Part shown: one piece after another, positions 1-64,000 of the stretch
Position numbering within the stretch: the first letter of the stretch is position 1
Layout: each line of letters begins with the position of its first letter
NCBI GenBank assembly: GCA_964016885.1
Contig: OZ024748.1
Location: 18,538,001 to 18,602,000, forward strand
DNA length: 64,000 nt
Direction: 5' to 3'
DNA from: Eledone cirrhosa
Taxonomy: Eukaryota
The notes under the pieces: generated by a model
The model's database searches: none
The model's input: the letters and a program-made list of their open reading frames with translations, nothing else
What the model was told of the DNA's origin: nothing
Translations under genes and position numbers: made by a program

Positions 1-477
1 GTATATGTGTGTATATATACACACACATACATACACAGTCACACACACACAAAAGACAGTATTTCTTTCCTACCTCATCATTGAATATTTTCATTAACGG
101 TTTTACTTATTAATATTATTATTACTGCCTTTGCTTTACTTTACATGTAATCTCTGCTGCTGCTATAGAATTTATAATGGAAGTAAAAACGGTAAACCAC
201 GGAACCGATAATGATGTAGCAGTAATAACAGTAGTACTAGTTGCAGTAGTGGTAGTAGTGTTGGTGGTGGAGATGGTAATAGTAGTAGTAGTGTTGGTGG
301 CGGAGGTGGTAGTAGTAGTGGTGATGAAGGTGGTAGTAGTAGTAGTGGTGGTGGTGGAGATAATAGTAGTAGTGGTGATGAAAATAGTACTACTGGTGGT
401 AGCAACAATAGCAGTAGTAGCAGTAGCAGTACTAGTACCATAGCAGAAATTGGTTATCTCCCTTGTTTTTCTTACAG

Positions 478-587
478 ATATTGGGACTAGTCCAAGACAG
501 ACATACTCTCGCTCTTTCTCTCTCTCTAGCTATACTCCTCTCCCTATCTATCTCACCAATATAACTGATACGGCCAATGCAATGTAA
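478..587 (+). other. Candidate exon after a strong splice acceptor (possible phase-1 frame DIGTSPRQTYSRSFSLSSYTPLPIYLTNITDTANAM*)
   Basis: Polypyrimidine tract ctcccttgttttttcttacag ends at 477; one frame is open to TAA; no recognisable homology. Confidence 0.15.
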
Positions 588-1164
588 AAAGAATGGTAAT
601 CATTTCTCCAACATGTATGTGGTGCCGTCAGCAATTATCGGTCGGCTTTTGATGGCACAGATGTCTGGCACCAGCGGATAACTTGCCATCAATCAAGAGT
701 GACAACATCAGCAACAACAACAACAACCATAAACGCCACCACCACCATCATCGTTTTTATGTCCACCTTTTCCAAGCTGGCATGGGTTGGACAGATATTT
801 CTGAGGCTGTATTCCAGATAGGACTGGATGCCCCTCCTCATGACAACCCTTTCATTACCATATTCCCTCAAATAAAAGACACTGCTTGTGATTTTCAAAT
901 AATTTTCTAAATCAAGTTTTTAGAGGAATTTAGTTACATAACTAACTTTCTTCTTATCTGGTGCTTGAAACAAAAAGATACATAGAATTATGATGGAAGG
1001 GTTTTATGTTAAATTAAAACATTTTAACCCTTTTATTATCATATTTCTAACAAAAAGCACTGCCGGTTTCCAAATAATCTTGAAAATAATCAAGAATTTA
1101 GAAATTTAGGGATTTAGTAATATGACTAACATTCTCATTATTAAGACGGTGCTTGGAACATAAC

Positions 1165-1378
1165 TTAACCCATTAGCATTTAAACCAGCCATATCCGGCC
1201 AAAATTCTCTCATCTTTCTGTTCAAACCAGCCATAACCGACCACTCATACATACGTTAAGGTATTGTTCTCAAAATAAATAATATCAAAATCTCATAGAT
1301 TCGATATTATGTGGGATAAAGACTTTACCACGAAAATACACTAGTATATATAGAGTAATGTAAATGCTAAAGGATTGA
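1165..1378 (+). mobile_element. piggyBac-like TTAA MITE, family 1 (degenerate copy)
   Basis: TTAA-CCCATTAGCATTT...AAATGCTAAAGGA-TTGA; interior matches the copies at 3888, 5029, 25069, 30790 and 37766. Confidence 0.75.
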
Positions 1379-1502
1379 TGAAGATTCTTGCATAAAATTA
1401 TGATAGTTTTTTTAATTTTAAATAAATACTTTTGTACTGTATAGTATATCTCATAGGTTTCTCAGGTGTTTTAATGATCAGGGGCCACCTGTCATATCCT
1501 AA

Positions 1503-1632
1503 GGTAAATAATTGTTTCTACTATTGGCACAAGACCAGCAATTACTGGTACTTTATTTTATCGACCCCGTAAGGATGAAAGGCAAAGTTAACCTCGGCGG
1601 GATTTGAACTCAGAATGGCAAGGGTAAATAAT
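1503..1632 (-). mobile_element. 5'-truncated tRNA-derived SINE (family A) with TSD
   Basis: B box (reverse complement of GAGTTCAAATCC) and conserved body; flanking direct repeat ggtaaataat. Confidence 0.8.
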
Positions 1633-1859
1633 GAAGGGCAATGAATGTGAAGTTAAATTACATGGTCACAAGTTCAAATCTTACCACAGCAAACTGAACA
1701 CTGCTCCTCCCCACTACACCTCTCAGCAAAGTTGATAACCTTGCTCACTCCAATCTATATATAACTGATAAAAGACAGTGAGGGTGGGGGGGGGGGGGGG
1801 AGAAGAAGTAAGATGGTGCCGGTAGTGGGTTTGCTTTGGTGAAAACTATACAATATAGT

Positions 1860-2070
1860 TTGTGAGGTGGTGGTGTGTTGTGGGGAGAAGTGGGAGGAAT
1901 ATGTTTGTGAGGTGGTTTTGGTGAAGAGAGAGGGATATGGTTGTGAGGTGGTAGTGAAGAGGGAGGGTTATGGTTGTGAGGTGGTGGTGGTGAAGAGGGA
2001 GGGTTATGGTTGTGAGGTGGTGGTGGTGAAGAGGGAGGGTTATGGTTGTGAGGTGGTGGTGTGTTGTAGG
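1860..2070. repeat. 33/36-bp minisatellite (ggttgtgaggtggtggtggtgaagagggagggttat)
   Basis: About 5 tandem units visible. Confidence 0.8.
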
Positions 2071-2424
2071 GAGAAGAGGAACATGACATTTTGGGATTGG
2101 CATTTTTGTCTGAAAGAAAAACTAATTTCCACAGAATTTCAGCTAAAATCATCTCAACTCCCCACTTTCCCAACAACAGACAAATTTATCAAAATTCAAG
2201 GAACATGACTGATAAGAGAGAGATTCCACTTTTAGTTCATCGTTAAACCTTTCGTGACAGTATTCTTAATGAAATACACTCTCTACTTCAATTAATTGAT
2301 AAAAAATGTTGAAGGATTTACTAAAAACTTTATTTCAATACTAAGACACTAATTTCACATATGGTACTTATATAAAATCATGTTGGAAGATTTAAATTCA
2401 AATCATTCTTGTACGAACTCTAGA

Positions 2425-3060
2425 GTAATAACATACCTGTCAGGTGTCAATCTATGATTTCTAATGTAATAAACCACCTGTCAAGTATCATTACACTATG
2501 ATCTCTATGATGTCTAAAGTAATAATCCACCTGTCAGGTATCATTCCTAAATTGCTGCTCTATTTATAACCTATTGACATTATTTCTCTTTGATCTCTAA
2601 TGTAATAACCCACCTGTCAGGTATCATTACTCTATGTCTAATGTAATAACCCACCTGTCAGGTATCATTGCTCTATGTCTAATGTAATAACCCACCCGTC
2701 AGGTATCATTACTCTATGTCTAATGTAATAACCCACCTGTCAGGTATCATTGCTCTATGTCTAATGTAATAACCCACCTGTCAGGTATCATTACTCTATG
2801 TCTAATGTAATAACCCACCTGTCAGGTATCATTACTCTATGTCTAATGTAATAACCCACCTGTCAGGTATCATTACTTTATGTCTAATGTAATAACCCAC
2901 TGTCAGGTATCATTACTCTATGTCTAATGTAATAACCCACCTGTCAGGTATCATTACTCTATGTCTAATGTAATAACCCACCTGTCAGGTATCATTAACC
3001 TATAATCTCTAAATTGACCCACCTGCCAGGCATCATTCCTAAATTGCTGCCCTATTTATA
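2425..3060. repeat. 41-bp minisatellite (atgtaataacccacctgtcaggtatcattactctatgtcta)
   Basis: About 10 near-perfect units at 2596-2998 with degenerate flanking units. Confidence 0.95.
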
Positions 3061-3887
3061 ACCTATAATATCCTTAACTATGAACTTAAATTATCAGAAG
3101 GTAAATGGAAATATAACTTATGCTATTTTTATTGTAACGCTGTGTACAATCTGGATATTTACTGCCAGCTAATTAATATTGAAAGGTGAATGAACAAACG
3201 ATTTTCATTTATGAAACATAGTATAGGAAATTAGCAATTGTAAGAAAATAAAACTGTAACGAGAAGATTGTAATACAGGATATTAAAACCAAATAAATAC
3301 AAAAGGAGACATTAAAAGTATGGTACTGGGTTTTATTGAATGATGAATGTTCCAACAGGTGAGACGAATGGTTTAATTAAGAACTGACCAATGTTGTTGT
3401 TACGGATCACACCTGTGTATATTTAGCTAATCTCAGGTCCCAAATAATAGGTGGGGCTGGAATAAGCAGGGGTGGGGGTGGATAATCAGTAATTTTTCTA
3501 GGTTATCTCTGTTGATTTCAAAATTAGTCGTTTACTTTAGATATTGAGACCCCAACCCATCTTATTTATTTTATAACGTATGGGATTTCTACTAATGTAA
3601 TTTATTTGCTATGTATAATGTTTTTTTAATGTCTAAAGAAAATTGTCGCAGGAATGCTACCACTTAAAATAAAATTTCACCGGAGATAGATTAGCAAAAT
3701 TTAATAAGCGGAGTAGGTGAGGAGAATTCGAAAAACTAATAAGCGAGGGTTTATTTAGTAATGGAAGTTCCAACAGGTGAGACAAATGGATTAATTAAGA
3801 GCTAACTGATGTTGTTGTTGTTGCTTATACCTGATAGGTTTAACTGGTCTCCTATAAGCTGCAACCCCAGGAAGTTTTATGGGTGCT

Positions 3888-4112
3888 TTAACCCTTTAGC
3901 ATTTAAACCTGCCCTACCTGGCCAGAATTCTTTCACCTCTTTCTGTTCAAACCGGCTGTAACCGGACGCTCATACTGATGTGAAGGTATTGTTCTTAAAA
4001 TAAATAATATCAAAATCTCATAGATTCGATATGTGAGATAATTATGTGAAGTAAAGCCTATACTGAGAAAATAAATAGGATATATAAAGTAATATAAATG
4101 CTAAAAGGTTAA
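3888..4112 (+). mobile_element. piggyBac-like TTAA MITE, family 1
   Basis: TTAA-CCCTTTAGCATTTA...TAAATGCTAAAAGG-TTAA terminal inverted repeats (TIRs) with TTAA on both sides. Confidence 0.85.
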
Positions 4113-5028
4113 AGATACGAGCTCCAGTCATATTGTAGATAAGTGTAGACGGGCTTCCAAACAATTTGTCCTATTTCACAAACAAGGCATGGGTCAACCT
4201 AACGCTATAGTAAATGATAATTGTCCAAGATCTCACACAGTGGGATTGTACTTGTGTCCCCATCACAGTGGGATTGTACTTGTGTCCCTATCATTACAAT
4301 GCAAATGTCATAAACATTCAGCCATGTTGTGTAAAATATAGCTAGCATATCATTTCAAAACTATCTTAGCCAGTAAACAACTAGAAAGTCTAACTTAGAC
4401 ATTAGATAACTTACAATCGACTAATAATACACATTCAATCAATTCCTACTTAGTATGTGTTCTATTTTTCTCAATAAATTGATATTATTTCTGTCTTGCC
4501 TATTCCATTCAGTTTAACACTTCTAAATATGGCTGACGATATTCTACATCAAGTCAAACAACTTATCATGAAGTTGCTATTGTTGGCTTGTTTCAATGGT
4601 TATTAGGATGGATGGATGGATATAGTAATGTTACTACTGTTGCTGTTGTTGTTAGCTGGTGTGAATGGTCATTGTGATGGAAGTATTAATGTTATTTTTA
4701 CTGTTATTATTGTTGTTGTTGTGTAGCTTGTGTGTGACTGATGGACACAACAATGTTACTGTTGTTGTTGTCATTGTTGTAATGGTGGTGGTGTAGTCGC
4801 TGTTGGCTTGTCTCAATAGTTATTATAATAGACATTAGCAAAGTTACCCATGCCAGCGTGGAAAATAGCTGTTAAATGATGATGACGATGACGACAACTG
4901 TTGTTGTTGATGTTGTAGCCCCAGTTAGCTGGTGTCAAAACAAAAATATTATTTTACCTAACTGACATCTTGTCATATATCTACATTTAAAGTATAGAGT
5001 AAAATGTTATCATCATCGTCATCATCAT

Positions 5029-5254
5029 TTAACCCTTTAGCATTTACATTACTCTATATTTACTATTGTATTTTCACGGTAAATGCTTTATCTCACATAA
5101 TTATCTCGTAAAATATCATATCTATGAGATTTTGATATTATTTATTTTGAGAACAATACCTCAACATAACTATGGGGTGGTTACAACCAGTTTGAACAGA
5201 AAGAGGTGAGAGAATTCTTGCCAGATACAGCCGGTTTAGATGCTAAAGGGTTAA
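5029..5254 (-). mobile_element. piggyBac-like TTAA MITE, family 1, inverted, inserted into an RTE-type tail
   Basis: TTAA-CCCTTTAGCAT...ATGCTAAAGGG-TTAA; the flanks rejoin as catcatcatTTAAtgtctattttccacacttgcatgggt. Confidence 0.88.
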
Positions 5255-6239
5255 TGTCTATTTTCCACACTTGCATGGGTTTGTATGTAAGTAAACATAA
5301 ATATCAGAAAGTTATACTATTGCTAGCTCAATGATACATGCTTGGATGATATAGGGAAATGTTCTCTGGTGAGCAGAACCCCAGATATATGTCACCTCAT
5401 GGTCACCAGTGGACAGGATAAAGAAAGTGTTACCCTGGAGGATAGTGAGGGAGATGTCTTGAAATGGCCATTCCAACTCACAGGGACAACTCCATTGATG
5501 TTGTAGTGTAGTTTATGTTAATGATTATTATGATGGTGATAGCAATGTTGTTGTTGTAGAGGTTGTGCCATTGATACAGCTGAAGGGAACTTCTCAACCC
5601 TTTTTGGCAATCTACATGATAAACGCATCCAGTACAAGCTGCAGAGTGGTTGGTGATAGAAAGGGCATCCAGCTGTAGAAAGCTTGCCAAACAAAGGGTT
5701 GCGAGGACTCAGTTTGTCAAAGACATGACAACCTCCTAGTATTGGTGGTCTACATAAAATGCACCCAGTACAAACTGTAGAATGGTTGGTGATAGGAAGG
5801 GCATTCATTACTGTTGATGTTGTTTTGTAGCTTGTGTCAGTTATGAGGAACATAATTGTTTCTACTTTTGGTACAAGGCCAGCAATTACCCAGTGTATTA
5901 CTGGTACTTTATTTTATCGACCCCGTAAGGATGAAAGACAAAGTTAATAATGTTTATTGTAGCTCCAGATAGTTATGCTTGATTACACTTATCTCAGAGA
6001 GGCAGTCAATCAATTATTTACAAACAAACCTTAAGTTATTGCAGCAGCAGAAGACATAACCAACCACACACTTTAACCTGTTCTGGGTCTGTTCACTAAC
6101 ACACACTTCTTGTTATATGACATGCACAATGGTTAAAGAGACACTAACACACACTGCTTGTTTAGGTGGAAAACAGAACCAGTCAGGCAATGATGTTAAC
6201 ATCTATTGTAATGGGCAGTCTTGTCTTAACAATGAAGTA

Positions 6240-6600
6240 CATAGCTCATATATATATGCAGGTTTAGATGGATCCCTGCAAGGTTATATCTTATAGAGGG
6301 TTTCTCTAGTGTTTTTATGATAGGGACCACAGTTCTATCATGTTGTTGTTACAGCTCACACATATGCAGGTTTAGCTGGATTCTGGAGCAGTTACATCTT
6401 ATAGGGGTTTTACAGGTGTTTTTATGATAGAGGCCACAGTTCTATCATGTTATTGCTACAGCTCACACATGTGCAGGTATAGCTGGCATCCTATGAGGTT
6501 ACATCTCTAGGTGTTTTAATGAAAGGGGCTCCAGTCCAATCTTGAAAAGCAACATGGAATGAAGCAGTTTGCTCAAGAACACAATGTACCTAACAAGTTG
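6240..6600 (-). mobile_element. Tandem copies of a ~110-bp dispersed module, the 3' part of a CORE-like SINE subfamily
   Basis: Three copies of gcaggtttagctgg...gtgtttttatgatag..gccacagttctatcatg followed by a gctcaagaacacaa CORE-like segment; module also at 16700-17000, 17200-17305, 20375-20560, 25845-25905, 30620-30710 and 31690-31990. Confidence 0.6.
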
Positions 6601-7702
6601 GGCTTATAAGCCCCTAGAGATGGGAAAAAAGTAGAGGGTTGCCAGCATATTGCAGGTGCGAGTTTGTGTCCCACAGGTAATGCTGTCCACGTCCACTTTC
6701 TCTCTCTCTCTCTAAGGATTTAAATGCTCAACTTGTTTGATTATTTTTCATAGCCAAAATCTTGTGTTGAAACTGTTAACTTTAAGCTAATATACCCCAG
6801 CATGGCCTCAGCCAGATGGCTGGAACAGGTAAAAGAGTATATACATTTAAAATTCATAATTTGTTTAACACTTCAAAAATACGATTGCTGTTGCTATTGT
6901 TGTTGTTTGGTTACTGCAAATCTCTGGTTGAACCTTGAGACAAAATTTAAAGAGAAAAGTTTGTAAACTAAAAGGACCAATCAGTGGATAAAAACACACA
7001 CACAAAAGACACCTCTCTTCATAAAACAGCCACAATAGCCAAGACACACCTCCATAGAAAGCTAGAGCTATTAAGTCTGTTATTGGTAGTGGTGGAGAAT
7101 GTGCAAGAATGGTGGTGGTGGAGTGGTGGAGGACAATGTAAGAAGCTGGAGCTATTAAGTTCATGAATGGTGATGGTGGTGGTGGACAATGTAAGAATGG
7201 CGGTGGAGATGGTGGTGAAGAATGCGTAAGAATGGTGGTGGAGAATGTGTAAGAAACTCTAGGTTCATTGAGAAGTAGAAAAGAGAAGAGAGAAAAAAAG
7301 AGACAAGGTTAAGATAGTGTAAAGAGTTGAAATAAGAGCAGGTAAGAGAATGACTGAGGTAAGTGTGGAATGATGGTAGGTCAGTTAGTATAGCAGGGGT
7401 GGGAGAGATGGGTGGTGGGGAGAGAGAGAGAGAATATATCAAAGTGTTGTGAGTGGGTGGACTGCATTTATGTGTCCATGTGTGTGTGTATATGTGTGTT
7501 TCCATGTGTGTAGTTTAATTAAACAGGACAGCTATGAATGGTAATGGTTGTGGTAGGAGGAGTTGTGTACTAATAGGAGGTTGTTAGAAGTACTTTTGAG
7601 TGGGGAGATTGAATAAGTTGACTAGGTGGAGGTGGGTGGGGTATCTTACTGAATGAACCCTTACCACAACCACATACACATATATATACTTATCACAACC
7701 AT

Positions 7703-7746
<44 letters not shown>

Positions 7747-7987
7747 AGCCACCACCAAGGTCTGGGTATTTAGCATCCTAGGAAAGCTCTACAATGTACA
7801 CTCCTTTCCACGTGCCCCAGTATCATATCCCACACAACCTTCTCCACCACTATAGATATTTCCACAATGTTGCTACACGTCAAAGATGATTAGTGATTTA
7901 TTTATTGATCTCAATAAAGTATTATATATTTTATTGAATTATATAAATTCATAAAAAACTGTAATCCTTTAAGAGTCAGTAATGTGG

Positions 7988-8262
7988 GGGGTGCGTGGTC
8001 TAGTGGTAAGGGTGTTGGACTTACGATCATAATGTCATAGGTTCAGTTCCTGGATTGGGTTGTGTACTGCGTTCTTGAGCAAAACACTTCATTTCATGTT
8101 GCTCCAGTATACTCAACTAAAAATGAGTACCAGCAGCAATAGCTGAGGATTTAACTCTATGATGAACTGGTGTCCTGTCTTGTACTATCGGTCACTTCAC
8201 TATGAAACCGCAGTAAGAGCTGGTGTAACGGGCCTTTTGGCTTGAGACAGACTTTAGACTTT
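7988..8262 (+). mobile_element. tRNA-derived CORE-like SINE (family B)
   Basis: Head gcgtggtctagtggtaagg (A box), ggttcagttcc (B box), ttcttgagcaaaacacttcatttcatgttgctccag core-like segment, (actttag)n tail. Confidence 0.7.
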
Positions 8263-9124
8263 AGAGAATATACTCCTCTCTCTCTGAGGTCTGCTCAGTT
8301 TTTCTGATTAAGTAACGACCAGCTATACACATGACAGTTGGGAAAATCATTGTTCGATGATGATGATGATGTATGCTTGGTCAATCTTTAATGCTGACCT
8401 GTTAATCTAAACTCAGCAAATAAGAATATATATGGTCAACTTATACAGTTCCTGATGATACATAGAAATAGCTTATGGTCAGTTCAGAGTGTTACCTATA
8501 CATAGCTATGGTCAGTTTATAGTGTCATCTGTAAATAGCTATGGTCAGTTTCTATAAAATCTATAGCTATTGTCCTTTTGATGATAGGCTTCAGTTAGTA
8601 AAAAAACAAAGCGAATGTAGTTAGGTATTGAAACAAGAGAAAATGATCGACTGAGCCATTGTTGAAGGTTACACTTCATATATGTAATCATCATTGTTTC
8701 ACATTTCCAGGCTAACATCGGTGAGGTAGGTTGTCCAGTTGTGAGACAAGCCAGATCATATGACCAGGTCTTGTTCATACAGAACTGTTTCTGGCTTCGT
8801 TTCTATGGCTGGATGACCTTCCCAATGCCAACCACATTTACAGTGTGGACTGGGTTTCTTTTATTGAGAGACCTACACAACCACTTTACAGTGTAGACTG
8901 AGAGCTCTCAGTCACTCCAGCAGCATTGTGGGAGAGTGTGTTCAGCTTTCCATACTTGTATACATGGGTTGGTCAAGAGTGGTGCATCAGATGTGGAAAG
9001 TGGAGGTGGGGGTTGGATCTAGAGTGGGGTATTTAGCTGGTGAAGGGTGGAGTGATTAAGACATATGAGGAGTATGGAAGGAGGAGGGGGAGGTGATTCA
9101 TACCAGACACCACTAGATATTGCT

Positions 9125-9600
9125 TCAACCTGTGGACATGGGAAGGCAGGTCTTCTGCAGTACTGTATAACGCCAGAGATCACAATCCTGTGTCATTGCC
9201 TGTGAGAGGTGCAATTGTGTATGTCAGTTTTTATCACCTCATCCTAATCTTTCCTAATCTTTCCCAGGCCTTGCTCTTTCATAGCTACCATCAACTTTGT
9301 TGAATGCCTTGCAAATTTGTATACAGATGTCATCCATCATGTGCATTACATGTCCATACCACTGCAATCTCCTCTCCTGTTCACTGTATCTGATCCCTCT
9401 TATTCCCTGTTTCTCCCTCAGTTTATTTACACTTTGCTATTCATGTATATTACTATTACACATCCATTAGAGCATGTAAGATTCATTTCTTTCCAATCTT
9501 TGTAGACCCACTGCACACAATCAATGCTTATTTTACCAAAGATTTGGCAGTTGTACACTAGTAACCTTGACAAAACTTACATTTTAAACCCTTCTATTAA
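9125..9600 (-). mobile_element. Decayed RTE-clade LINE 3' fragment
   Basis: Minus-strand translation gives QERRLQWYGHVMHM and AMTQDCDLWRY with stops and frameshifts, typical of the RTE ORF C-terminus. Confidence 0.75.
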
Positions 9601-9769
9601 GACAATGCATATGTCTTTAACTCTTTCATTACCATAATTTGAATGAAAGACACTGCTCATGATTTTTCAAATCATTCTGAAAATAATTCAGAAGCTGGAT
9701 GGATTTAATAATATAACTAACTTTCTCTTTATTCCTTATCAGTTGTCTGAATGACAGCACTACCATCTT

Positions 9770-10020
9770 GTGAAATTAATGTTTAAGTGGCTGAAAATTT
9801 CACAGATACGTATATCCTTAACATAGTTCTCAGGGAGATTCAGTATTATACAAAGTGTGACAAAGTTAACCCCTGTGAATTACAGGTACAACTCAATTTT
9901 GCCAGCTGAGTGGAGACTAAAGCAATGTGAAACAAAGTGTCTTGCTCAAGGACACAACATGCCACTGTCCAGCCTGGGGATTGAACTCATGATCAGAGGA
10001 GCATCCTAACCAGTATACCA
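9770..10020 (-). mobile_element. CORE-like SINE (family B)
   Basis: Reverse-complement match to the element at 40423-40695 (ttgctcaaggacacaac, ggattgaactc, cctaacca). Confidence 0.7.
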
Positions 10021-10510
10021 CACAGACATTATTCACATTATTCTTGGGATACAGATAAGAAATAGAATTATCAGCGAAACACTTCCATTGTTTCAAGCAT
10101 AGACTGAACAACAACAACAACAACAACAACAAATATACTCAGCATTTATAGAATGTTATTTCACATCATACATAGACACGGACAGGCAGACAGACAGACA
10201 TGGAAATACAGAGGTGCAGACACACACAGACAGAGACAAAAAGACACAGAAGTGCAGACACACACTTACAGAGGTACACACACAAAGATAGACAAAGCAA
10301 AAATCATAAGCCCACTACTCAGTTCAGAATGACTGGGGGGGGGGGGGGGGGGGGGCAGAGAGAGAGAGAGAGAGAGAGATTCAAAGACTAGGTGCACTGT
10401 GACAAGCCTGTTGCTGCTGTTACTACTACTACTACTTCTACTACTAACATTAGTACTATTGTTGCTGCTACTACTAAACTGATGCTATTTATGTACGTGG
10501 AGGAGTTGGT

Positions 10511-10569
<59 letters not shown>

Positions 10570-10699
10570 CGATAGGTAGATAGATAGATGGAGAGACAGA
10601 CAAAGTACAGTGAAGTCGATGTGTTTCTGTTGGTTGGTAAAAAGAAGACAAAAAAAAAGTAGTTATTGATTGATTGAAAGTGTTGCAGTCAGAGTGAGT

Positions 10700-13600
10700 A
10701 TGGGACTGAAGTGGGACTGGTGGAAGACACACAACACCACAGACAGTGTTGTAGTGTGTATGGGACTGGTGGAAGACACACAACACCAGAGACAGTGTTG
10801 TAGTGTGTATAGGACTGGTGGAAGACACACAACACCACAGACAGTGTTGTAGTGTGTATAGGACTGGTGGAAGACACACAACACCACAGACAGTGTTGTA
10901 GTGTGTATGGGACTGGTGGAAGACACACAACACCACAGACAGTGTTGTAGTGTGTATGGGACTGGTGGAAGACACACAACACCAGAGACAGTGTTGTAGT
11001 GTGTATAGGACTGGTGGAAGACACACAACACCACAGACAGTGTTGTAGTGTGTATGGGACTGGTGGAAGACACACAACACCACAGACAGTGTTGTAGTGT
11101 GTATAGGACTGGTGGAAGACACACAACACCAGAGACAGTGTTGTAGTGTATATAGGACTGGTGGGAGACACACAACACCACAGACAGTGTTGTAGTGTGT
11201 ATGGGACTGGTGGAAGACACACAACACCACAGACAGTGTTGTAGTGTGTATGGGACTGGTGGAAGACACACAACACCACAGACAGTGTTGTAGTGTGTAT
11301 GGGACTGGTGGAAGACACACAACACCACAGACAGTGTTGTAGTGTGTATAGGACTGGTGGAAGACACACAACACCAGAGACAGTGTTGTAGTGTGTATAG
11401 GACTGGTGGAAGACACACAACACCACAGACAGTGTTGTAGTGTGTATAGGACTGGTGGAAGACACACAACACCACAGACAGTGTTGTAGTGTGTATAGGA
11501 CTGGTGGAAGACACACAACACCACAGACAGTGTTGTAGTGTGTATAGGACTGGTGGGATACACACAACACCACAGACAGTGTTGTAGTGCGTATAGGACT
11601 GGTGGAAGACACACAACGCCAGAGACAGTGTTGTAGTGTGTATAGGACTGGTGGAAGACACACAACACCAGAGACAGTGTTGTAGTGTGTATAGGACTGG
11701 TGGGATACACACAACACCACAGACAGTGTTGTAGTGTGTATAGGACTGGTGGAAGACACACAACACCACAGACAGTGTTGTAGTGTGTATGGGACTGGTG
11801 GAAGACACACAACACCACAGACAGTGTTGTAGTGTGTATAGGACTGGTGGAAGACACACAACACCACAGACAGTGTTGTAGTGTGTATAGGACTGGTGGA
11901 AGACACACAACACCACAGACAGTGTTGTAGTGTGTATGGGACTGGTGGAAGACACAACACCATAGACAGTGTTGTAGTGTGTATAGGACTGGTGGAAGAC
12001 ACACAACACCAGAGACAGTGTTGTAGTGTGTATAGGACTGGTGGGAGACACACAACACCACAGACAGTGTTGTAGTGTGTATAGGACTGGTGGGATACAC
12101 ACAACACCACAGACAGTGTTGTAGTGTGTATAGGACTGGTGGAAGACACACAACACCACAGACAGTGTTGTAGTGTGTATGGGACTGGTGGAAGACACAC
12201 AACACCACAGACAGTGTTGTAGTGTGTATAGGACTGGTGGAAGACACACAACACCACAGACAGTGTTGTAGTGTGTATAGGACTGGTGGAAGACACACAA
12301 CACCACAGACAGTGTTGTAGTGTGTATAGGACTGGTGGAAGACACACAACACCACAGACAGTGTTGTAGTGTGTATGGGACTGGTGGAAGACACAACACC
12401 ATAGACAGTGTTGTAGTGTGTATAGGACTGGTGGGAGACACACAACACCACAGACAGTGTTGTAGTGTGTATGGGACTGGTGGAAGACACACAACACCAC
12501 AGACGGTGTTGTAGTGTGTATAGGACTGGTGGAAGACACACAACACCACAGACAGTGTTGTAGTGTGTATAGGACTGGTGGAGGACACACAACACCACAA
12601 ACAGTGTTGTAGTGTATATAGGACTGGTGGGAGACACACAACACCACAGACAGTGTTGTAGTGTGTATAGGACTGGTGGAAGACACACAACACCACAGAC
12701 AGTGTTGTAGTGTGTATGGGACTGGTGGAAGACACACAACACCACAGACAGTGTTGTAGTCTGTATGGGACTGGTGGGAGACACACAACACCACAGACAG
12801 TGTTGTAGTGTGTATAGGACTGGTGGAAGACACACAACACCACAGACAGTGTTGTAGTGTGTATAGGACTGGTGGAAGACACACAACACCACAGACAGTG
12901 TTGTAGTGTATATAGGACTGGTGGGAGACACACAACACCACAGACAGTGTTGTAGTGTGTATGGGACTGGTGGGAGACACACAACACCACAGGCAGTGTT
13001 GTAGTGTGTATGGGACTGGTGGGAGACACACAACACCACAGGCAGTGTTGTAGTGTGTATAGGACTGGTGGAAGACACACAACACCACAGACAGTGTTGT
13101 AGTGTGTATGGGACTGGTGGAAGACACACAACACCACAGACAGTGTTGTAGTGTGTATAGGACTGGTGGAAGACACACAACACCACAGACAGTGTTGTAG
13201 TGTGTATAGGACTGGTGGAAGACACACAACACCAGAGACAGTGTTGTAGTGTGTATAGGACTGGTGGAAGACACACAACACCACAGACAGTGTTGTAGTG
13301 TGTATGGGACTGGTGGAAGACACAACACCACAGACAGTGTTGTAGTGTGTATAGGACTGGTGGAAGACACACAACACCAGAGACAGTGTTGTAGTGTGTA
13401 TAGGACTGGTGGAAGACACACAACACCACAGACAGTGTTGTAGTGTGTATGGGACTGGTGGAAGACACACAACACCACATACAGTGTTGTAGTGTGTATG
13501 GGACTGGTGGAAGACACACAACACCACAGACAGTGTTGTAGTGTGTATAGGACTGGTGGGATACACACAACACCACAGACAGTGTTGTAGTGTATATAGG

Positions 13601-13915
13601 ACTGGTGGGAGACACACAACACCACAGACAGTGTTGTAGTGTGTATGGGACTGGTGGAAGACACACAACACCACAGACAGTGTTGTAGTGTGTATGGGAC
13701 TGGTGGGAGACACACAACACCACAGACAGTGTTGTAGTGTGTATAGGACTGGTGGAAGACACACAACACCACAGACAGTGTTGTGGTGTGTATGGGACTG
13801 GTGGGAGACACACAACACCACAGACAGTGTTGTAGTGTGTATAGGACTGGTGGGATACACACAACACCACAGACAGTGTTGTAGTGTGTATAGGACTGGT
13901 GGAAGACAACCACAG
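10700..13915. repeat. 49-bp tandem satellite, about 65 units (ggactggtggaagacacacaacaccacagacagtgttgtagtgtgtatr)
   Basis: Period 49 read directly (10861 to 10910); the 49-aa period of the three minus-strand ORFs agrees. Confidence 0.97.
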
Positions 13916-14306
13916 AACCTAATGTAGCCATCAGGCAGAAACACAACACCACATACCACAACCATATCACAACACAACATTCCATAATGCCATACCATAC
14001 CACAACATCCCACAACATCTCATAATACAACTATACCAGCCACACACCACCATATACCACACAATCTACCAGATAACCTGGAGTAGGTGGCATATTTTCA
14101 TGGGTAAAAGCAGGGAGGGGGAAGCTTTCGTTAGACAGATATGAGGAAGCAACAAGTGCCTGCATTTTTTTGTTGGGGGGGGGGGGGTATTACTGTGGTT
14201 GTGATGATGATGGTAGTTGTGGTGGTAGACAGCAACAAAGAAAAGAAAACTGCCAACAAGAACAACAGACTTATGTTAATATACTGGAGGTTAAACACAC
14301 ACACAC

Positions 14307-14379
<73 letters not shown>

Positions 14380-14393
14380 ATTTAACCTCCAGC

Positions 14394-14461
<68 letters not shown>

Positions 14462-15051
14462 CTGTGAGTATAGGTAGGAGGAAAATGAAAATATGAATTA
14501 AAGAAGATATAGAAATTAAAAAGTGCTTAGCATCCATTAGATAAATTACATCTGATAAAGACAATGAATGCATTAGTGGTGACTGCATGCATACAGATTT
14601 GTGCAGCTGCATGTACTTTTCTGTACATATATGTGTGTGTGTGTGTAGCTAGATGCATATAAATGCATGTTTGCACATGTGTGTGTGTACCTGTAGAAAT
14701 ATGCTCGTATATACATGTGATACAATAATGATTGTGTGTATGTATGTGTGTATATGAATATATGTATATATCTATATATATATATATATGCACGTGTCAG
14801 TGAATGTGCGCTTGTTTGTCCATGTTTTAGTGCGATGTTGAAATGAGCATCTGAATACTATGAATGTGTGTTCGTGTGGAGTGGGTGCGAGTGTTTGCGT
14901 GTGCGTAGGTAAGGAAGTTCTCTTGATGTGAATGTGAATGTGTGTGAGAGTATGTGTATAGTTATGGAAGTCCTTTGTTGATGTAAATGCGAGTGTCACT
15001 GATTGAAGTCATTCTCACTTTAATAAAGGGTTTACACACACATACACACAT

Positions 15052-15107
<56 letters not shown>

Positions 15108-15189
15108 GAGTAGCATACATAAATGAAAAAGGGGCTGGTGATGGTGGTAAGATATCAACATCAGTGTCATCAGTCACAAACACATATAT

Positions 15190-15233
<44 letters not shown>

Positions 15234-15620
15234 ACATATATCTATAATGAGAGTGATTGGTTGAAGTAGCATGAAGTGATGAAGAAGAGTCGTGGTGGTG
15301 GTCATGGTGAGATATCAACAGCAGATATACACATTTATGTATATATATGAGAGAGGGAGAGAGAGAGAGGAGGGGGGGGGGACTATGTGAAGAGATTTCA
15401 GCTGGAGATGAAGGAGAAAGAGAATGGAAATATGTCAACATCAGGGAACAAGATATGTCTTGTCAATTACCTTGTAGGGAGATGGACAATGTCTGTGTGT
15501 TGTGTGTGTATATATTATTCTTGTTTTTGTTGTTGCAACTCATACCTAAGTAAGTCTTGTTGTCCACCAACGATGTTGCATCTCAGGTGCTTTAATGATA
15601 AAGACCCCTCTGCTATACAC

Positions 15621-15655
<35 letters not shown>

Positions 15656-15999
15656 AGAGTGTGTGTATCCTGAATGTAAAACAAAATGCCCGATACTCTG
15701 AGTTCAAATTCTTGTCCACGGTGAAGGGAATAACAAAAGTGTGTTTACACTTGTTTACTTTCACAGCAGGGCTTATAATTACAAAACTATAATCATATCC
15801 ACATTAAATTTATCTTAGATCTTCTAACAGAGAGAGAATATGTTGTACAAACATCTTTGTTATTTAATTTATCACACTGCTAAACAAATGTATGTTATGG
15901 CAGGATTGGAGGAAGGTATCCTCAAACTGGGGACCTAGTTGAAATGCTTGAGAGAGAGAGAGAGAGAGAATTACAATAATAAAGGCACTGAAGGTCCAG

Positions 16000-16438
16000 G
16001 TGTGGTAGTGGTGTTAAACTGGGTGATGGATTAAGTGTAGCACACATGTGGTGGTATTAAATTGGGTGATGGATTAAGTCTAGTACACATGTGGTGGTGT
16101 TAAACTGGGTGATGGATTAAGTGTAGCACACATGTGGTGGTATTAAATTGGGTGATGGATTAAGTCTAGTACACATGTGGTGGTATTAAACTGGGTGATG
16201 GATTAAGTTTAGTACACATGTGGTGGTATTAAATTGGGTGATGGATTAAGTCTAGTACACATGTGGTGGTATTAAACTGGGTGATGAATTAAGTTTAGTA
16301 CACATGTGGTGGTATTAAACTGGGTGATGGATTAAGTCTAGTACACATGTGGTGGTATTAAACTGGGTGATGGATTAAGTCTAGTACACATGTGGTGGTA
16401 TTAAACTGGGTGATGGATTAAGTCTAATACACATGTGG
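16000..16438. repeat. 43-bp minisatellite (gtggtggtattaaactgggtgatggattaagtctagtacacat), about 10 units
   Basis: Period 43 (16321 to 16364). Confidence 0.95.
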
Positions 16439-17659
16439 CTCACAGTGGCATTTTGAACTCAGAACACAAAATAAACCAGAACAAATATAGCATGGCTTCT
16501 CATCTAATGATCTAACAATTCCATTAATCAACAATTCTGGGCAGATATTTCACTTTATCAATCCTAAAAGGCAAATTTGACCAAGGTGCAATTTGAACTC
16601 AGAACAGAGGGAGCAATAACAAACCTCACAAAGAATTTTGTAGGGTTTGTTCTAATTACTGCCACTTCACTGCCCTGTAAAACATTGTAGCAACATAAAC
16701 TTGTCAGGAGTTATAGGACTGGGGACACCTCTCTATCATTAAGCCATTCGAGAAACTTCCTATAAGCTGTGCAACAAATATGAGATGATGAAAGGACTGG
16801 GGATCCCTCTGTAATTAAACTATTCAAGAAACTGCCTAAGAGATGTATCCTGATAGAGGGTCAGCTAAACCTGGGCAGGGATGAGTTATCTAACAAATAC
16901 GGTATGATGACAGGACTGAGGTTTCCTCTATCATTAACCCACCTAAGAATTCTCCTATGAAACCCAATCTCATAGGTGGCCAGCTCAACCTGAGCAGCTG
17001 TGCACTGTCCAACTAATCTAATAAGGAACAAAATCTGTTCATACATCTTTCTCTTAAAACCACTGATGTCTTACACCCTATTTCAACTCAAAATGTCTGG
17101 GCCTAGTGGTTAAGGTGTTGGACTTAAGATCATAAAATCATGGGTCCAATTCCTGAACCTATCAGTGCATTGTGTTCTTGACATGAGTAAGGCAATTTGA
17201 CATTGCTTTTCATGATAGAATGGGGGCCCCTATTATTAAAACACCCAAGATACATCCAATGAGATGTAACCTCATAGGAGGCCAGCTTAATTTGCATAGG
17301 TGTGATCTGTTCTCTCTCCTCTTATTTTAATACAAAATATGTGAACCCTACTTTATTTTACTACAAATAATTATGGGGCTCACTTTATTCTACCATAAAC
17401 TATATAAGAACACTTTAACGCATATTGATGTGAAGGACCCATTTTATTCTAATATAAGTCAGACAAAATAAAAAACCTTACCCCTTAAGGCAATTCTGTA
17501 TTCACTACGTATTCAGTATCATTAATGTTCATCAGATGAAGCCACGGCTTCCACAAAAGTTCCTATAATAAACAAAACAAGATATATAGATAATAATAAT
17601 AATAATATTTGCTTATTATTCAAATATAAAATAATAAGTCAATATATTTAAGAGCATAA

Positions 17660-18068
17660 AGGCGGTGGCTTGGCAGAACTGTTAGTCTCGGAGAAAATGC
17701 TTTGTGGCATTTATTCCAACTCTTTACTACCTGAGTTGAAATCCCACCAAGTTCTACTTTGCCTTTCATCCTTACGGGGGTCAATAAAATAAAGTACCTG
17801 TCACTTACTGGGGTCGATGTAATGCCCTTTCCCTTCCCCCAAAATTGTTGGCCTTGAGCCTAAATTAGAAATCATTATTTAACAGTATCGGTAGAGGGTC
17901 GGACGCCATGCTTTCCAGCATAGTTACATCCCTTTACAGTCTGAGCTCAAATCCCGCCGAGGTTGACTTTGCCTTTCATCCTTACGAGGTCGATAAAATA
18001 AAGTACCAGTGATGCACTGGGTAATTGCTGGCCTTGTGCCTAAAGTAGAAACAATTATTTAACAGTAT
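17660..18068 (+). mobile_element. Two adjacent family A SINEs: an older copy, then a young copy with a 15-bp TSD
   Basis: A/B boxes and gcctttcatccttacg.ggtcgataaaataaagtacc domain in both; attatttaacagtat repeated on both sides of the second copy. Confidence 0.8.
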
Positions 18069-18132
18069 AATATATTATATAACCTACCATCATTACCATA
18101 TCTATGCTGATCTATGTTAGATTGGTCAGTAA

Positions 18133-18352
18133 TATGAGGGAGTGCTGAAAAGTTTCTGCCTTTGGGTAAAAGAAAATACAGGAGGATCAGTAAATTGTGA
18201 TTTTATTCAACATATTCCTCTCTCAGATTCACACACTTATTGCAATGGTCCTTTAGTTTTCTAAACCCTGTAAAAAGAACACTGAAGGTTGGGCCTCCAA
18301 CCAAGCCTCTGTGATACCCTTGAAGCCAGAAATCTTTCAGCAACCCCTCATA
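18133..18352 (-). mobile_element. Mariner-derived MITE / internal deletion derivative
   Basis: TA-flanked TIRs (TGAGGGAGTGCTGAAAAGTTTCTG / CAGAAATCTTTCAGCAACCCCTCA); minus strand encodes GFRKLKDHCNKCVNLREEYVE*, matching the mariner transposase C-terminus. Confidence 0.85.
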
Positions 18353-19129
18353 TACCCTGCTATCTTGAACAGGTTTTATCAGATTCTCCAAACACTGTCC
18401 TAACCATTTCTTACTAAATCTGTCTCCCACCAAGAGATAAGTCAATGAGGGACTCTCAAGATAGCTGTTCAGATTGCTAGAAACAACAACTAAACCTTCC
18501 TCAAATCACACCCTAATGACCGAAAAGGGTAAAAAAAAATTATTGGACGTTCCACACTGTAAACATGGTTGGTGCTAGGAAGGGCATCCAGCTATAAAAA
18601 ACCCAGCCAAAATAGAGTTCCGTTTGAGCAAGATACGGTGCAGCCAACTGGCCAGACTTGTCTCATAACGTGGACAACCCATCTAACCCATGCAAGTGTG
18701 GAAAAATAAATGTTAAACAGTGGTAATGATGATGAATTCAGTAATCTTAAAGTTCATATTACAGACACTATTTTAGCGATAAAAAAACACACACAACTGA
18801 TTCCAGCAGAAATTGAACCTAGAACCAAACTGTATTGATGCAACAGATCTAATAAGATTCTTTACTCTTTAAGCTGTCTGTTAATAATTTTTTTTTAACC
18901 ATTTTGTTTCAATACACTGCCTATGTGATTTAATTAATTTTGAAAATATTTTCATTAGTAAGCTTATGTTTGGTATGTGACTTAATAAGAGTTTCTAACA
19001 TAAAATCATGATGGAAGGTTTTAATAAAATAATAAAGGACAGTCTAGCAAGGAAAGTGGACGTTAAATGATGATTTTCAGGTGGGGGTGGTATCAAGGGA
19101 TAAACTGACACAAATCTACAAATTGTGGA

Positions 19130-19258
19130 TGAGGGATATTGTAGAGGGAGTAACAAAAGGTATTGTAGAGGGATAACAAAGGATATTGTAGAGGGAGTAA
19201 CAAAGGAAATTGTAGAGGGAGTAACAAAGGGTATTGTAGAGGGATAACAAGGGATATA
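19130..19258. repeat. ~24-bp minisatellite (ggatattgtagagggagtaacaaa), about 5 units
   Basis: Direct reading. Confidence 0.8.
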
Positions 19259-19619
19259 TTTTATTGTGCTACTGAAGTGACAAAGGGCAAGGTTAATTTT
19301 CAACTCAGAAACTCAGACTATAAAGGAAGGCAGCTAAACATGGCAAAACATTTTGTCTGCCAGTCTGGCACTGTACCATTTCTGTTCAGAAATATCTGAG
19401 GTAATATATATTTCTAAGTACTTTTAAATTATCTAATCTGGCTGGCAACCGTCGTCCTTTTGGAGATTTCAATGTTTTTTTAAAATTAAATAATAGATTA
19501 TTATAATGGATATATATATATATATATATATATATAAACATACATATAAACACACATGCACACCGGGAGGTTAAATCTATAGTAAGTACAGAACTTAGTG
19601 CAGAGGACGAGTTTGGCAT

Positions 19620-19858
19620 AGAGTTAGTTCCACAAGAAATTAGCAAACCATACTTGAGGACATGTGTTTCGCATAGCACGTTTTCAACCTGTGCATGGCA
19701 GCGGTGAAAGCAGAAGTGTAAATGAGCTGACTGGATGACACAGAATCCAGTCAGCTCATATACACTTCTGTTTTCACTGCAGCCATGCATGGCCTGAAAA
19801 TTATGTAGGTGAAATGCGTGTCCTTCAGTATGGTTTGCTAATTTGTTGGGGACTCTAA
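19620..19858. repeat. Long imperfect palindrome (~115-bp arms, 8-nt loop); probable foldback MITE
   Basis: Centre gagctgactggat-gacacaga-atccagtcagctc; pairing extends to aaattagcaaaccatac / gtatggtttgctaattt. Confidence 0.85.
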
Positions 19859-19869
19859 TTTATACATAT

Positions 19870-19911
<42 letters not shown>

Positions 19912-19963
19912 ATATGTGGTTGATGGCTGAGAGAAAGGAGTACTCAATACCGAAGTAGTTTTA

Positions 19964-20071
19964 ATATTCATTTTATTAAGGCTAAAATAGTTCTTGCCTG
20001 ACGACCCTGTGATAAAGAGGTGAAACTCCAGAGTAACAAGACTCACTATTTAGCCTTAATAAAATGAATAT
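19964..20071 (+). ncRNA. Type-I hammerhead ribozyme-like motif inside a 27-bp inverted repeat (Penelope-like remnant)
   Basis: tcttg-c-CTGACGA(19998-20004)-stem II cct/agg-GAAA(20022-20025)-ctc-ca-gag-TA-a-caaga; outer arms atattcattttattaaggctaaaatagt / actatttagccttaataaaatgaatat. Confidence 0.65.
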
Positions 20072-20756
20072 ATGTATATATATTGTGTGCATGTGTATAT
20101 ATATATATATATACACACACACACGTAAATATATATGCATATAAATACACACACACACATATATATATATACATATAACCCTGTAGTTGATCATGTTGAG
20201 TTGATTATTCTAATCTATGAAAGGAATCATGTGGAATGTATGTTTATTAATAGGAGTGGTTATGTAACATCATTTCTATAGCTGGGACGTGATGGGTAAC
20301 ATGTTTGATATGGTTATGTAACAGTGTTAGTATCAGTGTCTAATAGCTTTGAGGGTTCTGTTGTTGATGCAACGGCTCACACCTATGTAGGTTTAGCCGG
20401 CCTCCTATAAGGTTGTATCTCATAGCAGGTTTCTCAGGAATTTTAATGAAAGGGGACCCCAGTCCTATCATGTTACAGTTCACACCTATGCAGGCTTATC
20501 TCACCTTTGGGTGTTTTAAACCTAGAGGCCTCAGTCATATCATGAACAGGACCACTCCATGTGAAACAGACACCTGTGCATTGCAGGGCTTAAACTCCAT
20601 CTAAGTGAACAGGAGCAACATGAGATAAAGTGTCTTACACAAGGACGTAATGCAACACCCAGTCAAGGAATCAGACCCATTAGTTTATGATTGTGAGTCC
20701 AACACTCTAAAGATTCCACCATGTAGGAGGACAGCTAAACCTACATAGGTGAGAGT

Positions 20757-20945
20757 TGTAACAATGTCTATTGCTCCAGTGTAACACTCTCCCTTCTACC
20801 ACATTTGTAAAAACCTCTCTATTGTTCCAGTGTAACTCTCTCCCTTATACCACAGTTGTAACAATTTCTCTATTGTTCCAGTGTAACTCTCTCCCTTATA
20901 CCACAGTTGTAACAATTTCTCTATTGCTCCAGTGTAACTCTCTCT
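20757..20945. repeat. 51-bp minisatellite, about 3.5 units
   Basis: tctattgttccagtgtaactctctcccttataccacagttgtaacaatttc repeated. Confidence 0.85.
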
Positions 20946-22852
20946 TCTTGACTTGATATTGTTTAATCCAAAGTAATTCTTGGTTAAGCAGAACACTTTA
21001 TCAAAGACATTTCAACCGTGATCACTGTATCTTTTCTTTCTAAGCCCACAATAATGCTTTTGATACCAATACAAAGTCTTATTAGTATCACGCTCAGAAG
21101 TAAGTATACACAGACACACACACGTGTGTGTGTGTGTAGAACAATAAGAAAAAAACAGAAGTCAGGTGTAGGTAGATTGTGATATATATATATATAAACA
21201 ATGAACTAACAAACAAATATATGTAAAGATTGATCAGATGTGACAATGTCAAGACACACCTAGAGATTATCAGTGACACATGAAAGTGTCAAGATACAAA
21301 GTTTGGAAACCTCTCCTTTAAAAGCTAACTGATCTGATACAGAAATTAATCAAAATTTAGGACCAGAAAGGACAAAATACAAGTGCCATTAATTTAGACA
21401 TAGCTGTTTCACATAATTTTACAGTGAGAAAAATTGTAAAATGATGTGTGTGTATATGTATGTATCATCATCATCATCACCGTTTTACGTCCGTTCTTCC
21501 ATGCTATACACACACACACACACATTGAGAAAGAGAGAGAGAGAGAGAGAGATAAAAACCAGACTGCGATGCCTAACTGTTTCGACTTGTATTCAGCAAT
21601 CCTTTTTGTGGTCTCTGGTTTCAGCACCTCAGACTTTACACACACACACACACTTATCTGGTTCCGCTATGAGCAGGATATAGTGTGGCCAACTGGCCTG
21701 TCCCTCTTCATAATGGTGTCATCCAGCTGTAAAAATCCCAGCCAAATTTGATAGTTCCGCCTGAGTAAGGTACAGCAGGGCCAATCTGGCCAGATTTGTC
21801 TCATGCCGTGGACAACCCATCTAATCCATGCAAACATGGAAAATGGGCGTTAAACAGTGATGATGATTACATACACACACATATATGTGTATATATGTCA
21901 TCACACCTTTTAATTTCTGTATCTATCCTTTGTGATCTTGTCTGTATTTTTGTACTCCTGAAGAAGGGCTAAAGCCCAACATGTTAAATTTTCTTTCCTA
22001 GTTTTCATATAAAGCATGAAACTAATAAGACTTTTTGTACCTCTGTTTGTCATTTCCTTGAACTATATACACACATAATGTATAGCATTCAATCTATACT
22101 AGTATAACGGACATACAAATGAGGACCAGGATGATGATGATTTATATGTACATGTATATTTATGTATGTATTTATGATTATGTGTTTGTATATATGATTG
22201 TGTGTGTGCGTATATAAAATTCAGAAGAATAGGAATAAAATTGTGTGTGTGATTACGTTGTTCAATCTAAACAAGACGAAACTTGTTTAAATATAATATC
22301 AAATTTTAATCATTCATATATATATATATTGTGTGTTGTACATGTATGAAATGTTTATTAACACTTCCTTGCTGATTTAGTCACTTTCTTTCACACTTTA
22401 TATGTACATATACACACATGCACATATATATATATATATACACGCACACACACATATATATACATACATATATATACACATACACATACACATACATATA
22501 TACACATACACATATATATATATACACACACATTTCTTTATTACATGTTCCAGCTGAGAGGCTGAGGCCATACTGGAGCGTCGACATTTTATTTATATAT
22601 ATATGCACACATTCACCCACCCACTCTCTCTCTCTCTTGCATTGGTTACGTCTTTTATGGAGAGGGAAAACATCATTAAGATCTGAACTTCAAGAAAATA
22701 CGTCAAGAGTTAAGATGTGAGAATGCTTCTGGTACCAAACTGACCTTTGGTTCCATCCTGACCTCTGCTTCTACAATACAAAGCTATGTACTTTAATATG
22801 TTTATATTTATCTGAAAATCTGCTATCACCATTTTATCTAAGAATCTTTGAA

Positions 22853-23256
22853 GCTCACAATGCGGCGGACAGGAAGAAAAGCAAATACTGGAGCTTGTCC
22901 AGTCGCTTCCTCTTTGCACCAGTCGTCATCGAGACCTCATGTGGTCTCAAACCCCAGACAGCTGACCACCTCCGTAAAATTGGATCAATAGCAGCCCGTC
23001 TGAAGAAGGAGCCCTCCAAGGTGAAGTGGCTGTTGCAGCATGTGTTGCTGGCTATTGTCCATGGAAATATCTTTGCCATTTTGTCCGTGGTGTGCAGCTG
23101 AAACACCTGTAGAATCTGTCACCCTCTCTCCTTCTCCCATTTCTTTCTTCCTTTATCTAGTAGTCCTTGCTCTTCCCCCCCTTTTCCTCTCATTTATGGC
23201 ATTTATAGTCCTTTGCAATGCTGCTTTCTTTTTCTGTCTGTTTAACCAAATAAAAG
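22853..23256 (+). mobile_element. 3' fragment of a CRE-like (restriction-like endonuclease) non-LTR retrotransposon
   Basis: AHNAADRKKSKYWSLSSRFLFAPVVIETSCG...LLQHVLLAIVHGNIFAIL resembles the RLE C-terminal pattern AxxKxxKY..FxPxxxETxG..LxQRxSxAxQRGNA; pyrimidine-rich 3' UTR ends at aataaa. Confidence 0.7.
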
Positions 23257-23499
23257 TTCCTTTGCTACCTTATATTCCAAATACCAACTTAATGAGAACG
23301 TTATACTTTTACATCCCTTCAAATAGTTTGGGCAATGTCTAACACAGTTAAAGTGTTTATATTCATCTAAGAATCTTAACTTTATGTAAGTTATGTTCCA
23401 ACCATCAGATTATTGTATTTTCTTGTGTATAAGACACACATTTTAAATATTTGTTGTCAAAATCTACACACACCCTATACACAGAATGTATGAATATAA

Positions 23500-23985
23500 T
23501 AATGGTCTCGTTTTTTGGTACAAAGCCAGCAATTTTGAGGAGGTGAAAGTCGATTAAATCGACTTCAGTGCATGATTGGTACTTTATTTTATTGACCCCG
23601 TAAGAGGGATTTGAACTTAGAACGTAAAGGGCCATAACTATGCGGCGAAGCAGGGTGTTCAACGCTCAACCGATAGTGATAATAATAATTGTTTCTACTT
23701 TAGGCACAAGGCCAGCAGTACGTTACTGGTGCTTTTATTTTATCGACCCCATAAGGATGAAAGGCAAAGTTAACCTCGGCGGGATTTGAACTCAGACCGT
23801 AAAGGACCATGACTCTATGCTGCAAAGCATGGTGTCCGCCTCTCTACCACTACTGCCAATCTACTGCTCTCGATAATATTTGTTTCTACTTTTTGGCACA
23901 AGGCCAGCAATTATCCAGTACATTACTGGTACTTTATTTTATTTTATCGACCTCGTAAGGATGAAAGGCAAAGTTAACCTAATAA
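23500..23985 (-). mobile_element. Cluster of three tandem family A SINEs
   Basis: Three repeats of ttgtttctactt..ggcacaaggccagca...ggtactttattttatcgaccc; two include the B box and head. Confidence 0.8.
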
Positions 23986-24042
23986 TAATAAAACTATGCA
24001 TCAAGTACTCACTTTGACCTTACAGTAACTGGACATTACAAT

Positions 24043-24086
<44 letters not shown>

Positions 24087-25068
24087 CACAAGCCATGTAT
24101 AAGTATAGCTGTATATCCCAATCATTCCCCTTTCAAAATAATGGTGTGGTGTCTCATATTCTAACAAATATGGAAATATTGAAAATATTTCTTTTGCTAA
24201 ATCCCTCCAAATTCTTTATTATTATCAAAATGATTTGAAAATCATAGGCAATCACTTTCATTAAAAAGAAGATAACAAAAAATTTAACATGTCTATATTT
24301 ATCTAAAAACCTTCCATCATAATTTCATTAAATTATGATTCAAACACTAGAGAAATAATGAGAAAGTTAGTTATATTACTAAATCCCTACAAATTCTTGA
24401 TTATTTTCAAAATGATTTGAAAATGCTAAGCAGTGTCTTTCATTAGAAATATAGCAACAAAAGAGTTAAATCTATAATTACTTTGAAATTTTTTGTTGTT
24501 TTTTTAATGATTGAGTTTTATGTAAATATTTGATGTTCATTGTTGTCTTCACATCTTTTCTTCTTTATTTATCCATTCATCCATAAAAGAGCCTTCCAGA
24601 CATTATGCTTGATTGATTGCCAACATTACCAGCCAGTCATCCAGCTAGCCAACAACCAACCCAGCCCAGCCAGCTAGCCAACCAACCTCCCACCCATCAC
24701 TAACCCAGCTACACAGCCATCCAACCAGCCATTCAGTCACTAACCCAGCCAGCCAGACACCCAACTGGCCAGTCACCTTCCCATCTATCTACTAACCCAA
24801 TCACCCAGTTAACCAGCCAGCCAGTCACTCACCATTTCACCCATCTAGCCACCCACAAACCCAGCTACACAGTTACTGTCCAACTTATCCATCCACCAAC
24901 CCAGTCAGCCATAACTATAGGTAACCATGGTAACTGTTGGTCCTTACTACCTCCAATAATCCCCATAAATAAATACTTCAGCCCTTCATAACTGACCCAG
25001 TCACCTCAACTTTCTGCTATAATACAGGTCACCATATATTTACACTTTCACTTTTCTAGACAACAGTG

Positions 25069-25292
25069 TTAACCCGTTAGTATTTAAACTGGCTGTATCC
25101 GGCCAGAATTCTCTCACCTCTTTTTGTTTAAATCAGCTGTAACCGGCTGCTCATACTGATGTTAAGGCATTGTTCTCAAAATAAATATCAAAATCTCAGA
25201 TTTGATATTATGTGAGATAATTATGGGAGGTAAAGCCTTTACCCTAAGAATACAATAGTAAATATAGAGTAATGCAAATGCTAAAGGGTTAA
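25069..25292 (+). mobile_element. piggyBac-like TTAA MITE, family 1
   Basis: TTAA-CCCGTTAGTATTT...AAATGCTAAAGGG-TTAA. Confidence 0.85.
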
Positions 25293-25612
25293 ATACGTTC
25301 TCTATATAACATCTACATTAGCTGTGAGGATTAAACACATCTCAACATAACATTTACATTAGCAGTGCTGGTTAAACACATCTCTACATGTCATCAACAT
25401 TAGCAGTGCTGGTTAAACACATCTCTACATGTCATCAACATTAGCAGTGATGGTTGAACACATTTCTATAACATTTACATCAGCAGTGAAGGTTAAACAT
25501 CTCTATAACATCTACATTAGCAGTGAAGGTTAAACACATCTCCTCAATACAACATCTACAGTAGCAGGGAGGGTTAAACACATCTCTACATTAGCAGTGA
25601 TGGTTAAACACA
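25293..25612. repeat. Degenerate ~40-bp minisatellite (acattagcagtgnnggttaaacacatctctac...)
   Basis: About 8 units. Confidence 0.8.
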
Positions 25613-26156
25613 AATTGTTTCCCCATCATTTAATTACCACATTCCCTGCTAGTAAGGGTTGGTCAGATCGTTACAGACCAAGTTAGTACTTAATTGGAGC
25701 CACTCATCTCACATGCAAGTCAGGGGTTGCATTTTACAGAGTGTACTAGGTGCATTTTATCATGGCACCAGCACTAGGGACATTGTCATGTCATTGACAT
25801 AACTGAAGAGTCCTCAGAAATCAAATGAAGAATGAAATTTACAGCTCACACCTATGTAGGTTTAGGTGGCCTCCTACAAAGTTGCATATCATAGGAGGTT
25901 TCTGGGCCTGAAAAGCAATATGAAATGAAGAGTGTTTGCTTAAGAACACAATACGCTGCCCAGTCTGGGAATCGAACCCTTGACCTTATGGCCATAAGTA
26001 CAACACTAGGTCATAATTCCTCAGAAGTATTTGTTACAGCTGAATGAACAATGCTTCGCTTTGTTATATGATGATGACCATTAATTAAATTTGTTACATG
26101 TTAGACATATTTCATATCATTGCAAAGAGGGATTCCTCATCTATATAGCCTTTAGA

Positions 26157-26342
<186 letters not shown>

Positions 26343-27154
26343 AGATGGATGATAGATCAGCAACAACCATATTATTGATATTTTGATCATGTTTCAACAT
26401 CATATCTGCCATGATGTGTGGAGCTCAACTATTTTCTAGAGCTTGCAGAAGACGTGTTTCTCTGCGTGTATTTGTGTCTGTGTGTTTCTGTTTGTATTCA
26501 TGTTGGTATATTCAGATGTGTGTATTCATGTCTGTGAGAATATATGTCTGTATTCATGTGTGTGTGTGTGTGTATTCATGTCTGTATATTCACATGTGTG
26601 TGTGTATTCATGCCTGTAAGTGTATAGTTAATATGTTGTGCTATGATGTAGCTGAAGTAGTTCCTCTCATAGTCCATAGTAATTTTCCTGTTGTGTGTAT
26701 GTGTGTACATTTATGTGAATGTGTATTTGTATGTTGTGAGTGTGGCTAATATCCTGTGCCACAGTATAGTTGAAATATTTTCTCTTGTGTTACATTTTTG
26801 TGTGTGTGTGCATGTTATGTGGTGTGTGTGTGTGTGTTGTATGTGGTGTGTGTATGTTATATGTGGTGTGTGTATGTTATGTTGTGTATGTGTGTGTGAG
26901 GCTAATATCCTGTGTAGGCTGGAAACTGAAGACCAATGTTTATAGTATATATTGATTATAAATAGTAGTAATAATAATAATAATAGTATTTGACATTGGC
27001 ACAAGATCACATAAGGGAGTGGGTCGGGGGGAGTCAGAAAGAGAGAGAGACAGAGAGAGTTGATTAAATGGAATACTATAGTAGTTGAATGGTTCTTGAG
27101 TTTATCTGCCCCTGCAGAATGGAAAACAGAAGTAAACATGAATGATGGGAGACA

Positions 27155-27975
27155 ATAATGATTTCTACTTCAGGGACAAGTCCAGAAATTGGGGAGGTGG
27201 AGACGGGGGAGTCGATTATATAGATCCCAGTTCTTTACTGGTACTTTATATCATCAGCCTCAGAAGGATGAAGGGCAAAATTGACCTCGGCAGAATATGA
27301 ACTCGGAACATAAAGAGCCGGCGTAAATACTAATACTGAAGTATTTCTCTGATGCTCTACCAACTCTGCCAAATGATAATTCTTCTTTTCCCTTCCTGAG
27401 AAGAGGGTCGTGTGTGGGCAGAGTCCTCAAACACTGCTTCCACTGGATTCTGTCAGAAGCAACTGTTTCCAAGCGAGATCAGCCAAGCCCATCAATGGCC
27501 ATGCTGGTGTAATCAATCTACCACTCTTATCCAGACAAATAACAATTGTTTCTTCTTTTGGCACAAGGCCCACATTTTGAAGGGAAGGAGAAATTCGATT
27601 AAATCGACCCCAGTTTGTAGCTGGTACTTTATTTTATCAACTCCGTAAGAATGATAGGAAAAGCTAACCTCGGCTGGATTTGAATGCAGAATGTAAAGGG
27701 CTGTAACTATATGTCACAATTGCATATTGCTGGATGCTCTACCGATTCTACAACCAATCCACTGCCTTTATCTTTGCCAGATCACAATAATAATAATTGT
27801 TTCTACTTTAGGCACAAGGCCAGCAATTACCCAGTGCGTTACTGGTACTTTATTTCATCGACCCCGTAAGGATGAAAGGCAAAGTCAACCTCGGCGGGAT
27901 TTGAACTCAGATCGTAAAGGGACGTAACTATGCTGGAAAGCATGGCGTCCGACCCTCTACCGATAATAATAATGA
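27155..27975 (-). mobile_element. Three family A SINEs of differing divergence plus a short RTE-like fragment (about 27380-27535)
   Basis: SINE bodies at about 27155, 27542 and 27790; minus frame LETVASDRIQWKQCL resembles the RTE AxDRxxW motif. Confidence 0.7.
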
Positions 27976-28635
27976 TTTCTTTATCTAACCACAAAAGTTT
28001 ATAAAAATATTGAGGATGATACTGGACAACACAGTATGTGGATTTACATGAAAACAAATAAAAAGGAAAATATAACAAAAATGATGAAATTTAAAACAAA
28101 GAAAACATTGGTCATCAGTTTCCAGCCAGCGCACGCACGCACACACACACACACACACACACACAAACATAACACGAGAAAATATTCTTCAAACTTTTGA
28201 AGGTTACTTCAGTTGTGTCAAAGACATGTCAACTTCTCTAGCACTGGTGACACAATAAAATGCACCGGTATCTTTACCACATATCCAAATTTGGTTGCGT
28301 GTGCATGTCCATGTTTTGAGACAACACAATTCAAATTTACATCAGGTTTAAATCTACCCAGTAAAAACTTCTGTTAAACTTAACAGAAGATATTTCATAA
28401 ATCAATGTTTGTGACAGTAAAATACATTTACAACTTTCTATAAAATGTCCTTAAAGATATATATATATAATCTTGCCTCAAGTGGGACAATTCCCGTCCA
28501 GACCCATGCTAGCGTGGAAAATGGACGTTAAACGATGATGATGATGATATATATTCCCTGTTGATGTCAATGTTCCACTTTTTTTGTCTACTTATTTGTA
28601 TTTAATTACCCCACCCCCACACCTTCATAACTTAC

Positions 28636-28756
28636 GACATCATCTTTAGAAAATGATGTCGATGAGATTGGATTTAGCAGGACATTAATCATAGCAACGT
28701 AACATGTAAGTCTTCGCAATTTTAAGACTTCCGTTAATTCCAATGTAGGCGACAGA
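28636..28756 (-). other. Candidate internal coding exon (LSPTLELTEVLKLRRLTCYVAMINVLLNPISSTSFSKDDV)
   Basis: Acceptor ctttgtgtaatatttag, donor GTC|gtaagt, one fully open frame, non-repetitive CpG-containing sequence. Confidence 0.25.
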
Positions 28757-28911
28757 CTAAATATTACACAAAGTACAGTAGACAGATTTTCTCTTCTTTT
28801 TCTTCTCTCTAAATATGGTGTGGTGACAAAGTGGTTAAAGTGATCAACTTACTGGCTTCTTCATAGAAACATTGGTCTCAAATTATATAATAAGATTGGC
28901 ATAATGCAGTG

Positions 28912-29435
28912 TTAAGGAAGTGTGGTGTTGTGTGGTGAAATGTATAATGTAGTGTTGGGGAAGTGTGGTGTACAATGGTGTGTTGGATATGTGTGTTGTG
29001 TGGTGAAATGTACAATTGAGCGTTGGGGAAGTGTGTTGTGTGGTGAAATGTACAATTGAGCGTTGGGGATGTGTGTTGTGTGGTGAAATGTACAATTGAG
29101 CGTTGGGGAAGTGTGTTGTGTGGTGAAATGTACAATTGAGCGTTGGGGATGTGTGTTGTGTGGTGAAATGTACAATTGAGCGTTGGGGAAGTGTGTTGTG
29201 TGGTGAAATGTACAATTGAGCGTTGGGGAAGTGTGTTGTGTGGTGAAATGTACAATTGAGCGTTGGGGAAGTGTGTTGTGTGGTGAAATGTACAATGGAG
29301 TGTTGGGGAAGTGTGGTATGGGAAAGTGTTGTGTGGTGAAATGTACAATTGAGTGTTGGGGACGTGTGTTGTGTGGTGAAATGTACAATGGAGTGTTGGG
29401 GAAGTGTGGTGTGGGAAAGTGTTGTGTGGTAAAAT
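28912..29435. repeat. 40-bp minisatellite (gtgtgttgtgtggtgaaatgtacaattgagcgttggggaa), about 12 units
   Basis: Period 40 (28991 to 29031). Confidence 0.95.
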
Positions 29436-30789
29436 ATGTACTGGAGTGTTGGAAAAGTGTCGTGTTATATGCAGTTATGACGAGTTGTGTAATGTACTGT
29501 GATGAAATACAAAGTAGAGTGGTGAGATGTGGTGTGGTATGATTAGTAAACTGTTATGTAACACAGTCTTGTATAGTTGTGTAAGAAAGTATAGTGTTGC
29601 GCACTGTTGTTTAATGTGGTTGTAGAGTCCTTGCAGTGAAATCTTGCTGCATCTTCTTTTCATGTTTTTCTAGCTAGTTTATCATTGAGAGAGCAAGAGA
29701 CTAAGAGTACATATGACTTTTATATGCTCTCTGAGACAGATGAGAGGGAGGGGAAAAAAGGAATCTTCAAATCAGATGTGACCTAAATGTTTGTAACATA
29801 GTGGAACTTAGCTAAATGTAAAGAAAGGCCAGTGAATGGTGTTAAACCAGATGACCAATGAAGACTGTCAGCAAAGCAGGCCATTGGCAGAATTTGATCC
29901 CAGAGAACCCTAAGAGCAAGAACAAACATAAAGCATCTTGTCCAATACTGTTATGAACTCCTGCCAGTCCAGTCATCCCGTTAAGTAAAGGTTGGGGGGT
30001 TGAAGGACATCTGGCAATAGAAACACGGCCTCAAAAAGTCTAATTCAACCCATGCTAGTATAGATAAACATAATGATAAAGATGGTAGAAAAAAAAAAGA
30101 TAAAAATATGGAATAATTCACAGGATATACAAATGTAAAATTAAGAAACATGGAAGTCCTGTAGGGCAAGGAAAAGAATGTATTAAAGATGGCACATCAA
30201 GTGATGAGACGAATAATTAGACTGGTTTCTTAAATAGGCAGCATAACAGGTGTGTGGGGTGTGTGTGGGGAATGAGGCAGCATAACAGGTGTGTGGGGTG
30301 TGTGTGGGGAATGAGGCAGCATAAAGCCTCCTCCCTTTCTCCAAATGTAATCCTCATCATCATCTTAAATTGAATGGTACCAATTGGGAACTAAAACTGG
30401 GTTAATTAGAAGATTTGCTGAGGGCTTACTGTTGCTGGAACATTACATGTTTAGAATGATTATGATGATAATGATTTTCATTTTGTACTTCACCACGACA
30501 GAAAAGTGAAAAAATGAAATGTGTGGCTTAGTGGTTAGGGTGTTGGACTCAATCAGGGTTTCAACTCCTAGACTAGGTTGTGTGTTATGTTCTTGAACAA
30601 GATGCCTCATTTCATGTTGCCTTTCATGATAAAACTGGGACTTCCTATCATTAAAAAAACCCCGAGAAACCACTGAGATACAACTTCATAGCAGGCCAGC
30701 TAAACCGGAGATTGAATGAGGTTCATGCCTTTCCCAAATGAATTAACAAGAAAAAGAACTAATGTGAAAAGGAGATTGTGTACACAAGT

Positions 30790-31002
30790 TTAACCCTTTA
30801 GCATTTAAACCGACAATATCTGGACAGAATTCTCTCACTTTTTTCTGTTCAAACTAGTCGTAACCAGCTGTTCATAGTGATGTTAAGGTATTGTTCTCAA
30901 AATAAATATCAAAATCTCGTAGATTCGATATTATATGAGATGAAGTGTTTACCATGAAAATACAATAGTAAATAAAAAGTAATGTAAATGCTAAAGGGCT
31001 AA
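30790..31002 (+). mobile_element. piggyBac-like TTAA MITE, family 1
   Basis: TTAA-CCCTTTAGCATTT...AAATGCTAAAGGG-CTAA. Confidence 0.82.
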
Positions 31003-34000
31003 TTAATTTTATTTCATAATTAGTGAACAACAGTGTAATTCATTACAGGTGTTTCAAAAGACCAATCATTGTATATAGGCCGTGGAGGGGGGGGGGGGGC
31101 ACTACTGAGTGGACGAGGCTCATGGCTTAGTGATAAATGCTGTAAGATCATAAGTTTAATTTTTTTGATCTGATGGTGCAATGTGTCCTTGAGTAAGACA
31201 CTTTATTTTACATTGCTAAAGTCTAACATTCAGCTGGAAAAAATTAGTCATAACAACACTGGTAGGAATCTTTATCAGTGGCATATAAAGGGAGTGGGAC
31301 TAGTATCCATGGGCAACTGCTAATTGTTCTAGAAAACACCTTACACAGGCTTATACCTTGGAGAGGATCTTTCCAGGTGCAAACACATGTTCAGTAATGA
31401 CTGAAAGAAGTATTAACTTATATCCATTGTTGATTTAAATCAGTATAAGATATATAAACAAGGGCAGTGCCCCAGCATGGCCTCAGCCGGATGGCTGAAA
31501 CAGGTAAAAGAGTAAATAGTGCTTTATGAATGTCTTTCAAAAGACATTGTGAAGGTGTATAGCTCGGTGGTTAGGATATTGAACTCATGACTATAAATAA
31601 AGATGAGGGTTTGATTGAATCCTGGATCGAGTAGTGTTCTTGAGCAAGCTGCTTCATTTCATGTTACTATTCATGATAAAACCCAACAAATCACATAGGA
31701 GGCCAGCTGAACCTACATAGATGTGAACTGTCATTTCATGATAGGACTGGGGCCGCTAAACCTACATAGGTGTGAACTGTTTTTTCATGATGGGACTGGG
31801 GCCTCTACCCTTAAAACATCCAAGAAAATTCATATGATATACAACCTTGTAGGAGGCCAGCTAAACCTACATAGGTGTAAGCTGTCTTCTTTTCATGATA
31901 GAACTGGGGCCTCTATCTTTAAAACATCTGAGAAACTTCATATGATATACAAATTTGTAGGAGGCCAGCTAAACCTACATGTGTGAACTGTAACAACAAA
32001 GCTGAAAAGAAGACATTAGCTTGCTTTGCACAGTGCATAAGCACTGCTGTGCACTATTAAGGAAGCTCTTTCTTGTTCTTCTTAGTTAATTTTCCCCCAA
32101 ACAATACATTCCAACAGTTAGGTAATGTGCTATGTGAGTGATAAATGTTGGTCTCTATAATTACATAGTTGTGCTCTGTTACCTCGTTTCGTTAATTGTT
32201 GTGTTGATTGCCTCTTTACAAAGCTATCACATCCAGGAAATGTCTCTGTACAATAAGTAAAGTATCGAATCTACTCTATCTTTTGTCTTCTGTAATATTT
32301 ATGTGAAATGAAATGTCCTTTATAGCTTGTACCCATGCAAGTTTAGCTAGCCTCATATGAGATTTCTTTGTGTGTCTTGTTCAAGAACACAACACATAGC
32401 TTGGTCTAAGAAGGGACCCACAACCGTAGGATCATGAGTCCAACACCTTAACAACATGGGCCACAATGTTTAAGTGGGAAAGTAATTTTACGTAATATTT
32501 ATATTACTGTTTAAAGTGATAAATTAGTTAAGAGGACCCTTTAGTCTAGCTAAGTACATGCTGGTGCCATCATAAAATGCTCTTAGTATACTCTGTAAAG
32601 TGGTTGGTGTTCAGAAGGGCACCCAGCTGTTGAAACCATGCAAACATGTAAAAAAAAAAGGAATGTACAAGCACGACATTGTCTTGTGACCCCTCAAAGA
32701 GAGAACTCTGAATAAGAACTGACTCAGACCGTGACAGCCTACTATGATAAATATAAGGAATCTATCTTTATAAAATACCTAATGAACCCCCTACAAGATT
32801 CAATCTCACAGGATGCTGGCTAATTCTATGCAGGTTGAGCCATAACAACATGATAACCTATCCAACCCATAACAACAACAATTTGGAAAACATTTAAAAA
32901 ATGATGATGATAATGTTTTCCGTATTAAGAAAAGAAAGGAAAAAAGACAAGAGGAAAAGAACTAAAGTTTACCTTTTCCCACACCCACCCCAAATAACCC
33001 TGCCTTTTATAAATGACGTCTCTTGAAAGAAGTGTTTCAGTTTTGTCCTCATTTAACATTTTTCCCTGTTAGCAAGAGTTGGACAGCTCTTCACAGACTG
33101 AGTCAGTACTTAAGCAGAACTACTACAACTAGCCTTACAGATGGGCTGTAAGCTTGTATCTCACTCCTATATAATTCCACACTCTAACGAGTGCATTTTA
33201 TTGTGATACTAACACTAGGGAGGTTGGTATGTCTTTGACACAGTGGAAGGGTCCACCTGACCTTTTGTTCGGAAGGTTTTCTACAGCTGGATGCTCTACC
33301 TATCAACAACCACTTTACACAGTGTTTATCATGTAGATCACCAACAATAGGGTGATTGTCATGTTGAAGGATCCTCTCAGCCTTGTTTTCTATCAGAAGT
33401 TTCAGATGTAAACCCCCCCCGTAGAAGTCATTGGGGTGCCATATTGACATGGCATTTCTAGGGCATATTTTAAATGCCATTCATCCATTATTTGACCTCG
33501 AATGGATGAAAGGTTAAGTTGACCTCGATAGGATATGAATTCAGAGAGCAGAGAACCGAAACGAATACCACAAAGTATTCTACTGACATTCTAACAACTC
33601 TGCCAATTTGCCACCTTAGATTAAATCAACATTTCTCCACACACTACACAGCTTTGTTCTTATGTTTTCCTCCCAGTAAATACAGCAGGTTGGAATATTT
33701 CTCACATAACATTTTATAATCAACTTTCCAATTATATTTAAATTTATTCATGAATGTTAGGTTCAGTTGAACTTGCTGAGTAAGTACAACTTTGAAAGGT
33801 TTACAAATGACAGAAAGTACTCAACAGTTGATTTATGTGTGTGTGTGTGTGTGTGTGTTGAACCATGAAAACAAAAGGCAAAGGTTGATGATTAATCTGT
33901 TCATTGTTTTACGATCGTTTCAGAAGGTAGATTGATCATGGTAAATCAATATAGTGACTAAGAGATAGTGGTTAGAATCCACAGCAGAATCTTATATGAT

Positions 34001-34817
34001 GAAAGCCTACTACAAAAGCAATAACTCTTGTCATCTGATCTTGTTGCAATTATTTCTTCAAGACTTCACAGAGTTCTAACAATGTTATTGGTCCTTACAT
34101 AAAGAGGTAGATACCTGTGTGTGTATGTATGTATGTATGTATGTATGTATGTATAAAATATCATAAAGAGACCACTCTGATGCAAAGAACTCATTTCTCA
34201 CATCACTAAGTGTATAGGGGATACCTCAAATATATATGATGGGCTTTATACCTTTCTGCCTACCAAATTACATCACAAGATATTGGTTGGCTCTGAAGGT
34301 TATGGTTGAAGATACTTGCTCAAGGATAGAATTGATAGAATTGAAGACTGTGTGGTTGTGATGAGAACTTCTTAACCTCACAGCCATGTCAGTGTCACTG
34401 GAGTGCACACACATATTTATTACATAATTAATAACGCTGACAACGAATGTTTATTATGCAAATTAGACTGACCACATCAGTTGAGTCCTAGTTTGTGTTT
34501 GATACAAATTGATTGACTATAATTATCTTTATGAACAATAGGATAAGGATACTTATCTCTGATGAACACCCAACTAGCAATGAAACATATAAAAGCAATT
34601 TCTTATGTTTTTCCCATTCCTTTAATTTATCACTGCAAGGCTTATAAATGAATTAAATTTATCTTAGAATAAATAAATATTTATACAAAATAGCACATAT
34701 ATTGGAAAATGTTAGATAAATATATATACACACATACATACATACACACACATACACATATATATATATAAATACATTATATATATATATATATATATAA
34801 ACACACACACATACATA

Positions 34818-35137
34818 GACAAGTTGAGAAGGAAACTGGGTATAAGAGGGATAAATTGTTTTGTGCAGGAGAGAAGGCTGAGATGGTATGGACATATGAT
34901 GCGCATGGAGGATGACCGCTGGGTAAAGAAGTGCCAATAAATCCCAGTAGAAGGAATACGCAGTAGAGGTAGACCACGAAAAACATAGGCGGAGGTGGTG
35001 AGAGCAGACCTCAGATCGCTGAAACTCACCGAGGAGATGACGAAGGACCATGACAAGTAGAGAGATGCTGTGCTGAATAGGACCCGTCCAACCCTTGCAA
35101 GCAGGGAAAAGCGGATGTAAAATGATGATGATGATGA
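34818..35137 (+). mobile_element. RTE-clade LINE 3' end with (GAT)n tail
   Basis: DKLRRKLGIRGINCFVQERRLRWYGHMMRMEDDRWVKKC*..GRPRKT*AEVVRADL; in-frame stops; tail aaatgatgatgatg. Confidence 0.9.
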
Positions 35138-35659
35138 TATATATATGATGGGAAAACAGACATTAAAAAAATGGTGCACATACATATATATGATATTGAT
35201 GATAATATATATATGTATATTTACATACGTCCATGTATATATTGCTAGAATTAATTGCGTTTTTTTGTAGGAATGGTCTGTTTTGGTTAATAATTTCCAT
35301 ATATTTTTGTTACTAATGCCTATAATTCTCTATTTTGGTTACTAATACCTATAATTCTCTATTTTGGTTACTAATGTCTACATGACTATATTTCAGTTAA
35401 TAAAGAAACATATATTTCAGTTACCAATGTCTACAAGATGGTATTTTAGTTAGCACTGTCTCTAATTCTTGGTAATAATTTATGAACACTGAACACCTGT
35501 ACAAGAGAATTAGAGAATTGCAAATGTAGATTCCAAAACAGTGCCTTATATATTCTATCTCTATACCTGCTTCCCTTCACCTATTAGCAAGTACACAAGA
35601 ACGGCAGCAACAACAACATTAGTAGTAAGCACAGCAGCAGTAAATATGGACTGCAATAA

Positions 35660-36560
35660 CAGCAGCAGCAGTAACACTAGATATAACATATCACTACATC
35701 AGCAGCAGCAGTAATCTTATATATCACTAACTATACAACCAACAGCAGCAGTAACACTAGATATAACATATCACTACAGCAGCAGCAGCAGCAGTAATCT
35801 TATATATCACTAACTATACAACCAACAGCAGCAGTAACACTAGATATAACAACATATCACTACATCATCATCAGCAGTAACACTAGATATAACATATCAC
35901 TACAGCAGCAGCAGCAGTAATCTTATATATCACTAACTATACAACCAACAGCAGCAGTAACACTAGATATAACATATCACTACAGCAGCAGCAGCAGCAG
36001 TAATCTTATATATCACTAACTATACGACCAACAGCAGCAGTAACACTAGATATAACATATCACTACAGCAGCAGCAGCAGCAGCAGTAATCTTATATATC
36101 ACTAACTATACAACCAACAGCAGCAGTAACACTAGATATAACAACATATCACTACATCATCATCAGCAGTAACACTAGATATAACATATCACTACAGCAG
36201 CAGCAGCAGTAATCTTATATATCACTAACTATACAACCAACAGCAGCAGTAACACTAGATATAACATATCACTACAGCAGCAGCAGCAGCAGCAGTAATC
36301 TTATATATCACTAACTATACGACCAACAGCAGCAGTAACACTAGATATAACATATCACTACAGCAGCAGCAGCAGTAATCTTATATATCACTAACTATAC
36401 AACCAACAGCAGCAGTAACACTAGATATAACATATCACTACAGCAGCAGCAGCAGCAGTAATCTTATATATCACTAACTATACGACCAACAGCAGCAGTA
36501 ACACTAGATATAACATATCACTACATCAGCAGCAACAGTAACATTACATATAACTAATAC
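35660..36560. repeat. Compound ~80-bp satellite of two alternating subunits joined by variable (CAG)n
   Basis: cagcagtaacactagatataacatatcacta(cag)n alternates with taatcttatatatcactaactatacaaccaa. Confidence 0.92.
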
Positions 36561-37059
36561 CATCAACAGCAGCAGTAACAATAAAAATTATAGTTGCAGC
36601 AGTGAAATGAACAGCAGCAGTGGGAAGGGGGGGGGGGGGTAATCAGCAACAGGAACAACAGTAACAACATCAGCAGCAGCAGTAAGGTTCTATATCACGA
36701 ACTGCAACAACAACAACAACAGCAGTAACAGGGAGAAGGGGATGGCAATATAAACAACAATATCAGCAACAGGTACAGTATGTATACTGCAGCAACAGTA
36801 ACAATATCAGCAACAACAGCAGCAGCAGTAACATTATATACAATGAACTACAGCAGCAGCAGTGAGGGAGTAGCAATATAAACACCAGCAACAATGTGTG
36901 TGTGTGTGTATCCGAGGTTCAATCAGGGGTAACTACTGTAAGTAAGGTACTCAATACATAGCAGAGTATAAATATGAATGAAATAGTTCTAGTCCTGTAG
37001 AAGCCATTTTTCTATATATATTATATTATATATATAATTACAACAGCCACATCATCAGG

Positions 37060-37139
<80 letters not shown>

Positions 37140-37359
37140 TAAATAACAGATTAAAGTTTAAGCAAAGAATCGCTGCCTTCACCCTTAACTGGATCTTCTG
37201 AAACTAAAAAAAATCAATCTGTGAACGCAGAAGTAAATATTTCAAAACACGTTGCAACCGAAGGAAGACAGGAAGACGATACTTTGGTTCTTATATATTT
37301 GATATATATTTATCCTTATCAAGCCCTCTTTAGATTTTAGTCTTCAAATTTATTATTAT

Positions 37360-37390
<31 letters not shown>

Positions 37391-37409
37391 ACTACAACAG
37401 CATCAGGAA

Positions 37410-37440
<31 letters not shown>

Positions 37441-37765
37441 CTAGACCACATATGACCCATTAGGTCATGTTCACTTAAAAATAATTCTTAAACAATTTAA
37501 ATATATACAGACATGTACTGGATATAATGTAAAATGAAATTTACAATCTATTCTCTCACAACCACTATCTCTTTCTCTCTATTTATGAAGGTACCCGGAA
37601 AAACCCTGTATCTTGGGATCCTGTGCTCCGATTTACACGAAACTTGTTTTATTCCATTTGTCTTCCCATTTCAGGAGCAACTTCCTTTCAAAGCATTTCC
37701 CCATTATGTGCCGTTTTGGCTGTATTAAATTACAGACAAGCACACAATCACAGAAGAAAACAACT

Positions 37766-38135
37766 TTAACCCTTTAGTATTTAAACTGTCCGTATCTGGC
37801 CAGAATTCTCTCCCTCTTTCTGTTTAAACTGGCTGTAACCAGCCACTCGTAGTGATGTTAAGGTATTGTTCTCAAAATAAATATCAAAATCTCCTTGTTT
37901 TTACTTTTGGCACAAGGCCAGCAATTACCCCAATGCATTACTGGTGCTTTATTTTATCGAATCCATAAGGATGAAAGGCAAAGTTAACTTCAGCGGGATT
38001 TGAACTCATGGCGCAAAGGGCCATAACTCCAAGCTGCAAATCATGGTGTCTACTGATACTGCATATAATGTGAAATAGTTATGTGAGGTAAAGCCTTTAC
38101 CATGAAAATACAATAGTATATATAATGTAAATGCT
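37766..38135 (+). mobile_element. piggyBac-like MITE family 1 interrupted by a family A SINE (about 37894-38062, minus strand)
   Basis: MITE sequence breaks after aaatatcaaaatctc and resumes at atataatgtgaaatagttatgtgagg. Confidence 0.8.
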
Positions 38136-38680
38136 ATATGTGACCATATTTTTTATAAAAGGCACTAACTATAAATGTAAGCATGCTAGGGCGAGAAATA
38201 AAATTTTAATTTTACACTAACTACAATTTTTCAGATAATTTTGAAAATAATCAAGAATTTGGAGGGATTTAGTAAAATAACTTTTTTTTTCATTATTAAG
38301 CTGGTGTTTGGAACATAAGATAACAAAGGTTCTTAAATAAAATTATAATGGAAGGTTTTTAAATAATAAACACTTTAAAACAAACAGCTTTGTATAAGAT
38401 CCATGGGCAGTCTCAGGTGGTTGTGGCTTTGTACCAAAAGGGTTAAATATTAAATTTTTTATTTCTCCATAAAATAGGTTGGAACTAAATCATTAGTTAT
38501 ATATATTTTTTTTCGTTTGAATTCTTAAGATGAAGAATTTAAGATGAATTGTCACCATCATCATCATCATCATCATCACTATCGTCATCATACATCAATT
38601 TATTCAGACAAGTGTTCTCCTCTTCACTGTTATAGTCCTGTACTGGAGTGATTCTTTCTCTGTATCTCTTTCTCACACAG

Positions 38681-38830
38681 TCTCATTCCTTCCCTGGAAG
38701 AAATCGGTTGTATTCAAGACATGGAGAGGGGATGGGCTCCACTATGTTTAAAATACACAAGACACTGTCCACATGTTACAATGACGCCCCTACAACCACA
38801 TCCGGAGTTATGGCTCCACATATACAGTAA
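38681..38830 (+). other. Candidate exon after a very strong splice acceptor
   Basis: ttctttctctgtatctctttctcacacag|TCTC; two frames open for at least 49 codons; non-repetitive; no recognisable homology. Confidence 0.2.
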
Positions 38831-39005
38831 TATAATTAATTTCTTGTTATTTGTCTGGTTTTTAGAGAACAGTTTAACAAAGGTTTTTTAAATAAAAAAT
38901 TGTATTGTACCATCAGGAGCAGCTTCAGTCAGTTTCGTACCAAACGGATTAGAACTATTTAGCAGTAAGAACACATGCATAAGTTACTCCAAGTACTGCA
39001 ATTCT

Positions 39006-39654
39006 TTAACCTTTTCTGAGCCGATGGGGTCCTTTTGGACCCTGGAAAGTGTTTAAAATTATGTAATTTTTTAATTTAAAGACTTTATTATATCTCCTGC
39101 CGTTTATTGTCAATAGTTTATATATGTACATACAAATTCTGAGCTAAAATTTTCTTGTCTTATGGATGTAATAGCATAAAACTGTTTGTTTGGGGAACTG
39201 GACATCATCGGCTTTTTGTGACACTCATTTTCTTTATTTTTTCCACATATTCTGATAAAATTCGTTTTATCTATTTGTTTGTAATGATTGTGTCCCACGC
39301 TCTGATGTACTATAAGTCAAATTTCTTCGTATTTGTACTGATATGTATTAATAATTTTGGTATATTTTGTATTTAGTTTCATATGTATGATAAATTTAAC
39401 TATAACAAATGTTTCTTTCATTCAATAACATTTTCCCAGTCAATAAATTTTATTTTATTTCACCTCCATTGTAACGCTAATAATTACAAATATATACTGA
39501 GTTTCATGCTATAGATCCTGTAACACATACATATATATGGTTTAACAAGTATTACTTCATGCATTGCCTGGAAATCCACCTAAATAAAAGGAGTCCCTCG
39601 AGACTCCAATGGCCTTTTGTCTAATTCCAACACTGTTGGCCCACAAAGAGTTAA
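39006..39654. mobile_element. Possible larger TTAA-flanked (piggyBac-like) non-autonomous element
   Basis: TTAAccttttctgagcc...ggcccacaaagagTTAA imperfect TIRs; subterminal palindromes gggtcc..ggaccc and ggagtc..gactcc. Confidence 0.45.
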
Positions 39655-40029
39655 CTTGACACAAACCACATAGAAACCTGTCTTCAACAAAATAAGCTAC
39701 ATGTAGTATCTACCCAACACTTTCTCGTGTGTTACCATCTCAATATTAAAGTACATCATATATTTCCAACCATCACAATCAACATACATAACACACACAA
39801 CCAACTCTCTTGTTACCATCAACAAACATTAAAGTACATCATATAGAACGAACAATCTTACATACACACATAGTAACAGCAACCATTTTCCTCTTACCAT
39901 CAACACTTAAGTACCATCACACTCACACAGAGAAGACAAAATTACATACATACCACACACACAAAGACAAAATTACATACATACCACACACACAAAGACA
40001 AAATTACATACATACCACAGACACAAAGA

Positions 40030-40345
40030 AGACACAAGCAGCCATATCCTTTACATGTTAAATCAACCTGCAGGTCAAGGCCCTTATGAGCACACCATTT
40101 GAGCTGTTCATGATCAACACAGTTTCTTTGAAATTCTCCCCTCCCATCATGCACTGCCTTCCTCCAGGAAAGTCGATCTAGAACAAGGTTTTCCCAGTCA
40201 TTCTCTGATATTTTCATCTCCCCCAATGTGCTTTTAATGCAATCCCAGTACCTCAGTTTTGGTTTGTGCATTGGATGTTTACCTTCGACCAGTTCACCAT
40301 ACAGGAACTGCCTAGGAATGTGACCATCATCCATTCTCACTCCAT
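40030..40345 (-). mobile_element. RTE/BovB-like LINE ORF C-terminal fragment
   Basis: RMDDGHIPRQFLYGELVEGKHPMHKPKLRYWDCIKSTL...WENLVLDRLSWRKAV. Confidence 0.9.
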
Positions 40346-40359
40346 AGATATGTATATAC

Positions 40360-40419
<60 letters not shown>

Positions 40420-40422
40420 GTG

Positions 40423-40695
40423 AAGGCGTGTGGCTTTGTGGTTAGGGTATTCGGCTCACAAGCATATGGTTGTGAGTTTGATTTCTGGCAGCGCGTTGTG
40501 TCCTTGAGCAAGACGCTTTCATTTCAAGTTGGCAAAAATCAGTTGTACCTGTTATTCAAAGGGCCAGCCATGTCACATTCTGTGTCACGCTGAATCTCCC
40601 TGAGAATTATGTTAAGAGTATGTTAACTTCACAAGCAGGCTGTTCCATTGATCGGATCAACTAGAACACTTGTTGTAACCGACTAAGTACCAGTT
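40423..40695 (+). mobile_element. CORE-like tRNA SINE (family B)
   Basis: ggcgtgtggctttgtggttaggg head, gagtttgatttc B-box-like motif, gtgtccttgagcaagacgctt core. Confidence 0.75.
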
Positions 40696-40730
40696 ATATA
40701 TAAATATATACATGTATACACACACACATG

Positions 40731-40770
<40 letters not shown>

Positions 40771-41040
40771 TATATATATTTATACATGCGTTATGTCCTT
40801 GAGCAAGACACTTTATTTCACGTTGCTCCTTCTACCTGGAGTTGCGACCGATAGATAGTATTAGCAATTGGAAAGACCAACGGACACATTGTTCCCTCGG
40901 TCCGATTTGACAAAAAGTCGATCGTAAAAAAAAATATTTATACACACACACACATACATATATCTGGAACTAGCTGTTGAAATAGCAAGTATCGAGAACT
41001 GTGTTGAATAATGGTCTAACTAGTTTAATTCTGGTTTAAT

Positions 41041-41079
<39 letters not shown>

Positions 41080-42215
41080 CACTCATAAAAACAACAACAG
41101 AACGCAGGACTGGAAAATTTACTTTAGAATTATAATTCCTTGAAAGCACTATACATATTTCGATGTCCCAGCTCTATCATTTGATTATGATGCAAGACTA
41201 GGCGATTTCATCAGGTTTTATTTGCAGAATTATGTAACAGGATTACGTTGAGGGCAAACATAGGATAGGAGAGAGAAAATTGGTTTCAGGGACAGCCAGT
41301 TCTACCGATTGATAAACAGTCAAACATAAATGATATATATATATATATACACACGTAAATACCCACACATCTTTATACTGTTTGTCCACCCCACATATAT
41401 GTGTGTATGTGTTATTTGTTTATATATATATATATATATATATAATATTGAACAGTGCCAATATGTAAAATCAAGGGCAGTTAATAACATTTGGAGGAAA
41501 ACTAGAAATTCACCTTGAAAAAGACGTTTATTTAAATAAATAACATATTTCTTAGAAAAAAAACATACCCATGCTCCTACACTCTCTTTTTAACAACAGT
41601 CTAAACTTCACTACCATTGATTGGTCTTGGGAAATGAATCAACGCCACAATCTCAAATTGACACTAACATAAAATTATTCCATATGAAAGCGTACATCGT
41701 CCGTCTAATTTACGACAGAAGCGATTTTACGTAATCGGGAGGGGCGATATATATATATAATGCAATGAAATATCTATGATCTTCGGCAAATCACTGATGA
41801 GGGACTTATTTTATTACATGTTACCATGTGCTACCTGCAGTATTTTTCTCTATATTTTAATATATATATATATATATATATATGTATACATGTATATCTA
41901 CATACACACATTTATATATATATATACACACATCTACATACACACATATATATTTACATACACATATATACATATATATATATATTTACATACACATATA
42001 TACATACATACACACATTTATATATATATATATATACACACACATCTACATGCACACACAGACATACACATATATATATATATTTACATACACATATATA
42101 CATATATATATTTACATACACATATATACATATATATATTTACACATATATATATATATATATTTACACATATATATATATATATATTTACACATATATA
42201 TATATATATATATAC

Positions 42216-42279
<64 letters not shown>

Positions 42280-42639
42280 ACACACATATATATATATACA
42301 TACACATAAATACATAAGATGATATAACTGCAATAAAATGTCCTCATCTGAATGTTTCTTACATAACTTTATTTGGCATCAGTTTTTTTTTTTTTAGCAC
42401 TGAGGGAAGAGTATTTTTGACACGGTCAACATGTTTGTCACAAGGGATACAAATTAATGACTTTATTTTAAGCTCATTAAAAAAAATTAAATACATTTTT
42501 TGCTATTTTATTTCCTGAGGGAAACTATAATTCGATTGCTCGAAACAAGACCCAAACCTCCCTCTAAGTCACACCAAAACAAGCTAAAACAATTTTAATA
42601 CAATCACGAACTCCCTTTCCCCCATCTTAAACAACAAAA

Positions 42640-43010
42640 TTCTAAACCAGAGGTTCTCAAACCTTTTGGGCACCGCCCCTCACGCCCACGTAATACCCTC
42701 AGCGTCCCGCACCCCTATTTCCACAGAGACCCGCCTACACGCAAATTGTAAATGATATATAATAAATAAAATCGTTCATATATATACAATAAATAATATA
42801 TGCTATGTATAAACAAATATATATATTTTTTATTTTACTATATATATATACATATATATATATATATGTGTGTGTGTGTGTATCATTTGATATTTAATAT
42901 ACTATTATATCATCTCTACCGCCCCCACCACCACCCTGGACCTTCTCAACGCCCATCCGAGGGTGGGGGCATGGACAGTAACGCCCACTTTCAGAACCTC
43001 TGTTCTAAAC
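42640..43010. mobile_element. hAT (Charlie-like) MITE at 42648-43002 with 8-bp TSD
   Basis: TSD TTCTAAAC at 42640-42647 and 43003-43010; TIRs CAGAGGTTCTCAAA / TTTCAGAACCTCTG. Confidence 0.92.
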
Positions 43011-43062
43011 AAACAATACCAAAAAACATGACATACAACAACGTCAAGTAAGAAATAAAATC

Positions 43063-43409
43063 CAGTGAAATTCCGTTATAACGAAATTCACTGGGTATAA
43101 AAAAAATTCTTTATAACGAAATCGACCCTAACACATCGAGCGTGTGGCCAGGTATTGACATTTTTTTCGTTATAATGCTATTCGTTATAACGGAATTTTA
43201 CCTGTCAAATATAAAGTCATAATTGTGTCTTACCATCAAATATAAAGTCATAATTGTGTCTTTAGAAATATATATAGTCTAGTGATTATTAAAACAATAA
43301 TAATTGTGTCTTTACATATATATATTTTAGTGTTTATTAAAACAACAATAATACATAATAGACAATAACAACACTTAATGGTATTCGTTATAACGGAATT
43401 TTACCTGTA
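43063..43409. mobile_element. Tigger/pogo-like MITE with a duplicated right TIR
   Basis: CAGTGAAATTCCGTTATAACGAA...TTCGTTATAACGGAATTTTACCTG ends at 43204 and again at 43407 followed by TA; related copy at 59948-60092. Confidence 0.75.
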
Positions 43410-43937
43410 TAATAAGATATCTTCCGCGACCGCCAAACAAATTTACAAACAGCTGAAGTCGAAGAAAGTGAAAGTGGTACGTTATACTCCAAGACCACCA
43501 TCAGCCATCATCGTTTCCTAGACACTACATTTGTAGGACTGTTTGTTCTTATGTTTAAAAATCGATATTATTAAATTCCTAATTCCGCCGTGTCTCGATA
43601 AAACGAGGATCAATCAGACTATATAATGGACTGTGTAATGAATAAAATATTATAGGTGGTGGACCTGTGTCTTGCAAGGATTAAATGTCTTAATATATTT
43701 TAGTTAAATCCTTTTACATGCGAGATCAAACCCTTGCTGGGGGACAACCAGTGCTTTTGATATTTATAATACAGACGATTTCTAACTTAGACACAAGGTC
43801 AGCAATTTGTGGAGGAAAGGAAAGTTGATGATATCGAACCCAAGTATTTGACTGGTACTAGAAAGAATTGGCTGTGTTCAAAGCTGGAGAGTGCTTAGCT
43901 GAATATGGTCTTACTGGTCTAAACTAGTAACTCTCAA

Positions 43938-43999
<62 letters not shown>

Positions 44000-45164
44000 T
44001 ACAGAAACACGCGCGCGCGTAAATAAGACCGTGATTGCTCCAATCTGTCCATAAAACACTAAGCCGAACGCCAACCCGCACTCATGACTCCTGCAAAACC
44101 AACCCGCGACCCACCCCCACGGCAAACCGAACGCGGATACACACACACACACACACATACATAATCACTAATGGCTTTAGAGAAAGAGACACTGCAATTC
44201 CCTATTCCCCTCACAATTCAAAGGAGAAGGATATATATATATAAATCATACATCAGATTCTCTTTGATTCGTAGTGTAGCTACAGAAAAAATAAAAAAAT
44301 AAAATAAAAATGAAAATAAACAGACTTGTATGTAGCACTAAATCAAATTAGATTGAGGTGCAATATTTTTGTCGGAAATACCCAAATCGTTATTACCCAA
44401 ATTGAAACAAACCTTATATAACCCTAACAAACCTAAACCCAATTCCTTCAATTTTAAACCGTACAATCAACTCTAACCCTTAACTAACCGAAAATCTTTT
44501 TCTCTTTAACTAACCGTAAATCTTTTCCCTAGTGCTTACTCTGCCGTGAACCTAACTCTAATTCATTTAACAGTTGATTCAACAAGAAACATGGGGTAAT
44601 AAAGATACACCCCTTTGTCTTCGATGAAAACACCTGGACAGAAAAATGAGATACCAGTGTTACACTAAGGTCTGGCCAGACAATTACAACTGAATCTTAA
44701 GGGAGAGGGAGAGAGGGGTGAAAGAGAGCGAGGGAGAAGGTGAAATAGAGAGAGATATGGAAAAAAATGGGGTGAAAGCGAGAGCGTGGAATGGAAAGAG
44801 AGGGGTCAAGGCGAGAGAGAGAGAGCGTGGGATAAGAAGAAAGGGGTGGGGGTGAAAGAGAGAGAAGAGGGTGTGTAAATCAGAGCAATCTTGTTCCTGT
44901 GTAATTTCCTGAGTGGTGGGCCAGCATGGAAGTGGTTTAAAGGAACATGTGTCTTCTCAGTGAGATTCTAGCCTGGGGTAGCAATATATATATATATATT
45001 TTTTCTCCAATTTTACATTATCATTATTTATAGGAATCAATAGATCGATTGAATTGATCGATCTTTCTTTTGTCTTGGTCGGTCTTCTATTTTCTTGACG
45101 TATTGCTGCTGTAGAGTAAACCAGTAATTCAACAAGTGCCTCCCCCCATACACTAGTACAGGGA

Positions 45165-45502
45165 AGTGTACCATCATCACCACCATTCACAACAGGTACC
45201 CCCCCATACCATCACCACCATTCACAACAGGTAACCCCCCCCCACCATCCATACCATCACCATCATTCACAACAGGTAACCCCTCCACCCACCATACCAT
45301 CACCACCATTCACAACAAGTACCCCCCCCCCACCTTCCATACCATCACCACCATTCACAACAGGTACCCCCCCCCCACCATCCATAACATCACCATCATT
45401 CACAACAGGTATCCCCACCATCCATACCATTACCACCGTTCACAACAGGTAACCCCCCCCCCCCCCCCCCACCATCCATACCATCACCATCATTCACAAC
45501 AG
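45165..45502. repeat. ~40-45 bp minisatellite with variable poly-C (ccataccatcaccaccattcacaacaggtaccc...)
   Basis: About 8 units. Confidence 0.9.
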
Positions 45503-45682
45503 AAATAATAAGGAGCCCTCCCAAATACCTCACCGTGAACTCAATCAATTTACCATGGGGACAGTAAGGTGGTGTGAGGTGAGATGGGTCTGTTCTATGT
45601 AGTTGCTGGATTTACTAGAAATAGCAGTCACATTCAAATCATATTCTACTGTCTTTAAAACACACACACAAGGACACAGACC

Positions 45683-46513
45683 AGCCATGGGAAAACGTTT
45701 TTGAGCCGTGGGCCGCATAGGACATTGTGCCCCGTCATAAGGTGGGCCGCATAGGATATGGAGCCTATCATAAGGCAGGCCACATAGGACATGGTGCCCC
45801 GTCATAAGGTGGGCCGCATAGGATATGGAGCCTATCATAAGGCAGGCCACATAGGACATGGTGCCCCCTCATAAGGGTGGCTATATAGGATATGGAGCCT
45901 ATCATACGACAGGCCACATAGGACATGGTGCCCCGTCATAAGGCGGGCCATATAGGATATGGAGCCTATCATACGACAGGCCACATAGGACATGGTGCCC
46001 CCTCATAAGGGTGGCCATATAGGATATGGAGCCTATCATAAGGCGGGCCATATAGGATATGGTGCCCCATCATAAGGTGAGTAACATAGGATATAGTACC
46101 TCGTCATAAGGTGGGCAACATAGGATATGGTGCCCCGTCATAAGGTGAGTAACATAGGATATGGTACCTCGTCATAAGGTGGGCAACATAGGATATGGTG
46201 CCTCGTCATAAGGTGAGTAACATAGGATATGGTACCTCGTCATAAGGTGGGCAACATAGGATATGGTGCCCCGTCATAAGGTGAGTAACATAGGATATAG
46301 TACCTCGTCATAAGGTGGGCAACATAGGATATGGTGCCTCGTCATAAGGTGAGTAACATAGGATATGGTACCTCGTCATAAGGTGAGTAACATAGGATAT
46401 AGTACCTCGTCATAAGGTGGGCAACATAGGATATGGTGCCCCGTCATAAGGTGGGCAACATAGGATATAGTACCTCGTCATAAGGTGGGCAACATAGGAT
46501 ATGGTGCCTCGTC
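45683..46513. repeat. 33/34-bp minisatellite, about 24 units, starting from a hAT-like terminus
   Basis: cataggatatggtgccccgtcataaggtgggcaa units, preceded by cagccatgggaaaacgtttttgagccgtgggccgc. Confidence 0.9.
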
Positions 46514-46605
46514 AAACCACTAAAAACTCAAGGCGACTTTGAAATTAGGTGAGCTATTCGGAATGCCAAACGGGTCGCAGTAGTCACACACACACACCTC
46601 TCCTT

Positions 46606-46651
<46 letters not shown>

Positions 46652-46676
46652 AAGAGAGAGAGAGAGAGAGAGAGAA

Positions 46677-46739
<63 letters not shown>

Positions 46740-46984
46740 GAGAGAAACAAAGATTTAGTTATATTAGAAATGAATATAACAGGTTAGAGGCGGCCTTGAT
46801 TATGTCTGTTTGATCAGAACAGGCCTGGGGTTAAAGGAAACATCCTCTCAAATTCGCCAAGTTCCCTACCTACCAAACAACTCACAATAAATTGCTCTCT
46901 TCTTCAGACGACCTTAGTATTAGATCTGTGTGTGTGTGTGCTTAATACATAGACAAATACACTTCGGACTAGCTTAGTATTATA

Positions 46985-47067
46985 TATACATACATACATA
47001 TATATAATCCTGCGGGTGCGCAGGTGAAACTCCAGAGTAACAAGGCGCACTACTTAGCCATAAATAA

Positions 47068-47137
<70 letters not shown>

Positions 47138-48542
47138 GTAAATAAAGAGAGAGAGAGATGTAAAATCGCGACCGCGGCTTCAATCGGTTTCGGCTTGTGC
47201 ATATATATATGCATACACCTATCAAATAGAAATAACTAAGGTCTAAATTCAAACAATATCATACACACATATAAAAACAAACCCAACGAAGGCTGCGGTC
47301 TAAAATAAACTGGCCCACAATGAAAAGAAAAATCCCATTAAAAGTTTGAATCTAAAAAGATATATACATGGTGTCCCCAAAAGTTGTATACACACTTTGA
47401 TTAGAATGCTGCCATTTACCTGTCTATATTTACAAAGCCCCAAATATAAAGACGTTTATCGATACACAATTGGCTGTTGAAGGTTTGTCTCTGAAAAAAT
47501 AAAATAATAATAATAATTGTTTCTACTTTAGGCACAAGGCCAGCAATCACCCAGTGCATTACTAATAATAATAATATATATATATATAACACACGCAGTT
47601 AAACCATCGATTTTACGAACTAATTATGGGAGGTATGTCCGAGAGTCCTAGGTAACACACGGTTAATTTTTACTGTTATAATGTAAAAAACAAAACAAGC
47701 TTTCATACAATATACATTGGTGGACAGTATTAAAATAATGAATATGCCATGTTTTTTGTATCTCGACAGTGTAGTTTGCTGTGATCGTTGTGGTAGTACA
47801 ATATTGTTTTTATTATTAATTATTATTACCATTATATCTATTTTGTTTTCTGTAAGCACCCCCACCCCCGGGTACCTGTTCTTTGTATTGTCCCCTATAT
47901 GTCGGCCCTTGTGGCCAATAAAGAAATAATTATCATTATCATGTCGTCGTCGTCGACGAAGCTACACCACGCCGCCGTTCGGGCGTCGGCCGAGGTTAAC
48001 TTTGCCTTTCATCCTTACAGGGTCGATAAAATAAAGTACCAGTGTGCGCTGGATTGGCAGTATCGGTAGAGGGTCGGACGCCATGCTTTGACGCATAGAG
48101 TTACGGCCCTTGCCATTCTGAGTTCAAATCCCGCCGAGGTTAACTTTGCTTTTCACCCTAAAGGGGTCGATAAAATAAAATACCAGTAATACACTGGGTT
48201 TTGCTGGCCTTGTGTCAAAACTAGAAACAGTTATCATTTAGTGCATTAAATGCAAAATCCGTTAAAAACGAGGTCCGTTCAAAAGAAGAAGATTCGGGGT
48301 ATTAGGGTATTTAATATTTTCATCCTTCCGGGGCCAAACTCTCTCTATCTATATATCTATCTATACACACACAAGTACTGGTTAAACAGTGAAGTAGATT
48401 AATCAATTAAACTCGATCCTAGAAGTTATATATGGCCTTGCGCCAATGTCAGAAAATATTTATGCATAAATCAATCATTATTTATGAGTCGCTCTGTACT
48501 ATATACACGCCATTTTATGATATATATATAAAAACACCCTCC

Positions 48543-48575
<33 letters not shown>

Positions 48576-51500
48576 GAAACATACATTATATATATATATA
48601 TATATACAGACACACACTCCCTCTCTCTCTCTCTATATATATATATATACGTACACAAACATACTATTTATATATATATACACAAACAGACACCGTCTCT
48701 CTCTCATATATATATATATATATAATTATATACATGCATACACACCCACGATTCTATAATTGTGCCGATAAATTGCTATAATTGAAGACGCAGATATACA
48801 ATACAGGATATTAAAATATATTTAGAGAAACACTACCAGTTGCTTTACGTTGTAAAATAATGTCAATCGAATGTTACCTAATATTATTCGGTTTGAATAA
48901 CAAAAAACAACAAAAGAGATCGATAAATTAAGTACCAGACTTGAAAAAATATGTACTGAAGTCGATATGGTTAATTAAAATCAAGGCGGTGCCCTAGTAT
49001 GGCCGCAATCAAATAATAGGAAACACACACACACATATGAGAGAGAGTGTGTGTGCGTGTGTGTGTGGATGTATATTATCCGCACAGTTATGAATGGCTT
49101 TATATATATGTGCGTATGTGTGAATGTATATGGTACATATATGTGTGAAATATATGTCATGTTTAATACAGAAATGGCTCCTACAGGACTAGAGCTGTTT
49201 TATCGATAATGTGAATTATATGATCGAATATAAAGCGAGTACAAGAGAACTTAGTGAAGTTTGTGGCACATTTGACCAAGTGAAGGTCAGAGAGGAAGAG
49301 AGACTGAGTGTGGTGAAGGAAGTGAAAGAAATAGTTAGTGGTAAGGGTGGAGGCGGTGGTGATGGGTAGATTTAGAAGTAGATAGAGGATACAAAATAAA
49401 TAGGGAGATAGATGGGTAAGATAAGGGGGCTAGGATTAAATTAATTGAAGTATAGAGAAAAAAAGACCAGGACGAGATTACTGTGCGTGTATAAATCTTA
49501 TATATATATATATACACACACACAGCTCTGAAGTGAAATATACAGCGATCATCGATATACGTAGAACACACAATATTGTGAAATAGACACATCTCGACCC
49601 ATTGAAATTGAAATCGCAATATATTCGGGTTTGAGCAGATACTCTCTCTCATATATATGAGAGAGAGAGAGAATCTATATTTTATGGAGAGGGGGGGGGG
49701 GTTAAGCAGATGAATAGAATTAATTCATCCTGTAATATTTAGAAAGAAAAAAAATATAAATATAAAAGGAAGAAAATGTATTGGTTGTGATGAAGAAGAC
49801 TAAGAAATAATATAAACAGACCGATAGACAGACTAACAAAAGACAGAACGTTATATATATATATATATAGTGACCAAGGGAATGGTCCCCCAGAAAATAT
49901 TAAACGACGGACGGTTTGTAGTTTGTACGAACCGAGTGAAGCTAGCATACTAATTACAGTAGCAAATGGCAGCTACCAAAATAGTCATATCTGCAGCAAA
50001 GACACACAGACACATACACACACGAACATAATAGAGATAGATAGAGTGGTAGATAGATTGGTAGATAAATAAATATTATATATTGGTATATAGATATATG
50101 ATAGTTAAATATGTACTGTAGATAGATAGACAGACGCATATAACAGATATAGAGTGGTGGATACACTGATAGATAGATAGATTGATAGGTATTAATAGGT
50201 GCAGAGGGATATGTTAAATATGTACTGTAAGCTAGACAGACACACACGAACATAGCAGATATAGATAGATAGATAAATGAATAGGTATTATATATAGGTA
50301 CATAGATAATTATGTTAAATATGTACTGTAGATATATAGCTAGATAAAAAGACATACAGCAGATATATGTGTAAATAGGTAGATAGACACACCAGCCAAA
50401 TATATAGCTTAAATAGATGTCTAAATAGGCGCACACGATAGATAGACAGATAGATATGTATAATTAACACAATGAACAAAAAAAAGCTAGGTAGGTAGGT
50501 AGGCAGGTGTTTTAATGCGATTAGTAAGTAAAAAGTCGGAAGATTTGGTAAAAAATCCATCAGAATGCTCAGTTACAATGTACATATATATATATATATA
50601 AAATATATACTTATATATAGTCTGATCATATAAATAAGAATCGGAGTAAGTGAAAAATACGAGGGTAGGAGAGGAAAAACAGTTGGACTACGTATGGTGG
50701 TGGTGTTGATAGTAGTTGTGGTATTGAAGGTGGTGGTTGATATAGTAGAGGCTGTGGGTAAATGGTGATGGTAGTAGTGGTGTGTTGTTATTGATGATGA
50801 TGGTGATAGAGGAGGTAGCTGTATTGATAATTATATTAGTAGCGGTTATAGTGGTGATGGTTTTAGTGGCAGTAGTAGTGGAGGTTTAATCATTTGGTTC
50901 ATAGAGGGTTGGCTGTACATTTTTTTTCACCTTAAACCCTTTGAAAAATAAAAAATAATTACAATGATTATCATTACCACCACTATTACAACTCAGATGC
51001 CGCAGCGCAGTGGTTAAATTCTCGGTGATCCGAGCGAGAATCACAAACACGGTTTCGCTTTCAAGAACACTTCATTCCATTCCACTTCACTTCTAAGAAA
51101 TGCAAATGCCACCACTTGTTAAATTCCGTTCCCTTATAAAAAAATATTTCTCAGGCGCCACGACTCTATAACAAACAACCCCCTATTCCGTTTCATCATA
51201 TCTTCGCGGTAGGGGACTCACATACATCAAACCCAGACAATATTTAATCGACTACTAATACACCATCAGTAGTAATAATAATAACGATTTCTACTATAGG
51301 CACAGGCCCAGCAATTTTGGGGGAGGGGAAAGTCAACTAAATCAACCTCAGTGCGTTAATTCGTAGCCATTATTATATGGGTAATTGCTGGTCTTGTGCC
51401 AAAAGTAGAAACAATTATTATTATTATTGTCTTTGTCAACCCCCTCACTATTCTAAAAGGATACAAATTGAAGTGGCAAACTACATGGGAGAGAAAGCGG

Positions 51501-51581
51501 GGTTAAATATTACAATGGGAGGTAGGGGGTGATGGAAGGATACACAAAATTTAAAGGGCAATAACAAGAGTATATTACATT
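46985..51581 (+). repeat. Segmental duplication, copy 1 (paralog at about 59295-63910)
   Basis: Collinear near-identical blocks at an offset of about 12.3 kb (49161=61421, 50521=62781, 51481=63801). Confidence 0.93.
47936..48237 (+). mobile_element. Young composite family A SINE insertion with TSD ttatcat
   Basis: A box TGGCAGTATCGG, B box GAGTTCAAATCC; empty site present in the paralog at about 60423-60440. Confidence 0.88.
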
Positions 51582-51681
<100 letters not shown>

Positions 51682-51900
51682 TTTAAAGGGTTTTTCAGAG
51701 AGAGTGCGTTGTATATATGTAGATGTAATGAAACCTTTACCAGTAGTATCGTTACTAAATAAGATAATGATAATAAGGACGAATGAGGTGATGATAATAT
51801 TTTTCTTTTCATAAAAAAAAAATATATATATAATAATAAACAAGAAGGAGGGTTTAATTTGTACATCCCCATTTATTTTATCGTTTAAAACCCTGGTTTT

Positions 51901-51986
51901 TGGAGGTGGATAATGATTTTCATGGTGATTATATCTCTTTCTCTCTCTATATATATATCACCATGAAAATCATTACCCCACCTCCA
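51901..51986. repeat. 29-bp inverted repeat around a (TC)n(TA)n loop
   Basis: tggaggtggataatgattttcatggtgat / atcaccatgaaaatcattaccccacctcca. Confidence 0.85.
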
Positions 51987-53264
51987 CCACACCAGCACTT
52001 CAAACAACGAAAAGTGGTTTTCAACTGGGACCTAGACCGAGAAAGTAATCAACAACTATAAATATTCCTATAATTATAATAAATTGATTAAGAAATCAAG
52101 AAAGACAGTAGAGTCCCATCAGAGAAATAAAACCGTAGAACAGCTGTAATGGAAGGAATAAAATAGAGATGATGATGACAATGAATAGGAACAGACAGAT
52201 TAAGGAAATATTTTGTGGTGTGTTTGTTATAAGTATAACACTCACACTATATGTGTGTGTGTGTGTGTGTGTGAAGAGGGCACGCAAATTTGACACCGAG
52301 GGAAATATTGTGATAGAATTGTTATATATATATATATACAGACACAAACACATTTTTAGAAAGGATATATATATATAAATAAATACACACACGTCTGTCT
52401 GTGTGTGTTTCTTCTGCTGCTATTCTGCCACTGTCATTTATTTCAAAGATGTTTTGGTAGTTGATTTATTTTGGCTTGTTATTAAACCCATGACCATCTC
52501 TCTCGACATTCATTTTATTTATATCATCTCATTATTAGAAAACGACACATAGATCTACGGGCCAGATAGGGGAGTAGGCAAGCGTAAACAGATAAATTGG
52601 ATAATTAGATAAACACAGATAGATACGTAATTTTCGGGGTTTTTTTTTCATATTTTCTTGACTTAAATTTCAAGATGAATCGTAAAAAGAGAAGCAATAG
52701 AAAGATAAAAGAGAAAACGCATATATACAAACATATATATATTATAAACATTATTCTTCTTATTATTTTTGGTACCAGTGACATTCTAAAAAGGGACAAT
52801 CAACTGGCAAAATGATTGCTATCTGAGCTATTAAGTGGTAGCTTTATAAAAACCTCAAATGAACACCTTTACACTACTATATATAAATATATACATACAT
52901 ATTCAAAAATATACACACATTTATATATGTCTATATACATTCTCTATCTCTCTCTATATATATATATATCTACTATAGCCTATATCTATTTATATATACA
53001 TATATATCTATTTCCAACAGGCAATGACAACGAAAGGGAGAGAGAAAGAGAGAACGAGCTAGAGAGAGAGTGGTGTCTTGACGTAATGAACATATATATA
53101 CATGTATTCAATTTGTTAAAAATACAGGCAATCGGTAGACAAATATCGACATTATTTTAACACCGATTGTTTAAATGTGTGAAATGATAACGATAATGAC
53201 AATTTTAATTGAATATATCGATGAGAATTGTATATTTGAGTGAAACGAAAATGATATTTCTTAC

Positions 53265-53300
53265 CTGAGTCGCCTCCACAACTCTCGCCAAAGCAACCAT
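53265..53300 (-). CDS. Candidate first coding exon MVALARVVEATQ of an unidentified gene
   Basis: ATG at 53300 runs in frame to a consensus donor CAG|gtaaga; a second donor GGA|gtaagt at 53310 follows an upstream ATG (MFDVTGR); non-repetitive, CpG-containing context. Confidence 0.3.
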
Positions 53301-53319
53301 TAAAACTTACTCCTTCCTG

Positions 53320-53700
53320 TGACGTCAAACATTTGTGTGTAAAACTTTCAGCTTTTGTTGTTTTTTATTTTCTCTCTCAAAATATATATTTATTCCTGTT
53401 TTTTTTATTTTATTATAAATAAAATACAAATGAAAATTTCTCTTCTCGAAACGGAACGTTGGTAATTAATTTAATCTGTATGTAAATTTATTGAAAAAAA
53501 AACCTCAACAAAATGTAGAAAATTGTATGACTACGAAAAAAAGTATGAAGGTTTGAAAATATCCTACAGCTTATCACCATTGTACGTCAACAAAACATGT
53601 TAACTTCTGTAAGGTTGACACGCATAACCGGAGGTGAACTTTGGCGAGCTGTATGAGGTCAAGGGGCAGATCAGTTGAGGTCACAGCATCTCTTATTTTT
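53320..53700. promoter_or_regulatory. Promoter-like region with a CRE and nuclear-receptor half-sites
   Basis: TGACGTCA 53320-53327; TGAACTTTG 53635-53643; AGGTCA-A-GGGGCA 53656-53668; AGGTCA 53678-53683. Confidence 0.35.
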
Positions 53701-54124
53701 CCAGTTTTTACCATTATTAACCTGACTAACATAACGCAAACAACTATATTTACGCAGCAGCCACTTATTACAGAAAGACGACAGAAAGGAACTTAATTAA
53801 CAAACACACAATCCAAAGAAAGAAAAGGGTGGGTGAAAAAAGCCCCATCAAAACCAAGCGAAGTTTTGAGAAATGTTTTATAGTATTATATTTTACACTT
53901 GAAATCTAAAGAAAGTTGATATCTACTTTGCATCTTTCAGTAGAAAGAACCAGTTATATAGTTCGCCACCATCACATCGCTACTTGTAAGTACCAAGATC
54001 ACCATCGTTACCGCTACTACCAGCGCCAATCGGGGAATTATTTAAATATATATATATATTATTAAAACACCTTGTATATTTTACACACGCAATACACACA
54101 CACACTCATATATATATATATATA

Positions 54125-54440
54125 TAATTGTTTCTACTTTTGGCACAAGGCCAGCAAATACATTACTGGTACTTTATTTTATCGACCCCGTAAAGTTGAA
54201 AGGCAAAGTTAACCTCGGCGGGATTTGAACTCAGATCATATATATATATATATATAATTGTTTCTACTTTTTGGCTCAAGCCCAGCAATAAGCCAGTGCA
54301 TTACTGGTACTTAATTGTATCGACCCCGTAAGGATGAAAGGTAAAGTTAACCTCGGCGGGATTTGAACTCAGAATGGCAAGGGCCGTAAGTTTATGCGTC
54401 AAAGCATGGCGTCCGACCCTCAACCGATACTGCCAATCCA
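54125..54440 (-). mobile_element. Two tandem young family A SINEs in (TA)n
   Basis: Second copy is near full length with intact CpGs (gcatggcgtccgaccctcaaccgatactgccaatcc). Confidence 0.85.
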
Positions 54441-54759
54441 ACGATATAATAATATATAAGGAACAAAGAATCAGTGTTGCTTCATATACATATTTATTAC
54501 ACATGTTTCATTGTCGATCAGCTCGAGGAACGATCTATTAATGATCGAACTGATTCTGGAATCGGAAGCTCCTCAGTTATGTTTTAATATGCATTCTCGC
54601 ATTAGGCACACACTTGTGCATACTTAATTGTTGGTTATAAAAGCTACGTCGTTCTTTTACTCATGCCATTGTTTCGTTCGTTCTTGTTTTTAAACAAACC
54701 AACAAAACTATATATATATATATGCATAGGTTATACTTAATTTGTTGGGATTCAACAAA

Positions 54760-55361
54760 TATATATAAACAAATATATATATATATATATATAAACAAAT
54801 ATATATATATATATATATAAACAAATATATATATATATATATATAAACAAATATATATATATATATATATAAACAAATATATATATATATATATATATAA
54901 ACAAATATATATATATATATATATATAAACAAATATATATATATATATATATATAAACAAATATATATATATATATATATAAACAAATATATATATATAT
55001 ATATATAAACAAATATATATATATATATATATAAACAAATATATATATATATATATATATAAACAAATATATATATATATATATATATAAACAAATATAT
55101 ATATATATATATATAAACAAATATATATATATATATATATAAACAAATATATATATATATATATATAAACAAATATATATATATATATATATAAACAAAT
55201 ATATATATATATATATATAAACAAATATATATATATATATATATAAACAAATATATATATATATATATATAAACAAATATATATATATATATATATAAAC
55301 AAATATATATATATATATATATAAACAAATATATATATATATATATAAACAAATATATATA

Positions 55362-55450
<89 letters not shown>

Positions 55451-55545
55451 AAATATATATATATAAACAAATATATATATATATATATATATATAAACAA
55501 ATATATATATATATATATATATATAAACAAACAATATATATAAAC
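54760..55545. repeat. (AT)n array punctuated by AAACAA every ~26-28 bp
   Basis: Period 26 (54793, 54819, 54845); about 28 units. Confidence 0.95.
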
Positions 55546-56039
55546 AAACCAACAAGCTTTAAAAGAAAAAATCATCATCACCACTCATCATCATTGACAC
55601 TAACCTATATTATGATAATAATCATTAGCGGTGTGCAACATCCAACATTATTTTGATCTTTGCCTTTCATCCTTACGAGGTCAATAAAATAAATTACCAG
55701 TAATACACTGATTTAATTGCCGGCCTTGTGCCAAAAAGTAGAAACAATTATTTTGATCAGAAGAAATTAACTTATCTAAATTCTAGGTAAGCTTAGCTTT
55801 TCTTTTCCTTTTTACTTCTAAATATCCTCTTTCTCACTTTTTTCTTATTTTGTAAAAGAATAAAATTAGATTAAAATAAAATCACTCGAAATCTTCTATT
55901 TAGTAATTTTGTGATCTCATCCAACCCACTTTAACTTTATTATATTATATATATATGAGATCACACTGATGGTAAAAACTATGCACATATTTAATATAAT
56001 GTAGTTAATCACTACCATTTCAAAATATTTCAATATATA

Positions 56040-56079
<40 letters not shown>

Positions 56080-56139
56080 GTGAGGTTTCTTTTACAAAAT
56101 GAAAAATAACCGAGGTGTCCTACACGAGTGAAAGTATAA

Positions 56140-56353
56140 AGAAAAAAAGATGAAATCGAAAATGCAACTGGAGTCTTATTTTTTTTTTTTAAATATTTAT
56201 ATTTATTTATGTGAGAAAAACCACAGACCCTCCATCTCAACTCTACTTTTGAAAAGCAGAAGAACTGCGAAACCGGTAAAGGAACCAAATAAATATATAT
56301 ATTTAAAAAAAAAATAAGACTCCAGTTGCATTTTCGATTTCATCTTTTTTTCT
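56140..56353 (+). ncRNA. Minimal type-I hammerhead motif (56246-56281) inside a ~68-bp inverted repeat
   Basis: ctt-TTGAAAA-gcag-aagaa-ctgc-GAAA-CCGG-TA-aag; arms 56140-56208 and 56287-56353 are near-perfect reverse complements. Confidence 0.65.
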
Positions 56354-56901
56354 ATATATATATATAACAGCATTCAATGTGTATACACATATAGCGTGTG
56401 TATATATATATAAACACACACACACAATACGTGCCTTTATAACACACAGATACACATACATTCACAAATACCATATAGGTATTCATAACACACAAGAGAC
56501 ACCATCTAATAAGGTGCACTCTCTCTATTGCATGATATGCACCTCACAATGCATTTTGAGTTTCGGCTTACTGTACACTTTCACTACACGCACATAATAA
56601 ATATATTATATATGTAATATATGTTCATATAAACACACCTTAATCTATAGTTTATACATCACAGAAATAGACGTGGATGGATGTTTAATACATGAACACA
56701 TGCACGCTCTATATATTTATAATACATATATATTTATATACACTTTATATGTATCTATATTTTACACATTTATAACGTACATACATAGATGAACACACGC
56801 ACACATTGTGTTTATAATACGCTTATACTACACACTCACATTTATATATACATGAACATACATACACATACGTTTATTATATACTCTTACACAACACCTA
56901 T

Positions 56902-56992
56902 GTGTTTATAATTGTTTCTACTTTAGGCACAAGGCCAGCAAATTACTCAGTGCATTACTGGTACTTTATTTTATCGACCCCGTGTTTATAAT
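56902..56992 (-). mobile_element. Severely 5'-truncated family A SINE with an 11-bp TSD
   Basis: gtgtttataat at 56902-56912 and 56982-56992. Confidence 0.88.
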
Positions 56993-58113
56993 ACTCTTAC
57001 ACAATACACACATGCAACAGCTTTTGTCTTCGTTCATCGAATGAAAAATGTTGGAACCGCACTTACACATAATACCACTTTCTATGTATTTACCACACAC
57101 ACTGACGTACGTATTCTCGTCACTTTAGTTCCTGTAATTAAATAAACCAACTCGCACACAGATCGATTTTGGAAATCTGTTGAAAACAAATCAATTGACA
57201 ATCATTCCCATATAATTCGTTAAGTATCAACAACTTTATATATATATTTATTTATATTTCATTATAATTATTATTTTACCGAATTTAAAATGTTATAAGT
57301 AGTTGTGGCAGTATAAGTTGCGTGAGGTGGTTGTGTGCTGTCAGGGATTCCACAGTGTTTAAAGGGGCACCAATATAAGGGCCTTCGAAAAAAATTTCAA
57401 CCAGGAACCCCATAACCAGCTTACTCTGATCCTAGTTATGGGGACAGGAAGTATGAGAGGTGACTGATTGACAAACTTCAATAAGACCCACAACGAATTT
57501 AACGTAAAAAAATCCACTAAAAATAAGGCCAGCAATTTGAAGGGAAGGGGAGAGTCGATTAAATCGACCCCGTAAGGATGAAAGGTAAAGCTATAAGACC
57601 AAGTGATATTTGTGTGTGTGTGTGGGGGGGGGGGGGGGGATAATAATATTATATGATATGAAATACGATAATAACCTGAGAGTCATTGTCAGAAAATTAG
57701 CCTAATAACTTCTTTGGTTCCTTTTACTCCTTTTGGAACATTGGATGACAAGAGGTCTCTCTCAATACAGTAGGTTTGCTAAATCTGTTATGGGACTGAT
57801 CCCAGACTAGGGCCCATATCTGCCAGATGTTCCCTTCACAGACCCCCTGTCATGTGACTGCTCACAGTTTACTGGGTTCATTTTATCATGGCACCAATTG
57901 ATGTCTTTAAATATATGGCTTTGGTTTAATCTTGATCTATTTACATTCCATTTAAGGCAATTGGTATACTATCATCATCATCTCTCTGTGTTGGCAGTCG
58001 CTCATAATTAAATATGACTTTGTAGCAGAAAAGATTTTTATTTTGATAAAATATGTACCAGACTTAAAAATTAGTATTTGGGTTTGATCTGATTAATAAA
58101 ATACTTTTTACAG

Positions 58114-58145
<32 letters not shown>

Positions 58146-58149
<4 letters not shown>

Positions 58150-58536
58150 GCTAGCATGGAAAACCAGACATAAAATGTTGATGAGCTCCAGTTTCCATTT
58201 ACCAAATTTTACTTACAACAAGGCACTGGTTAATTGGTTAACATGAAGCTATAGAAGACACTTGCTCAAGATACTATCATCATCATCATTTTATGTTCAT
58301 TTTCTCACGCTAGCATGGGTTAGACACACACACATATAAATATATGCTAGCGTGGAAAACCAGACATAAAATGATGATGAGCTCTAATGGGTCTCTGCAC
58401 AGTTTCCATTTACCAAATTTTACTTACAAGGCACTGATTAATTGGCTAACGTGAAGCTATAGTAGAAGACACTTGCTCCAGTTACTATCATCATCATCAT
58501 TTTATGACCATTTTTCTACGCTAGCATGGGTTAGAC
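58146..58536. repeat. ~195-bp tandem duplication containing opposed RTE-type tails
   Basis: gctagcrtggaaaaccagacataaaatg...catcattttatg...cgctagcatgggttagac occurs twice. Confidence 0.8.
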
Positions 58537-59436
58537 GAATTGTCCTGTTGTGGGCAATGCTAGGTCAGGTGATACAGAACTGATTTTGGCTTGGTTTCCG
58601 TAGCTGGATGCCCTTCCTAACGCCAACCTCATTTACAGTGAGTACTGGGTGCTTTTTGTCGTGACACTTACACGACCACTTTATCATGTGGGAGTGTGGG
58701 GTGGGGCATACTGTATATGCCCCATGCCCCACCCCACCGTCTAACTGTAAATTGGTCATGTAGGCATCGCGACAAAATGCACCCAGCTCACACTGTAAAG
58801 TGTTTGTGTACCATATAGGTAATTATGCAAATGGTAACATTGCAACTGCAAACCTCATTACTATTCCCCAGGCAAATATCTAGAGATGGGTTGAGAAAAG
58901 AAAAAATGTCAAACCCTTAGACTTCAAAAGATCTCTCGGTGTGGTGAAGGAATTTGTTTCCCAACCATGTGGAACTTTGGGCTAGTGTCTTCTATAGCTT
59001 TGGTAGATGGTGTCAGAGAGTAATAGAATAAAGAATATGAGTGTATCATTAGAAACTAATGTTTACTCCATCACTACTCTGAGTTTCTGGCAAGCTATCT
59101 ATACATTGGTTCAGACGATGCAATTATAAGTCCCATCATCAGCAGCATTGTCATCATCATTGTTCTCAACATCATCTGTTTTCAATAAATAATCTCTACA
59201 GGTTCTGTATATTTTTCTTCATTTGTTCACGTGAACACACACTGATATACATACATATCACATAGAAATAACTAAGGTATAATATCAAACAAGTGTATAC
59301 ATACATATATATGATCTTGCGTGTGCGCAGGTGAAACTCCAGACTAACAAGGCTCACTACTTAGCCATATATATATATTATATTGAGTTCTTCATGCAGA
59401 CTGGACCCCACAACTTACCGTGAATATCTCTGTATG

Positions 59437-59477
<41 letters not shown>

Positions 59478-59695
59478 ATCCTGACCGCGGCGCCAAGCGG
59501 TTTCGGCTTGTATATATATACGCATACACCTATATGAAAATAGATCTATCAAACAGAAATAACTAAGGTCTAAATTCAAACAATATCATACACACACATC
59601 AAAACAAACCCAACGAAGGCTGCGGTCTAAAATAAACTGGCCCACAATCAAAAGAAAAATCACATTAAAAGTATGAATCTAAAAAGTATATATAT

Positions 59696-59778
59696 ATACA
59701 TGGTGTCCCCAAAAGATGTATACACAGTTTGATTAGAATTCTGTTGAAGTGTGTATGCATTTTGGGGGACACCCTGTA
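59696..59778. mobile_element. Tc1/mariner-like micro-MITE in (TA)n
   Basis: TA-CATGGTGTCCCCAAAA...TTTTGGGGACACCCTG-TA; only the left half is present in copy 1 (about 47365-47405). Confidence 0.75.
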
Positions 59779-59947
59779 TATAATATATTTTTTGTATATA
59801 CAGACAGATCTGACATACAAATCTGCCATTTACCTGTCTATATTTACAAAGTTCTATCAAAGCCCAAAATATAAATACGTTTTACGATACACAATTGGCT
59901 GTTGAAGGTTTTTCTCTTGGAATTTAAAAAAAAAAAAAATTGATATA

Positions 59948-60092
59948 CAGGTAAAATTCTATTATAACGTATTTTTTAGTATAACGAAATTTTTTTAATC
60001 ACCAGCCACACGGTCGATATTGTTATGAAGAATTTTTCGTTACAACGAATTTTTTTATACCCCGTGAACTTCGTTATAACAAAATTTCACTG
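59948..60092. mobile_element. Tigger/pogo-like MITE, private to duplication copy 2
   Basis: CAGGTAAAATTCTATTATAACG...CGTTATAACAAAATTTCACTG. Confidence 0.75.
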
Positions 60093-60870
60093 AATATATA
60101 CTTACACGATCGATTTTACGAACTAATTATGGGAGTCCGAAGTAGCCCCCAGGGTATTTTTAATGTTATTAATGTAAAAAACAAAACAAACTTTCATACA
60201 ATATACATTGGTGGACAGTATTAAAATAATGAATATGCAATAATGTTTTTTTGTATCTCGACAGTGTAGTTTGCTGTGATCGTTGTGGTAGTATAATATT
60301 GTTTTATTATTAATTATTATTACCATTATATCTATTTTGTTTTCTGTAAGCACCCCACCCCCGGGTACCTGTTCTTTGTATTGTCACCTATATGTCGGCC
60401 CTTGTAGCCAATAAAGAAATAATTATCATTATCATTTAGTGCGTTAAATCCAAAATCCGTTAAAAACGAGGTCCGTTCAAAGGAAGAAGATTCGGGGTAT
60501 TAGGGTATTTAATATTTTCATCCCTCCGGGGCCAAACTCTCTCTCTATCTATATATACACACACAAGTACTGGTTAAACAGTGAAATAGATTAATCAATT
60601 ATACTCGATCCTAGAAGTTATATATGGTCTTGCGCCAATGTCAGAAAATATTTATATTCAATATAATATCTATCTAAATGCATAAATCAATCATTATTTA
60701 TAAGCCGCTCTATACTATATACAGGTCATTTTATGATATATATAAATATATACATACACAAACACCCTCCAGATATATATATATATATACACACACACAC
60801 AGAAACATACGATATATATATACATCCCCCTCTCTCTCTCTCTCTCTATATATATATACAAATATACGCA

Positions 60871-60906
<36 letters not shown>

Positions 60907-61279
60907 GTACACAAACATACTATTTATATATATATACACAAACAGACACCGTCTCTCACTCATATGTATATATATATAATTATATACATGCATACACACC
61001 CACGATTCTATAATTGTGCCTATAAATTGCTATAATTGAAGACGCAGATATACAATACAAGATATTAAAATATATTTAGAGAAACACTACCAGTTGCTTT
61101 ACATAGTAGAATAATGTCAATCGAATGTTACCTAATATTATTCGGTTTGAATAACAAAAAACAACAAAAGAGATCGATAAATTAAGTACCCGACTTGAAA
61201 AAATATGTACTGGAGTCGATATGGTTAATTAAAATCAAGGTGGTGCCCTAGCATGACCGCAATCAAATAATAATAGGAA

Positions 61280-61327
<48 letters not shown>

Positions 61328-64000
61328 ATATTATACGCACTCTTATGAATGACTGTTTATATCTGTGTGCGTGAATGTATATATGATATGGTACATATAT
61401 GTGTGTGAAATATATGTCATGTTTAATACAGAAATGGCTCCTACAGGACTAGAGCTGTTTTATCGATAATGTGAATTATATGATCGAATATAAAGCGAGT
61501 ACAAGAGAACTTAGTGAAGTTTGTGGCACATTTGACCAAGTGAAGGTCAGAGAGGAAGAGAGACTGAGTGTGGTGAAGGAAGTGAAAGAAATAGTTAGTG
61601 GTAAGGGTGGAGGCGGTGGTGATGGGTAGATTTAGAAGTAGACAGAGGATACAAAATAAATAGGGAGATAGATGGGTAAGATAAGGGGGCTGGGATTAAA
61701 TTAATTGAAGTATAGAGAAAATAAGACCAGGACGAGATTACTGTGCGTGTATAAATCTTATATATATATATATATACACACACACAGCTCTGAAGTGAAA
61801 TATACAGCGATCATCGATATACGTAGAACACACAATATTGTGAAATAGACACATCTCGACCCATTGAAATTGAAATCGCAATATATTCGGGTTTGAGCAG
61901 ATACTCTCTCTCATATATATGAGAGAGAGAGAGAATCTATATTTTATGGAGAGGGGGGGGGGGTAAGCAGACGAATAGAATTAATTCATCCTGTAATATT
62001 TAGAAAGAAAAAAATATAAATATAAAAAGAAGAAAATGTATTGGTTGTGATGAAGAAGACTAAGAAATAATATAAACAGACCGATAGACAGACTAACAAA
62101 AGACAGAACGTTATATATATATATATATATATATATAGTGACCAAGGGAATGGTCCCCCAGAAAATATTAAACGACGGACGGTTTGTAGTTTGTAGTTTG
62201 TACGAACCGAGTGAAGCTAGCATACTAATTACAGTAGCAAATGGCAGCTACCAAAATAGTCATATCTGCAGCAAAGACACACAGACACATACACACACGA
62301 ACATAACCGAGATAGATAGAGTGGTAGATAAATAAATAAATATTGTATATAGGTATATAGATATATGTACTGTAGCTAGATAGATAGATATTAATAGGTA
62401 CATAGGGATATGTTAAATATGTACTGTAAGCTAGACAGAAACACACGGATATGGCAGAGATAGATAAATGAATGCCTTTCATCCTTACGGGGTCGATAAA
62501 ATAAAGTACCAGTAATGCACTGAGTAATTGCTGGCCTTGTGTCAAAAATAGAAACAATGAGATTTTGATACATAGATGACAGTTAAATATGTACTGTAGA
62601 TATATAGCTAGATAAAAAGACATACAGCAGATATATGTGTAAATAGGTAGATAGACACACCAGCCAAATATATAGCTTAAATAGATGTCTAAATAGGCGC
62701 ACACGATAGATATGTATAATTAACACAATGAAAAAAAAAAGCTAGGTAGGTAGGTAGGTAGGCAGGTGTTTTAATGCGATTAGTAAGTAAAAAGTCGGAA
62801 GATTTGGTCAAAAATCCATCAGAATGCTCAGTTACAATGTACATATATATATATATATAAAATATATACTTATATATAGTCTGATCATATAAATAAGAAT
62901 CGGAGTAAGTGAAAAATACGAGGGTAGGAGAGGAAAAACAGTTGGACTATGTATGGTGGTGGTGTTGATAGTAGTGGTGGTTGTGATAGTAGTTGTGGTA
63001 TTGAAGGTGGTGGTGGTGGTTGATATAGTAGAGGCTGTGGGTAAATGGTGATGGTAGTAGTGGTGTGTTGTTATTGATGATGCTGATAGAGGAGGTAGCT
63101 GTATTGATAATTATATTAGCGGTTATAGTGTGGTGGTGGTAGTGGTGATGGTTTTAGTGACAGTAGTAGTGGTGATGGTTTTAGTGGCAGTAGTAGTGGT
63201 GATGGTTTTAGTGGCAGTAGTAGTGGGGGTATAATCATTTGGTTCATAGAGGGTTGGCTGTACATTTTTTTTTTCAACTTAAACCCTAAGACATCATCAT
63301 TATCATCTTTGAAAAATAAAAAATAATTACAATGATTATCATTACCACCACCACCACCACTATTACAACTCAGATGCCGCAGCGCAGTGGTTAAATTCTC
63401 GGTGATCCGAGTGAGATTCACAAACACGGTTTCGCTTTCAAGTACACTTCATTCCATTCCACTTCACTTCTAAGAAATGCAAATTCCATCCCCTTATAAA
63501 AAATATTTCTCAGGCACCACGACCCTATAACAAACAACCGCCCCCCCCCCCCCCCCATTCCGTTTCATCATATCTCCGCGGTGGGGAACTCACATACATC
63601 AACACCAGACACGATTTAATCGACTACTAATACACCATCAGTAGTAATAATAATAACGATTTCTACTATAGGCACAGGCCCAGCAATTTTGGGAGAGGGG
63701 AAATTCGACTAAATCGACCCCAGTGCGTTAATTCGTAGCCATTATTATTAGTGTTTTAAAAGGATTATTATTTTAAAATGATACAAATTGAAGTGACAAA
63801 CTACATGGGAGAGAAAGAGGGGATAAATATTACAATGGGAAGGGGGGGGGGGGGGTGACGGAAGGATACACAACAAAATTTAAAGGGCAATCACAAGAGT
63901 ATATTACATATGTATATATATATATCTTTATTTTTATTCTTCTTATGACAGCTGAATGAGTTGGGGTACAGAACCCAACGAAACGTAAGCACCTGTTTAT

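Follow-up and report, generated by a model that had tools for sequence, protein, structure and literature searches.

Organization of the cassette

The window, meaning the whole 64,000-nucleotide stretch analyzed here, comes from a 3.0-Gb genome rich in microsatellites. Judged by alignment, its segment 19906-20071 is a single insertion unit composed of a sense arm ending in (TA)n and an inverted arm with a tail of about 60 bp. The sense arm (19989-20071, plus strand) is the pLTR end of a Hydra-type element without its tail. With C3 of the hammerhead core (19998) numbered as position 0, it covers element positions -9 to +73, both of its ends are the modal ends of the family, and 19988-20071 aligns with -10 to +73 of a natural long copy, L056, at 93% identity over 84 nt. 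The inverted arm (19906-19991, minus strand), with its 3′ end facing outward, aligns with +47 to +135 of the same copy at 86% identity over 90 nt (19991-19906). This minus-strand match shows the left arm to be the 3′ end of the same element, copied in inverted orientation and extending into the tail, which alignment to L056 places at 19906-19963 (minus strand), on this arm only. The arms meet head to head at 19988-19991 through 3-4 nt of microhomology that includes the A at -9 (19989). Both outer ends of the unit lie directly against TA/CA microsatellite, the insertion target, with (CA)n/(TA)n on the left (19866-19909) and (TA)n/(TG)n/(CA)n on the right (20068-20175). An AATAAA hexamer at 20058-20063 (plus strand), 8 nt before the short 3′ end, is a possible poly(A) signal. 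The first-pass annotation had described a hairpin cassette of 108 bp, of which the motif and the arms (28 and 27 nt, unequal by a single additional A) are borne out; the unit itself is larger, with the inverted arm and tail reaching to 19906.

Within the sense arm, a type I hammerhead motif of the Hydra Penelope-like element (PLE) kind occupies 19992-20041 on the plus strand, with two helix-weakening variants in this copy. Helix I (19992-19997 with 20036-20041) has 5 bp and a C.A mismatch at 2.1-1.1, the core CTGACGA lies at 19998-20004, helix II (20005-20021) contains a G.G break, GAAA follows at 20022-20025, and helix III (20025-20034) has 4 bp and a 2-nt loop, with the cut predicted after 20035. 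This layout, with its core boxes and predicted cut, had been proposed at first pass and is confirmed by the sequence and by a descriptor scan of the window, which returned three matches, the cassette and two of looser fit, where 100 shuffles gave 0.18 on average and at most 2. Rfam returned no hammerhead match on the cassette (in one scan, among the 150 of 171 matches listed) and only hairpin-driven miRNA noise. The 108-nt hairpin is far more stable than its shuffles (z = -7.1), and the 57-nt ribozyme alone folds no better than shuffles (z = +0.39). Self-cleavage is a prediction: the computed energy of the hammerhead fold is -3.8 kcal/mol against a minimum of -6.3 for the window copy, and -8.4 against -11.9 for L056. 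The window copy is likely inert.

Two features that had looked unusual in isolation have published counterparts in this class. File S2 of PMC8557442 (Craig et al. 2021) contains Hydra hammerheads in which pyrimidines flank helix II on either side and helix III has 3-4 bp and a loop of 1-3 nt, and among them that of Hydra-2_aJap has a layout much like the window motif. The tight 2-nt loop III and the C.U at 10.1-11.1 are thus both present as first described, and both are of a kind known among Hydra hammerheads. The tight loop had also been taken to suggest dimeric folding. A dimer is possible, with a computed self-dimer energy of -7.2 kcal/mol for the helix III strand, and it is not required because a 3-bp helix III with a 4-nt loop can be drawn.

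A dispersed family with variable arms

The cassette belongs to a dispersed, multi-copy family. The 108-mer query gave 56 matches from the best 40 scored of 201 candidates, and exact genome matches numbered 163 for a 32-nt core motif and 653 for a 25-nt 3′-end motif, with none for the reversed controls. The search recovered 96 full-length cores, and a core alignment of 40 rows was made from the window, 26 copies of its subfamily and 13 copies of a sister subfamily, excluding rows picked by patterns that contained helix II. The core boxes and the three helices of a type I hammerhead are present in the family. Position 2.1-1.1 is U-A in 33/40 rows and the fourth helix II pair is G-C in 32/40, so the C.A mismatch singled out at first pass, although genuine, is a variant of the window copy, as is the G.G break in helix II. 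Positions 10.1-11.1 are unpaired in 37 of the 40, and non-pairing there is accordingly a family trait. A covariation analysis, which the first-pass annotation had put forward as a check, found nothing above shuffles in the 40 aligned cores (351 of 500 shuffles reached the score); this is expected for decayed copies and therefore supports neither side.

Copy architecture was read from an unselected set consisting of the first 90 distinct places among the 653, chosen by 3′ end alone and reduced to 89 by dropping one duplicate; all lie on one contig and the start of a second (C1 and C2). An adjacent inverted arm is present in 49/89 copies, and 45 of these 49 carry the tail on one arm and not on the other. 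There are two fixed 3′ ends, +74 and +136, with 36/89 copies ending at +74/75 and 41/89 at +129-136, and the 3′ flank is a simple repeat in 68/89. The 5′ ends of partner arms vary continuously, falling anywhere from -40 to +94, and the window-type junction recurs in 1/89 copies. From this variability and the single recurrence it follows that the hairpin is a variable insertion scar, a by-product of insertion and not, as had been suggested, a conserved enclosure of the ribozyme. Both arms cover the core in 17 of the 49 two-armed copies.

These data bear directly on the possibility that the cassette is a hairpin unit of MITE or retrozyme character, multiplied as a whole, its long stem serving the ribozyme. 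A copy at another locus (L002) repeats the cassette's arrangement of arm plus tail, and the TA flanks are compatible with a TA target duplication. Against such a unit stand the continuous variation of arm lengths, the asymmetric tail, 5′ ends that lie away from the cut site, and long copies that lead into an ORF for reverse transcriptase (RT) and endonuclease (EN). Two same-strand copies within 3 kb were found at only 1 of 30 loci, which excludes a tandem retrozyme; the retrozyme-like reading offered at first pass is not supported. The fixed terminal inverted repeats and uniform size of MITEs are absent from the window family, which instead shows the inverted 5′-truncated copy with an optional tail at one end that characterizes EN+ PLEs. 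Amplification of the hairpin as a unit is largely refuted and is considered very improbable.

The parent element

Three family copies extend further upstream, and a walk from these meets a decayed ORF after about 2 kb of non-coding DNA. Eight of 28 ten-kb regions selected for the window family have a same-strand tblastn match to endonuclease, lying 0.5-2.2 kb to the upstream side of the hammerhead. The decayed RT and EN of one copy (L186) match residues 171-696 of an open 713-residue relative (L199) with an E-value of 4e-54, the RT motifs being covered, and this copy is 75-77% identical over 1 kb to two others, L123 and L195, that both end in the hammerhead. The repeat is thus linked, on the same strand, to a single ORF that combines RT with a GIY-YIG endonuclease at the C terminus, as in EN+ Penelope-like elements. 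This is the linkage that the first-pass annotation had named as a check, and together with a core geometry that holds across the family it upholds the suggestion of a Penelope derivation in place of a MITE. Among the copies found, none has both a whole ORF and a hammerhead, and the length of the window-family element, about 4.5 kb, is an estimate from overlapping copies. By eye, 0 of 30 sister-subfamily loci run into the upstream sequence of the window family.

Hydra-clade elements are marked, according to the accessible text of PMC8557442, by a CxCx5C linker, CxxC, CxH, RWK, DKT and (TA)n targeting. CxCx5C, YIGLT, CxxC, CxH and YRDD can be read in family copies (L123, L195, L122 and L186), and the open relative has CxCx5C, CxxC and CxH plus RWR and DKT; the window-family copies stop short of the N-terminal region. 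Pfam searches with 1 + 6 + 1 proteins gave no above-threshold match, with a sub-threshold GIY-YIG match (E 0.04) in one of the six fragments; on the open relative Pfam gave nothing relevant. A PDB search gave no match. The sequences support a parent that is a decayed Penelope-like element with Hydra-clade motifs, the clade call resting on those motifs. Of 834 homologues recovered, almost all are unnamed. An assignment to Neptune, likewise made from motifs, was dropped against the Hydra definition in the same source.

The (TA)n tracts of this genome contain several PLE families stacked together. A further PLE family, found in the same microsatellites (L072:534-1280, L097 and L107), has a CX4CX2C linker and a GIY-YIG fragment together with a hammerhead of its own; the GIY-YIG fragment in L072 was considered as the parent and rejected, as it belongs to that other family, inserted in the same microsatellite.

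A sharp 5′ boundary and an extra G

Among the 89 copies of the window family, 15 of the 16 arms that reach -7 stop by -13, at about -9, and one passes; in 7-nt bins on the 3′ side of this region, 6-36% stop per bin. The aligner crossed this wall in 26/26 known long copies used as a control. The boundary falls on an A, at -9, whose surroundings (TTAGTT) resemble an initiator. No pile-up of 5′ ends was found at the predicted cut, with 2/89 at +37-39 and 9/90 at +40 to +44.

The base preceding the boundary is also biased. Exact matches with a non-T at -10 number 76, of which 73 are short copies, and the preceding base is G in 35, C in 27 and A in 14. A script removed bases accounted for by the partner arm or a repeat, a crude procedure that misses some on both sides, and among those left unexplained G makes up 23/44 (p 2e-4 against a background of 26.5% assumed from base composition); three of the 23 come from one duplicated locus, and 10 further Gs are explained by the partner arm. 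The junction in the window itself is without the extra G. A sharp boundary at -9, an excess of G before it and the lack of a pile-up at the cut site are properties of the family as observed. The boundary with its extra G is likely the capped start of the element's RNA, with the A at -9, where family copies end (19989 in the window), as the putative transcription start, and the position of the 5′ ends suggests an RNA copied without having first been cut by the motif. By eye, the possibility of a second ribozyme cut site at GAAAC-GT-T, immediately upstream of -9, was discarded, there being no fitting core box or helix I. No earlier report of a fixed 5′ boundary with an extra G in PLEs was found in the open literature searched.

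The same boundary in a young sister family

A younger Hydra-type family, of which the open relative used above is a member, has the same two-armed layout as the window family and its own variant hammerhead, and a 20-mer from it has 35,323 exact matches in the genome. Its open ORFs encode 546-713 residues (L199, L200 and L429), its hammerhead has A at the U4 position and 9 nt in loop III, and in two of its members (L199 and L200) the full-length body starts right where the tail ends. In L429 the order hammerhead, tail, 5′ UTR, ATG forms a partial tandem with a direct pLTR upstream of the ORF, by which the hammerhead/tail segment is also placed at the 5′ end of the element's RNA; no direct pLTR was found in the copies of the window family, which do not reach the 5′ end of the ORF. 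A rearranged copy of the young family lies within the window at 37132-37389.

In the young family the wall of the short copies again falls on the A of TTAGTT, which in this case is position -5, with 2,734 matches at the wall against 985 one base in. With 30 loci sampled per class, G precedes 19/28 short copies at the wall and 4/19 one base in (Fisher p 0.003); counting unexplained Gs only, the figures are 13/16 and 1/9, and at two loci (L388 and L403) both arms carry the G. The window family has a weaker G excess than this one. In a set of 46 arms unselected for 5′ end, some of whose loci are shared with the earlier sets, nine end at the wall (one an alignment artefact) and 19 pass it, so that the wall is not absolute; wall-ending arms follow a G in 7/9 cases, against 1/12 at ends further 3′. 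Longer copies share other discrete 5′ boundaries together with their upstream letters, at -55 (L025 and L322) and at -81 (L109 and L321), and are possibly internally deleted non-autonomous subfamilies.

The two families together weigh on another account of the boundary, in which -9 is a structural or processing edge (fold-back of the cDNA through an extended helix I, a cleavage site or a splice site) and the inversions arise by self-priming, as proposed for rotifer PLEs in the accessible text of PMC3846280. Positions -10 to -7 do pair with +47 to +50, and the window junction uses precisely that microhomology; there is an AG at -9/-8, and the intron of the D. virilis element is described in PMC4209133 as ending at helix I. 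The fold-back junction is found, however, in only 1/89 copies, the AG is retained in copies and no common upstream exon is seen, and the same wall is present in single-armed copies. The wall lies at -9 in one family and at -5 in the other, each time at the A of TTAGTT, and the extra G is not predicted by such an edge. A structural or processing origin of the boundary is therefore rated improbable.

A proposed route of insertion

On the reading that is considered probable, the cassette is what remains, in a TA microsatellite, of a decayed Hydra-motif PLE: a head-to-head stub with two arms, made by RT that started from both cut target strands and copied no more than the 5′ end of a sense RNA that was uncut and likely capped. 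The endonuclease would nick both strands of (TA)n, and the two target ends would then prime at two internal start sites, +74 and +136, near the 5′ end of the capped sense RNA. Each cDNA would run to the transcription start, as a strong-stop-like product, or end earlier, the extra G would be the copied cap, and the two cDNA ends would be joined head to head through microhomology, which in the window corresponds to the 4-nt outer helix I. Since both arms run over the core in 17/49 two-armed copies, two RNAs, or two passes over one, would be needed, and dimers of the ribozyme or of the protein might bring this about.

Biochemical precedent for much of this scheme comes from the Anolis carolinensis Poseidon element PAc (Frangieh et al. 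2024, PMC11167929), which in vitro nicks and extends both target strands from two internal RT starts that bound the tail and for which ribozyme cleavage is dispensable. PAc differs from the window family in belonging to another clade and in having a hammerhead that overlaps its start codon; its in vitro templates had set 5′ ends, and the accessible text contains no mapping of the 5′ stops of genomic copies. The reading of the extra G as a copied cap comes from a single source, PMC9341517, in which an untemplated 5′ G of L1 elements with an initiator is so interpreted in the part available. The promoter of D. virilis Penelope is described as internal, within the pLTR, in the accessible text of PMC2377424. 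The proposed route departs from two published proposals as they appear in the parts consulted: the self-priming on an antisense template put forward for rotifer PLE inversions (PMC3846280), in that the template here would be sense RNA and no self-priming would be needed, and the cut or circular template put forward for PLEs in PMC4209133, in that the RNA would be uncut and capped.

A different template has been weighed against the 5′ end of a long RNA, namely a short, self-sufficient SINE-like RNA of about 83-146 nt transcribed from solo pLTR copies by an internal promoter, with the same RNA start, so that the stubs amplify as a non-autonomous family. Such an RNA from solo copies would yield the same ends, and it draws support from the tail-less arms, which halt at the wall too, though if begun at the 3′ end of a full-length RNA they should run past it, from the two-armed copies that have the core on both arms, from the AATAAA just before the short end, and from the internal promoter of D. 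virilis Penelope (PMC2377424). On the other side, short and long copies are alike in sequence, no diagnostic short-only subfamily is visible by eye, and priming within a long RNA, close to its 5′ end, has been demonstrated in vitro (PMC11167929). A SINE-like template is regarded as unlikely, if less so than the other alternatives.

By extension of the favored route, in which an uncut, capped sense RNA is the template, most solo and back-to-back PLE hammerheads in the genome would be strong-stop products, with RT starting internally near the 5′ end of such an RNA and running off at the cap twice per insertion, and the cap G would mark the transcription start of even dead families. This generalization is held with only slightly better than even confidence. 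If it is true, the inversions are two joined sense-templated cDNAs, and antisense self-priming, ribozyme cleavage and circular RNA are all unneeded.

Significance

The cassette itself is ordinary retrotransposon debris, which annotation pipelines would likely label a MITE or SINE, and the family-level pattern carries more weight. The mechanism of head-to-head insertion by PLEs and the role of their hammerheads are stated as open questions in the accessible parts of PMC3846280, PMC4209133 and PMC11167929. If the boundary and the copied-cap G are read correctly, they provide genomic evidence for an uncut, capped sense RNA template, the transcription start would be known to the base, and internal initiation as seen in vitro would be linked to thousands of solo animal hammerheads. 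The young family, with more than 35,000 motif matches and open ORFs, makes the model of cap and start testable. PMC13282606 reports, in the part available, many unclassified SINE and MITE families in an octopus, and PLE stubs like the cassette could be hidden among them.

Relation to known elements

The class, the layout and the hammerhead type are already published, and the window family is new within a known kind. Its likeness to the Hydra clade, as described in the accessible text of PMC8557442, extends to CxCx5C, CxxC, CxH, the (TA)n target, a type I hammerhead near the 3′ end, the pyrimidine pair at 10.1-11.1, a short helix III and loop, and an inverted 5′-truncated copy with a tail at one end; the legend of Figure 2 in that paper describes the inverted truncated copy and one-sided tail for PLEs. 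The hammerhead differs in sequence from that of Hydra-1_Obim, and the window family is therefore another family. At an estimated 4.5 kb or so, with a 3′ region of about 2 kb and a tail of about 60 bp, it exceeds the Hydra elements described, which measure less than 3 kb and have tails of 30-40 bp, and the Hydra description consulted does not mention a fixed 5′ boundary or an extra G.

Metazoan PLE hammerheads (Cervera and de la Pena 2014, PMC4209133) resemble the present ones in that solo motifs and opposite-strand pairs 100-700 bp apart are ascribed to truncated PLEs and dimer folding is thought possible. They differ in that the text available emphasizes G10.1-C11.1 and the lack of a helix III and puts forward cut or circular templates, whereas the 5′ ends of the window family lie upstream of an intact motif. 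Metazoan non-LTR retrozymes (PMC7229834; bioRxiv 10.64898/2026.07.22.740005) are likewise non-coding and PLE-related and carry a type I hammerhead. They are described in the parts consulted as tandemly repeated units of 150-450 bp, which are cleaved into circles, whereas the window unit is single and inverted and stops 9 nt upstream of the core.

Other hammerhead-related sequences and repeats in the window

Two further loci had been cited as evidence that structure is kept while sequence changes, because the 3′ half of the motif recurs at 47009 and 59313 with a different helix II. These are a sister-subfamily stub at 47005-47069 (plus strand), 5′-truncated inside the core and without C3-U4-G5, and its duplicate at 59310-59370 (plus strand). 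Both lie within a local duplication, 46990-51608 against 59297-63937, whose copies are offset by about 12.3 kb and are 80-90% identical. The two halves have the four proximal helix II pairs in common with the window family. Since they derive from one local duplication and have no C3-U4-G5, they constitute one data point and are not ribozymes, and with no covariation found in the family the claim of structural conservation is not supported. Facing this stub on the minus strand, in the same local duplication, is the 3′ half of yet another hammerhead (47164-47195 and 59477-59510), with GAAA, a 5-bp helix III and a GUC triplet.

The cassette near 56140, whose architecture had been matched to the present one, belongs to a different family (56137-56358), with a U3-A8 minimal hammerhead and a palindromic helix III. 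The match holds insofar as its copies also have inverted arms. It was recovered as by-catch at 23 loci, and most of 10 copies compared share a first base some 40 nt upstream of the core, which is perhaps the same kind of 5′ boundary.

Two repeats of other kinds were also recorded. Just upstream of the cassette, at 19629-19852, lies an imperfect fold-back of 224 bp with an arm identity of 77%, which has a sub-threshold Rfam match to mir-449 and short matches at two other loci. From 10567, a tandem array of about 3 kb consists of about 66 copies of a 49-bp unit at 95-98% identity.

Follow-up and report, generated by a model that had tools for sequence, protein, structure and literature searches.

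A short head-to-head insertion of an abundant Penelope-like element with a U3-A8 hammerhead motif in the genome of Eledone cirrhosa

Among the self-cleaving motifs described so far, the closest to the one considered here are the hammerheads of Penelope-like elements (PLEs) in S. mansoni (Cercyon) and other metazoans, which lie in the pLTR, combine a short stem I, a G10.1-C11.1 pair and a palindromic stem III, and for which U3-A8 covariation as well as opposite-strand pairs 100-700 bp apart are described (PMC4209133). The U3-A8 form of the S. mansoni Cercyon elements was given its own descriptor in 2014, with about 1,300 matches, and the same account gives a low activity, even as dimers, for PLE hammerheads (PMC4209133). 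Natural U3-A8 covariation together with activity in vitro is also on record for other hammerheads (PMC3088659). With respect to the elements themselves, PLEs of the Neptune/Nematis type with a C-terminal endonuclease (EN) are described as encoding, in this order, a reverse transcriptase (RT), a CX2-5CxxC linker and a GIY-YIG domain, with an upstream overlapping ORF, and partial tandems, inverted 5'-truncated copies with a tail at one end and (TA)n targets belong to their known arrangements (PMC8557442). For PAc, a Poseidon PLE of the green anole, it is reported that two RT starts define the tail, that both strands of an AT-rich target are cut and extended, and that uncut RNA is the main template (PMC11167929). 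Non-LTR retrozymes, finally, are described as PLE-related non-coding DNA built of head-to-tail tandem units with a type-I hammerhead in each (PMC7229834; bioRxiv 10.64898/2026.07.22.740005).

The window analysed here is a stretch of 64,000 nucleotides from the 3.0 Gb genome of Eledone cirrhosa (GenBank assembly GCA_964016885.1, contig OZ024748.1, C8 in the contig numbering used below, positions 18,538,001 to 18,602,000 of the forward strand). We read its positions 56075-56353, with a probability of roughly 0.8, as a small insertion derived from an abundant, autonomous PLE and made up of two 3'-end pieces that meet head to head within a (TA)n tract, the family-wide U3-A8 pair of its hammerhead motif being likely compensatory and predicted to keep a weak, dimer-dependent self-cleavage. 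The Eledone family shares with the hammerheads of PMC4209133 the location, motif layout, U3-A8 covariation and opposite-strand pairs listed above, but differs from them, as far as they are described there, by a 4-bp stem II, by the lack of an extra nucleotide after A9, by an A17 that can pair with U3, and by its at least 17,000 near-identical copies. It likewise shares the named coding and structural features of the Neptune/Nematis elements, its tail of about 62 nt contrasting with the 30-40 nt given for these (PMC8557442). The likeness to PAc would extend to the two tail-defining RT starts, the cutting and extension of both strands of an AT-rich target and the use of uncut RNA; however, PAc has a C3-G8 pair and an ORF that starts inside the ribozyme (PMC11167929), whereas in tandems of the Eledone element the predicted cut precedes the ORF1 ATG by 168 nt. 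Although PLE-related and provided with a type-I hammerhead, the window sequence is not a non-LTR retrozyme either, as it contains one motif in a head-to-head arrangement instead of head-to-tail units each with a hammerhead.

Layout of the insertion

The insertion is 279 bp long and is flanked by the (TA)n microsatellite that served as its target, on the left at 56033-56074 and on the right at 56354-56367. Both of its parts are 5'-truncated 3' ends of the parent element, and positions in them are counted here from the predicted cut (0). The inverted piece (56075-56208, minus strand) runs from +9 to +141, includes the tail, lacks the hammerhead and is 91.9% identical to the unit of the partial tandem L108; the direct piece (56209-56353, plus strand) runs from -69 to about +79, is tail-less, reaches 93.3% to the same unit and starts 3 nt inside the main 5' boundary of the family (-72, the likely transcription start). 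The optional tail (+80 to +141), i.e. the segment between the family's two 3' ends, occupies 56075-56134 on the minus strand and lies outside the coordinates of a previous, sequence-only reading of this DNA. That reading had correctly placed the structure between (TA)n tracts, but these tracts flank 56075 and 56353, and the start it had set at 56140 has to be moved to 56075. The inverted arms that it reported are present, with 66 nt and 92% complementarity, and correspond to the portion shared by the two pieces. The 214-nt stretch folds at -90.7 kcal/mol (z = -16.4), and 0 of 200 shuffles folded as well.

Within the direct piece, a minimal type-I hammerhead motif with a 3-bp stem I, a U3-A8 core, a 4-bp stem II closed by G10.1-C11.1, a palindromic stem III and A17 occupies 56246-56281 on the plus strand. 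The descriptor match comprises CTT (56246-56248), TTGAAAA (56249-56255), GCAG (56256-56259), the loop (56260-56264), CTGC (56265-56268), GAAA (56269-56272), CCGG (56273-56276), TA (56277-56278) and AAG (56279-56281), the cleavage bond being predicted at 56278/56279; every part named beforehand was recovered exactly at its position. The search with a relaxed descriptor that had been proposed gave two matches in the window, this motif and one at 42660 on the minus strand with a stem-III region of 29 nt, and in a covariance-model search of 50000-64000 the Rfam hammerhead was absent among the 58 matches at E ≤ 5. Judged by its letters, the copy possesses the full minimal type-I core, namely a Watson-Crick 3-8 pair, G5, A6, A9, G12, A13, A14, A15.1-U16.1 and H17, with self-cleavage as a prediction. 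A chance origin of the motif is excluded by its copy number, since a 22-nt anchor has 17,691 matches in the genome (21,022 for an arm anchor) and the controls, including the reversed pattern, have 0.

The window copy has no ORF, no TATA box and no second hammerhead copy in the window, and no plausible coding frame of at least 120 codons was found within 46000-64000. It is an ordinary transposon remnant, and a likely inert one because it has neither a TATA box nor a partner ribozyme on its own strand.

Other repeats are found in the same window. A dispersed SINE-like repeat occurs in both orientations at 54106-54459, 55658-55736 and 56922-56983, and flanking repeats seem to resemble octopus SINEs. 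At 51899-51982 there is a near-perfect hairpin with a microsatellite loop, which has weak Rfam mir-29 and bantam matches far below the gathering score and is probably an inverted repeat and not a microRNA, and at 58280-58380 there is a short head-to-head inverted repeat, the 37-nt arms of which end in TCA/TGA repeats and which possibly consists of two retroelement 3' ends. The minisatellite at 10714-13908 repeats a 49-bp unit 65 times at 96% identity, and several further arrays are present in the window.

Parent element and the fixed U3-A8 pair

Of 30 loci that had been selected by the end of the GIY-YIG protein, 25 have the motif on the same strand 151-1,426 nt past the end of the GIY-YIG ORF, 23 of them at 889-1,426 nt. 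Sixteen longer loci yield a full unit of 4,682 bp, with ORF1, an overlapping ORF2, a 3' region of about 1.07 kb, the hammerhead, the arm and the optional tail in this order. While ORF1 (409 aa) gave no match in Pfam, ORF2 (775 aa) matches GIY-YIG (E 2.1e-6) and RVT_1 (E 1.3e-6, with a score of 28.7, slightly below the Pfam cut-off of 29.6), and carries a C-X4-C-X2-C linker at residue 645 of 775, before GIY-YIG; a CX2-5CxxC linker is described as a mark of Neptune and Nematis (PMC8557442). An RT and, C-terminally, a GIY-YIG in one ORF are thereby linked to the window sequence in the parent element, and the connection to PLEs that had been proposed from the motif holds. In two partial tandems (L108 and L117) the ORFs are flanked by a hammerhead at either end, and the motif is located in the 3' end (pLTR) of the parent element. 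The features that define EN+ PLEs, i.e. a pLTR generated by partial tandems, inverted 5'-truncated copies and an optional tail, are all present, and the parent is an autonomous PLE of the Neptune/Nematis type, an assignment made by the linker, the RT tree comprising unnamed relatives. Related database proteins number 823, the best of them being 75% identical.

Of note, a T-TTT-TTA heptamer occurs in the ORF1/ORF2 overlap (L108:5505-5560), its frame being the one in which a -1 ribosomal frameshift would be expected. PLE RT/GIY-YIG sequences are also found in records labelled as bacterial assemblies (L263, L264, L265; P0012, P0038, P0042, P0058), where they are likely animal DNA contamination. 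Literature searches on this PLE family in octopus and on U3-A8 gave no papers other than those cited here, Repbase and Dfam may nevertheless contain the family, and the family or its A17 variants may already be listed in Lünse et al. 2017 or in the supplements of PMC4209133 or PMC8557442.

Genome-wide, the 30-nt U3-A8 motif has 11,539 exact copies, and a C3-G8 core combined with the stem-III sequence of the family gave 8 matches, 0 of which belong to the family. Copies were sampled within the initial 38 Mb of a single contig (C1) and anchored on exact motifs, so that young copies are favoured in the samples. In these, TTGAAAA is found in 105 of 121 motif-holding pieces, the other 16 being shifted or singly changed and none having C3 with G8, and across 151 aligned copies U3 is changed in two and A8 in none. 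Since U3-A8 is nearly uniform among the copies and C3-G8 copies were not found, the change goes back to the ancestor of the family; a private two-step decay is ruled out by the 11,539 exact copies and the lack of any C3-G8 family copy. The copies fall into two subfamilies, one of 72 copies with a mean divergence of 3.9%, which includes the window copy, and one of 85 copies with 1.5% (six copies being unclassed), and all core positions are intact in both. Searches for C3-G8 alone thus overlook at least 11,500 motifs in the Eledone cirrhosa genome.

To place this pair among more distant elements, 83 loci with related ORFs were searched with a descriptor that leaves positions 3 and 8 unconstrained. 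These loci are relatives at no more than 49% identity, taken from contigs of metagenomes and genomes, the closest protein relatives (P0001-P0011, 50-75% identical) lying outside this set. The first version of the descriptor gave 24 matches, and after a later relaxation it gave 30 distinct motifs (with L198 and L265 as near duplicates), 29 of them on the ORF strand, as compared with 0.2 matches for each shuffle. All 30 hammerheads have a Watson-Crick pair at 3/8, namely 24 C-G, four U-A, one A-U and one G-C. In an RT tree of 33 out of 35 rows (two were too short and were dropped), which is rooted at the midpoint only, the family falls inside a clade (100/99) together with six further rows, all of which have C3-G8 (four of the six being labelled by a looser pattern), and U3-A8 occurs at three further places. 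Because positions 3 and 8 are paired in all 30 relatives and the family is surrounded by relatives with C3-G8, U3-A8 is likely compensatory, in agreement with the sequence-only reading, which had preferred compensation to decay unless the family should turn out to carry mostly C3-G8; such a majority was looked for and not found. The swap is therefore likely under selection, and it is already known; its novelty had been overstated, as the covariant is described in PMC4209133 and PMC3088659.

As to rare core variants linked to PLEs, A3-U8 (L228:1969), G3-C8 (L233:117) and U3-A8 with G17 (L256:1860) were encountered, and in the close relatives L184:58, L190:840 and L185:4102 stem II plus loop amount to just 8-9 nt.

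Ends of the copies, head-to-head pairs and integration

The 3' ends of 153 distinct arm-bearing pieces lie at +141 in 88 cases, at +79 in 51 and elsewhere in 14; TA repeats adjoin 113 of the 139 classed ends, and +79 and +141 ends running into TA are seen likewise in contigs of three public runs. At the other side, 76 of the 153 pieces have 5' ends at -75 to -56, with the mode at -72 (19 pieces), the main pile at -72 to -61 and a single end beyond, at -74. A TATAAAA box starts 30 nt above -72. Because a TATA box precedes half of the sampled 5' ends by 30 nt, the short pieces are likely run-off cDNAs, and the DNA ends together with this box make a transcription start at -72 likely. The start of the D. 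virilis Penelope is reported to lie within the pLTR as well, with a TATA-less promoter (PMC2377424).

Among these 153 pieces there are 40 head-to-head pairs, one of which is probably spurious. A tailed end is combined with a tail-less one in 32 pairs, seven pairs have a degraded end and one has two tail-less ends, so that 32 of 33 pairs are of the one-of-each kind, as compared with 46% expected (p 4e-10); the family's paired ends thus provide a statistical handle on the origin of PLE inverted repeats. The junctions differ from pair to pair, ranging between 59 nt below and 981 nt above the cut, and this bears on what had been proposed for the window, i.e. a small hairpin element, non-autonomous and with fixed inverted arms, that would be transcribed, cleave itself and move as a unit. 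While the strong hairpin, the commonness of head-to-head pairs (40 among 153 pieces) and the presence in this genome of non-autonomous hammerhead elements, as tandem arrays, are in line with such an element, the pairs vary in junction and arm length, the 4.7-kb element has both arms as its ordinary 3' ends, the tail sits on one arm outside the repeat, a junction like that of the window occurs in only one of the 40 pairs (L305, +9/-68, with a 17-nt insert), and the hairpin is predicted to prevent stem I. We therefore consider this proposal highly improbable and abandon it in favour of a usual head-to-head PLE insertion with variable junctions. A MITE-like inverted-repeat element was rejected as well, fixed ends and a shared internal junction being absent among the 40 pairs.

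The short insertions might, more tentatively, be regarded as a genome-wide record of Penelope integration, in which two cDNAs, from opposite strands of one break and from different RT starts, run off at the transcription start and are joined. Within the main reading given above, the element's endonuclease would cut (TA)n on both strands, each cut end would prime the synthesis of a cDNA by RT at either of two start sites inside the RNA, both cDNAs would head for the 5' end of the RNA (likely the transcription start) or halt sooner, and their joining to each other would produce the inverted repeat. In tandem full-length units the ribozyme would likely trim or decap a minority of transcripts, and insertions would be templated mostly by RNA that is uncut, or religated, at the predicted cleavage bond. 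In most copies the scissile bond is spanned intact, as in the anole element. As part of the more tentative scheme named first, the U3-A8/A17 hammerhead 72 nt below the start might act as a self-damped switch, U3 pairing with either A8 or A17, which would leave most RNA uncut for insertion and a minority decapped or circularised.

Cleavage footprint and predicted folds

If cut RNA had been copied, 5' ends should peak at +1, and the short arm of the window insertion (start +9) could then be a cDNA that ran off ribozyme-cut RNA, so that the genome would record cleavage in vivo. Several counts point in this direction: 15 of the 153 5' ends lie at +1 to +15 versus five at -20 to 0, 30 scripted junctions include 16 at +1 to +9 versus seven at -9 to -1, and about 14 of about 48 listed double-short junctions, by eye, join at +3 versus 3-5 at a stronger palindrome just above the cut. 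However, a tally by eye of 100 of the 171 listed junctions gave no clear excess at the predicted cut, with no peak at +1 (three junctions), 41 at +1 to +9, 35 at -9 to -1 and 24 further up (p 0.28), and double-short junctions number 83 versus 69 in adjacent length windows (p 0.20). All of these counts are confounded by microhomology, which, like AT palindromes and a pausing of the RT at stem I, accounts for the same ends. A footprint of cleavage in these junctions is therefore unlikely in our view.

Predicted folds give the 3-bp stem I of the window copy a pair probability of 0.002 in the whole insertion and of 0.013 in a 54-nt piece, and the 3-bp stem I of its subfamily is predicted not to form. 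In L001, stem I reaches 0.53. Stem II has a probability of 0.9, and the intermolecular stem III is put at -8.3 kcal/mol. A17, which is present in none of the 30 related hammerheads, can pair with U3, by which stem I would be extended by 1.7 kcal/mol, and in the younger subfamily the U3-A17 pair belongs to the best monomer fold (probability 0.43) as well as to the best dimer fold; this pairing, which the sequence-only reading had overlooked, is predicted to damp cleavage. For ordinary hammerheads, the analogous C3-G17 pair has been proposed as an inactive trap (PMC3884650).

The ribozyme might accordingly have the same origin but be catalytically dead or nearly so, U3-A8 having once been compensatory and now being locked by U3-A17 and a weak stem I, with the motif retained for a structural role in protein binding or in the promoter region, or through hitch-hiking. 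Besides the added 1.7 kcal/mol and the parallel with C3-G17, the junctions without a pile-up at the cut would fit a dead ribozyme, as would the report that PLE insertion in vitro is unimpaired by hammerhead mutants (PMC11167929). We nevertheless find this somewhat doubtful, as all core positions are intact in both subfamilies, the less diverged of which (1.5% vs 3.9%) has a 4-bp and not a 3-bp stem I, a single event but one toward better folding, and as an A-U trap is weaker than a C-G one. Moreover, folding of RNA alone may mislead, because the anole PLE hammerhead is described as cleaving only with protein present (PMC11167929). The young family with its many intact copies and natural U3-A8/A17 core offers a test case for PLE hammerheads, and the question of whether these must cleave at all, as it appears in PMC8557442 and PMC11167929, could be addressed with it directly.

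Two other hammerhead families of this genome form tandem arrays, for which no meaningful DNA similarity to the PLE studied here was found. One consists of retrozyme-like arrays in which each 466-bp unit carries a type-I hammerhead motif with C3-G8 (L123-L152, e.g. G000:C1:5738326-5752444), an inverted block being frequent and the genome-wide pattern matches amounting, by difference, to about 10,000. The other has a 316-bp unit (L153-L180, e.g. G000:C1:6519946-6521556) with a U3-A8 core, a different stem II and C17, and 1,223 pattern matches versus 405 in the control.
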